Shown piece by piece: positions 1-64,000 of a stretch of 64,000 nucleotides of DNA. Position 1 is the stretch's first letter, and each line of letters starts with the position of its first letter. The notes under the pieces were generated by a model. That model was not told where the DNA came from. It searched no databases and saw nothing but the letters and a program-made list of their open reading frames with translations. Position numbers and translations under genes: made by a program. The DNA comes from Laetmonice hystrix (Eukaryota). The stretch covers positions 21,452,001-21,516,000 of the forward strand of contig OZ249442.1 in assembly GCA_965235115.1 (NCBI GenBank), read 5' to 3'.

Positions 1-3000
1 ACCGAAGTTGATCCCAACCAGTCAGTCCAGTGCCTTTGACAGTGGCAGTGGCCACCCCCGTCGTCCAAACGATGTCTCCAAAAGCAAAACCTTTATTGGC
101 TTCGACCAGGCGATGAAGTGGGTTGTTCAAGTGGGTTAAATTCCCCGCAAAGAAGTTCCAGCCGCAAAGCCATCGAGCTCGGAGAAAAACAAGAGTTGTT
201 GTTGTTGCTTCGTTGACGTCGAGCAGCCCACGTCATCGACACGCCCAGTTCTTCGCCAAGATCTGCGGCCAGTTAACTCGGCCTACATGTTTACAAATTC
301 ATCTCAGACCAGATGTCAATCATGTTTGTTAGATCATGGCCTTGTAACCTGTCGTATACATGAAAAACGGACAAGTCAGCCTGTGGCCAAATAGTCCGGG
401 CGTAGGCACTTCCCTTCCATAACGCTATGGACTGGACCTGATTACACCCGAGCGATAAATTTGTTCTTGCCCGTGACGTCACGACCATTCCCCGACATGA
501 GCCATGTTTTGGTAGTACATGGCTCGTTTCTGGCTTGGGACAGGGGGGGTATCCACGTTCGCAGCGCCATCTAGGTCGAGCGATAATAGAGAACCAAAAC
601 AATGCGGCCGAGACGACTCAAAGTAAAATCGAGTGCTTTGACAAAAATGCTGTCTATACGTTAAAACGTAATCAATTTGCCAAATTCGAGTTAGAGTCGC
701 TTACACAGTAGTATCTTCTTTCTAATTATATCAGATTTGTGAGCTTTTGTGCTCTAAAAATATATATTTAACCAATTCATCGGACGTCGTCCGCCATTCT
801 GCCATGACTGATAAATTGCTAAAAAATGGTTAACTTTAGACGCTGACCATACGTTAACTGGACGAGCGTTAAAAAATCAGTTACCACCGTTGGAAAGCTT
901 ATCATTTTTTGTATCTAATTCTTCAACCCCGCTCGCAAGCGCTCCAAGATTTCTGTGTCATTAGAGCACTTTTGGGTAGTCTGTCTTTGCCACTGGTATC
1001 GGAGAGACGGCCAGGGATGTCCGGCTAGTCCTCGCGTCGAGTCGCGGAAAGCACCCGGGCTCGAGTCGCTGTCAGTGTCAGCCGACAATCAACTCGTAAA
1101 TTTTCATACACTGCGCCAGGAATCGTTATCAAACTTACCACCCACAAAGGCTCAAATATGTTCTAAAGCTATAGGAGCATGTTTTTTAATACCTCAGACT
1201 GGTAAAATTGTTAAAAAACGAGTGAAGGCTAGATCCTGTCCGACGCGTGAACATGGCTGCAGGGCGCACGGGGGTCCCGGCTCACGCTCAGCTCGAGTCC
1301 CGCTTGGTACTGGCGCGCTCGGTCTCTGCGACCGCTATTATGTTTGGTCGTATAGAGGGCGCTGCGAACGTGGACACCCCCCCTGGGCTTGGGAGGTGTG
1401 CTCGTGGGGTACGACGAAACACCGAAACCGAGAGAATTTACCGAAAACGACCGAAGTCGACCTTGGCATATCGACACCGACATCCAGATGGCAATAAGGT
1501 CGTCAGTTTCGGTCGGTTTTGGTGTTTAGTCGGACCGGTGCTCCCGGGCAGGAATGTCCTCAAGCTGGGGTAAAATGCGATCGTATTTTTCAACGTCCAA
1601 ACAAGTTTGCTCGTCCAATTTTACAAGTGAATCGACACATAATATTATGAGAAAGGTCGTTGTATTATGATAAATTTCTGTGCAGACAGGACAGGCTATC
1701 TCTAGAAATTGCGATGCAATACTTTCTCTTTAACGAAACCGTGACGAGTTTTAATGACAGTTTCGAAGTTGACTACAGGTGAGGAGCTGAGCGTCCACCA
1801 GTCACGACCGCGCCCTGGGAATTCCGACTGTGTACCGTTGTGAACGTGGGCGGTGGAGGCAGTGGAGGTGGCCAGCAATGCGCGTGAGGGAAACAAGTGG
1901 GCAAACCTCATCAAAAGGCGACTCCCGAGCCCACATGTGACCACAACCCACGCAAGGTGTCATGGCAGGTAACCGAATAAAACCAAAATGGACATTTCAC
2001 CTTAATGATGCAGTATAATGATGTTCAGGTATCATGGAGTATTTTTGTATCCTTACTGTCAACAGCTCCATGGCGCAAGGTTTGGTCCTCAGTTAAAGAA
2101 GTGCGGTAAACTGCAGTAACCGGCGAAAGTTAACCTGCAGACATAAATTATATTCCATGAAGCACCAGGGGTTATAATCCTAGTATTGCCATCGCTGGAA
2201 AAACGGTTATTACCTCGTCGCTGGCCTTGTGATATTCTTAACAAAGTCCAATCCTAAGTAAGGGAACCCCACCAAACAAATAAAGTACTGCGGTTTCTGT
2301 CTGCCGTAGGCCTAAGTAGGTTAACGACCTCTTCTGTTACTTCTGTTACTCAGGGTGTGAAACCGATCTGCAAAGTGGCCCAGTTCACCCTGAGGGTGGA
2401 TCAATGATAGCTGCAGACAGGGAAACTTGGCATAAGTCACGGACTTTTACAAGACTCACGTCTGAGAATGGCTGCAACTACAGTCACACTATCGAATACA
2501 GGAATTCGAAATGAGTTGTTGTGTATAATGTATGAATCCATAGTCGTCAAGGCGAGATGATATGTGATGCTCGCAAACATACCGGCTTTACGAAATGTAA
2601 ATGTGGTTTAAGGTTGCTTTCATGCTCTTCAATTATTGAATGCCTTACGGTGTTTGAGATGAAATGAAAGCCTTCTACTTCAATACGTTTGTGGCAGAGA
2701 TACCAAAAATGGGTAACGTGCGGTTCAAATCAAATATAGGCCTACCTTTAATAAGAGAGAGCATCTGTCCCTGCGTCCTCTAGCGAATCCATATACGCCC
2801 ACGCAAGATAATGTAGAAACGTTTCGATCGGAGAACAAACCAAGTAAAGAAGTTCAAACATTTGATTGGTCATATCATGTGAGAAAAGTTTACATGTCAC
2901 GTCAGTGTTACGGTTGCTATTTCCGGGTAAATCATAATCTTGGTTAAATGAAATTCAACATTCCAGTTGCCTGTTGTTGCTATGAAGCGATCGTCTTATG

Positions 3001-3395
3001 GCGGGTTGTGTGCAAAATTGGTTTATGTAAATTGGGACATCTAAAAGTAACAAAATCAAGCTTAATTTGGATAGAGGCATCAGCACCCTATGTAAGGCAT
3101 ACCAACACTTTGCTGAGTCAAAAGTTGCCATATTATGCCAACTTATTCAACCACGTCGATCACCGCTCATGTCTCTTCAATCCAGACCGTCTTTACATCA
3201 CCATTTTTAACAAGTTTGAAATTGTCGCTGACTCTACGTCATCGATCACGTGATAGGGATTCCTTTCTCGGTTGGTAATACACAAAGTGGGGCATCACCC
3301 GATGAATTTCATTGGCTGCTCAAGTCAATGCCATGTCAACTATTTTGTCCACCACCAGCCATAAGACGAGCGTTCACAACGACAAGAGGCGACTG

Positions 3396-3520
3396 AAATG
3401 TTGAATTTCATGGGATTTCTCTATTTCTGCAGGTATACATTTAATGACTTATAGTCTAAGGCATTATCTAACCTAACAGCAAAATCTGAATTTTGGAGTC
3501 ATTGAAATAAGAGATATTCA
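3396..3520. repeat. Dispersed repeat fragment, second copy at 59288-59400
   Basis: Both loci share tgttgaatttcat..gatttctc.atttctg..ggta.acattta.tga.ttat..agtctaag and ttttggagtcatt.aaa..agagat in the same order and orientation. Confidence 0.7.
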
Positions 3521-4122
3521 TGGTTTACTGAATGCTATTGCTATTTTAATGTTGTATTTGCTCACTTCGACCTCCCATATATTTTTAAACCCCCACTTTA
3601 GCCGTGTCTCTGAGGGTTGGAAGCCTTCCGTATGTAGACAAGACTGACAGAGTCAATATTCATAAAATAATTAATTGGTTTCTGCCCTCCAGCCTTTATC
3701 TCATTGTAAGGCGTGAGAAACTGACAGCCCTCTGGCCCAGGGGGTAGCACAAGTCAGGCAGCTTGTACACGTGAGTAAACTAGATCTGGTGAAAATACAA
3801 TCTCTCAACAGTTGCATCATAATTAAAGTGTCACGTGCATCTGCCTGGCCTAGGCACGCACTTCTGCTATTTGTACAAATCTGATTTGGATTGGAGACCT
3901 TCTCCCAAGTGTACCAACTGTCACGTTTTCGGTCTGCCTGGAGACAATTGCATAACGTCCTCATGTCATGGTCATGTCCTCTCTCTCTATAGGACGAACC
4001 CCGGTTGGCCTGCCATGCCATTATACAACGGACATTACATTAGGCGCAAAGGAACAAATTAATAATATAATAATATGTAACAAAGTTACGTAAGTTAATT
4101 AAGTTACGTACCTGAACATTGA

Positions 4123-4192
4123 GATGTAGTAATGATCAGCTAATGATGAAACACTCAGTCATAGGAGGAAATGACCGTAATAGCTCTCTCTC
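4123..4192. repeat. Dispersed repeat fragment, second copy at 63350-63443
   Basis: Shared gatgtagta.tgatca...aatgatgaaacac..agtcatagga, then aatgaccgtaa, then agctctctctc. Confidence 0.75.
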
Positions 4193-6769
4193 GTACGGTA
4201 TCAGAGCCGATCTCTGATAGGGTAAATGATAACTTATATCTTAGCCCCTCCCCAATAACCTGGCCAAACACACTGCCCATATTTGATTTGACGGATTCAA
4301 ATGACAAGTCAAACTGCAAATCAGCAAGGCGCTACCAGTACTGCATTATGCCATAATAATCTATCCAAATCTAGCAGTAAATAGAACTTTACCTTTCAGG
4401 GGAAAAACGAGAAAATAAAATAATACAATATATAATACAGTGAGGACGCGATTTCGCATTGCAATCACGTTGGCTATCCCTGTTTGCATTCAGTGTACCT
4501 GACTTCTAACGTATTTTATTATATCATCGCAGGAGCTACTGAGAACTCCCGAGGAGCTGATAACTGTGTAATTTCCCGAGAGATCAGGAAACAGGGCCGT
4601 GGTGTGTAGGCGAAACCATCAACTAAAAGACGCGACACTTGAAGCAGGATCCTCGTATCAGGTGCAGAACTCATAACACAGGATGATTACACGTTGATTG
4701 GTCCGAGTTAATTCAGTTCTCCTTAAGTTAGAAGAAAACAGGCAGTGCAGAATTTGATTGATCTGGTTTCAATATTGATTCACACTTTCAGTTCAATGAA
4801 GAAGAGCCCGGTCGAAAGAAAAAAATGGCGGGACACTGCAAGGGTTTTAAGATTTAAGTCCTTGATTTCTCAAGTGTAACGCTATCCTGAAAAGCTACGC
4901 CTTGCCGCTGGCAGTTTACGTTGTCCTCCAGAAAACCTAGTGACTCTAGTTCTTCTCTGTATATTGCTGAAAACATCTCAACTGTCGTAATCTCCTTTAC
5001 TCTGCGTTATACGGTATCTTATCGCGATTCCTATGGGTTGTTGCTACTGGATTTATCATTGAACAACGTTTATCCGCCTGCTCGGTACCAAAGCAACAAG
5101 AACATGAATAACCTATCACAGACGAGGAGAGCAAGGTTCCAGTCTACATAGTCATCAAACAAACATGAACCTCAACTTGGAGGCTCCATAACTACATCTG
5201 AAGTATACTGCTGCATGTGGTAGTAACAATGGTACCGAAAGGATTAACCACTCAATTATCCTGTCAATGGGCCTATAGTTCACGGTACAGTCAAATGTTC
5301 TAAATGGTGTCGCTTACATTATAACACCCCCTCTCCCACCCCGCCCACACATCAGCAGTACACGTCACACGTCATTAATGTTCACGGGCACCCGCCGCCC
5401 CGGGCACGCATAACGAAAAGTTGGATTCGTTATATTCTGGATCTGTCGTTAATGAGATGAAAATGCAGCGACCATTTCAACATGGATGTCACTGGCTGCT
5501 GTCTCGGTACCCCCCCCCCCCCCCAAAAAAAAAAAAATCTCGATCTTTCAACACATTATTCATACTATCCCGACACAAGTACGCAATCTTCGTCACGGGC
5601 ACAGAATGCTGTCTGTTCTTTGTTTTCACATAACCAATGCCTGTCATGAAATATGCAATGGTGTCTTGGCATTGAGCGCCGCTGCACGTTTTCAGTCAGG
5701 CAAGGTGCTTCTAGTAAAGTGGTTTGGCGTGTTGGAACTTTCTTCAAGCCTGGGCTACCTTCAACAATAGCGACCAGGGCTTGCATTATTAAGCTTCCGT
5801 TGTTTCTTGAACATTGGCAAAGTCTATGTCCAACTGGAGCGAAGCATCGATCGCCTGCACTCTTTACAATGCAGCAACGATAAATCTCTGCTAAAATTCA
5901 TTCGCATTTTTCATGTCGAGGCACTCATACAATCATGTGAATTTGCGAAATTTCATAAACATAATACAAAAAGTCTGCTACAATGGCAAACTATTGAGGT
6001 TTCATTTGATCCGTATGTTTCGATTTGAGGTTTGGAAGTGGTATCTTAGCGATACGTTTTCTGACCAGTCAATCGTTTGGGGAACTATTGCAATAGGCAG
6101 ACGTGGCCTCGTAAACGCAGCAGCAGGCAATACCGCGCAGATGCTGAAGACGTCTCGGAATAACAAACGACATTTTCAGTGCGTAACATTCTTCCAAACA
6201 TGTTCTTGTCAATCAAATACCTTAGCTGTCCAATCGCCGCTCCTTATTCCACTCTACCGAGAAAAGGGGGCGTGGTCGACGACGCATCACTAGGCACGCT
6301 CCAGCGCTGACGACTGCCGGACAACTGGCACGGAATCCTGGAGGTTCTATGAATATCCAGTACCCGCTGCTGATATAGTAGGGCGGTGAGCTGCTACGTT
6401 TAAGAGGCGGTCGTGGAAGTGGTCTATCACTACAGGTGGCAAACCTCTGGCCACACGCACGGACAGGCGGATCCCACCAAGGTTTATATACCAACCGGGT
6501 ACCACGCGAGCCAGGCACCGGAACCTCCGCCCCCAATAGACGTTTACTTGTTACAGTCAAAAGTATACTGCTGGCCCAGCTTTTCATACTGTGTCATCCA
6601 TGTACGAGGAAACGCGTCAATAGAAAACTCCTACAAGGTATTGTTGACAGCCTGGTGGAAGAAAAGTTGTTGAGGTGGTGCCAAAGAAAGGTACCACATG
6701 AGTTAAAAGTAACTAAACACGCACGAAGGTGTGTTCAAAGTAGACGTACACGGGCTTGCTGCAGTACGT

Positions 6770-6809
6770 AAGTTAACATTTTTTTTAGAATTCCAAAACA
6801 TCTCTACAG
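6770..6809 (+). promoter_or_regulatory. Probable 3' splice acceptor(s) of a 5'-UTR intron of the neuropeptide gene
   Basis: ttttttttAG (AG 6787-6788) and tctctacAG (AG 6808-6809) lie just upstream of ATG 6812. The upstream in-frame extension from GTG 6731 is intron-like. Confidence 0.5.
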
Positions 6810-6811
6810 GA

Positions 6812-6886
6812 ATGACAATGGAAAAACTACCAATATATATTGCTTTAGGGTTACTCGTCCTGTGTGTCTCTACAATAGTAGAAGCC
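6812..6886 (+). other. Signal peptide coding region (about 25 aa)
   Basis: Basic residue, hydrophobic core IYIALGLLVLCV, then V-E-A fitting the (-3,-1) small-residue rule before SDG. Confidence 0.8.
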
Positions 6887-8347
6887 AGCGATGGTGTTTA
6901 CGACAAACGATATGGCCACCCATCCTACAATGACTTTGTGGTTGGCAAAAGACAAAAAGAAGCGTATATGGACTTTCTGCTTGGCAAACGAGGTGGTCAT
7001 ATGGAAGGTTCCTACTTGCCGCACTACATGGACTTTCTCCTTGGAAGTAAACGAAACATGAAGCCGAACTACGCCGACTTTCTGGTTGGCAAGCGAAGCC
7101 ACATGGCCCCCTCGTACGAGGAATTCCTCCTCGGGAAACGTGCCGAGAACAGTCCCTCCTATGCCGACTTTGTCGTAGGCAAAAGAGCACGCCCCTCGTA
7201 TGACGATTTCGTCCTCGGCAAGCGTCTCACCCCTGAGGACTACGATGATGTCATCCTTGGCAAGCGAAGTAAGCGAGACGCGGAGGGCGTAGAATGGGGC
7301 GTGGAAAAAAAGTATACCCCAGACCATTCTAGCTTCGTTCTTGGAAAGAAAGCAGATCAAGACTATTCAAAGTTTGTTCTAGGAAAGAAAAGTAATCCCG
7401 AGTATTCCAGCTTTGTACTCGGTAAGAAGAACAACCCTAACTATGAAAACTTTGTCCTGGGGAAACGAAATGACCAAGAGTATTCCAATTTTGTTTTAGG
7501 AAAGAAAAATCTGCCTGATTATGAGAGTTTTGTGCTTGGAAAGAAGGACGGAAAGCAGAAGAACCGTATGGAGTACGGTGACTTCGTCATGGGAAAGAAG
7601 AACGCCCAGGATTACGCCAAATTTATAATGGGAAAGAAAACAAGCCCAGACTATTCAAAATTTATAATGGGCAAAAAGGACAACCCAGACTATTCACAGT
7701 TTTTCATGGGAAAGAAGCAAAATCAGGATTACTCACATTTTGTACTTGGCAAGAAAAACACGCCAGAATACTCAAACTTTCTAATGGGGAAAAAGAACCA
7801 CCCAGACTATGAAAGCTTTGTTTTGGGGAAGAAGAACCAGCCAGACTATGAAAGCTTTGTTTTGGGGAAGAAGAACCAGCCAGACTATGAAAGCTTTGTT
7901 TTGGGGAAGAAGAACCAGCCAGACTATGACAGCTTTGTTTTGGGGAAGAAGAACCACCCAGACTATGACAGCTTTGTTTTGGGGAAGAAGAACCACCCAG
8001 ACTATGAAAGATTTGTTTTGGGGAAGAAGAACCATCCAGACTATGAAAGTTTTGTTTTGGGGAAGAAGAACGCTCCCGACCACCAAGCGTTCATCATGGG
8101 TAAGAAAAACATCCCTGACTACGAGAGATTTGTCCTCGGCAAAAGAAATAACGACTATGCACACTTTGTGCTCGGGGACAAGAGAACCAATATGCCGGCA
8201 TTCAACGACTTTTTACTGGGGCAGAAGCGTGCACAACCAGACCACCCGGAATTCGTACTTGGGAAGAAAAACAATGAGGACTATTCCAGCTTTGTTCTGG
8301 GGAAACGTACGCAAGGGGACACGGCAGTTACAAACAATGGTAGGTAG
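6812..8347 (+). CDS. Multi-copy amidated neuropeptide precursor, 511 aa, 33 YxxF(V/L/I)(L/M/V)G peptides; FVMamide/FxL-amide-like
   Basis: Single ORF from ATG 6812 to TAG 8345-8347. Hydrophobic N-terminus (MTMEKLPIYIALGLLVLCVSTIVEA) is followed by repeated peptides ending G-KR or G-KK (amide donor plus convertase site), e.g. ARPSYDDFVLG-KR, TSPDYSKFIMG-KK, NHPDYESFVLG-KK. Confidence 0.95.
   Translation: MTMEKLPIYIALGLLVLCVSTIVEASDGVYDKRYGHPSYNDFVVGKRQKEAYMDFLLGKRGGHMEGSYLPHYMDFLLGSKRNMKPNYADFLVGKRSHMAPSYEEFLLGKRAENSPSYADFVVGKRARPSYDDFVLGKRLTPEDYDDVILGKRSKRDAEGVEWGVEKKYTPDHSSFVLGKKADQDYSKFVLGKKSNPEYSSFVLGKKNNPNYENFVLGKRNDQEYSNFVLGKKNLPDYESFVLGKKDGKQKNRMEYGDFVMGKKNAQDYAKFIMGKKTSPDYSKFIMGKKDNPDYSQFFMGKKQNQDYSHFVLGKKNTPEYSNFLMGKKNHPDYESFVLGKKNQPDYESFVLGKKNQPDYESFVLGKKNQPDYDSFVLGKKNHPDYDSFVLGKKNHPDYERFVLGKKNHPDYESFVLGKKNAPDHQAFIMGKKNIPDYERFVLGKRNNDYAHFVLGDKRTNMPAFNDFLLGQKRAQPDHPEFVLGKKNNEDYSSFVLGKRTQGDTAVTNNGR
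7796..8068 (+). repeat. Coding tandem repeat, 7 x 39 bp (N[HQ]PDY[ED][SR]FVLGKK)
   Basis: Unit aaccacccagactatgaaagctttgttttggggaagaag starts at 7796, 7835, 7874, 7913, 7952, 7991 and 8030. Confidence 0.95.
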
Positions 8348-8669
8348 CTATGACTGACGTCTTGTTTACGTATGCATATGTTTGTACTTCCCAGGGTGAG
8401 CGTCTATTTGTATTGTTTTAACGGTCCATGAATAAGAAGCAGCCTCCGAGCGAGGAAAAACTATACCGCGGTGAACCGACAAGCTTACGGTGGGCGCTCA
8501 ACTAAAAATTAACCCTGGCCACCATACGTAATCAATTTATTTACCGCCTATTTACATGAAAACCTGGATCTACAATAACTATACGCCACCTTCCATTCAG
8601 CAAGATACCTTACCAGTCTGCAACTATTAAAGGTCAAGCTAAAATTCACCACAAGCCTGTCCTGAAGCT

Positions 8670-8679
8670 AATAAATAAA
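8670..8679 (+). terminator. Candidate polyadenylation signals (overlapping AATAAA) for the neuropeptide gene
   Basis: aataaataaa about 320 nt after the stop, followed by GT/T-rich sequence. Motif only. Confidence 0.35.
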
Positions 8680-10770
8680 AAGAAAAGTCTAACGTGTTGT
8701 CTTCTTGTCACTGAAGACAATGTCACATAGATTTGGTCTGAAAAATAACTCGTATAACTCAGAAAAAAAATCATCTTACTCAAGTTGAGTTCGCTAATGT
8801 AAACAAACTGCTGAAGCACCGGTCTCTTGCGGTTGGGCGAGAATGCAAACATTGACAGCGCCCGGGAAGGCTCCATTTTGTTTTGTTTATTTTTCTCAAT
8901 AATGCAGAGACTCTGAGACCAACTACGTGTGGCATCGTGTCAACGAACATAAGGGCAACAGGTTAGACAGTTGTATTTTGGATTGTATTCCGGACAGGCT
9001 TATATATCTTAGCTCGACCTTTAAGGCTATCGACTAACCACTTCCAAAAAATCAGTCCCGAAATAAGCAGCTTCGAAAGGGGAAAAAATCCAAAATAACA
9101 ATGTTGCAAAATTGGCTTCCTAATCAGCACCATTTTTTCAAAGTAATTTCCATGCAGTATATTTTCTGCAGATATAACTTTAACCACCAAAAACATGATA
9201 ACACCAACTTAAAGCTGCTTCCGATAGTAGATAGAATGGTCAGGGCATGGATTTTTTTCCATGTTTCTACCACTAAATGCGCTCCGTATTTTGACTTTGC
9301 CCGGCAGTTGGAAACTGCAGCAGCACCTACCGACATCTCCGGCCCTTTATGTTGGAAGATGACCCTCTGACCTTCCTGAATGAAGGACACGGACTTGCCC
9401 AGACATATATCAAATAGGAGCCCTCGCTCGGTCCACTTTCTCAAATCGATTGCTAACTATTGGCTGCGGTATGCAATCTGTCGCTGTCCCGTTCGTACGT
9501 GTCGCCTTTCAATTACGGCTAGGATTTACAATATGGCGAGGCGCTCTTAAGTGGTTTATTCATTCTAAGGTTAAACCCGGTCTGCTTTGGTGTGATTATC
9601 TACACCGCGTTATTAAAGCCACATCTTATCAGCATCATTAGATAGTGGCTACTCCTCAAGCTGAGTTTTCCCTCCCTGTCACAGGTTGGAGGGTCGGCAT
9701 ACGGCATACTTGTAAAATACGAGGTTTTGAACGAAAGGTGGGATATAGAGGGCGTTGACGGTGATCGGTTAGTCTGGTGTGGAGGCGGAGAAAGGCATGC
9801 GAAAATGAAAGTCATAAAGAAATTGATTTCGAACGACTCCCTTTCCCTTGAACACTCTTCCGATTCCGTCTCTGACACATTCAATGGCAAAGACGGGCTC
9901 TAGAAGTTATCCCGTAAGAAGGACAGTTATTTGATGTTTTGCGCCTTGCGCACTTCAGCCTAAGACAAAACGGTAATATAACATGTTCTATTCACTTTTA
10001 TTACCCCAACATTAAGAAATGGCAACTCTGTGTATTTTCTGTTCACTGGGGCCGGGAAGAAGCTCGCATGCAGTCAGGTAGTTAACGCGTCTTACCCCAC
10101 ACAACCAGGAGAACCGCCTCACAAAATGTTCTTCTCCTCTTTGGCCCAGATTAACTTAGAGCTATAAGCACTGGAACGTGAAGAAACTCTAACAACTCTC
10201 CACAAGGCCTACGTGAAATGTTTGTCGTCTGCAGGTAGGTAAGCACGTACTGCGATAACGTCATTATTGCGAGGAACGCACTAGGATGGGAGAGACAAAG
10301 TTATACTCTTTGACACTCTAACGTTGTTAGGAATTCTGGCTGTGAGTAGCATGACGAATGTGTGCATTGTTTCAAGCTATGGTTCGTAATTACTGCGTGA
10401 CTTCCAGAGAGATAATTCCTTTTATGTCGTTGTTCAGACAGCTGCATATAGCGTCTCACCGAATGGATGGATTGACAGTATTCCTACATTATCCTGCAAT
10501 TTTAATGATCTACTAGACGTGAACCGAGGTGAATATTTCTTAAAACGTAATATCTCCACAATGCAAATTTAAGTCATGAGTTTAATTAATTTAGTTACGT
10601 ATGTGTCATGCAGTCAGTAAGCATCTCATCTGTCTTAGCATAACAGTCTATAGTAAGCGCTTCAAAGTCCTGCGACGGCTCAGGGTGAATTATGAACCTA
10701 TTTAGAAGTTTGTATCTATTAAGGATGTTACATCTTTTATCAACTTTCATGACGCCCCTTGGCATCATAA

Positions 10771-10916
10771 TGTACATATGCCGCAGTGCTGTCAGCTCTT
10801 GGGTCTGAGATGAGGAAATAATAAGCGATAATTACATATGCCGCAGTGCTGTGTACATATGCCGCAGTGCTGTCAGCTCTTGGGTCTGAGATGAGGAAAT
10901 AATAAGCGATAATTAC
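10771..10916. repeat. Local duplication: two 65-bp copies with a 16-bp partial copy between them
   Basis: tgtacatatgccgcagtgctg...gcgataattac at 10771-10835 and 10852-10916; the intervening atatgccgcagtgctg is a partial third copy. Confidence 0.9.
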
Positions 10917-11167
10917 TGCCAGGCATTCAAGACGCCGAAAATGAGAACCACTTTCTGCTGCTGGGAATGGTTAAAGCAATTACGCGTTTGGTCGTTCCTC
11001 GCTGATAACAAAAGGAACCCCCTTTTTTATTTGGAGGTATGCCAGCAGGGCAAATGGGAACACTTGGGGTGTATCCGACACTAAGTCAATGACCTGGAAA
11101 TACGAAAGAAAGAATGAAGAGAAGGAGTGGGCGATAGGGGACCGGTACATGGGTCTCTTTAAATGTC

Positions 11168-11531
11168 TTCAGCCCCTGTGACCGACTGTTATCACACAGT
11201 GCGTGCCACCTGTCGCCGACGGTGAATCATATAGTGTAATTTGTAGCCGATGCTCAGCCCCTGTGACTGATTTTCAGCCCCTGTGACCGACTGTTACCAC
11301 ACAGTGCGTGCCACCTGTCGCCGATGCTCAGCCCCTGTGACTGATTTTCAGCCCCTGTGACCGACTGTTACCACACAGTGCGTGCCACCTGTCGCCGATG
11401 CTCAGCCCCTGTGACTGATTTTCAGCCCCTGTGACCAGCTGTTACCACACAGTGCGTGCCACCTGTCGCCGACGGTGAATCGTACCGTAATTTGAGGCCG
11501 ATGCTCAGCCCCTGTGCCTGATTTTCAGCCC
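11168..11531. repeat. Minisatellite with two 74-bp inner units and two longer (102-105 bp) outer units
   Basis: ttcagcccctgtgacc starts at 11168, 11273, 11347, 11421 and (partial) 11523. Confidence 0.9.
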
Positions 11532-11855
11532 GAGGTCAGTGACCGATGTCGGGACCGCTTGCCTCTGCCCTTCCCCCTATCCCTCAGGATCTTGCAACAT
11601 TTAACACTAAAAGGTTTAAATGAAAGAAATCCCAATGGATCCCCATGCTGTAGTAGTAGTACCCCCACCCCCGTCCCCCTTTTCAACAACACGTACCTAC
11701 CCGTCTCCAGTCCAGCGACAACTACGCCAATCGACAGAAAAAAAATACGGCCCCGACAACACGACATGGCACAAAGCTGAAGGCCAACCGTATTGACCAC
11801 CCCAGTACAATCAACACTGAGGTCAACGGCGCCTTGAGCCCGTTGCTTCAAGCTT

Positions 11856-12746
11856 GCTTCCACAAGTAGTATATGGAATGTGGCGTATGACACAGGCATC
11901 CACAAGTAGTACCTATATGTGGAATGTGGCGTATGACACAGGCATCCACAAGTAGTATATGGAATGTGGCGTATGACACAGGCTTCGACAAGTAGTATAT
12001 GGAATGTGGCGTATGACACAGGCTTCCAAAAGTAGTAGGCTATATGGAATGTGGCGTATGACACAGGAATCCACAAGTAGTATATCGAATGTGGCGTATG
12101 ACACAGGCATCCACAAGTAGTATATGGAATGTGGCGTATGACACAGGCATCGACAAGTAGTATATGGAATGTGGCGTATGACACAGGCATCGACAAGTAG
12201 TATATGGAATGTGGCGTATGACACAGGCATCGACAAGTAGTATGGAATGTGGCGTATGACACAGGCATCCACAAGTAGTATATGGAATGTGGCGTATGAC
12301 ACAGACATCCACAAGTAGTATATGGAATGTGGCGTATGACACAGGCTTTGACAAGTAGTATATGGAATGTGGCGTATGACACAGGCTTCCAAAAGTAGTA
12401 GGCTATATGGAATGTGGCGTATGACACAGGAATCCACAAGTAGTATATGGAATGTGGCGTATGACACAGGCATCCACAAGTAGTATATGGAATGTGGCGT
12501 ATGACACAGGCATCGACAAGTAGTATATGGAATGTGGCGTATGACACAGGCATCGACAAGTAGTATATGGAATGTGGCGTATGACACAGGCATCGACAAG
12601 TAGTATATGGAATGTGGCGTATGACACAGGCATCCACCAGTAGTATATGGAATGTGGCGTATGGCACAGGCATCCACAAGTAGTATATGGAATGTGGCGT
12701 ATGACACAGGCTTCCACAAGTAGTATATATGGCCTATGACACAGGC
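11856..12746. repeat. 40-bp minisatellite, about 22 copies, with a ~363-bp higher-order repeat
   Basis: Unit acaagtagtatatggaatgtggcgtatgacacaggcatcc. The variant ggcttccaaaagtagtaggctata recurs at 12021 and 12384. Confidence 0.95.
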
Positions 12747-14344
12747 GACGTTATTGCCAAGTTTTAGAAATGGTCTGTCACGAATCAACAATTCCTACAG
12801 TGCTTCACTTGTAAAAACTATATAATATGCTACTATAGTATGTACCTTAAACAAGCATACATAATAAATATACAAGGGCCATATAAGGTAAATCATACCA
12901 CTGCTACCTAAAAGTTGATGTTGTAAAATGTAATTTCCTGATTTGGGGTGACAGGTTCCAACGTAAATTAAATTTGATGTCTCTAGAGTTTGGTAGCAGA
13001 TGGCACAATTTAATTTCTAGTTTGTACAAGGATTTTTGCATAGTTTTGATCTCCCATGCCGGATTTCCCGATTCGTCTAAATACATTGTTGTTCCCGCCA
13101 TGTTGTACCCTTGAGAAGGCAAGCCGTGCATGTCATTGCCCTTGTGTACCTGTTCCTGGGTAATGTTGAACAATAACAAAACGGAAGGTAATTATGAATT
13201 TATCAACTTCGTTGCATGCAAACGTTGGGTTAAATTCTCATTCTCAATAAAATGCCAACCCGCGTGTATAAAAAAAATAACACGCACTTGGAAGCCGAAA
13301 ACCGCACTTCAAAGAAATCAAATTACTGGCACCGTATGATGCCAAACGGTTACACCGCAGTTTTATGGATATAAGCAGACAACCTGACTGCGACTGGTAT
13401 CCAAGCGGGGCATGCTTACATACAAACTAACATGAAAGTTGCATGTTCATGCAATCTCAGCCAATACCAGAATATTCAATAGTTTCCTTTGGTATAAGAT
13501 ATTTTCCGGAGGGGCTGATGTCGTAGTTTGGGACTTTGGTTCCGCACAAATGCTGATTGCATGACAAGCAAAAAAAGAACAAAAGAAAGAACCCGACCCA
13601 TCGTTTACCGCATATTTGATAGAAAACTACGGCAACACACTGCATATGCGTCCCTACAGTACTGAATTTGGTTAAATGTCCAACATCGAAAAAACTTTGA
13701 GGTGATATAGGCCAATGCAGTTTAACCCGCCTGACCATACACGGTCCATGTACAAAGGGACGTGTCCGTCTTTGTATTTTCCTACACGACAAGAGACACT
13801 GAAAAATAAGTTACGCATGATGTATCGAAACATATTACTTTTTATCGTAACTTGACAAGGAATATCATCCTCTAAGAATTCAGATGGTGGAACTCTCACG
13901 GTCTGTTTGAATGGGGCATTTCGTATGACACCAACCGTCTGTTCCCAATATGTTTATAATTACTCTCCGCCTTGACCTTTATGCAGGACCGAGAGGCTCA
14001 TCATGTCTTAAATAATGTTGTTCTCAGATCTGCGGGAATCTCTTGGAATCACGTATGCTACATGTCTCTTGGAATCACTGATACTGCCCTTGGGGTGTGA
14101 AACGGCAGTGACGAAGTGATAGTTATGAGCCCCTCGTGTTGAATAATTCATCTTGTCCTAATGCACCGTACCTTTGTGTCGTGAACCGGAAGTAAATGAG
14201 ATACATGCGTGACCTTTGACAGCAAGGATCGCGCGTCTTCTTGTTTGTTGACTCCCTGAACTGAATTATCGGGTTACTTCAGTTAAAGAGGCCAGTAGTG
14301 CATCCAATCAGAAGTTGCCATTTGAGCTCGCAGTAGTGTATCAA

Positions 14345-15644
14345 GGCCCGGCCACACAGGACGCGTATTCGTCACGTCACGTCACGACACGATGTTTCCG
14401 CTTGTCTGAGACGCATCCAGTGTGGCCAGCACAATTCATTCACATGGTGACCGACAAATTCTCGAGTGTGACCGGAGACGCATCCAGTGTGGCCAGCACA
14501 ATTCATTCACATGGTGACCGACAAATTCTCGAGTGTGACCGGAGACGCATCCAGTGTGGCCAGCACAATTCATTCACATGGTGACCGACAAATTCTCGAG
14601 TGTGACCGGAGACGCATCCAGTGTGGCCAGCCCCGTTCATTCACATGGTGACCGACAAATTCTCGAGTGTGACCGGAGACGCATCCAGTGTGGCCAGCCC
14701 CGTTCATTCACATGGTGACCGACAAATTCTCGAGTGTGACCGGAGACGCATCCAGTGTGGCCAGCCCAGTTCATTCACATGGTGACCGACAAATTCTCGA
14801 GTGTGACCGGAGACGCATCCAGTGTGGCCAGCACAATTCATTCACATGGTGACCGACAAATTCTCGAGTGTGACCGGAGACGCATCCAGTGTGGCCAGCA
14901 CAGTTCATTCACATGGTGACCGACAAATTCTCGAGTGTGACCGGAGACGCATCCAGTGTGGCCAGCCCAGTTCATTCACATGGTGACCGACAAATTCTCG
15001 AGTGTGACCGGAGACGCATCCAGTGTGGCCAGCCCCGTTCATTCACATGGTGACCGACAAATTCTCGAGTGTGACCGGAGACGCATCCAGTGTGGCCAGC
15101 TCCGTTCATTCACATGGTGACCGACAAATTCTCGAGTGTGATCGGAGACGCATCCAGTGTGGCCAGCCCCGTTCATTCACATGGTGACCGACAAATTTTC
15201 GAGTGTGACTGGAGACGCATCCAGTGTTGCCAGCCCAGTTCATTCACATGGTGACCGACAAATTCTCGAGTGTGACCGGAGACGCATCCAGTGGGTTCAT
15301 TCACATGGTGACCGACACATTCTCGAGTGTGACCGGAGACGCATCCAGTGTGGCCAGCCCAGTTCATTCACATGGTGACCGACAAATTCTCGAGTGTGAC
15401 CGGAGACGCATCCAGTGTGGCCAGCACAATTCATTCACATGGTGACCGACAAATTCTCGAGTGTGATCGGAGACGCATCCAGTGTGGCCAGCACAATTCA
15501 TTCACATGGTGACCGACAAATTCTCGAGTGTGACCGGAGACGCATCCAGTGTGGCCAGCCCCGTTCATTCACATTGTGACCGACAAATTCTCGAGTTGGA
15601 TAGGAGACGTGACGGGACGGATACGCATTCTGTGTGACCAGGCC
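14345..15644. mobile_element. Non-autonomous TIR element (MITE-like, possibly PIF/Harbinger) containing a 67-bp tandem array
   Basis: 39-bp inverted repeats at 14345-14383 and 15606-15644 (33/39 identical). Possible degenerate TCA/TTA target duplication if the termini are AGGCC/GGCCT. Confidence 0.75.
14408..15596. repeat. 67-bp minisatellite, about 18 copies
   Basis: Unit gagacgcatccagtgtggccagcacaattcattcacatggtgaccgacaaattctcgagtgtgaccg; one copy near 15294 is about 11 bp shorter. Confidence 0.95.
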
Positions 15645-15789
15645 TTTACAGTGTGGCTAAATGACATTGTTTCTGCCTATAGTATAGGCCTACAGGGCCG
15701 AGCAATTTACGGGCAAGTGGCAATTAAAGGCAGGGTAAACACCCACGGCAAATAAGGTTTCGTAGACCAAATGAAACACCAGCATTTAC

Positions 15790-16093
15790 CTCAGGGCAAT
15801 AAATGCCACAATTACGTTGTCTGAATGAAGTAATTAACGTGTAACCGCCCGATGTATGACGCCGCTGGTTCTTACCTTGACCTGCTTGTGTGTTCATCAG
15901 AGCCGAATTCTGCACACCGCGGCGTATTGCGTGTTACTCTGCTCACAGACCTTGTCTACACGATGTTTGGAACAACGTTTGTAAACGTCCGAGGTGATGA
16001 ACACACAAGCAGATCCAGCAGCGTCACACATCGGGCAGTTACACGTTAATTACTTCATTCAGACAACGTAATTGTGTCATTTATTGCCCTGAG
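15790..16093. mobile_element. Foldback/MITE-like element, 304 bp
   Basis: 79-bp inverted arms at 15790-15868 and 16015-16093 (75/79), plus a perfect inner 18-bp pair at 15882-15899 and 15995-16012. No TSD identified. Confidence 0.75.
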
Positions 16094-16235
16094 AGGGCAA
16101 TGACAAACTGCCCCGTCCCGTCACCCCCCGGATAGATTATAGGGAAAATTTAATAAACGCTTATTTGTTGTTAATTCTTGTTTACTGTTGGCTCTTTTTC
16201 TCAAATTAGAAATAATTCAAGCGCACATAATAAAC

Positions 16236-16352
16236 ACGTAACGGGATTTGGCTCTGGAAAGTATGGAACTCGATGCAGTTTCGTGCCGTATTCATGCGCC
16301 AGGTATCTCGTTCCATACTTTCCCGCAGTGAAAGACCCTCATTCCGTTACGT
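16236..16352. repeat. Small nested inverted repeat
   Basis: ggaaagtatggaac (16256-16269) pairs with gttccatactttcc (16310-16323); outer pair acgtaacgg / ccgttacgt. Confidence 0.7.
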
Positions 16353-19300
16353 ATTTGTATTTTTCAACACATAATCCCGACTGCAATCCAAAATACAGCA
16401 CTGGAAAATCTGTCGTGATGTCACCTTTCCCTCGAGCCTCGGGGGCGAAAGGTGGGAGCCAATGGCTGTATCGCAAGATTAGAACTATCATCAGAAACCG
16501 ATCATCGTTTGCGTTATATATTGACAGATGTTTCTTCTGAGACGCCAAGGCCAGAAGGCATAGATGACTGAGAATAAGTACATGTGTCTGAATACCGTGA
16601 CTGTCACCCCTAGATGGGGTATTTCACTGATAATGGTCATACTGAGGTCATTTGACACAGCGTCATCCTTGCCAAACGTGCCTGAGTGATGCACGCACAG
16701 CTCAACATTGTCCTTGCCGGAAGGAAATAGAAATGATGATCGCCTGTTCCCGTGACGTCATTCAATCATCCATAATGTCAGCAATTGCCAATAGAAATAC
16801 TGGTTTCGGATAGATTGTTATGTTCAGCAACTTGTAAGTCTAGCGCAGTAACGCCATCAAGACGTCAAGCGTCAGGAGCGGGTATTTTTGATAGGCGATG
16901 TAGGAAATGTGAATGTTATCAACGGGAAGAGAATTATATTGATGTAACCAGCACGTATTAGATCCATTGTCTGTGACCTTTCTCCCCGCCACAGATGGCG
17001 GATGTTATGTAAACAGATACAAACACTCGCGAACAATAAGGTATTCGGAATTGGCATATCATATGGCGAATCTTCTCTCGCGTCGTGGTCAACAACCAAA
17101 TGCGGGGATTATTATAGACTCATTTGAGGCGTTGGGGATCTCCCGTATCAACCCTCTGAAAGCAGATCTCTGTTGTTCTGGCAGTTTACTCTTTCAGTTG
17201 GAGCAGCTAATCCAATGAATCCGTGCAAATAGATACGATGTAGGCAGGCAACATTACGTGTTATAAGTGTCTTTTTTTTTCGGTCATCTGGCGAAAACGG
17301 AAATGAACACTGCAATCTGTGAGGCAAGGGGGTACTATATTTAAGCCCCACGTCAACTCCAGCGGAAATCTGTCCCATTGATCAGGTATCCGTGTTTCGG
17401 AATCCTCTGAAGTGTTTGCAGAACAAAATTCAGGAATCCCTTCAACGTTATTTGTAACTGATCTGTTTTCCACGCTCTGAACCGATAACTGCAAATAAAC
17501 GGAATAACGATGCCCATCATGTACTGGATGACTCTGAAATGCAGAAAGGAGATTTACTCCGCAGCTTTCTTACAAACAGTTCAGATTCTGTGGGAAGATA
17601 AGCGAAGATGACGGCTCTGACTAATTGCCAATCACCAATGTCAACTCAGTGAGAGGATCACTGTATCAAATCGACGGCTAGGCGAGCAGGATCTGCGCTA
17701 GTGCTCAGAAGTAAAGCCTTACAGTAGGCAGTTAATAAACTTAATAAAATCTCATCGATATTGTATTGAAGTAAAGGTTAAAACTATCGAAACGAAAGGG
17801 ATATCACAGACATGTGCCCCGATGCAAAGGTCAGTCGTCACAGACAGGACATAAACTCGGGATCGTGTATCCCAAAATTTAATACCTCTATTCAATGTCG
17901 ACTGGCCTTCAACGCATCGGGCCAAAAGAAAGAAATTAGGCTAGTCACCAGCACCCCGTGGTGGTTCAGCGTGAACTTTTCCCACTCGTTCCCATTCAGA
18001 GTTCCGTTTACCGTCATCTTGAGTCCTGCCTAGAGCTCCTTACTCGTGTGACTCGTACATACACCTGACAGAAGGTAATTCGAGACTGCAAGGGTGTAAT
18101 AGCCTACTGTCATTACCATGTATAGATTATAGCCCGGCGGGTAAAGTTGGCCCCTATTTCGGGCATACAGTGGCCATCATTAGAACAAGTCACGTTTCTG
18201 TCCAATGTTTCTACGACGTATTGCGAAAGAGAAAGGTTGTTTGCAATAGGCTGACCTCAAGACACCCTGAGCCTTAGTTCGTTGCTAAGTGACGGGTGAA
18301 TTATTTTCCGGATTTGTCTCCATACTTACATCATCATCCGATATATTTGTCCTTGGTCTTTGTGAATTGCGGAAGGGCCATTGACCAGTCTGCTGAGTGC
18401 AAGGCGGGGGGAGGGGGGGTCTAGGACCCTTATAATAGCCTTAGTTATTCCTAGTGGGTCACACTGGACGTGTAAATCGCTTAGGAGTCATTAGAAAGAA
18501 ATATGGTTTCCGACTTCAGATTGGACCACTACATATACATCCATGTTGGAGTACTCTTGTGATGAGTGATACTTGTTTGATTTGACGTCAAGATGTCTAT
18601 GTGGTGGATGGTGCGTGAGTGGCCCTGACCATGCGCATCACGTAGGTCCTAATGATGAAAGGCCTCCGCTGGTAAACATATGAGTTTAGGTATAGGCCTA
18701 CATTGTGTATACCGGCCTTCTTTTCTTATCACAGAACCGGAGGGCACTTCGTCCGACACAGTAAATACTACCGGGCCGTCACGCCATCGTGCCACATTAG
18801 AAGGTTGTTGTTCGCGTTTTACCTGCATGTCCTCCAGGTTGTCAGAAGAAAGGTACAGCAACTGGCCATATGGCCCACAGCCATGGGTGGTTGCCATCCA
18901 AGTTCTGGTAGGCAGAGAATAACAGCGGTTCAACTGCCGAGGTCGGTTTAGACAGATGGTCCATCTGTTCGATTTATCACTAACAAGTAGAAAATGAAAG
19001 ATAACATTGTTAACTTCGCAGCCTATTCCATCAGAACCTTTCTGCCAACCGATACTCCCGCTGACGTATTTTGACCACATGAATATAAATGACGTTCCCA
19101 AGGTTCGGTTCTACCTTCTTGTCTACTTCAGGGAAAGATTACAGGGGAAAATATCGCGAGGAACTAATTTGACAGGAGGATGGATTGCTCCTGAACATAC
19201 GACGCCGATAGCTTCCCCCTTTCTTCTCATCAGTGAGAAAGTCACCTCGCATGTGTAGAGCCATTCTTAGAGCCGCGGCAGTCGCCACTAGATTTTGAGA

Positions 19301-20429
19301 TATAGGAGAACGTTGAAGCGCTACTTCCCTCTACTAATTACTGAAAGTTTTACTGCAGTTTGTTTTAGTTCGGCCAAGAAAGCCACAAATTAATCACTGT
19401 ATATCAATCAACCATATCACATCTAGAAAAAGTCAAACCGGGACTATGGAAGGATATCTATAGTTATACCTGTAGTCACACAAGACATGACTAGTCACAC
19501 TGCTATAAGTCCAGTGGTAACTTGGCTAACGGGATACCTCACCAATTTCAAACAAACATGTATTATAGACACACAGGACATTGCACGCTTCCTTGGTAAC
19601 ATTCTCCTATGCATGTCAGGAAGCTTATCATGTCTTGTATAACCATAGAACTGTATAACTTAGCCAAATGGACATACGATGGACAAAGGCTGACAGCAAC
19701 TTCTGACGGCCAATCGCAGACTATTGCATATGGAGACGGTGAAAGTGTCTCATCACCACAAGGAGTTTGGTGTTCGTAACTTATGCCGGATCAGATCTGT
19801 TTTCCGATCCCAATGTCTGGCAGTGCTCTAACTCAGACAGGCGTCGCTTGTCGAATGAGGAACCTTTGGTCCGCCAATATTGATCTCAGCTCTAATGGAT
19901 GAGCGTAAACATAGAATAACATTCAGGTCACAAACATCTTTAGAGGTGCTTCTCCGATTTCAAGTTGTTTTTCATCTTGGCATACATTGGGGCAACATAT
20001 CCGTGTGTACGGTTGTCTCTGAAACAAACGTTGCTGCTATTTGAATTGGCTGCACGAATTATGATACCGTATAGAACATGTTTTTACTTCAAGCACCACA
20101 TCTGTCAGACAACGAACGTCATCCTAAAAGGAAAAGAGTGATGACAAATAGATCGCAAGCACAGACGATGTGACTACACACTGTAATAGAAGCAAGGAGG
20201 GAAAACGGAGGATTGCTGAAATTTCAAAAATAAGGAAATCGTCTGCCTGAACCCCGCCAATACAAACCTGTAACACCTGTCTGCCGTCTCTTAATGCTAC
20301 AATAGATTGTTTGACATCTTCCGGTTTGAATAGAATGTTTGTAAACGTCTCTCAAATGTCCTAGTAGGGACGGTTGCATGTGTGTAAACAGATTCACGAG
20401 AATTGGAAAAGCGGTTTTAGGAAAACAAA

Positions 20430-20820
20430 TCTGTACTGGTTGTGTGACGTTTATTGTCTGGGCAAGTTCTGTACTGGTTATCATAGTGTGATGTTTATTG
20501 TCTGGGCAAGTTCTGTACTGGTTATCATAGTGTGATGTTTATTGTCTGGGCAAGTTCTGTACTGGTTATCATGGTGTGACGTTTATTGTCTGGGCAAGTT
20601 CTGTACTGGTTATCATAGTGTGACGTTTATTGTCTGGGCAAGTTCTGTACTGGTTATCATAGTGTGATGTTTATTGTCTGGGCAAGTTCTGTACTGGTTA
20701 TCATAGTGTGATGTTTATTGTCTGGGCAAGTTCTGTACTGGTTATCATAGTGTGATGTTTATTGTCTGGGCAAGTTCTGTACTGGTTATCATGGTGTAAC
20801 GTTTATTGTCTGGGCAAGTT
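20430..20820. repeat. 44-bp minisatellite, about 9 copies
   Basis: Unit gtgacgtttattgtctgggcaagttctgtactggttatcatagt. Confidence 0.95.
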
Positions 20821-23800
20821 AGAGCAGTGAAGACGACGCCAACCAACATCTTCTTTGTACTACAACTACAGAGGCATCGACATTAAAGACATTTTTGGTA
20901 TTCAAGGTGAAACTTGGTATGACCTGAAAACAAAGTCATGGCGATGCAAAACAAGAACGCACACCGCACAGAACCTGTCCTATGTTCGGATCGATACTGT
21001 ATATATATATAGGCCTATACCACGACTTGGCTTCACCTGGGCCAAGTATTATCTTAGACTACCTAAAGCACACAACAGCTAATTAATAAGTTAAATTAGG
21101 GAAGATTTACTTTAATATTACATTTTATTGCTGTTATCATGTGAATTTTAGACGACGTATTCACGGATTTCCATTTAATCTGTTTCGCCGATAGAAGAAT
21201 GGTGGCATAGACCTACAGTTATACTATGATGCAAGAACTACAATGCGATACAATGCACTTATATCAAAGGGTTCGAAATAGAAAGGATCCCCTTTCTTTG
21301 CGTACTAAATAACCTGCATTGGAGCTTCGAGGTATATGGTCCCTACACCTCCCAAAAACATATCCGTATCTTATCCCTATCCCTATCCCTGACCTTAACC
21401 CGAACCCCTGCCAAAACATTTTGTGGGGAAGTTATCATGGGGGGAATAACCTGCGGAGAGCCATACTTATTATTATATTCAGATTACATACCCTTGATAA
21501 CTTCAGGTATTGATATACATACGGATACTGATAACGGACGTAGTGACTGGTTGGGCAGACATCTGGACGGATATCAGAGCTCAGTCGATTGATTAAATCC
21601 TTAATAGGAACACACGCTGTTTGCATTTACCCACAAGCTGGTCGAGGTGTATCTTTTAACCCCTGTTGATCTCAGTGGCAGCCAGATGTTTCCCGGGCTG
21701 ATGGACTTAAATGGTGTTTACAATCTCCAGACCACAGCGGGCTGTTCGTTGGGGTTATTGCCTGCCGGAGCACTTTTTGAAGGATGTGAGCGTCGGCGTT
21801 ACGACAATTTTCTATTGATCCCGGCCCCCATGAGTGGTTCGGTAGTTACGGTAGATCCGCCCCCTCACCACCTCATCTCCCACCCTGGTCTTTCCTCCAG
21901 GAATCACCCCGTCCATCTGGAATATATTCGTTCGTTTCATCACCCTGTTGGAACCAATCTCACGCTGACAAACTCCCTCAATGACTCTCTTTTTCTGTAG
22001 CTCTCGTAAGGATGTCCTTAGCCTGTAGAATGGTGATATAATTTCTTCTTTCACCGAAGGCTGAACTGGCGCATTTTTTGTTCATGCCAAAAGTGAATAC
22101 GACCGAGGAGAAAAATGTTTGTCCGACAGGTTGGGGCAGTATGTATCATTTCTGCTGCCAATTTACTCTGTGAAATCGTAAAGGAATAAAATCTTTATAA
22201 TTTTATTGAGGCGGTAGCTGATGAAATCAGCCCAGTAGGGGAAGAGAATTAATGAATATTTAAGGGATGCATCAACAGTAGCTGTTTTGCGCAATATCAG
22301 AAACCAGAGACCATGCCGATAATAACCTTTTGATCTGGGACACAACGTATTAACGTCATACTGTTTGGCAAGCCGTGTATATAATATCGTCGGTGTTGTT
22401 TAAAAATATTGCCGATATTTTAGTCACTTTCGCCATGATGGCTTACCACCTGCGTTTCTTGGGGAGTGGTTCTCGGAACTCCCCTCCGTTCCCTGACAAT
22501 TACTATGTGTTACCAAGGACATCTACATTCATACTTCCCAATTGATAGAACGGCTCCACACGACCAATCAACGGCTACAGCCTGAGCCAATCATAATAAG
22601 TCGGAATACAGCGGTTTCAATAAGTTATAACTCCTTGCAGATTTACCTCGACCTTATCGGGTACAAGTGTACATGTCTTTTCAACACTTAATTCGCCTTG
22701 GAGCAAACGTCCTTTTTGTAGATATAATGCTTATGATGTTCGTACCAGGCATGTTCCACCTTGGCTGAACTTCCTTAAAGATACTGAAAATTATGACCGG
22801 TATTCTAGACAAATCTAATCCTCCTTGTAACATTTTATCCGTCTACGCGATAACGTGCTTCAGAAGACGGCAAAGAACTGGGTGCAAATGGAATGGCCGC
22901 ATGCCTACACGCTTCAGTGTGCCAAAGGGAGAATGGCACAAAAGAAAGCAAGATTTCGCACTGCCAAAGGGACATGTCATTGTACGTTTTACTGACTTAG
23001 TGAAAGTACTTCCTTGATTAGGTTCTGGTATGGTGAATAGTCGATGCCGGTTGAATGTGCTTCTGATAAATGATTGATGCTACTCTGGACCACTCCAGTC
23101 TAACCAGTGTTCTTGCCAATGGAGAGATATCGTTGTGAATGGGAATCTGTCGATTCGGTTCCTGAAGAGTATTAGATTTTTAATGAATACACGATACTTT
23201 GTCAATAGTAAATGACGTAACCCACAAGATGGTATCTTTTGTTGAGTGCTTATTTCAATACCATGTTCCTTAAGTTTGTAATAGTTCCGGGTGGCCCTGA
23301 TATGGCCAGGTTACGGAGACTAGGATGATTGGCTGGTATGGCCAGATTAGTAGGATTAGCTGACATTGCCGTGTTTTTGCGATGGGCTGATATATCGCCA
23401 TGTTACGGACACGGGATCCCAACCGACTAATATCGCTGCATTACCATTATATTTTATATTAGCGCATGTTTAAGGGAAGGTTAAGCAAGGTAATGTTCAA
23501 AAAGTATTAAAAAATACTTCTATCTTTTACATGGCCATCTGCTTGTTGGCCAACATATCACAGGAAAGATACTACTCTACAGTAAGCCTAAAGTAGACCT
23601 GATGTGATCGTTTTCCTGCGACTAATGACACTAACAAAACTGCTTAAACCGGGAAAAGACTAGATCTTTTTTTGGAGCCTGAGAGGCGTGCCGGCCAATG
23701 TTATAATTTGTTAGTGCCATCGATCACAACGTTCTGGTCGTAAACGTGCCACAGCCAATTCACCAGGCCGAGTGGTTAAAACCGACAAGCCTGAGGACCT

Positions 23801-24216
23801 CGGTGTTGGCTTGGCAGAGAAAGCAATGTCCGAACACTGGGAACGCTGAAATCCTTGAATTAAGGCGCCGGGTTTGTCTACCTCTCCACAGCCACTCCCA
23901 GAAACACGGTGTGCACTTCGGACAACATCATGCCCTGCACGTTGTCCGCCGAGCTGGCGGACACAGGCAACGAGTGAGAAACGTCGAGTCGATACAGATG
24001 GAGTGCTTTGTCGTGCTTCGGAGTTTAAACAGCGCTGAGTATGCTCAATTGGAGTGGCCCGTAAGGTTTTAAGGTAAAGCTTAGCCACAATGCTGACCAA
24101 ATGACGGGGCCGTATAAAATTTGCCTGCATTCTCTGGTAAGAGAGAGCTTGAGGATGTTCGGGCTGAAAGATGGGCTCAGCGCTTCTTTTGTCTAAATTC
24201 TCAGGAGATACGGGTA

Positions 24217-24389
24217 CAGGGCCGGATCCAGGATTTCTTTTTTTGGGGGGGGGGGGGGGGCACAGGTGTGTGGGTGGATGAATGGATCCATAGCTACCTG
24301 ACATGGGCAAGGGTCACTCAGTATGAGGGGGGTCAAAACCCTGCTTTTGAAAAAATTCGGGGGTGCCCCCCCCCCTTAATCCGCCACTG
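24217..24389. mobile_element. 173-bp MITE-like element with CAG-starting TIRs
   Basis: cagggccggatccagg versus revcomp cagtggcggattaagg (12/16). Poly-G lies inside the left end and poly-C inside the right end; gggta flanks both sides. Confidence 0.65.
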
Positions 24390-26615
24390 GGGTATACTAT
24401 TTTCCGAACGTTCAGGAAGGACCGATATTGGCCTCTATGTTGCTTGCAGTCAAATCGTATCGGAGATAAAGACAGGAGGTCAGAAACCCAGCTTGGTCCT
24501 CCCCGAGGCCTACATTCGCTTTCCCACTTTTAACATTTGACTGCCTCGGGCAGGTCACCGGATACTCGTAATCCGGATGAAAGAATCCAAAAGATTTGCT
24601 CCAACATTTGGGGATGAAAATAAAATAATGTGTCCCTTTTCTGTGTGGTTTATTTTTTCAAACGCGATGCGCGTCCTTCCAGCATGCTTATCATGTCATT
24701 TTATGCCTCTCAGTTTATGTTCGACCTTGACACATGTTTTTACAGTCAGCCGAAGTATGAAGAGGATCGAGTGGTTTGCGTTATATTTTGATCGACATTG
24801 CTCATTGTTCGTTTTATAATAAAAATGCGTAGGTAAACTATTCTATAGACGCCAACATAAGACTATACATCGTAGTACCAAGTACGAGAGCAACTCCCAA
24901 AACATTATGACATTGCCTAAATCATTAACGGTGCAGAAAAGTGCTTGCATCTCGTGAGTTTGACCAAACAGCTGCAGAAGTCTTCGCGCATCCCATCCGC
25001 CAAGACACGTAAAGTCTCATGAGCCTGCTGCCGCGCACGCCAACCACTGAGACTACGACCATGCCATTACCACAAATTAAGAGTCTCCTGCGATTAATAA
25101 AAAAATCGGGGGAAAAAACCTTTTCCTCTTTTTTCTAGCAGTTATTTTAACGACATTAGTTGTCCTTTATATTTCACTGTCCAACCCAGCTGCAGACGTT
25201 GAGTTTGACGGAGAGTATTGAAGAGACCAGAAGTGTGTTTGTCATTACAAGGGAGCAGTCAGTTATCCTACCCGTGGGACAGATATATATGGACAGAAGG
25301 TTTGATAGGCTTATACCAACAACAGCCACTAAACCAGGCCCTACTTCATTATCTGGTATCCACCCTCCTCCTGGGGAATACCAATGCTCTAAATCTTTGG
25401 CGCTCTAAAATATTATCGCGCTGGCATGCATTATTCATAGAGTAGTTATTGAATTGAATTGAAACATTATATTTTTATTTGTCATTACATTTCATTTCAT
25501 TTGTTATAGAGGTCTATTTGTTTAGAGTGTTAGGTGACTGGCCTATATGGTGTTGGTACTATAACTTTGACGTTCTCATCGTTTGTAACGATAACACACT
25601 AACGTTTACGGCATAATGAAAGGGACTGATCTTCCTGTATGCCACACCCCAACGTCAGCCAATTGTCACAGCGTATTTTAATAGTTCCCACCGGTTCTGG
25701 TGCTTATATCACCTCTCGGCCTTTCCCGTTCGTCACTCCGAAGATAAACTTGCATGGGATATAGGTGCAATCTTCGGGTTCCATTTCCGAAGTGGCGATG
25801 TAAACAAGCCTCAAATTGATTATATGGTTTCTGTATAGATTCAAAGGCGAAAGAAAAACATTGCTAATAGTCATCACCCATTGATTGGAACCGAGCAGGA
25901 AGATAGCTATTCAATCGTTTGTAAAAGGAGGGAGGGGGTTAACCCTATCTTTCCACATGTCCACACGTCACCCCCTCCCAATGCTATACTTCTCGAATGA
26001 GGAAAAATGAGAGATTTGATCGAGTCCTAAATGCCTAACGCCTACAACGCGATGCTCTCAAATGTTAAGATCGCCTTTGACAAAAATATGTCGAAATTCC
26101 TTCCCTGTGAATTCGGTATAGACTCGAAGAACTAATGCCTAACGTCGACACACACTATATGATAAAACCGCCACCGAATGTTGGAAAGTACAACATATTG
26201 AAAACGCACATGGCATGGTTAATGTGAACGGTAAACCTCAAGAGATGTTGAATTTTATTGGATAGAAGTGGAGTGTCACGTATCGGAGCGCTACGTCTCC
26301 TACAGCACACAAATTGTATTAATTAGCAAGCTCTGGAACGGATCAGTATGCAACACGTAAAATCCCTCGGAGATGTACTTTTGGCAGGAAAATGACAGGC
26401 GTATAATTTCCCAGATGCAAATTCGTATCTGCGATTGATCCGCAAGTGCGCTCCTAATTAAATACCTAATTATATTGCACCCTTTACCTAAGATATACTA
26501 TCTTTCCGGGAAGCCACTTTCTTCCTATTAGCCGTTTCCATTTGCAGATGTAACCTGCGCAATAATATTTGAAACGAACCGCTGCTCTCTTCGGGATACA
26601 CTGCTGTGTAAAACT

Positions 26616-26738
26616 CCTGTTCACAGTGGAGTGGGGTAACAAAGATTACACGGTACGGGGAACCCCAAAGAATCCAAACCCAACCCCTGTTCACAGTGGA
26701 GTGGGGTAACAAAAGATTACACGGTAATCCCGTGTAAT
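26616..26738. repeat. 40-bp direct repeat (period 70) ending in a 10-bp hairpin
   Basis: cctgttcacagtggagtggggtaacaaagattacacggta at 26616 and 26686; gattacacgg / ccgtgtaatc stem at 26714-26738. Confidence 0.85.
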
Positions 26739-28782
26739 CCCAAATTTTACAAACAGAATTTCCCTAAAACGTAACACTGTTCCATACGGATTGATTTGAT
26801 TGTACACTTAAAGCGACAGTCTCGTCCTTCAGCATTGTGCGATAGGCTAGCCATCCTAACTGTCGTCAGTTCCTATGCTGTAGGCCGGTTGTTTAAAGGG
26901 GTACGCTACCATGCCTTTTCTGTACCCCCCCGTCTTTAGAACGTTAAATAGAAATACAAAAAAAAACACAATTGCAATCTTTAGACTGCCATGACAGCGT
27001 CTAGATATAACCACTGTCCGCCGACTCACCACTAAACAAATGTTCACGTAAAGGTCGCATAAATGTGTCGTAATATGCTGAGCGACCATGGTAATAGACA
27101 ACTGAATGATAAGCTCATGAAGACTGGCTCTCATCGCTGGTATTCCACTGCACAATGGAATGCAGACAAGTCCAGACCAGAAAGTGTTGTTCACAATGAT
27201 CTTCTTCCAACTCCTATATCACTCTCCATTCTTCTGACGCATGTATAGGCCACTCTAGGATATCATTGCCTCTAGCCCCATCAAGTATCCGCCGCATCGG
27301 GAAAGGTGACACTATTATGAATCCATATGAATAGACCCGTCATGTAAGGCGAGAGAATGAATACCATTACCAGCGCCACCTTCCGGATGGACAACATGAG
27401 TAGCCGTTGTCTCCGCCAGCGTCTGTCTAGCGCTGGTTGTAGGTGAGTTCCCCTAAAGTCTCCGGGGGAGACCATAGCGTGCCAAGATTACGCCTTCAGA
27501 GTACGTCTCTCCCAAAGGGCTCCTCTGTGCGACATTATGGTCGCTCCGCCGGTCTCCTGAGGCTGGGGCGATTGTTACAAAGTGTCACAAATCTTCAAAA
27601 GAAACGTGGCCTGCATTGCTGTATCACCTCCGCGAGGTGGAAACGGAAGGTACCTCCCGAGAAACCTCCACCCCCATCACATCGAGCCCTCTCTCCTCCT
27701 GCAATCAGTCACCCTGAATAAAAGTCGGTCCACACGTTTAGTTACCCCTATCGCCCTGATGTAAAACGTTGAACATAACACGCGCAACAATTTCTTGTGT
27801 CACTTTTGCAACCGCTGCGGATGCGGCTTCAGGAGGCGGCCAGGGCACGCCCCCCTTTGCTAGACGCCTAACAAAATAGTCTTTATAAAATAGCCCAGAG
27901 AGCGTATATTTTGTTGAGCTCAATATAATCCTGGCGGTTGCCGACGGGTTGAAAGCCACTCCAAATAGCCCCAAACGCCTCCAGATCACCCGTTTATCCC
28001 CTGAATAGAAACCCCGTAGGCCTACACTACCTCATTCTGACTATCCCCTCTCGTATAGTGTTACCGGATCATGTAACGGTTGCACGTAGCTGGCAGACCT
28101 CTTGCTGTGTCCATCATCAAGGCCATCGCCTAGCTTGACTTGGGGTCGACCAGCCGGTAATCCTATATTATAATATTTGCTGGGAGTCAGTGACCTAAGG
28201 TTACAACGCCTATCGTAGAATGGCATTGGCCAATTAGGAAGGTTCATGGGGACGCTGTTGTTAGGATGAGAACATGAATGTACCCTGGGTGGGATATCGC
28301 CATCCGTTGTCGGAGCTGTTATATCTGATTACTGGGACCTAATTGATGAAGACCGGTTGGTGAGGATGACAGTCTGACTCTATACGACCCCGTAAAGTCC
28401 TCTTAGAACAGCATTTATGCGTGGTTGGTAAAACATGGTTATTTCTATAGGTTACCAATTCCGTACCTGCTGCGAATGCCTTTTAGATCGGGAATGTCTG
28501 TTTGCGCTTCCTCTTCGAAATGGGTCTGCAGACACCGTTCCTAAATGCAGCGGTAGCTTTGAGCACTGGCTAGCGAACGGTTTGAGACCCAGGCTGAGAG
28601 CCATGGGAGCTATAATTATAGGGGAGGTAGGAATCATCCCCAAAAGTCGCTCCCGACAGGGTTCCAAGGCCTAATCATCATCTTCATCATCATCAACCAA
28701 AGAACTAAATAAGTGAAAAAACTTGTTCTTGTCCTGGAGATGTCCAACAGTTGCGGATGCCCCCACCCACCCACCAATCAAT

Positions 28783-28841
28783 CCACCGCCCCCACCGCCC
28801 CCACCGCCCCCACCGCCCCCACCGCCCCCACCGCCCCCACC
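28783..28841. repeat. (CCACCGCCC)6.5 GC-rich microsatellite
   Basis: Exact 9-bp periodicity. Confidence 0.95.
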
Positions 28842-28855
28842 AGCCTGGTCTTGTT

Positions 28856-29428
28856 ACCGGCCTTGTCTCGGGAACACTGAAGGATGGCTTCGCCCTCTCA
28901 CGATCAGCTTCATGGCGCATGACAGATATTTAAGGCAGCTTCTCCAACAAGAGGTGAGAAGATGCCCACAACGTGGTCTCAGTGTATAGTAAAACAATGC
29001 GTCACCCAGTAATATGTTACTGTCAGCGGCCTGACGGTGTCTGGACCACGCTCGGAGGCTGGGATCCCTGGGGGCACATACACGTCACGGTCTCCAACAG
29101 TTGTTATCCATTGTGGACCCTCGGAGACGGGAAAACGAGACCGGCCTTGTCTCGGGAACACTGAAGGATGGCTTCGCCCTCTCACGATCAGCTTCATGGC
29201 GCATGACAGATATTTAAGGCAGCTTCTCCAACAAGAGGTGAGAAGATGCCCACAACGTGGTCTCAGTGTATAGTAAAACAATGCGTCACCCAGTAATATG
29301 TTACCGTCAGCGGCCTGACGGTGTCTGGACCACGCTCGGAGGCTGGGATCCCTGGGGGCACATACACGTCACGGTCTCCAACAGTTGTTATCCATTGTGG
29401 ACCCTCGGAGACGGGAAAACGAGACCGG
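28856..29428. repeat. 284-bp tandem duplication (2 copies)
   Basis: Copies start at 28856 and 29140. One difference seen (gttactgtc/gttaccgtc); accgg is present at all three junctions. Confidence 0.95.
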
Positions 29429-31138
29429 AAGCTAAACAGAAGGATACGGAAACTCATACCAGATTCTTGAAGTTCTCCTCATTCATAGTTAGATAACTCA
29501 ATATGGGGTCAATATATAGAACCTCAGGCTCCATATTTCATGTAAAAATGGAGTAGTGATATAATAGGGTGACCATTGTAGGTTTTGTTACAGGGTGAGT
29601 TCCGCAAAGAAAAAAGATCGTATTGGTTGAAGAGATAATATGACGGTAGTACTGGGCGGTTTCCTTGAGGTTTCCCTTCTGGTATCCGGCACCGTCATAA
29701 TAACAAAACACGACAAATCATCTTTCCTCTTCAGTTGTCCTTCCTCTATTGAGATCGCTTCTAGCACCAGCCATATAATATATGACCTGCATATACCGAT
29801 CTACCGAAGGTATAGACCCTACCTACAGTTTGACACGTAATTTGTTAGACGACCTCATAATATGCAGGTGCCCATCTATATTTGGTGGAAGATCGCCAGT
29901 TGGCAGTGTTCATTGTGTTCAAAGTGTTCATTGTTTGTCCGCAAGCATACGTCCTTTCTTTAATATTCGATAGCACAATTACAGAGGGCAGTCAATATGA
30001 GCAGACATCAATATTGATGGGGTTATTAATGGCATTATTGGATTGACAACTGCAATGAAAAGGGTGTCATGCATCCACGCAGAGGCACTAAAACCGTTAA
30101 ATCAGTGTGATTTGTATTGGAGTTTTCGAGCCTCCACCCAAAGTCGCCGGCCATATGTCAAGAATCCAAGTGGCCTATAAATTTGTCACTAGAATTAACA
30201 ATAAATGATACGGAACAGCTCCAGTAACACTGAAGCTTCTAGGTGAGTCAAACGGTTCGCAATATTCGCTTTCAACATCTCCTTTTCAGGGTGTCTTGTT
30301 ACCCTTTTGGCGCAACACCGGTCCTATTTTACTGGTTTATGTTTGGATGTTATGAGGTGACATAGTAAGCCAAACCTCCAAAATTCAACCAGCGTCTATT
30401 GCCCCAAGCCTGACAACACAGCCCCCTGCTCTGCCCTCTCAGATGACAGATAATAAAGCGTGTGCCTTTTCACGGCAGTCCAGCAGGTGGATTACATTGT
30501 GATGGAGCCAGTCTGTGCCTCTCTTGCAACATCCGAAACACCTGCGTTGGTTACAGCACGCACATCCGTTCCAACAACTTGGCCGGGATCACGGGTTGTT
30601 CCTGCACAATCCCCACGCTGTCAGTGTTTGAAACTACATCAATTTATATTAATTATCGCCATGGAATGTTGTCAAGGAATTTGTATGGTGATTTGTTGCA
30701 CACAGCTGGAGAACAATTCAATGTATCCTGGTGTTCATATTCTAGCGTTATTACTTCAAGTGGCACCCCAAATTCCTCAAATGCTGAAGCCCAGTGACAC
30801 CATGTTAAAATTCCAGGTTCGAGCGATAGATTATGTCCAAATATGGCTGCAGAATCGGCGTGAAAGCCATGACAGCGGAGACATACACCATTTTAAAAAA
30901 TACTTTCGCCTATCGCTCGAACCTGAAATTTTAACATGTTGTCACTGGGGTTCAAAGGTAGGATTTTGGGGGTGCCACTTTACAGGCAGGGCCATTAGCC
31001 TGTCCGAAGTTTTTTTTTGTTTTAGGCAACCAACGTTTTACTTGATGCCGTAATGTAAGTAGACACGAAGGTACATATATAGTTTGTCTCAGAGTCGCTT
31101 CATTAGCGAGAAAAAAATCTTGGATTCGCCAATGTTGA

Positions 31139-31357
31139 CATTATCGAGTCACTGACACTGACGGGAAGGTGGGGACATGTCCGACCGGCGGCCGTGACAT
31201 TATCCAGTCACTGACACTGATGGGAAGGTGGGGACATCCAGTCACTGACACTGATGGGAAGGTGGGGACATCCAGTCACTGACACTGATGGGAAGGTGGG
31301 GACATCCAGTCACTGACACTGATGGGAAGGTGGGGACATGAACCGACCGGCGGCCGT
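31139..31357. repeat. 34-bp minisatellite core with 59-bp outer units
   Basis: tccagtcactgacactgatgggaaggtggggaca at 31203, 31237, 31271 and 31305. The first and last units carry an extra ccgaccggcggccgt tail. Confidence 0.9.
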
Positions 31358-32217
31358 CAGGTCCGAGCGGGACTATGCACTAAACTCTCTGAGTCCCCGG
31401 GTTCTACCTGCGTTCATTCTACCTCCAATGAACCTGCGTTCATTCTGCGTTCATCTACCTCCAAACTTCACCAACAATGAATATAACACGTTTTACAACC
31501 TCTAGGCAATTTCCGTCCAGATAATATTATGATATATGGATCATTGGCAGCCACCGGGTGTAGACTACACTTAAAGCAATCAGAGTATATCTCTTATTTC
31601 AATGGCTCGAAAATGCAGGTTTACATAAGGATGTTAGGTTAGATAAAACCTTATAGCCGGTGCCCACAATACGACTTGCTAAGACGCGACAGTTGAGTTG
31701 TTATTTTTCCCGATTCCCGACTACACGACAGTTGTTGGGCCCAACCGTATACGATTCCCGGTCACCGACTCGAAACTCGTCATATCTCGTCTTATCTAGT
31801 CGCCGATTGCATGCATACTACACGACTGTCAGTCTCAAGTTATCGGCGATTGCTCAGATAGCCGATCCTCGACTGAAAATCGTGTACTAAAATACTACGA
31901 ATTCAATCCTATAAACATAGGATCTTATCTGCAGCATGTTTGCTAGCAGTCAGGTGGTCATTAGGTAGGGGCATTATTATTCTATTATTTATTTTACCTC
32001 CGCTTTAATGTATTTAATCGTTTGTCCGAGGCTGGGCGACATTTCTCAGACTGGTCTCAGACTGTCTGCCGGTTCTGGCCGAGCAGTTTTTGGTCGGCAA
32101 ACCCTAGCAACTGACCGGCAATCAGTTGGCGAAATATACACGAGCAATCGCCGACCATTGGCCAACCAACAACAACTGTCCGCTGATCTGCTCTTTCACA
32201 TCCAAAATACTAAAACC

Positions 32218-32474
32218 ATGCCCAGGGGGAGTCTCCACGAAGGCGAGGGGCAAGGGTAAGAGAGCTAGACGAGCCCAGACAGACAATAACAGTGATGGCA
32301 GCCTGATGCCCATGCCCAAACAAGTGGCAAGTGAGGACGAGGAAGAGAAAGAAGAACCCCTGATGATGGAGACTAAGGGTGGTCCCCATTAAACCACTGA
32401 GTCAGAGGAGATCCCAGCCTCTCCAGCAGTCCCAAGCTCAGAGACCAGCAAGAAAGACGACCTGCCGTTTCTAG
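32218..32474 (+). pseudogene. 5' stub of a basic/acidic protein, putative Harbinger accessory (Myb/SANT-type) ORF
   Basis: aaaaccATG, then with one frameshift MPRG/VSTKARGKGKRARRA...SEDEEEKEE...; one in-frame stop; the reading breaks at the junction. No Myb domain is visible. Confidence 0.35.
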
Positions 32475-32475
32475 T

Positions 32476-32646
32476 CTGCTCTTTCACATCCAAAATCCAT
32501 GGCCTCGTCCAGAACTGTCCCCATCGTCTCCCAGTTCTTCATCTCTGGTACAGCAGAACAGCCAATGCAGCAGCGTCATTTTCCTCTTCGTGTTGCATCA
32601 TCAATCCCAGCATCTGTAGTTGTCTTGGTTGAAATGGCAGAACCAT
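32476..32646 (-). pseudogene. 5' stub of a PIF/Harbinger (HARBI1-like) transposase
   Basis: Reads MVLPFQPRQLQMLGLMMQHEEENDAAALAVLLYQR*RTGRRWGQFWTRPWIL, fitting the hydrophobic stretch / Arg run / W-x-R-P-W N-terminus of these transposases. TGA at 32539-32541 could be CGA decay. Confidence 0.55.
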
Positions 32647-35284
32647 GTTGGGATGTTTCGTCTTCATCAGCTTGTGGAATACTGAGTGATTCCTCCAGGA
32701 GCCCCATATTTATACCCCCTATAGTACTCTTTGAGAGACGAACGAACGAACATCGGCAGCTAATCTGTAACTAGTTGTTCATTATCGCCGATAAATCGCC
32801 GACCAGTTGCCGATTATTTGACAACATTCCAACGAGTGGTTGCCCATCAGTCTTCAATAATTTTGACAATTTTCGTACGACACTCGGGAACCTGTCGCAC
32901 TACCGATCGGCAACTACTCGCCAAATTAAATTTATGGCATGTTTGGGGATTTTGGTCGGCAGTGGTTGTCGTTGGTCGCAGCTTTTTTTGATTGCCAGAG
33001 GTCGACAGTTGCTCGTATCTCTTGTATGACTGGGTCTAAGGGTTCTGCCAATATACGAATCCATAGACCCCCCCCCCCCCCCGGAACACGATGCCCTTCG
33101 TGACGATCACTGCACGTTCAAACGCATTTTATAGTTTAACTATTTCAACCCTTAGAAAGCGAAGGGGCTTTGATGATCTGGCGTGTTACAGTCCTTATCG
33201 AAAAGAACCGGATGGCCCCCAGTTCTGCCATGGGACATTGGTGCATGCTTAGCCAGTTCTTCACGCATGCGCAGACCCAGGAACTTGTAAACATCTGATT
33301 CCGACACTTGTATCCACCAGCACTTGGCCGAGTTGATAGACTTTGCCTTCAGGGAGTCCATAAACCACAGCTGCAGACATTGCCTGAGCAAATAACTTCG
33401 CAAACTTCACTCCTTGAGGTGTTATTACTGTTGAATGGCGCAGAAAAAGAATGGCTTTAGGCGTGGCCGAGCGGTAATTCCTTTGTCAATAGACTAAACA
33501 GGAAGTGTTCGCATATATAGAGTGGCGGGGATGGGAGACTCCCGGAAGTGGGGCCGACTCTTTAGGCAGCAGGGCGTACCGTCATGCAGTTTTATGGATC
33601 GGAACTCGGCACGCCAGGAGCACCTCTCCAGACGGCCCACTTTGATCGGAGGACAAGACGCTAATCCTGGGGTGTCTATGACCTATTGACGGGAGTCAGT
33701 GCGTGAGCGGGGATGAGGGCCCCGTTAGTAATTTTTCGGGACATTTACCATTGGCCTAGTTTACGCTATATGCGCATGTATGAGGCGAAACGTTATCCAT
33801 GCATATCAAGCACCTTACATTCATATTGTAATGTTGTTTTTCATTTATACTGGTTTCAATAATCATACCACCACCCTTGGCATCAAATAGATATTTGGCA
33901 CCAATTCATAAGTTACAAGTAAAGTAGTAATAATAATAAAAAGAAGATTAAGTCTGCCACCGGCGTCGAGATCTCTCTCTAGGGGCCTCTGATAAAGTTC
34001 CTTCACCATCTACTCTTTAACATGTGTGAACAGAATCGATAAGATAACCATTCAGTGCCCTAAACTCCATCAATGGTGAGGAAGCAACCACAAATGTTAA
34101 CATTCTTCGCGCGAGACAACCTCTCTAATTGGGCGGCATTTTGAAGACCCCATTAGGCGCATACCAATTGCATGTTAAGTATCGTCATTCTCATTCTAAT
34201 GTTCTGTTAATTATTGGCGTGTTTCAGGAACTCCTGAGCAAAGTACGAATGGGGAGAAGGTTCCCACGCAGGCCGAGGCCATGGCGTGAGCGGGATACGA
34301 GGATAACATACGATCTGAGCATGCGACCGGCAGGCCCTGACAATAACGTCGTCTCCATCGTCTATCTCAAAATATCGGAAACTGAAACCTTTATAAATTA
34401 ACAGAGAAATAAAGAAAAGAAAAGACAATTTGCTACGGACCGAAAAGTATAATTACGTTGTGTTCTATTATGTGTGAAGGTTGTGTTATAAGTTAAACGA
34501 CTGTTGTCTTAAGTGCTGGTTATCGAAGTGGAGAGTAGACAACGAAAGCTATGCTTCGTTTGAATGTCGTCAACATTTTAGGCGATTTACAGAATAAACG
34601 CATTTACAGCAGATAATTTCATTACGACAATTCCCGAGATGGCGCCCATAGGAACTCGATCACAGGCACATCATGTCAACATATAGGTCACCTGATAATT
34701 ACAAGACACGATTTCCCTCTGGTTAATTCCTGATAAAGCATGTACATCCTGTTTCTGGAATTGGACAAGGAAATGAATACATTTCCACGACGCTGGACAA
34801 ACGGGAAACATTGATGAAGTGAATTTACATTAGATTTGTTTATATCTGTTATGTATTATGAAGGCTCGACCTCACGACATGCATAATATAATTACCACCA
34901 GGCCTACACCGTTCGGTTATTATTTATTATCAAGAAATGTTGGCCTACTAAATCGGGGAGCACCAATTTTAAAATGCTGATATATGAGCTGGTATCTGAT
35001 ATTATATGTAGGAAAACGAAGGACAATGAATGCCGTGTGTTTCAAAATACATTGTTTGGCTTATGTTATTATATATGAGAATTATATATATATATATAAT
35101 ACTTGTTAACTAAACTGTAGATAGTAAGAACTGTCAGCCCTGGACCCAACAACCAAGTCATAAATATCCATGACCAAGGCGTCTGGCTGACCGTTCTGTG
35201 CGCCAAGCCTCTTTCTGGACATCAGTAGATTGCCACGTGACCATCTGGCTCAACGCTCTCACACAGCCGTGATAGCAATCTATG

Positions 35285-35650
35285 TGTTATAACAACTCAG
35301 TTATAACAGACGTTATAACAACTCAGTTATAACAGACGTTATAACAAATCAGTTATAACAGACGTTATAACAACTCAGTTATAACAGACGTTATAACAAC
35401 TCAGTTATAACAGACGTTATAACAAATCAGTTATAACAGGCGTTATAACAAATCAGTTATAACAGACGTTATAACAACTCAGTTATAACAGACGTTATAA
35501 CAACTCAGTTATAACAGACGTTATAACAACTCAGTTATAACAGACGTTATAACAAATCAGTTATAACAGACGTTATAACAAATCAGTTATAACAGACGTT
35601 ATAACAAATCAGTTATAACAGACGTTATAACGAATCAGTTATAACAAATC
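35285..35650. repeat. 26-bp minisatellite, about 14 copies, two GTTATAAC palindromes per unit
   Basis: Unit gttataacaactcagttataacagac, with caactc/caaatc variants. Confidence 0.95.
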
Positions 35651-35716
35651 TAAATTAAATTTTGGGCTCTGAGATAAATTAACATTTAACATGCACTACG
35701 TTATGTGACGCCAAAC

Positions 35717-35809
<93 letters not shown>
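35717..35809. repeat. (GA)n microsatellite
   Basis: Direct reading. Confidence 0.98.
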
Positions 35810-35813
<4 letters not shown>

Positions 35814-38350
35814 CGGCAGATCACTCAAGAAATGGAACCCTGCCAACAGTTACGAAAATCAACGTTATTTTAATCATGTTAATAGTAATTCTCCTCACGA
35901 AACGTATCGACCAATCAATGTGGGACTCCTTAGTCACGACGATTTCATCAAGTAGTAACTTATACAACCAGCCAAGATATCATCATTAACGATGTAAGTC
36001 GGGCACTCTTACCTTGGGGACCCAGCTTGCAAAGAGTGCCCAAACATGTTAGAAGCAATGTGTGAAATGATTTAGAGTGTTCGGCTGGGGGCAAGATGAA
36101 CTGCGTGTTGTATGTATATAGACTGGTGACGTCTGGCATACCAAGGGCACGTGGGGGGAAGCTGTTGTCCTTCATAATTCTTAGCTGATCGATACTAAAC
36201 GGATACTTATGTTTCCGTAAGAGAACTGCGTTCAGCCGCTGTCATTTTTTCTCCGTGGCCAGCATATAGTCTGTCTACCATTTGCTAACTAAATCCCAAC
36301 TGCTCTGTCTAATGGTGGAGCAGACGATGCAGATGTTACGTGGACAGCTGATGCCAATCTGCTTAGGTTTTAGAGATCAATACTAATGATACTCTGCACA
36401 CGATCAGACACATGAAATAATACGCCAATCTCTGGCCCATTTTGAATTGCATTTGGTCGGGACTGCGCCACCTTTGTGAGTTACTCTTTCCAATTTACAT
36501 GTCACACATTTCCATGTCCGGCAAAGAGTTTGGTTCAACTCCCGAATAGGCAGGTTGCTTGGAACTAAATATCTTTCGTTGTCCAAATCTCTATTTTATC
36601 AAGCGATATGCGTTCCTTGATCTCATCTGCAGAGGTATACGGACAAACGGGATATGGCCTCTCGATAAAAGCATTCTCTCCCCCTTTTAACTCCACATCC
36701 GTCTCTTCTTTCATTCATACTGTACATCATTCAGAACTAATAAAAAAAGGTGCATACACCGTTGCCACTTTTAAACGTGTCTCCTCCCTGACTCAGTTGA
36801 AAGAGAAGTGAGACCTAATAGTAAGAATGCGGCACTGGTTTCAGGCACAGAACGGGGCTCATCCTTACTGATACTGACGCAAAAGTATTAGCCATTTTTC
36901 TTCTAGATCCTTTTCTGACAATTTTCCAACGATATATAAGACATTTTCCTCCAGAAAGAATGCTCGAAGCCTCTCCTGACCTCACGCGTCTAATAAATCC
37001 CAATTCAAAAATGATTATTTTTTTAACTCCTGTATGGGATTATATGGAAGCAAGTATTCCATGTCGTCGATCAAGAATTATAGACTCTACACGATCTCGA
37101 TGCCTCTAATTCATACATATTTCATATTGTCCTATAGTCTAATTCTTTTGCATTGCGATGCTTAAATGCCAGAAGCTATTCACAGTTGACAGGGGGGAGA
37201 TGTCCGATGTCGCCACTTGGCGCCCAGACAGGAAGAGATTTGTAACGCCAGGGCTAAAAATGACACCCTCTACCCTGCTTATTTAAGATAGGGGTCCCTG
37301 TACCTCCCCCCCCCCGCCCATCTATTCAGGCACGGTCTGTTTGGATAACACATAACAGATGGTGTCTCTGCCTCCTCCGAGGATTCTTAAACTAAAGACA
37401 TCAAAAGGAACCATCTGACGATACTTTGGATCACCATAGTGTTCCAATGAGGCAATAACCTTTTTTAAATCACTGGTCACGGCCTTACTAAAGAGGGCAA
37501 TGCCTATTAAATAACAGTGTGCTACGATAAAAAGGTCCTTGGCGAAGCTGCCCGGTAACAGCGCCAACAGACACTGAATTTCTTTTACCTTGATGGAAGA
37601 CAAGTTGCAATTGTGTGAGGACTGGGGACAGTAAATAAAGACCAAGTAGAGACCTGTACAAGTCGGGTGCTTTCTGTACTAAATGAATCTATTATTTATC
37701 TTGCTTGTTCTCCGGAGAGACAGCTAGGCAGACATACCTCAGTAATTGTCGGAAGAGCGGCTAAACTAGGACTTCGACAGCGTCGTACATATTGCCTTAC
37801 TTTACTTAAGTGACTGTTCGAAGTCACTGTACAATACAAAATTAAAGGTCTCTTTATTTCTAGTCATCATTGTTCATTCTAGTGTGACCAGATAAGCAAG
37901 ACTTTAGCCAGGAAAGGACCACACAATAATTATTAAGGTATAACGAACAGAACGAACGAAACAGAAACCGTGCTAGTAATTATTTAAATAATTTTGGTGA
38001 AGATTAAATGTACATGTGGGTGGTCTATTCTTTATGTGGGAGAAACACTGGTGGTTTCTTACTGCAAATATAGGCGGAAGAAGCTGAAACATAACAAGCC
38101 AACCTAATCTGGTAAAGTCCTTACCTCAGCCTCCTGTACTGCATGTTGTTGTTTGCCTCTATCTAAAATGGAAAAAAATACAGATGTGGCTATTTAATAG
38201 TTCGATATTTTCCCTAGAAACAAATGAATTATTATTACCCTTTGCTTTGAATATGTGCCATAATTGCCCAAAAACTGTTGTATCACTAAAGGCCGGTGAG
38301 AATGCTAATAATATTCAACTTCCCATTTGTAAACATCGTCCTGTTGCAGC

Positions 38351-38607
38351 TACAATGAAAAGCTGTGCGTATTATCCAACAAGACATTACAATGACAAGC
38401 TGTGCGTATTATCCAACAAGACATTACAATGAAAAGCTGTGCGTATTATCCAACAAGACATTACAATGACAAGCTGTGCGTATTATCCAACAAGACATTA
38501 AAATGACAAGCTGTGCGTATTATCCAACAAAACATTACAATGACAAGCTGTGCGTATTATCCAACAAGACAGTACAATGACAAGCTGTGCGTATTATCCA
38601 ACAAGAC
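38351..38607. repeat. 37-bp minisatellite, about 7 copies
   Basis: Unit aagctgtgcgtattatccaacaagacattacaatgac from 38360, repeating every 37 bp. Confidence 0.95.
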
Positions 38608-40817
38608 TCTTGCAGACATAAGACCTGCGAGGAATTGAGTGACCGGAAATGGAGAGGAGGTGTGACTCAGCTCTGCGATCACCGTTACTTTTTTTTTGCA
38701 CATAAAAGACCTTTTGCTTCCGATGAGCCCATCATATAAGATACGATCTGGGGGGATCACCATCTGGCTGCTTATGGATCTATGTGTCCGCTCGTACAAC
38801 AGCTCAGTCTGGCTCCACTCCATGCGATATCAAACACTTAATCAATGATGAAAGGCAGCTGCAATGACAGACGATCTCGCATTTCGTTTCCGACGATTGT
38901 CACATAATCCCTTCAGATCGGAGTCTATGTACACGACGTACGCACGATGCTCATTCCAGATTTCAACGGGGATGATCGAGCCGACTGCGTATGTCACTTT
39001 CATTGTTTGTACGATCTCTTCACCATCAGTGCTGGTCATATATCATTGTGAAAACCTTGACGTATACGTCATTCCCACCCACCTGTAGGCCAATATCATA
39101 TTGACTCCTCTATAAGGTGACGAACTGATCGTTGTCTGGTGAGGCATACAGAAATTCAATAAGCCCCTTTCGTTGTTATAAATTGATTTTAACGAAAGAG
39201 AATAGATCCTGTCGATGTTTGATAATTATCTGTCAATAATAACGACCAACCTAGAGAATCCACAAAATCCTTTGACGTGCATTATCCTGAGAGGGCAGCT
39301 GATCTTCGGGGAAAGGATGGCTCCGGACATCTGGACGTAATGTAATCCCCCCACTCCGATGATCAAGGAAGTTTTATTGCGGGTCGGCTTGGCTATGTAA
39401 GCGTTAACTTTATCAGAAAGAGAAGGAAATGGCTGGATAGGCCGGAGGGCAAAGTATTTTCTATGTATATAGTCTGTGTGATGCTCAATGTCGCCACTAT
39501 AACACCTCTCATCCACGGCGCTGGTATCATCAAGGTTCATACACAGGAGAGGTCTATAGAGGCTTCCAGGAGGCCCGAGCTGGAGGAGACAGTACCATGG
39601 CATAGCTGAGGACTTCTAAGGAGTTCCAAGGACTCCAGCGATTTAGGTGACGACTCGTTCAAATGTTGATCCTTCAGACTACGGAAAGCTGAAAGCAATA
39701 TGATCGATGTTCCCAAAGCTTACCTTATCATTTCATTGTGAGATCGGACTCGTCTTCTCGAGCGTCTATCGTCTTTGAAATGGTTCAGAACTGATAAAGT
39801 TCCCCCAGCGAGAGATGATTCGAGATTTTTTCTATTGCAGTAACGTTTTCGTCCTATTTCTTTCTTTCTTTTTCGAGGGGAAGCTAAATATTTAGAAGTT
39901 TTCTAAGATGTCTATAGACTCTTATAAGAGTCCTTTTTTGAAAACCATGCGCCATTACATATGGCTTTTGGGCCAATTTTAGAAGAATATATATTTCATA
40001 GTCTTTATTACTCTCGGTTCTGAATAATAGTAGGCCTAGCTTCCGTTTCCCTTTATGAATACGCCACGCGAAAGAGTTCTGCCTTAAGCTTTATTGGTAT
40101 ATGTTCAATTTATAGTATACACCCGATATAGTCATGCCACAATCTCTGCGCGATGTTATATTGCTCAGAATGTTTGAATAAACTGTTGGCTGAACTTTTT
40201 TTCCTCCCAGCTGCGAGAGAAGTATTCCATCACGAGCTTCAACTATGCCTCAGTGGAGGTTACAATGAACCTGCGCACTAACCGCCGACTTGGGCCACCA
40301 ACCACAGGTCGGCGATCAATCACGTGATCCGGTGTCACCAATTGGATTCCGGGGGCTCACCCCCATCTCGGCCGTTCATGGTTAATCAGATTATAGTGTC
40401 CTTCACGGCCACGCTCGGCTCTATACGGCATACACGGCCGGACTGTGACAGTGTCGAGAGACTGCCATGGTGGACGTCTGCGTCAGCGCTTGGAGTAGTG
40501 ATGAGCGTCGATTATTAGATTCCGGTAAAACATAACGCTCTTCACATCTGACCTGTGAAGTGTATGCTTGGAGAACGTCCCTGGTGAGGTGTTTGTTAGT
40601 CCACCAAACGGAATTCCTGCCATGCTGTGTTTAATAAATGAGACCCCTATATGAATCCTCCCCTGAAATTAACCTTGGCATTCAGGTAATCTATAAGGTA
40701 TAGCGCGAACAACAAAACACAATTGGATTCAAGAGCCATTTGAATGAGAAATCATACGGAGTAAAAATTGGCATTCTGATTTTTTTTTTTAGAAATGGTC
40801 AGGGAATACCTTTAATA

Positions 40818-41118
40818 TTCACTACAGATTGGAGGCGCGCACCGCGCGGTAAACAACCTCAACTGTTAACTTTACTGCAGATTGGAGGCGCACCGCGCAG
40901 TGAACAACCTCAACTGTTACCTTCACTACAGATTGGAGGCGCACCGCGCGGTGAACAACCTCAACTGTTACCTTCACTACAGATTGGAGGCGCACCGCGC
41001 GGTGAACAACCTCAACTGTTACCTTCACTACAGATTGGAGGCGCACCGCGCGGTGAACAACCTCAACTGTTACCTTCACTACAGATTGGAGGCGCACCGC
41101 GCGGTGAACAACCTCAAT
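40818..41118. repeat. 51-bp palindromic minisatellite, array 1 (about 6 copies)
   Basis: Unit actacagattggaggcgcaccgcgcggtgaacaacctcaactgttaccttc. Confidence 0.95.
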
Positions 41119-41535
41119 TATAACACGGCTACTTTCTTTCCTGCGCTCTGATTGGTCGGTTCCTGGTCACGTGGTCCGAATCATTTTAATGTTGTCTCAT
41201 GCTTTACCGGGCAATTGTTGTCGAACTTTTGCCCATGGGAAATAGTTCGACAAATCGTTGCGTGATAGCTACCTTGCCTGCAGAACTTCTGAGACAATAG
41301 CGGACGACTTTTCCGCACTGACAAGGGTTTTGAATTTATATGAAAGAGAGATTCAAATCTAGAAGTAGGCCTAGATAGGAGCTAGTGGCATCACAGTGAG
41401 TGTGGCATCACAGTGAGTGACGTCTAATTAATGTAGGCCACACTCACAGGAGGAAAACTAAAAATAACACACCCAGTCGCCGGGAATCGCTGTTTACTTT
41501 TAAATGAAATGCATGTAGGTATGGCGTGTTATAAA

Positions 41536-41726
41536 ACACATGTTGACTGGCCTTTTTCGGGCAACGGCATAAGTCTGTTCCCCCCTCGGGCCATGTTGAT
41601 CACCCCAAAATCAATCTATTTCCCTCGGGCGATGCCCTCGGGAAATAGATTGATTTTGGGGTGATCAACATGTCCCTCGGGGGGAACAGACGTATGCTGT
41701 TGCCCTCTTGACCAGTCAATATGTGT
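41536..41726. mobile_element. ~190-bp foldback hairpin with four CCCTCGGG motifs
   Basis: 66-bp arms at 41559-41624 and 41640-41705 (5 mismatches) around a 15-nt loop; outer pair cacatgttgactggcc / gaccagtcaatatgtg. Confidence 0.75.
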
Positions 41727-41733
41727 ATACTGG

Positions 41734-42077
41734 TAACTTCACTGCAGATTGGAGGCGCACCGCGCAGTGAACAACCTCAACTGTTACCTTTACTACAGAT
41801 TGGAGGTGCACCGCGCGGTGAACAACCTCAATTGTTAACTTCACTACAGATTGGAGGCGCACCGCGCGGTGAACAACCTCAACTGTTAACTTCACTACAG
41901 ATTGGAGGCGCACCGCGCGGTGAACAACCTCAACTGTTAACTTCACTGCAGATTGGAGGCGCACCGCGCAGTGAACAACCTCAACTGTTACCTTTACTAC
42001 AGATTGGAGGCGCACCGCGCGGTGAACAACCTCAATTGTTAACTTCACTACAGATTGGAGGCGCACCGCGCGGTGAA
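41734..42077. repeat. 51-bp palindromic minisatellite, array 2 (about 6.6 copies, 204-bp higher-order period)
   Basis: Same unit and orientation as array 1. The ctgcag/gcgcagtg variant is at 41741 and 41945; the caattg variant is at 41792 and 41996. Confidence 0.95.
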
Positions 42078-42738
42078 TCAAAATGTTCGGAAGCCATTTT
42101 CTCCTTGAAATCGGCAATTTCTTAAAACCTGCCAAAAACTTAGTATTCAGAGCAGGGGGAGTCCAAGACCCGATACTCCCTACAGAGGGTACGCCGAAAG
42201 ACATTCCCACTTGTAGGGCCACTTGAGCTAAATGAGATGCCTCAGCTTGAAGATCGGGGGCCAGCCTTACCCCCTTACCTCCCACCAATTAGTATAATAT
42301 AGGCAGCTGACGGCATTTCTGTTACCGACATGGCACAAGGAGTGGAAAAAAAACCCTCTACAAATCGACCCCTCCTCATGACGAGTAGTTTTTGAAATAA
42401 GTTGCCTTGTCTTCAAAGTTTCTAAGCGATTTTCCACTTTCTTGGATCAAACACGCGCTGAATATCTCCGACTGGCAAGCAAAGTTTGAACAAATTCACT
42501 CAAACAAAAGAGAGCCTTCGGTTGCACGTGTCAGCATTCAGATGTCGTCTGCGCTTCTCTTTCTCGTCGTAAAACTTATGTTTGGAAGCCGCTGTCTACA
42601 GACAATAGTGTATTCCAATGTATTTGATTCCCTCTTAGCCCTCTTAGATCTAGCCAGACTATGATATCGCTTTAATATTTCACGTTTATAATATTTGACT
42701 CGGTAGAGACGAAGGTTAATGACTTATAGCATATCAGA

Positions 42739-42821
42739 GTTGCTGGTCTCCAGACACGTGTATGTGTCTGGAGACCAGCAACATACACGTGTCTGGAGAC
42801 CAGCAACTCCAGACACGTGTA
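42739..42821. repeat. Cluster of short inverted and direct copies of a 25-mer
   Basis: gttgctggtctccagacacgtgtat (42739-42763), inverted copies at 42764-42782 and 42783-42807, partial forward copy at 42808-42821. Confidence 0.9.
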
Positions 42822-43137
42822 GATGGCTATTTTTCTCAAAGAACTCTCATAACATAACAGGCCACTTATAGGAGTGACAATATATCACTCCTTATTTCGT
42901 GTATCACTACATCTTTCAGTAACAACCGGTCCATATAACTAAAGTAACCAGACGATTCATTTTGGAGTCATAAGGCATAGCGATTGACGAGTTTCTCCAT
43001 ACTTTCATATAGGCCCACCTAATGGGTTTGTTGGTCCCTATGTGTCTATAATCGTTGAACGCGTCAGAAATTGGGACACTCATAACCTGCTTGAGCTCGT
43101 GACTAATACGCACTTATAATATAAGCCAGCATGAGTG

Positions 43138-43780
43138 CATGAATACGGCACTCCACCTTCAGTGCTGTGCCGTATTCATGTGCCAGGCATACCCATTGTT
43201 TAGGGTATAGTGGATTGTTGAACTGTCTTGGCTCCGAGTGACCCGCAGTTTGAGTATGAAGAGACCTTCAGTGTCGTGCCGTATGTGCCAGACATACCCA
43301 TTGTTTAGGGTATAGTTGATTGGTGAACTGTCTTGGCTCCGAGTAACCCGCAGTTTGAGTATGAACAGACCTTCAGTGTCGTGCCGTATGTGCCAGACAT
43401 ACCCATTGTTTAGGGTATAGTGGATTGTTGAACTGTCTTGGCTCCGAGTAACCCGCAGTTTGAGTATGAAGAGACCCTCAGTGTCGTGCCGTATGTGCCA
43501 GACATACCCATTGTTTAGGGTATAGTTGATTGTTGAACTGTCTTGGCTCCGGGTGACCCGCAGTTTGAGTATGAAGAGACCTTCAGTGTCGTGCCGTATC
43601 CATGTGCCAGACAAACCCATTGTTTAGGGTATAGTTGATTGGTGAACTGCCTTGGCTCCGAGTGACCCGCAGTTTGAGTATAAAGAGACCTTCAGTGTCG
43701 CGCCGTATGTGCCAGGCATACCCATTATTTAGGGTATAGTTGATTGTTGAACTGTTTTGGCTCCGAGTGACCCGCAGTTT
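43138..43780. repeat. 105-bp minisatellite (about 6 copies) preceded by a 14-bp perfect hairpin
   Basis: gtgccag starts at 43180, 43285, 43390, 43495, 43604 and 43709; stem catgaatacggcac / gtgccgtattcatg at 43138-43180. Confidence 0.93.
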
Positions 43781-44296
43781 GGATCTGAAGATGTCGGAGA
43801 GTACGAAGAAAGTCACGGATAGAACAGAACTTAAACTCCCAGACCCAGAGCCTTTGTCACACCGTAGAATTACCTTGAAATGGTCTGGTACGATGTGCCA
43901 GCTTTCTCCGACGTGTCGTACGGAATACAGGAAGACACCGTGCTATACTTAATTACATAGGCAAATAAATGCAGGAAAGGCTGGAGCGCCAAATAAAAAA
44001 AAAATCGCTCCAGCCGGCTCCCGTGATGTCACGCATGTTGAATGGACGCACTTGTTCCAGTAAAACCATCTTTGTCAACATCTTCAAAGGGGGAGCATTT
44101 CGTGAGAAACGTTTAAAAGCAAACCAATATTTCTCTAACCATCTTTCACTCCGATTAAATATTTCATCACATAAAATTTACAAAGAGGAGTCATTTTTTG
44201 TTGGAAATAACTTCGTGAAGGCCTTTTAGGAACCCATAGCATTTTGGGGACTTTCTCTCCTAATAGTTTTATGTGGATCCCTTGTAACCCCTTCTG

Positions 44297-44740
44297 AACA
44301 CACCCACCCACACCTACAGCGAAGTACATGACAAAAACACCCACACACACCTACAGCGAAGTACATGACAAACAAACACAAACACACCCCCATCCTACGG
44401 CGAAGTACATGACAAACACACCCACCCCCACACCTACAGCGAAGTACATGACAAACAAACACAAACACACCCCACCTACGGCGAAGTACATGACAAACAC
44501 ACCCACCCCTACACCTACAGCGAAGTACATGACAAACAAACACAAACACACATACACCTACGGCGAAGTACATGACAAACACACCCTCATATACACCTAC
44601 AGCGAAGTACATGACAAACAAACACACCAACACATACACCTACAGCGAAGTACATGACAAACACACCCACACATACACCTACAGCGAAGCACATGGCAAA
44701 CAAACACACCCACAACTACAGCGAAGTACATGACAAACAA
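44297..44740. repeat. AC-rich minisatellite, 11 copies of the core cctac(a/g)gcgaagtacatgacaaac
   Basis: Conserved core separated by variable-length AC-rich spacers, partly in alternating dimers. Confidence 0.9.
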
Positions 44741-47700
44741 TCCTCTAGGGTACTTTTTACCATGCATGACGCGTTATTGAGTCAAAATTAAAGTTTGCCC
44801 AAAAATTTTAAAAAAATTAAACTAGGGCCAAATCACACGAGGAAATTGCAGTTTGGTAGGAATATTGCAGAAGCGCTGTTACCCTCCAATCATTATTAAA
44901 TTCAGGGGATCCTTAAAAGAAGGGATTCCGCACTAATTGCAGTGGAAATGTTGTTGTCATAATTTCACCCACGTTGATTTCCATTTAATCGTTCTAGTAA
45001 CTTCCAGCATGAAGGTGTATCACTTTCAAACTTGTTCAGTCAGGGGACGAGCAGTCCCAGGGGGATGACGAGGACGGCGTGGGGAAAAAACACGCTAATG
45101 GGAGACAATCCCCTTGTCTATTCAAGAAACTGGAAATGTACTTTTATATGCCCAGTCGCACAAACATACATGGCTGCACATACCAAAGCCTTATCTGCCC
45201 CGGATGCCGAGCACTTGGGAGGGCCAGAGTGGTACTGGAAGAATTCAAATATATCTTTGCCGCAGAAATGATTCTGAAATCCGACTCTCGACCACTTGCC
45301 CACATGAGCCGCCCCCTCAGAACAGCCAGGGGTTGTAACCGAGGATCGTTATTACCACTGATCCCAGGGGGGGGTTTAATCGGAAAACTACAGCTATATA
45401 TCACTGAGAAAAGATATATCCTGAAGTTGTGTACGTAGTAATAGGGTGATTCTCTTGGATTAGGGAAATAGTAACAATAGCCTCAGTGACACTGAGTACT
45501 CTCAACTTGCAAGTAGCTAACTTGGGTACGAAGGGGGTTCGAATCCGGAGACCAGAGGAAGGTGTCTATATACACTGTATACAAGTACATTTAAACATCC
45601 AACCCTTACCACTGCCCCCACACACCCACACCCACATCCCCTGACCTGGATAAAGGACGTTTTTCGACTTAGCGGAATAAAAGTTACTTACAGCAAAATA
45701 AGATTAGGCTACTATGCACACAGCAGAATAAGATTAGGCTACAGCTATACATCTATCACTAATACTCTTAAATGATCATAATTATTACCCGTATCTCCTT
45801 CCCAACCCCGATCAGTGATGAGGCTTAGAAGTCGATTGGGTCGTTTCCTTTCGGATACAATCGCCATATTAATACGTCCATATTAATAAAGTTCTTAAAG
45901 GGCTGTGTCATTGTCAGCCCTACCACTTGGATCGTACATAACGCGCCACCACGTGATTGTACAAATTTATGCGATCACAGATGGCACTGCAGGGGAAGGT
46001 GGCCAAACGCAAGTTCTATCTGGGGATCCGCCCTCGCTTCACAAACCCAAGAGTAAAACATTTGCAAAATTAATGTCAGCTTGTTTCCCAAACAGATGCT
46101 TCATCCAGATTTCCAGAAGTGTACGGTGCGTTGCGTAGGTGCAATTGTCAATTTATGTTTTTTTTTAATAGAGATCAAGCTTATCTGGAAACTCACAGCT
46201 GATTAAAGCACTTCACTCATTCTAAATAAAACTTTAAAATCGGCGGGTGTAAAATTGGGGTGACAGTATTATCAACACCTCCCGTTTTGAGACATATTTG
46301 TGTAATGTGGACATATTCAGGCTTGCAAATGTGAAATTTTGGTTGTAAGATCCAACCAAGTGTAGTTAGGCTATCACACTTTGATGATGGTCATGAGATT
46401 TGCCATTGTCGACTTTGCTATATGTAATGTAAGTGAGGGTATTACTGAAGTTGGTGCTGCCGGTCTTTGTGATATCTCTTCTCCATATATTTATACGAGT
46501 TCCTTATCAACTGGGATCTAGAGAAGGGAAAACGATGAATTAAATATGGTTCACATTTATTTATGATGAACATTGCAAAGTACCTTACGGTCACAAACAT
46601 TACGGTCCACTTCATTGGTGAACGTCAAGCTCAGCGAATGCTGATGAGAAGTATACACAATACATCATACGCCTTTTCTTGAATATGGGTAACGTACATT
46701 AAAATCTTAAATCATCAATATGTAATCATAACACAGCTAGTCCATTCGTACCTTACCTCAAAATGATTTTTTTCCTAAAGTTTGAAAACGTCCATTTTTT
46801 TCACTCATGGGTTGGTTGTTCCAAATAAACAGGGTGCCAATTATCTCACCTGTATAATTACCTTTCAAGTCGGGGGAAAAGATCGAGTCTCTAGGGGTAG
46901 GAAAGGGGAAGTGGTAAATCAGCAGAAAAAGAACGCTATCAACTTGACATGCCAAATATTTGGTCTACTGACACCTCTGTCGTGGCTTGTCCAGTTTTCC
47001 TCGCAGAAAATCGCTCAAAATCGATCAAATTAGATTTGAGACAGTAACGCACATTAAAGTTTTAACCTCTCTGTGCGTTGCTGTTTACAGGAAACGTTCA
47101 GGGGGAGGCTGTGCACCGTACGGAGTAACTATTAGTCGGACCTTTCAGCACATTTAATGACTCAGGTGAAAAGGTCTACTATTTTGTCCCCATACTCGCT
47201 GGAACCCAATTGTAAAGTCTTATTAAGAATGAGTGGAGTTGCCCCCCTCCTCCCCTCACACCAGCATTGGTATTTCTTTGTACTGGAGATTATACTTGAG
47301 ATGCCGGTAGCTCTGTGGCCTGTTGTAGTCCTAGCAATTTAAGCTCTCCAGCTCAGTCCGTCGGCTTGTGTCTCGTAAGCTTCAGTTATGCCCCTTGATT
47401 GCTGATAACTCTGATATTAATGGTGACGTAGTAGGCAATTCCCAGTCGCTGTCTTCTCCGCCCGCGACAGTTTGACTGGGGTATAAACACATTCAATAGA
47501 AGGTGCTCCCCAAATATACCTCGCAGACAATGATCCCCCTGAGGCGTTTTACCATTGACAGGATACGTCTGCTTGGCACAACGTACTTCCTTCATGACGA
47601 TATATTAGCAATGAAAAATAGGTCCTAATTCTACAGCGTTCCCTACGTTGTCATATAATGAATGCCAATGAGAAGTGTCCCACCGGAACAAGAGCAATTA

Positions 47701-48498
47701 ACAACGTGTCCGACCATAAAATACGTCGTCCTCATCAACTGAGTGATTGATTAAGCAAGCGCCCCCTTGTGGTTTGTGGGAGCACTTTGCCATTCGTCTC
47801 TCTGTCTCCAATGAGGGCAGTGTTCTTGTGGTCCATTGTTCACCATGACACCGATCAGCACTGCACCTGCTCCTCCACGCATGACTTTCACAACAGTCCA
47901 TTGCCGGGCGCTCCTCGATGGAAGGGCAAACAAGTGATCGGCCAAGTACCTCCCTTCGTTGTTGCCAATGTCAGTTGTATATCTAACCGGAAGTTTTTTG
48001 TGGGTATAGTTATCGGATCTAAAGCGTCCGCCAACAAGTAAAAATGGAAGATGTGTGTAATATCTACAGGTGGTTGTCCATGACTATAGTGCGGCATTGT
48101 GTTAGTGCAACGGGCATTTCTAACCTCGATTGATTTCGGACACCAGCATTCATTGGCCCAAAGTTTCTTTTAACTCTTGCTTCGAATCTCCTTCCTTTTG
48201 TATACATGATACTGTGTGTCAGTTATCTGATGCAAACCAGTCTTTACCGGGTACCCCGGTTTCCTCAACCATTTAAGCCCCTGCACTTCGGTTTGGGTGC
48301 TAATAATCGATAGAAACTAGTTTAGTCGGGGGACTCATTCAAGGACGTGAATTATCCCGACGTAACGTCACGCTTATCGGAGTGAAAAGTAATCTAATTA
48401 CAGATAATAGTATTAAATCCTAATTTCTAGTTAGTCTTGGCATAATATTGATGATTAACAATACAAACATCTTCCGATAATGTTATTCACTTTATCAG

Positions 48499-48669
48499 AT
48501 GGCAGGTACTTCAATTCAATTCCGATTCTGGCTGCTGTTTGTGTGCTTTCTAATATTGTCACCGCTGGTTCAGTGCACAAAGAAAACAGTGTGGATAGAT
48601 AAACAGATACCCAATTTAGATCGCCTTCTTCCGATTAATCCATTAGATATTGATGGGGACGAACAAAAG
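48499..48669 (+). CDS. Candidate first coding exon of a secreted or membrane protein (signal peptide)
   Basis: Acceptor ttcactttatcAG directly precedes the ATG. Reads MAGTSIQFRFWLLFVCFLILSPLVQC-TKK...DGDEQK, then a possible (weak) phase-0 donor aag|GTctac. Confidence 0.45.
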
Positions 48670-48702
48670 GTCTACATAAGAAAGTTTCACACTTCCTTTA
48701 AA

Positions 48703-48887
48703 ATATTCAAATTGTCAGACCATAGCTTCGCTAACATTGAAACGCCAAACGAAATCTCTCTTCTCACAGCTCAATCCCTCCCCCACGCCTCATTTAGATC
48801 TAAGGTTGAATGAAAAAAGTGAAGAATTGCCTAAAACTGCCGTATATTGAAATTGTCAGACCATAGCTTCGCTAACATTGAAACGCC
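48703..48887. repeat. 44-bp direct repeats flanking a 102-bp segment that is also at 51808-51909
   Basis: atatt(c/g)aaattgtcagaccatagcttcgctaacattgaaacgcc at 48703-48746 and 48844-48887. 48744-48845 matches 51808-51909 with 1 mismatch. Confidence 0.9.
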
Positions 48888-49012
48888 TTCGCTCTGTGTT
48901 CTGTTGGATATCATTCCGTACATCACATTGTCGCCTAAGGTTTACGTTGAACATATCTGATATACAAAGTATAGTATTTCTCAACGAAAGGTCGCAGTTA
49001 TTACCTTTCCAG

Positions 49013-49082
49013 TGTCCTGGATTCAGTTCGCTTGTCAATAATATAACCCCCAGTATGGAAGTGACACTGACGAGAGCCACAG
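49013..49082 (+). CDS. Candidate second exon of the 48499 gene
   Basis: ttacctttccAG | 70 nt | GTaaaa. Only frame 0 is open (CPGFSSLVNNITPSMEVTLTRAT), matching the phase-0 donor at 48669. Confidence 0.4.
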
Positions 49083-51023
49083 GTAAAACTGTTCAACGTG
49101 CCACGGACAAGCGTACACAAGGGAGGTAAAGTTGTCTGCCATTCGTCCATTTTCCCCCTGTATTATCCACTGAGGATTCCACAAAACGTGTTTGCCGAGT
49201 CAGCGATCAGTCGGAGCTACTTGGAGCAGGGCGGATCTACATCCGACCTCCGCGACCATTGTAACATGAATGATGCATGAAACTGGGGGCTTGCCCTGAA
49301 ATAACGGGTCTTTGTGAACATGGCCAACGGTAGATTGGCGGGATCGTCGTAGTGACGACCACATATTACTAATTCGAAATGTCGGTACTTCTCCATTCCT
49401 CAGGAGATGACAGAAACGGTGTGCCCATGCTGTAACACGGACTACTTCGTGTCGCCCTGTCATCTCCACCGTACACGAGGGAGGAAGTAAGCCCAAGAGC
49501 ACGCGAATTGCGGCATGGAACCCTCTCAGTATGGTTGCCAGAGTTAGAACGTTCCTTCAGGACCACCGCGGGTACATATCACACGCTCAAATACGCATTA
49601 GTTTGAGGAGCCTTTTCTTTGATCGGGACGTCTTGAAGGAGTTTCTACCCCTCGTACTGATAGCCAAGCAGCGCAGGAAGAATATAGAAGTCATTGCAGA
49701 GTCCTTGGCCTCCAGGAAGATTCTAAATAGCTGAATAGTTGCTGTTTATAGCCGATAGATCAAATCTTAATTTGCCCACGGCAATTGATCAAAGAGAGTA
49801 GACCTATGTCCATCGTTACCTTGGCAACAAAGTTGCTGCGACATTCTAATTTTCTGAAGCAACGGCAAGACACAGACTCTCTTGGCCATAGAAAGCTTAC
49901 ATGAGACCGACAAAAGGCATTGGAACCTAGTCAGCAAGTGATGGTTCCACATCTCAACCGTCACGTTCACATTTGTCAATCATCCTTGGCTCTATACAAG
50001 TTAATATACCTTAGTGCTGTATCAAATCTAATCAGAAACCCCATGAAATCTACTGGCAGATATGTTTGAATAAATAATAACCGCTGATTATGATAGAGAT
50101 CAATATAAATGTCCTTATTAAACTTAGAGTCACAATCTCCTGGTCTCTGCGGGTCTATGTTGCCAGAACTGTTAGAAGAGGACTTTTTTTGCACCAATTG
50201 GATAATAACATTGATTCCATCGAGAGAAATGCACGGATCTAACAAAGGTTAGAATTGCTATGAATAAAAGAAATCTAGGTGTACAAGATTCCGGAATTGG
50301 GATAACTCATTCTGGGGGGTTATTTTACATACGGATTGTATTCGTGGGGAGGTGAGACCGTTATCCGTCGATATCTGGTAATAGCGCGTTTTGACAGTTT
50401 TAATGGGTCTAAAATGAGTTTAAATGAACTTTTTTTAAAAGAACTTGCCATTCCGAAAGGTTGAATGATTACGTGGAGTACATAGCCAGAGGTCGCGGAC
50501 GGCTAACTACGAACCGAGGTGGGGGCGGGGTGGGTGGGTGGGATGGCGCTGAACTTGTTGTATAGGCCATCATTATGCATGGACAGTGCCACCCATGAGC
50601 TTTTTGTGTGTAAGTCGACTGATTTGCTTATTCATGATCATTGTACCATGCATACACTGTCGAGCCACCAACCTCGACACAGTGACTAGTATGAGAGGCA
50701 GCCATGTATTCTAAACTACAGTGACCCCTACACATGTCTACAGTGGGAGGGGGTGCGTGGGAGTAGTCCTGTCAGAAAACAACTGATAAATAACCATTTG
50801 CTAGCTATATATATGCAAACATAGTTTAGACGAATACGTAAACTGTTACGTAAGTCAATCATACTTTTTAAATGTTCTCCTATACGAATTTATAACTATA
50901 GCGTTATATCCTATACTCAGACTCTTGTTCAAGGATTTATCACTTTAAAATATTGTATATATATGTCATCAAATTAACTAATCTTTTTTTTTTGGTTAAT
51001 ATCCGGTTTTATCTCCATAATGG

Positions 51024-51410
51024 AAATAATATGTAGGTTTAGCTATGGTGCAGTGCCTAACCTATAGATCTGATGGGTCTATAGCACAAATAATATGTAG
51101 GTTTAGCTATGGTGCAGTGCCTAACCTATAGATCTGATGGGTCTATAGCACAAATAATATGTAGGTTTAGCTATGGTGCAGTGCCTAACCTATAGATCTG
51201 ATGGGTCTATAGCACAAATAATATGTAGGTTTAGCTATGGTGCAGTGCCTAACCTATAGATCTGATGGGTCTATAGCACAAATAATATGTAGGTTTAGCT
51301 ATGGTGCAGTGCCTAACCTATAGATCTGATGGGTCTATAGCACAAATAATATGTAGGTTTAGCTATGGTGCAGTGCCTAACCTATAGATCTGATGGGTCT
51401 ATAGCACAAA
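51024..51410. repeat. 64-bp tandem repeat, 6 identical copies
   Basis: Unit aataatatgtaggtttagctatggtgcagtgcctaacctatagatctgatgggtctatagcaca. Confidence 0.97.
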
Positions 51411-51807
51411 GGTGATAAAGTCGAGGGTGAGCAGCAAACGAATACGAATTTGTCAATTCACACCACAAGGCATTACCTGAAGCAAAATGCCCCCCCCCCC
51501 CCCTATCACCTCAAGCAAAATGCCCTCACCCACAATTATATTATCTGTTCCGCCGCTACTGATCTTGTAAATAATAGGAAGTGTTCTTAAACTTGAAGGC
51601 GTTTCTCTTCATTGAGAAACTCACAAACTTCACTTACACCCTAATATGTATCGAGGCCCGCTTGCGTTCTACAATACATTCTGTTTCACATGTCTTCCCT
51701 CTCTGCATTTCATAATGTAAAGCGAATGAAGTATTGAGATGTATAAGGAACGTAGTGACATCACTTTACAAGTGCCTAGTTCCAGTGGCCCATTCGTCGC
51801 AAGTCCT

Positions 51808-51909
51808 GCCAAACGAAATCTCTCTTCTCACAGCTCAATCCCTCCCCCACGCCTCATTTAGATCTAAGGCTGAATGAAAAAAGTGAAGAATTGCCTAAAA
51901 CTGCCGTAT
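51808..51909. repeat. 102-bp copy of 48744-48845
   Basis: gccaaacgaaatctctc...ctaaaactgccgtat; 101/102 identical. Confidence 0.9.
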
Positions 51910-53382
51910 CTTACTTTAATGTTCGCCTCTTGGTGTGTTCTCGGCGGCTCTACACCTGCGCACACACACCTACACGGACCTACGCCTGCGCACACACGGA
52001 CCTGCCTCCTTGCAGTTCCTAATTTCACAGCTCACCGGAGCGCCTTTTTAGCGAAATAATTATACAGGGGAGTTTTTAAAAATGTTGTCGTTTACATTAC
52101 AGCAATACGACAAGAAATTGGATTGAGGGCTCTGGAGACTATGCACCTGAATGATATTCCAGGCCTGAGTTTACCATGATGGCGAACAAGTGAACACGTA
52201 CAATGCATTAGTCGTTCTTTTTTCATTCAAAACGAAAGTCCCATATGTAGTGTTTGCATTTTTTAAAACTCCGTGTATTTATAAGATTGGGGTTCTCGTT
52301 ATGGTAAAAAAAATATTCAATCACCTACTTGCCCGCAAGCGATATCAGCATTACTAGATCCAAATATCCAGAGACTAGGAGAGACACAAAGGAGGAATGT
52401 AAATCCAATCCAAGTGAACTTCAAATGTTGTCCTTGTCACAGTAGAACTGAAAATCTTTCAGTTACAGTGTAAATGTATACGACAACAAATTCACTCAGC
52501 ATTGTATACAGCGCGTTTGGCGAATGTTCCTCGGAATGACAGGCTTTAATATTCAATGCAATAACTTGTGTCCATTTCAAGGCATTTCGCGCCATTACTC
52601 GGATTCTATTTCCTGGCCTTCTTCCAATTACAGTGACTCTAGATCGAATGAAATATTAATGTGTGTTGTCACTGGCGTGATTGACAGACACAGTGGGCAT
52701 GATTGAGTGTTAATCCTCCGTACAGTCCTCTTCCCTCTCAGAACTCTCAGGGATAATCTGAGAAATAAAAATACTTTCATCGAGTCTGTGTCATTTAGAT
52801 GGGTGGAAATATCAACTGGAATCAATTCACGACAGAATCATATGCGTTAAGTCCCTCTTAGATACTGTATTAAATGTTTCCCAGCTACATTTTCAACAAA
52901 GGTAATTTAGTATTTATGAGGGTATTTACAACACTGTCGCTATCGCTCTCAGAATTCGTCTGACGAATGGCGAAAAAGACCAGGAGAAAATACCACGGCG
53001 GTTGACAACATGAAGAAAACGAGTCAGTGAATAGGCAGTGCAAAGTTTAGAAATTAGCAATGTGATAGCACTATTCAACGTAGCTGACTCGGCGGCCATC
53101 TTTGATTTTCTCAGTGAATCAGCTGAACCTTGTTTTCGTCACTTTCATAATAGCTCTATAACACATTATGTTTGGAGGTGGTGGGGGGGGGGGCGTTTTC
53201 CAGGCTATGGTATACTTTGACCGGGTAATGCCGAGAAAGGATGACTCTACTTCAAAAGCATGGAGGGGGGTTAGTATAAACAAACTACGGATGTTTCACC
53301 GAACGTTGGACGAGGTTTATATTACATGACCTATCATCGACCCCCAGCCACAAAGGTTGTCGTATGTACAAATGGGCTCCGG

Positions 53383-53677
53383 GGCCCGGGTTTTTTTGTT
53401 TGTTTACTTTTCCACCGTGAGCAAGGGTGAGCTGAGCTGAGCAAGCGTGAGCATGAGCTCATTCTCACCGTTTTCGTGGGGTTTTTTGGTTGCTTTTTTC
53501 GATGAGGCGTGCAGCTCGCGGAAAAACACCCCCAAAAACGAAAACAGTGAGCAAAACGGTGAGCATGAGCTTCTGCCACCCTTGCTCAGCTCAGCTCACC
53601 CTTGCTCACGGTGGAAAAGTAAACAAAAAAACCGGCCTCTGCTCACCCTTGCTCAGCTCAGCTCACCCTTGCTCAGC
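53383..53677. mobile_element. Foldback/MITE-like element (~255 bp) with extra terminal sub-repeats
   Basis: Perfect 45-bp inverted pair at 53401-53445 and 53581-53625; inner pair agctcat.ctcaccgtttt; extra ctcacccttgctcag copies at 53640-53677. Confidence 0.8.
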
Positions 53678-54011
53678 AATCACCTCCCCACCCCACTGGT
53701 ACCCAGTCTGATTTTATGTAGTTCGTGTCGGTTGATGAGTCGCTCGGGGGGTTCGGGAACAATTCGTTTTCTATAGTGTCAAAGTGGTGATTTCAGAGGA
53801 TGGCACTGATTCCTTTCCGAGGCAAGTACTAAACGGGAAGATGCTACCTCACACGCGCTCATAACACCACCTTCCTTAGCCTCGTTCAACAATAAGGTCC
53901 AAAGACTGCATACCCACTAATTTCCATTAGGGCCCCTACTTAGTGCTCAGATTACCGGAATGGGAATCTTGACACTATGGACAATGCCGTTTCTGCCCGT
54001 TGTCAGACCAG

Positions 54012-54214
54012 GGGCCCGTTTCATAAAGTTCTAAGTTTAGGCGCTCGTTAAGGTGTGAAACGCGTTAATAAACGCATAACTCATAAAGCGGGCGTTAACA
54101 TACGCAATTCTGTGTAATTGACGCGTTAAATGGATTTTCTTTAGCGCGGATAAAAAAGGTGCGGATTAAGTCTTCGCTAACTGATCTATTGCTAACGAGT
54201 TATGAGACAGGCCC
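54012..54214. mobile_element. PIF/Harbinger-type MITE, 203 bp
   Basis: TIRs gggcccgtttcataa / ttatgagacaggccc (13/15). CAG flanks both ends (54009-54011, 54215-54217), a CWG-type 3-bp TSD. Confidence 0.8.
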
Positions 54215-55344
54215 CAGCCTAGCTTTCCTTTCTGTATGAAGGAAACATTGTTTACTTAAGTACTAGGGATCCAAGTAAATAATCCTGCCACAGCGTTTTG
54301 TCCTCCGACGTGTTTTCGCTGCGTATGCAGCACAAGTAGGTTCTATACGACCAAACCTATAGATTTCTCCCGATAGCACATCTCCCGCCATAATTTGGCG
54401 GACAACCTCCCATCAACCCGTGTAATTGCATACTGTGTCACATCCTGTGTGTGCACTCTCTGCATGTGCTTAGTCACGTGCTTTGCTTAGTTGTAAACAA
54501 TTCAGCAGTGGCACTCGATCGCCCGGCATCAGAATGCCACCCAAAACGAAATCGGCAGAGAAGCAGGCAAGGGAGCTTAATAAACTTCGATTTCTCACGC
54601 AAAATGAAACTGATAAGTCTGTCTTTGTTTACCAAGCAATTTTGATGAAGGATCTCTTTATGAAAACAGCAAAAATTCTATGAAATGCCGATTTTTAACG
54701 TTTCCTCATAATATGCCCCTTTAAGAGTCGGGGCCCTCTGTAGAGACAGCTTCCGATCTGGGCCCCACAACCGAGGTGAATCAGGTCAGGTAAAGAAGTT
54801 ATACCGGAGAGTCCACGTAGTCAAATGTCAAGTCTTTGTTATTTCTAGATGTCACGGGAGGTGACACCTGTACAAAGAAAGATTACAGAAGCATCTACAT
54901 ATCCCAGAAGTTTAAAGGACCATTATTCAGATACTCTTATCACAGGCCCCACCGCCTTTATGAGAAGATCCGTGATGAGAAAGGTCCTTGGCAGCATTGT
55001 TCCCAGGAAACAGGCACACAATGATAGAGCCACGCGAAAAGATAAAAAGATAAATTACATTTTTACCTTCAGTTATTGGAAAATGATTATTTCAGTTTCA
55101 CTTTGCCACTTTGCCAAGTAATCGTAAGAAACGTTTCGAGAAATCAATTTTTCAAGAAATAATTAGTCCTTTTGATTATTAACTTGGAACACTCTCTGAA
55201 AAATAATATCGAATTTTGTAATATTTCGAAGGCACTCCAATTCTCACTGCACGTAAGACTTCCTTCCTTGTCATTACTGTGTGTTCATGTCGTCTGAGAA
55301 TTTTATATGACGACAAAATATAAGTAAGTGAATACATGTTATAC

Positions 55345-55547
55345 TCTTCTCTCCACCTCTCTCTCTCTCTCTCTCTTTCTCTCCCTTTCTCTCTTTCTCT
55401 CTATCCCTCTCTATCTATGTTTCTATCTATCCCTCTCAATCTCTATCTATCTCTCTATATCTATCTCTCTCTTTCTCTCTATCCCTCTCTATCTATCCCT
55501 ATGCCCTATGTCTATCTATCCCTCTCGTTTGCTCTCTCTCTCTCTCT
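55345..55547. repeat. Compound (CT)/(CTAT) microsatellite
   Basis: Direct reading. Confidence 0.95.
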
Positions 55548-55909
55548 GAGATATGAAACTCGTGTTTAGTGACAGTTTTGTGACATTGGAGCCAGGAGGC
55601 AGTGCCTCACGATACACCCCCAATGGTAACCAATCCAGGATTTAATGCGGTTATGTTGTAATTGCCTTAAGCTGACCATCGTTCGAATCTATCTATAGTA
55701 AGTTATTGCTTTGATGTTAAAGGATCGAAGGATTCCGTTGTGTCTACTCGGCTTTTGGTTCGTGAAGTCGCCACAAATTGCTCTGACTTTAAACAGATAA
55801 TTTCTTCATAAAGTAAAGGATATTAAGCAATAGTTATGATACGGGGCGTCGAAAGATTCTGATACTTGGTGCAATGAATCAGTCAGTGTGGGGGGGGGGG
55901 GGGAGTGAG

Positions 55910-56090
55910 TGTATTTTTCTTTTTTGAAATGCACGGGCATCAGGGGTAACCCAATTACTTTGACAATGTCCCTAAAGAGAAAAGTTGTATAGTCCTCTAC
56001 AGGAATCGAACCCCGGCCCCAAGATTACTGCACCCATTCGCATAGCATAAGGTGTCGACACCCATGCTCACTCGGCCACCGCCACTCCCC
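55910..56090 (-). mobile_element. tRNA-derived SINE (copy 1)
   Basis: Minus strand: A-box TGGCCGAGTG (56078-56069), B-box GGTTCGATTCC (56012-56002), A-rich tail tcaaaaaagaaaaataca. Confidence 0.7.
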
Positions 56091-56242
56091 TAAAAAGGAG
56101 CTTTGGTGGTCCAGCAGGACAATGGACCCTCCCCCTACACACATCTTCCGAAATGAGACGGAATCCATATTTTCCTAGATAGAGCTACACATGATTTCTA
56201 CCGAACATTGACTGTTAAGGTAATCCTGGCACTGACGTAGAC

Positions 56243-56423
56243 TGTATTTTTCTTTTTTGAAATGCACGGGCATCAGGGGTAACCCAATTACTTTGACAAT
56301 GTCCCTAAAGAGAAAAGTTGTATAGTCCTCTACAGGAATCGAACCCCGGCCCCAAGATTACTGCACCCATTCGCATAGCATAAGGTGTCGACACCCATGC
56401 CCACTCGGCCACCGCCACTCCTC
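56243..56423 (-). mobile_element. tRNA-derived SINE (copy 2)
   Basis: Same A-box and B-box (B-box at 56345-56335) and tail as copy 1. Confidence 0.7.
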
Positions 56424-59287
56424 TAAAAAAGGAGCTTTGGTGGTCGAGCAGGACAATGGACCCTCCCCCCTACACACATCTTCCGAAATGAGACGGAATC
56501 CATATTTTCCTAGATAGAGCTACACATGATTTCTACCGAACATTGACTGTTAAGGTAATCCTGGCACTGACGTAGACTGTATTTTTCTTTTTTGAAATGC
56601 ACGGGCATCAGGGGTAACCCAATTACTTTGACAATGTCCCTAAAGAGGGGGCAGATGTCGTACGACCGTGGCAGTCGGCGCCAGGAGGTATAGGTTATAG
56701 TGGGGGTCCTTTTACAATGGTGCCAGAATCATCAGATTCTGTTGAACTTGAGCAGTTTTCAATTCGGAGATATTTGTGTGCAACAAGTCTGGGTCCAACT
56801 ATACAGCCTGTTTTTGACCATAAATTGTCCACACCCTTTGCATATTTAAGTGGTCCCCACTTTTTGCACAAAACAGGCTTTCAAATAAAGACCATCCCTC
56901 CAATTCGGATGATCTTGGTAGCATTCTCCATTTTTAAAAACGTTCTTCATTTGCAAAATAAATAACATGTTCTATGCCTTTTCCAGTCGTTCTGGATCAC
57001 CCGTACTATGCATACGGATTCCTGAAACTGTGACGAAGAGCTAGAGCTGCAGTTAGGAGACCAATCAGAAATACCGACTTGTATATCACTCCTGGAAACA
57101 CTCCTCCACTCTCTGCATGCTCCGGGTCGACTTCAGATTTCTTTGGTATTTTAATATCATCTGCCTAATATTTAAAGTCCAAGTTGTCCTCGCCTGTCAT
57201 TTCGCCAGTCCTGATTTTTGTTGGCACTAAAGAAATGAGTTACGTCGAAATGATCTGGTCAATAATTTTTAATGATTCTGGGGGGTTTTTGGGTGGAAGG
57301 GGCCCGTGCGTCAATCGTCGGTCGGCGGTGGTTGTTGCATAGAGTTTTATACTTGTCAGAAATTTGGACAAGGGGTCTCCAGTGAAATCATTCATTTTGG
57401 TCCATTCCGCGGAACCGTACAACAAACTGCTTCCGATGTCTGTTCTCATCATGTGCATGAATATTTGAAAACTGCAATTTTATTCGGCACCCCGGCCTGC
57501 CTTACATGATTAACCCAAGCCACCCGACAAATACAAACTGTGCGTGTGTATGATGTTAGCTTGGCATTCGTATCGCCTAGGTCGCACACCTATATGTGGT
57601 CGGCCGAGAACTGACCAAAATCGTGCCTCCCCGAATTCTGGCTTTCTTTTGTACCATTGCCAGGAGCCCATTCATCCATTCTTGTATCAAGTGTCTATTC
57701 GTCTGTGTGATTCCTTCACGTTATCCGTAAGGCCCCTTCCAACCCCGCCCCATCCCGCCCCCTTTCTGGCAACCCCCCCCCCCCCCCCAACCTCCTCGAC
57801 CTAAACCAGGTATTGGCGCCAGTAGTCTGCCTTCTCAATATGGGTATTGCCTCGACCCTGCATCTGGTCAGTTGACCCCTTCTGTGTTACTGGGATTTAT
57901 TGAAAGGAAGTCGAAGTCAAGGACACCCTTTAGATGCACCACACGTCTTGGTAAAAGAGGCAGCTAGCCAAAGAACTTTCATATTAATTTGTTGCTACGC
58001 TTCATTAAATGCTACATGTGATCAGTCGGTGATAAAAGGAGCAAGATACACTGTAACTACGATAAAGAATACCTCTATCACATAATGTTTATATACAGGC
58101 TTTAAATATCTTTTGGCCCTTACAATAATTTAGAACTTCCATGCTCGACTTTCTTTATGTTTTTAACACAATTCGTCAAAATTTTATGTCATGTCGGGCC
58201 TCCAGGAACCAAACTGCATGTCCCAATACGGCACATAAGGCATGCATGATAATCTCTAAATTTTGGTAACTTTTTTTTAACATTAACTTCCAACATCAAA
58301 CGTTAACAGATAACTCTGATTTTCATTTGAGTTTGAGAAAACCGAAAGAATAAACACCACCTAACTACCTAAACAATGACTGTCATCAAATATTACGTCC
58401 TGTGTGATGAAGTGAAATATTGGCCTATTACATCTGTCAACACCCACTTACACCTGTCAGCGCCCACTAAATATTACATCGTGTTGATGCAGTAATTAAG
58501 GATCCTACTTGAGTAACCCCATCGTTTATGTGTGTCGCCGGCTCTTTTTGTCAGTGACGAGCTACTGGCCTTAGCTAATACAGTATGAAACAGGGGATTT
58601 TTTAAACAATAAATTCTCTACTACCGACCCTTCTGTAGTTAACTGACCGACTGACCCGGGTATGACCTGTCTATAGAAAATGTGGCGGGTCTATAACTGC
58701 GTACGGTATTGATGAAGTTAATTTGTCGGGTTTATCTTCTACATGGCGATACAAACGCCTTTTATGATATTCATACCGGGAACATGCAATACCATTTCGC
58801 CTGACAGAATCGTATCAGAGCGACTGTACCTATATCATGTGTCGGTGCTACCAGCTCATCTTGATGGCCAAATTGAAGGGGACCGAATGTATTCAATATT
58901 TATGGGACTAGTTGAGCTGAGGTACAATTTTTGCCAGTAGTGCTATGAATCATTAACCGAGTGTTGATCACATTTCCAATAACTTCGTGGCTATGAAATG
59001 AAGGACCCATATATAGTAATCATGAGACAATAATGATTCGTTCTGACCTATAGTAGAACCTTGGGGTGTTCCATTGGTCCTGATCAATCTGACATTACCA
59101 TGTATAGTTCAATAAGGAGGGATGATCGCAGGGTCAGGGAGCCATTGAAAAACCAATCCATCACCGGACTCAGGGAAACTCACGTCACTGACAACAGGTT
59201 CAATAAAAGAAATGTTCAAACCTGTGGGAAAATAATATTTTCAATTTGATAATGGTGTGGACCCCCCCCCCCACCCTACAAAAAAAT

Positions 59288-59400
59288 TGTTGAATTTCAT
59301 TAGATTTCTCCATTTCTGTGGGTAAACATTTATTGATTTATGCAGTCTAAGAATTAGCCCATGTCTGCATTTTGGAGTCATTAAAAAGAGAGATACACGG
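59288..59400. repeat. Dispersed repeat fragment matching 3396-3520
   Basis: See 3396-3520. Confidence 0.7.
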
Positions 59401-62046
59401 TGATTGCTTTAAATAAAATGATTCTTTATATTCCAGCTTGGTATATGTTTGTCAACTTTCTAAGGTCGACGCCATAACCGAACTGGGATTACTACAACCA
59501 GGCGAACAACATAATAAATGTTTCGCTTACAAGGCCTAACAATTATAGCGCTGATCAGCAGTGCCAAAATTACGAAAGCCCAGAAGGCTCATGCGAAATC
59601 CGAAATGTGTATGGTAGCCCGGACCCTCCAGGTGTAAGTTTTGTGTCCCACGGCAATGTGTCTTTAGGATGGATTCAATCCAAGACGCATTACAGAACAA
59701 CCGTAATTTTCACAAACTCATATTTTCTTATATCTTACGAAGACAACAGGATAGTACAATTGTTGTGTGTAAGTCTACTAGAAATAATTCGATTTAAAAA
59801 TCCCTAGCACCTTGCTATAAGGATAATACATTCAAGGGAGGACAACGATATTGTTATTCTTGTTACCTTGAGAATCATAAGGCCCCCTATAAAACCTTTG
59901 AGCCTGACTGATGATGGAGAAAGCCTCACTCTCCCTCCTTCACTTTTCTATTATCTTCTTCCTTATTCTCCTCTTTCTTTTTTTTCTCTTTATTTTTGGC
60001 TGGCAAGTTGTTCTGATTAATTTAATTTGTATGATAGGCAGGCGGGGAGAGTTGGCAGCGTTTAAAACTTGGCTTTTCACCCCATTCACTTTCCCGACAC
60101 AGAGGCAGCCCCGGCACAGCGTAGGCGGGGTACCGTCGGCGCCGTCAACGCCAACTATCAATATAAAGATCTTTTTAGCATCTAACCTTACGGTGAGGCT
60201 GCTTCTAATTTGTTGTTCGCGATTTGTTTGTGATTTGGCCTTCGTCGGCATACGTAGGCACCAAACTCAGACAAAACGATCTTAAAATACGCCCTGGATC
60301 CGGATCTCATATGAACCCCCATAGGTGCAGGGAGGGGGACATATGAGAAGCATTTGCCTATCATTTTTTTAATCTATGCATTATATGTTAGACCTAGGTA
60401 CACTTCATATACTGGATTCGTTACAGATTCGTTATATTCTGTCGCAAAGAATCATCTTTCGACAGGGAAAAAGATTAAAGCCAAATAACGGCTTGTCATG
60501 TAGCAAGACTTTTTGTAATATTGACACTGCCTATATGTTCCCAAAGGTTTTTTACTAACACTTGCAATGTAAAAATTACAATTTTACCTCCGTGTTAGCT
60601 ACTACAAACAGAAAATCGCGAACAATTAACAAAAATTATCCGACACTATTCAGCCGTGCCTCCTCCGATTTGAACTGGGAGAGTCACGTGATCTTTCTCA
60701 CAAAGTGAAACTAGCGGGCGTTAACCAAGGTAAACAATAACATTACGCTAGCCGAGTGTTCAAGGAGTATAGGAGATTGCATAATATGTATATTCCGCCA
60801 TTACTTTAATTTGCTCTCTCTTATACGGCCCTAATGTATGAATACACGTACATGTCCATACGTTATATCAATTTAACTTTTCAGCATCCGTTTGATAAGA
60901 AAACATAATTTACAAGCGTCGAACGTCTGCCTTTGGAAGCGTTGGTAATTACTTGGCACACATACCCAATACAGCAATTAGCTCGGACTAATCCCGCTCC
61001 ACTTCTTGGCAGTGTGTAAACTTTCTGGTCAGAGTTCCTACGATCGTGACAAACAAAGGAAGGACTTTTCTTCATCTCAGTGCAGGGAGCCCACGCTTGA
61101 AGTCGGGTATTCGTTATGGACACTTGGCTTCAGACCAGGACTTGTCGCCAAGACTTAATCGGCTTCATCAGCGGCTGACATCAAAGATACGTGCAGGATA
61201 TATTCATCCTCGTGAAATCGACAAGCCAGCACCATCAGACGCCCACAAAGTCACCTTACTGCCCACAGACGACGTGGTATGTTCTGGTCGGATTCAAAAG
61301 GCTCCTGAACACCCCTGGATCTATATAGACTTCTGGTTGAAATTTGGCGCACACCTATCTCCGCTAATATACCACGGCTTGGGCCCTTTTTACTGTCATG
61401 TTCACGCGCCCGTCTGAGGGCCAAGTTTGGTGCTCCCTTGCTGGTACTGGAAGGAAGCGCCTATACATAACCACGCCCGTCCTATACCGAATTCTCCAAC
61501 TCCAATCCAATTTATCAGCACGTCACTGCGAAATTGGGAGCACAGGGGAACCAGTTCTGAACTTGAACTTTGGTGGACTCCAGCACCGATGTGGAATTTA
61601 CTAAGACGGCAATTTTATAAAAGAAAGTCAATGCAACGATTGTAGTGGATTGTATCCAGGAGATGGCGTTAGTGGTCTACTGCAGAATGGCTGCCTGGTT
61701 GGACAATTATTGACGGTCACTGTGAATGATACTTACAAAAACATCCGTCTTGAAAAAAAAGTGAAATAAAATAATCTCGTTAACTCCTACAGGCTGCAGA
61801 TCCATGTCCTGAAGTTACAAGCGATGTGAAAGTGAAATCCGGTCTTCTTGATTGTTCGCCTATAGGTTACAATACAGCTAGTAGCTTGCTCCACTGGTCT
61901 GTCAAAACGTTGGCAACACGTAACCACATTAGATCTTGACCTGATTTTCTCTCTCACATCGTACTTATTTAAAACCGCCTATTTGATACTCGTGCAAAAC
62001 TAGGTCCTGCATTTCAGACTGCCATGGAGTCGGTGTCTGTGTTGCG

Positions 62047-62334
62047 AATGCGGTTTCAAGTCCAAAGCTAAGCCTTACGAGATTAACCCTAATGTTGCAT
62101 AGAATTCAATGAGAATATTTGACAAGTACACGAGTATACATAATGCTGGCATGAAATTCAAGAGGGATTCAATGCTGTTTCAAGTCCAAAGTTAAGCCTT
62201 ACGAGATTAACCCTAATGTTGCATAGAATTCAATGAGAATATTTGACAAGTACACGAGTATACATAATGCTGGTATGAAATTCAAGGGGGATTCAATGCG
62301 GTTTCAAGACCAAAGCTAAGCCTAACGAGATTAA
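62047..62334. repeat. 124-bp tandem repeat, 2.3 copies
   Basis: aatgc(g/t)gtttcaag starts at 62047, 62171 and 62295. Confidence 0.93.
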
Positions 62335-63210
62335 GCACGAGTATAGGACTACATGTCAACCATGCAGGACTTTGCAGACCCTTTCTCGTCCACACCACCG
62401 CATGGTATGCGCATACCCATTAGCATTTACAGTTACTTTGTGACATACGTCAGCAAAATTTGCTGCTGTTGTTGCTTGTAGATGGCTATCGTCAGTTTCT
62501 TCCCCTGACAGGGCTGAAGATATGCAACGCTCGTTCTAATTTTTTTTTTTTTGGGGGGGGGGGGGGGGGAGGGGAATAAAAGGGCAATCGGGATATAGGC
62601 CTACGTTACGACGTTAACGTTCACCCATAACTATTTGAAAACGTTTTTCAGTGATATAAGTTTCACACAGTTCATCATAACATGCTATCCCTTCCTCTTA
62701 AAGTCGCCCCTTTGACCAGTGGTGTCCGGCATACTTCCAACTGACCACCCTAGGTTGGTTGCTTGACGCCTTCAATCAACACCGTTCTGGCCTGATTCTC
62801 GGAATCATTTTGACGTTTCCGTGCTGGCACTGCAAAGTCACTGGATTACGGTTGACCTCTGTGATTAGGCCTTGTTCTGTTGGATAACCCGCAGGGAGCA
62901 CACGCCTTCCTACCAACATCCGCGTACCTTTGAGTGACGTTGATGTAAGTTTTCTTTGACTCTCTTCAGAACAGATTGAAACCACTGACATTTAGAGAAA
63001 TTACTCGGGAAGTCAATCAGCGGTGAACATGGTCGTCGCCACACAAGGCCATGCTTATGGTGTTAATTAATGCATTGTGTTCAGTCCATAGTTTACAGGA
63101 CCTCTTGTCCTATAGTCCTCGCCCTTAGTCCTATAGGCCTACTAGGATGAAAAAACCGTCGACATCCCCCCTTCCCAATGGACACAGACTGAAAGGCGCA
63201 GCTCTCTGTG

Positions 63211-63299
<89 letters not shown>

Positions 63300-63449
63300 C
63301 GTACCAAACTGGATGTAATTAGTAACGTAGCTGGAAATTTGGATGTAGGGATGTAGTAGTGATCAAACAATGATGAAACACATAGTCATAGGATCCAGGG
63401 AAAATGACCGTAAGATCGATTACGTAATTGAAAGCTCTCTCTCACCTCT

Positions 63450-63531
<82 letters not shown>
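63211..63531. repeat. Two (CT)n microsatellites (63211-63299, 63435-63531) flanking a dispersed-repeat core
   Basis: Direct reading; the core 63350-63443 matches 4123-4192. Confidence 0.93.
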
Positions 63532-63532
<1 letters not shown>

Positions 63533-64000
63533 AGTCCCTGATGATCTACGCTTTCCATGGAACTGGTATAATAGGATCCACCTACACTTTATAGGATTCG
63601 ATGATTCAAATCCTGAGGGTGACAGTCTTGAAACCTGTGGGAACGTCATTTGGGAAAGAGGTGCATAGCTCCCTGCATCGTATACTGCCAGTGGTTCTAA
63701 ACGATTCAATGGTAGAGGTTCAGTTTACCGAAGATATAAGATCAATTTTAATCAAACGATTTCCGGTCCTTCATTTCCGTTTCCTACGGCCCCGAAACCA
63801 TTGGGGCCTGCCGTAAGTACCGCAAGGCATTGCTCACATCATTAATCCGTGTTAGAGATCATCCGAATAGACGGCTCTCTTCTTCACGATATCTTCTACT
63901 GTCAGGAACCTTCCTGCTGCACCTAATTCTCCCTTGGTAATAATTCCATTTCAAAGACAAGGGTTTTCATTGTCCTGACATCGTCTTGGCTAGGCGGACG

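What the first reader, a model, noticed from the sequence alone, without database searches (positions are those of the whole stretch)
6812..8347. 33-peptide YxxFVL/FIM-amide neuropeptide precursor, probably an uncharacterised member of its family
Seen: a signal peptide plus 33 related peptides, 30 ending G-KR/KK. Most have Tyr (some His) three residues before Phe, and the C-termini are FVL, FLL, FVV, FIM, FVM, FFM, FLV or FLM (one copy VIL). Knowledge (recalled, not searched): the DYSKF(V/I)(L/M)G copies resemble the annelid FVMamide family of Platynereis, and crinoid SALMFamide precursors also carry FxL/FxM-amides. Inference: a highly expanded, FVL-dominated precursor whose receptor may be unknown.
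Basis: partly seen in the sequence, partly recalled or inferred. Interest (0 to 1): 0.8.

Follow-up and report, generated by a model that had tools for sequence, protein, structure and literature searches.

The report
Annelid FVMamide-family neuropeptide precursor gene
This is a real, intact gene of an annelid worm that encodes a precursor cut into about 33 small "YxxFVL/FIM-amide" signalling peptides; it is an unannotated new member of the FVMamide neuropeptide family already described in Platynereis, so it is sound but not a new kind of thing.

Summary
Window 6812-8347(+) is one uninterrupted 511-codon ORF: a signal peptide followed by 33 copies of x-P-D/S-Y-x-x-F-[V/L/I]-[L/M/V]-G. Thirty copies are followed directly by KK/KR and three by x-KR.

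The gene belongs to the annelid FVMamide precursor family:
- The best homologue is a Paralvinella palmiformis hypothetical protein (E 1.7e-142, 47% identity).
- Urechis unicinctus 'FILamide' also matches (BLASTP 5e-34).
- The published Platynereis FVMamide precursor has the same three-part plan: KR-flanked PSYxDF copies, an acidic spacer, KK-flanked DYSxFVx copies, then KR-flanked copies again.

In Platynereis the amidated peptides were seen by mass spectrometry. They are reported to raise ciliary beat frequency in larvae.

High copy number and FVL-amide copies already occur in Platynereis, so neither is new. The gene is single-copy in this 627-Mb genome. Codon patterns indicate purifying selection on the peptide core.

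No RNA run was found, so expression and processing in this species are inferred. I found no receptor for the family in the literature I searched.

Verdict: new member of a known kind, modest interest. One side result: Urechis 'FILamide', published as species-specific, belongs to this family. The scan had not noted this gene before on other DNA.

The parts
6773..6809 (+). Sequence resembling a 3' splice site, just upstream of the start codon. It has TTAAC (branch-point-like) at 6773-6777, a T-run at 6779-6786, an AG at 6787-6788 and a second AG at 6808-6809. This suggests a non-coding 5' exon further upstream.
   Evidence: Read directly from the sequence. Inference only; no RNA support.
6812..8347 (+). 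Complete coding sequence of the precursor: 511 codons plus a TAG stop, in a single exon.
   Evidence: Homology to Paralvinella P0001, which is also a single ORF in its contig.
6812..6886 (+). Signal peptide, residues 1-25, with the predicted cut after V-E-A.
   Evidence: Hydrophobic core and the -3/-1 rule. No SignalP run was available.
6887..7267 (+). N-terminal block, residues 26-152. It holds a short propeptide (SDGVYD) and 8 divergent copies of the type xPSYxDF[V/L][V/L]G, all flanked by KR. Copy 3 ends G-S-KR and is predicted to stay Gly-extended and not amidated.
   Evidence: The Platynereis N-terminal block has the same plan, and its GS-extended peptide DRPSYIDFLM-GS was detected by mass spectrometry.
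7268..7312 (+). Acidic spacer SKR-DAEGVEWGVE-KK, residues 153-167.
   Evidence: Platynereis has an acidic spacer at the equivalent place.
7313..8107 (+). Central block, residues 168-432. It holds 20 copies, mostly decapeptides of the type N-x-P-D-Y-x-S-F-V-L-G, and 19 of the 20 are flanked by KK.
7751..8071 (+). Recently amplified sub-array inside the central block: 39-nt period, 8.2 copies, 91% matches. It encodes the N[H/Q]PDY[E/D]SFVLGKK copies.
   Evidence: Tandem Repeats Finder. Short-read contigs break up at this place (table 8).
8108..8308 (+). C-terminal block, residues 433-499, with 5 copies. Four are flanked by KR. Two are predicted to stay Gly-extended (G-D-KR and G-Q-KR).
8309..8347 (+). 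C-terminal tail TQGDTAVTNNGR and the TAG stop codon.
8670..8679 (+). Two overlapping AATAAA polyadenylation-signal hexamers about 325 nt after the stop codon. This is the probable 3' end of the transcript.
   Evidence: Read from the sequence. Inference only.

Best explanation
The ORF is the FVMamide-family proneuropeptide gene of this annelid, and the most likely direct counterpart (ortholog) of the Platynereis gene.

Likely mechanism (inferred from the sequence and from general knowledge of prohormone processing, not tested here):
1. The signal peptide takes the 511-residue precursor into the secretory pathway of peptidergic neurons.
2. Prohormone convertases cut after the KK/KR pairs, and a carboxypeptidase removes the basic residues.
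3. Peptidylglycine alpha-amidating monooxygenase turns each exposed C-terminal Gly into an amide.

Predicted products are 30 amidated peptides, of which 28 are distinct and 24 are decapeptides (for example NQPDYESFVL-NH2, NHPDYESFVL-NH2, TSPDYSKFIM-NH2). There are also three Gly-extended, non-amidated peptides and an acidic spacer peptide.

By analogy with Platynereis FVMamide and Urechis FILamide, the peptides are probably released by a few larval brain or apical-organ neurons and raise ciliary beat frequency. The receptor is unidentified and is presumably a GPCR.

Shown here: the ORF, the repeats, the homology and the sequence constraint. Inferred: expression, processing, amidation, the ciliary role and the receptor type.
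For: - Intact ORF with a signal peptide and 33 regularly spaced units.
- Homology: Paralvinella palmiformis hypothetical protein, E 1.7e-142 with 47% identity and 5e-143 in the representative search. Urechis unicinctus FILamide QUP52035.1, E 7e-27 and BLASTP 5e-34.
- The Platynereis FVMamide precursor (PMC3890597 supplements) has the same unit: DYSKFVMGKK there, against DYSKFVLGKK and DYSKFIMGKK here; RPSYSDFVLGKR there, against RPSYDDFVLGKR here. It also has the same order of KR block, acidic spacer, KK block and KR block.
- Amidated FVM peptides, and a Gly-Ser-extended peptide from a G-S-KR site, were found by mass spectrometry in Platynereis.
- Constraint at the peptide level: Gly is invariant in 33 of 33 units but is written with all four codons, Phe in 32 of 33 with both codons, and Leu with at least five different codons.
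- Seven single-base differences between the reference and the laid DNA contigs fall in the coding sequence; they are possibly heterozygous sites. Four are synonymous and hit core G, F, K and F residues. Three change residues outside the core.
- Single copy in the genome. Every one of the other genomic matches that I inspected is a minisatellite.
- Exons of the copper monooxygenase family that includes the amidating enzyme are present in the genome.
- Protein-language-model neighbours are all multi-copy amidated neuropeptide precursors.
- Reported functions in relatives: FVMamide raises ciliary beat frequency and reduces arrests. FVMamide is expressed in 3-day Platynereis larvae. FILamide is expressed in four apical-organ cells.
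Against: - No RNA run holding the gene was found, so transcription is not shown here. The only hint is a 249-nt contig in the small run X4 that lies on 8081-8327 and nowhere else in the unique part of the 5,951-nt stretch laid. That run's type is unknown.
- No peptide data exist for this species.
- The Platynereis sequence could not be aligned computationally, because it was available only as paper text. That comparison is by inspection.
- No shared neighbouring genes with the Paralvinella locus were detectable within 10 kb on either side, so one-to-one orthology rests on similarity and single-copy status.
That it is an annelid is inferred from the best hits and from earlier scan notes.
Confidence: 0.9

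Rival explanations
1. The gene is a silent or decaying copy. The open frame is kept by recent tandem amplification and not by function.
For: No RNA evidence was found. Part of the array (7751-8071) is a young 39-nt tandem repeat with 91% matches, and a young repeat would stay open for a while without selection.
Against: The older copies have diverged widely at synonymous sites while keeping Y, F, G and the KK/KR pairs. The 511-codon frame has no stop or frameshift. Differences between the reference and the read contigs spare the core. This is the only copy in the genome, so no other gene could supply the function.
Confidence: 0.04
2. The protein is a secreted repetitive protein with another role, such as a structural, adhesive or tube-cement protein or an antimicrobial-peptide polyprotein, and not a neuropeptide precursor.
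For: Signal peptide plus tandem repeats is a generic layout. Tube-building annelids make repetitive secreted proteins.
Against: Every unit ends in Gly plus a dibasic pair, which is the amidation and cleavage signature. The homologues in Platynereis and Urechis are expressed in neurons and apical-organ cells, and the Platynereis peptides were detected as amides. The nearest language-model clusters are all neuropeptide precursors.
Confidence: 0.03
3. The gene belongs to a different peptide family (echinoderm SALMFamide, mollusc enterin or PxFV-amide, or fulicin/FVamide), and its similarity to FVMamide is convergent.
For: All of these are short amidated peptides with an aromatic residue near a hydrophobic C-terminus.
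Against: Of the top 150 hits in a search of 1.84 billion representative proteins, the only ones that carry the motif and a name are from annelids; the rest are unnamed contigs. SALMFamides end in Phe-amide and enterins and FVamides end in Val-amide, whereas here one more residue (L or M) follows F-V. The three-part layout matches Platynereis FVMamide specifically.
Confidence: 0.02

Closest known systems
Platynereis dumerilii FVMamide proneuropeptide (Conzelmann et al. 2011 and 2013; GenBank JF811328; PMC3890597)
   Same: Both have a signal peptide and a tandem unit D-Y-S-x-F-V-x-G-KK. Both run in the order KR-flanked N-terminal xPSYxDFxxG copies, acidic spacer, long KK-flanked central array, KR-flanked C-terminal copies. 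Both have a G-S-KR site that gives a Gly-extended peptide. FVL-amide copies are present in both.
   Different: Here the last residue is mostly Leu (FVL in 18 of the 30 amidated peptides). The Platynereis central array is almost uniformly FVM. The residues before Tyr are N-x-P-D here and N-D-G-D or N-A-D-D in Platynereis. This gene has 33 copies; the two partial Platynereis transcripts carry at least 42 motif copies. The similarity was judged from the printed sequence, not computed.
Paralvinella palmiformis hypothetical protein LSH36_597g01021 (P0001, 732 aa)
   Same: It is the best database match (E 1.7e-142, 47% identity). Its coding sequence is also a single ORF. It has a long KK-flanked array of N-x-P-D-Y-E-x-F-x-x-G units, and it also has an M-E-Y-x-x-F copy.
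   Different: Its C-terminus is mostly FLM. It has a longer N-terminal region and longer spacers. It is annotated only as hypothetical.
Urechis unicinctus 'FILamide' precursor (QUP52035.1, GenBank MT162136; PMC7737342)
   Same: It shares the unit x-P-x-[Y/F]-x-[D/E]-F-[I/V/L]-L-G-KK (BLASTP 5e-34). It is expressed in four apical-organ cells of the competent larva.
   Different: It has only about 8 copies in 336 residues. Its authors classed it as Urechis-specific. My matches place it in the same family as this gene and FVMamide.
Echinoderm SALMFamide precursors
   Same: They are multi-copy amidated peptide precursors with aromatic and hydrophobic C-terminal motifs.
   Different: The defining motif S-x-[L/F]-x-F-amide ends in Phe. 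No sequence match was found. The link is a recalled resemblance, not a test.
Mollusc enterins, Mytilus inhibitory peptides and annelid FVamide (peptides ending in FV-amide; recalled from my own knowledge)
   Same: The enterin C-terminus ...Y-S-H-S-F-V-amide loosely resembles ...D-Y-S-K-F-V-M-amide. These precursors are also high in copy number.
   Different: Those peptides end at Val, with no further residue. No named mollusc protein carrying the motif was among the top 150 hits. Platynereis has a separate FVamide gene.

Membership tests
Annelid FVMamide proneuropeptide family | N-terminal signal peptide and no other globular domain | tested here: met
   The N-terminus has a hydrophobic core and a V-x-A cut site. 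The Pfam scan gave only repeat-driven matches in which no single stretch passed on its own. SignalP itself was not available.
Annelid FVMamide proneuropeptide family | Many tandem copies of [D/E/N/S]-Y-x-x-F-[V/I/L]-[M/L]-Gly, each followed by a dibasic cleavage site | tested here: met
   There are 33 units. Gly is present in 33 of 33, Phe in 32 of 33 and Tyr in 29 of 33. Thirty units have a direct KK/KR.
Annelid FVMamide proneuropeptide family | Three-part layout: KR-flanked divergent N-terminal copies, an acidic spacer, a KK-flanked central array, then KR-flanked C-terminal copies | tested here: met
   The order of cleavage sites along the protein was compared with the printed Platynereis precursor.
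Annelid FVMamide proneuropeptide family | Significant sequence similarity to recognised members | tested here: met
   Paralvinella matches at E 1.7e-142 and Urechis FILamide at E 7e-27 and BLASTP 5e-34. The Platynereis protein was not returned by any search, so that comparison is by inspection.
Annelid FVMamide proneuropeptide family | The host is an annelid (the family was reported as annelid-specific) | tested here: inconclusive
   The species is not disclosed. All named homologues are from annelids. Earlier scan notes on this genome also read it as an annelid. COX1 was located, but its stop-free pieces are too short for the protein search.
Annelid FVMamide proneuropeptide family | Expression in neurons and release of amidated peptides | not testable with these tools
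   No RNA run was found. There is only an ambiguous 249-nt contig in run X4. This needs RNA-seq, in situ hybridisation and LC-MS/MS.
Echinoderm SALMFamide family | C-terminal S-x-[L/F]-x-F-amide, with Phe as the last residue | tested here: not met
   All 33 units end in L, M or V, and Phe sits three residues from the end. None of the named motif-bearing hits is from an echinoderm.
FV-amide type peptides (mollusc enterin or Mytilus inhibitory peptide, annelid FVamide/fulicin) | The peptide ends in Phe-Val-amide | tested here: not met
   An extra L, M or V always follows before the Gly. Platynereis keeps FVamide as a separate gene.

The most novel reading that the evidence does not exclude
The FVMamide family may be wider and more variable than published. 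It would unite Platynereis FVMamide, Urechis 'FILamide', this FVL-dominated gene, and unnamed precursors from environmental contigs whose units end in F-I-A-Gly (P0005, about 20 copies) or F-V-T-Gly (P0015). The final residue would then drift freely between lineages, implying that a still unidentified receptor reads mainly the Y-x-x-F core. If some of those contigs come from non-annelid spiralians, the family would not be annelid-specific.
Probability: 0.25. Interest if true: 0.45.

Novelty: new member of a known kind. Interest (0 to 1): 0.3.

Why it matters
It adds a complete, single-exon genomic copy of an FVMamide-type precursor from another annelid. No identical protein appeared in the collections I searched.

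It shows how the family varies: the C-terminal residue shifts among M, L and I while the Y-x-x-F-x-x-Gly core and the three-part layout stay fixed.

It links the Urechis 'FILamide' gene, published as species-specific, to this family.

The family has a reported effect on larval ciliary swimming, but I found no reported receptor. The 28 distinct natural peptide variants listed here would be a ready ligand panel for receptor deorphanisation.

None of this changes current understanding. It is a useful annotation, not a discovery.

Tried and rejected
- RNA evidence: two run searches found only runs of one sample. Laying them showed even coverage of coding and non-coding DNA, so X1-X3 are genomic DNA. 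X4 is ambiguous.
- Paralogues: the whole-genome search gave 102 matches. Every one I inspected is a minisatellite with a 13-residue or similar period and no peptide motif, so I rejected them as paralogues.
- More peptide exons in the window: a six-frame motif scan found none outside the ORF. The GT just before the stop codon (8340) is therefore unlikely to be a used splice donor.
- Synteny with Paralvinella: tblastn of all ORFs from the 22-kb Paralvinella locus hit only the precursor itself.
- Pfam: only spurious repeat-driven matches in which no single stretch passed on its own (PhnH and others).
- Species identification: the COX1 gene was found, but under code 11 it is split by 12 TGA codons into pieces of 55 residues or fewer. 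That is too short for the length-filtered protein search, so I dropped it.
- A profile search with seven family members added no named member.
- The gene-dense look of the contig carrying P0015 comes from gene calls that read through stops under code 11. I did not pursue it.
- I did not type the Platynereis sequence into a tool, so there is no computed alignment to it.
- A literature search with 'anywhere' matching returned almost only unrelated papers.

Full report
**Observation**

Translating window 6812-8347 on the + strand gives 511 codons and a TAG stop, with no internal stop. It is the longest ORF in the 64-kb window. The next longest lies inside a minisatellite.

After a 25-residue N-terminus with a hydrophobic core and a V-E-A cut site, the protein is a string of 33 units that fit x-P-[D/S/E]-Y-x-x-F-[V/L/I]-[L/M/V]-G.

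| Feature | Count |
|---|---|
| Gly present | 33 of 33 |
| Phe present | 32 of 33 |
| Tyr three residues before the Phe position | 29 (His 3, Phe 1) |
| Gly followed directly by KK or KR | 30 |
| Gly followed by S-KR, D-KR or Q-KR | 3 |

The strict motif occurs 29 times, against at most once in 2000 shuffles of the same protein. A looser form has no hit in any of the six frames of the rest of the window.

**Independent check of the DNA**

Contigs of three runs from one sample cover 3000-8950 at even depth (41-57x) over coding and non-coding sequence alike. These are genomic DNA, possibly the very sample the assembly came from, and they reproduce the ORF.

They show seven single-base differences from the reference inside the coding sequence. 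Four are synonymous and fall on core Gly, Phe, Lys and Phe codons. Three change residues outside the core: A111V at a peptide N-terminus, W162S in the spacer and Y168N at the first residue of a peptide.

**Anatomy**

- Residues 1-25: signal peptide.
- Residues 26-152: a short propeptide and eight divergent copies, all followed by KR.
- Residues 153-167: the acidic spacer SKR-DAEGVEWGVE-KK.
- Residues 168-432: twenty copies, nineteen of them followed by KK and most of them decapeptides.
- Residues 433-499: five copies, four of them followed by KR.
- Residues 500-511: a 12-residue tail.

Cutting at dibasic sites and amidating at Gly predicts 30 amidated peptides, of which 28 are distinct and 24 are decapeptides. 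Their C-termini are FVL 18, FIM 3, FVV 2, FLL 2, and FLV, FVM, FFM, FLM and VIL once each. Three further peptides would stay Gly-extended.

At the DNA level, 7751-8071 is a young 39-nt tandem array with 91% matches. The other copies are much more diverged.

Upstream, TTAAC, a T-run and an AG (6773-6788), plus a second AG at 6808-6809, look like a 3' splice site, so a non-coding 5' exon is likely. Two overlapping AATAAA hexamers lie at 8670-8679. These two points are inferences without RNA support.

**Evidence of constraint**

The invariant Gly is written with all four codons (GGG 14, GGC 9, GGA 8, GGT 2). Phe uses TTT and TTC, Tyr uses TAT and TAC, and Leu at the last position uses at least five different codons.

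So the copies have diverged at silent sites while the peptide core was kept. A mere DNA repeat or a decaying gene would not show this. The pattern of differences between reference and reads agrees.

**What it is**

- The best match among 5.8 billion clustered proteins is a hypothetical protein of the annelid Paralvinella palmiformis (732 aa, E 1.7e-142, 47% identity). It is also encoded by a single ORF.
- A search of 1.84 billion cluster representatives, run without the word index of the first search, gave 177 hits at E <= 0.001. Only about ten of the 150 best listed carry the motif; those I read among the rest are unrelated lysine-rich or repetitive proteins.
- One motif-bearing hit is named: 'FILamide [Urechis unicinctus]', QUP52035.1 (BLASTP 5e-34).
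- The supplements of Conzelmann et al. 2013 (PMC3890597) print the Platynereis FVMamide precursor. It has a signal peptide, KR-flanked copies such as KPEYQDFVLGKR, RPSYIDFLMGSKR and RPSYSDFVLGKR, an acidic spacer, a long run of DYSKFVMGKK and DYSNFVMGKK, and finally NYQDFV[L/M]GK[R/K] copies.
- The window gene has the same order of blocks and near-identical units: RPSYDDFVLGKR, DYSKFVLGKK, DYSKFIMGKK.
- That paper classes FVMamide as an annelid-specific family. It lists amidated FVM peptides seen by mass spectrometry, and also the Gly-Ser-extended DRPSYIDFLM-GS, which corresponds to the G-S-KR site I see in copy 3.

I therefore file the gene as a member of this family. The comparison with Platynereis is by inspection, because that protein was not returned by any search and I did not type it in.

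**Copy number in the genome**

The window lies at C7:21,452,001-21,516,000 of a 627-Mb, 35-contig assembly. A whole-genome protein search found the gene once at 100% identity. The other 101 matches have low identity, and every one I inspected is a minisatellite without the peptide motif. The gene is single-copy.

**How it most likely works**

These steps are inferred from the sequence and from general knowledge of prohormone processing:

1. The precursor enters the secretory pathway.
2. Prohormone convertases cut at KK/KR, and a carboxypeptidase trims the basic residues.
3. The exposed Gly is converted to an amide.

Exons of the copper monooxygenase family that contains the amidating enzyme are present in the genome.

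For biological role I rely on relatives:

- Platynereis FVMamide increases ciliary beat frequency and reduces ciliary arrests, favouring upward swimming.
- It is detected by in situ hybridisation in 3-day larvae.
- Urechis FILamide rises before settlement and is expressed in four apical-organ cells.

None of the papers I read or searched names a receptor for the family. That search covers open-access text only.

**Expression in this species**

Expression is not shown. Two run searches found no RNA run. A fourth, small run of unknown type (X4, 58 million letters) has a single 249-nt contig at depth about 11 on 8081-8327 and nothing else in the unique part of the 5,951-nt stretch laid. That would be unexpected for thin genomic coverage and may be a transcript fragment. 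I treat it as a hint only.

**Comparison and novelty**

Neither high copy number nor FVL-amide peptides are new. The two partial Platynereis transcripts together hold 33 FVMG and 9 FVLG motifs, and Paralvinella has at least 27 units.

What differs between lineages is which last residue dominates: M in Platynereis, L-M in Paralvinella, I-L in Urechis, V-L here.

The SALMFamide and FV-amide families fail their defining C-terminal feature and gave no sequence match. A protein-language-model search returned only generic multi-copy neuropeptide precursors such as MIP, tachykinin, allatostatin, FLP and pro-TRH. This supports the class but not a particular family.

The gene is a new, unannotated member of a known kind.

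**Side results**

- Urechis 'FILamide' was published as Urechis-specific but clearly belongs to this family.
- Unnamed environmental contigs encode related precursors whose units end F-I-A-Gly (P0005, about 20 copies, E 3e-60) or F-V-T-Gly (P0015). Their organisms are unknown.
- If some of them are not annelids, the family is wider than reported. I give this about 25%.

**Earlier scan notes**

Two earlier notes on other parts of this genome also read it as an annelid and pointed to the same Platynereis peptide catalogue. They agree with my reading but are not independent evidence. The scan had not noted this gene before.

Noticed in passing
P0008 (QUP52035.1), compared with window 6812-8344: Urechis unicinctus 'FILamide' was published as a Urechis-specific neuropeptide precursor (PMC7737342). 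It matches this gene at BLASTP 5e-34 and has the same Y/F-x-x-F-[I/V/L]-L-G-KK unit, so it appears to be the Urechis member of the FVMamide family.
   Followed up: partly
P0005 (L018/L021 10001-11773) and P0015 (L019/L022 2104-2649): Unnamed environmental contigs encode related multi-copy precursors with a different last residue: HPSFDEFIA-G-KR about 20 times in P0005, and xFENFVT-G-KR in P0015. The organisms are unknown. The dense gene calls on the P0015 contig read through stops under code 11, so they are unreliable.
   Followed up: partly
window 3199-3596: A high-copy repeat. Summed contig depth reaches about 2,500-16,000 here, against about 41-57 in the flanking unique DNA, and many contigs end here with loose ends.
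   Followed up: no
window 4938: Contigs from two of the three DNA runs carry a 21-nt insertion after this place relative to the assembly. It is probably a heterozygous indel in non-coding DNA.
   Followed up: no
window 8081-8327 in run X4: A small run of unknown type (58 million letters) has one 249-nt contig at depth about 11 inside the coding sequence and nothing else in the unique part of the 5,951-nt stretch laid. It could be a transcript fragment, but the run type could not be established.
   Followed up: partly
window 11525-12791 (-), 41716-42288, 43159-43620, 44226-44639: Several minisatellites produce long spurious ORFs of up to 384 aa made of repeated units.
   Followed up: no
G000:C20:24018303-24020882, G000:C1:48926165-48933161 and other places (L003-L016): The genome is rich in minisatellites with periods near 39 nt. 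They score at E down to 1e-33 against the 13-residue-period precursor, which is a trap for paralogue searches.
   Followed up: yes
G000:C2:47947229-48068373: More than twenty matches to the copper type II monooxygenase N-terminal domain (PF01082) lie within about 120 kb. This suggests a tandem array of roughly a dozen genes of the family that includes the amidating enzyme and dopamine beta-hydroxylase.
   Followed up: no
G000:C35:4760-6100 (L017): The mitochondrial COX1 gene is on contig 35. It has 12 in-frame TGA codons, as expected for the invertebrate mitochondrial genetic code.
   Followed up: partly
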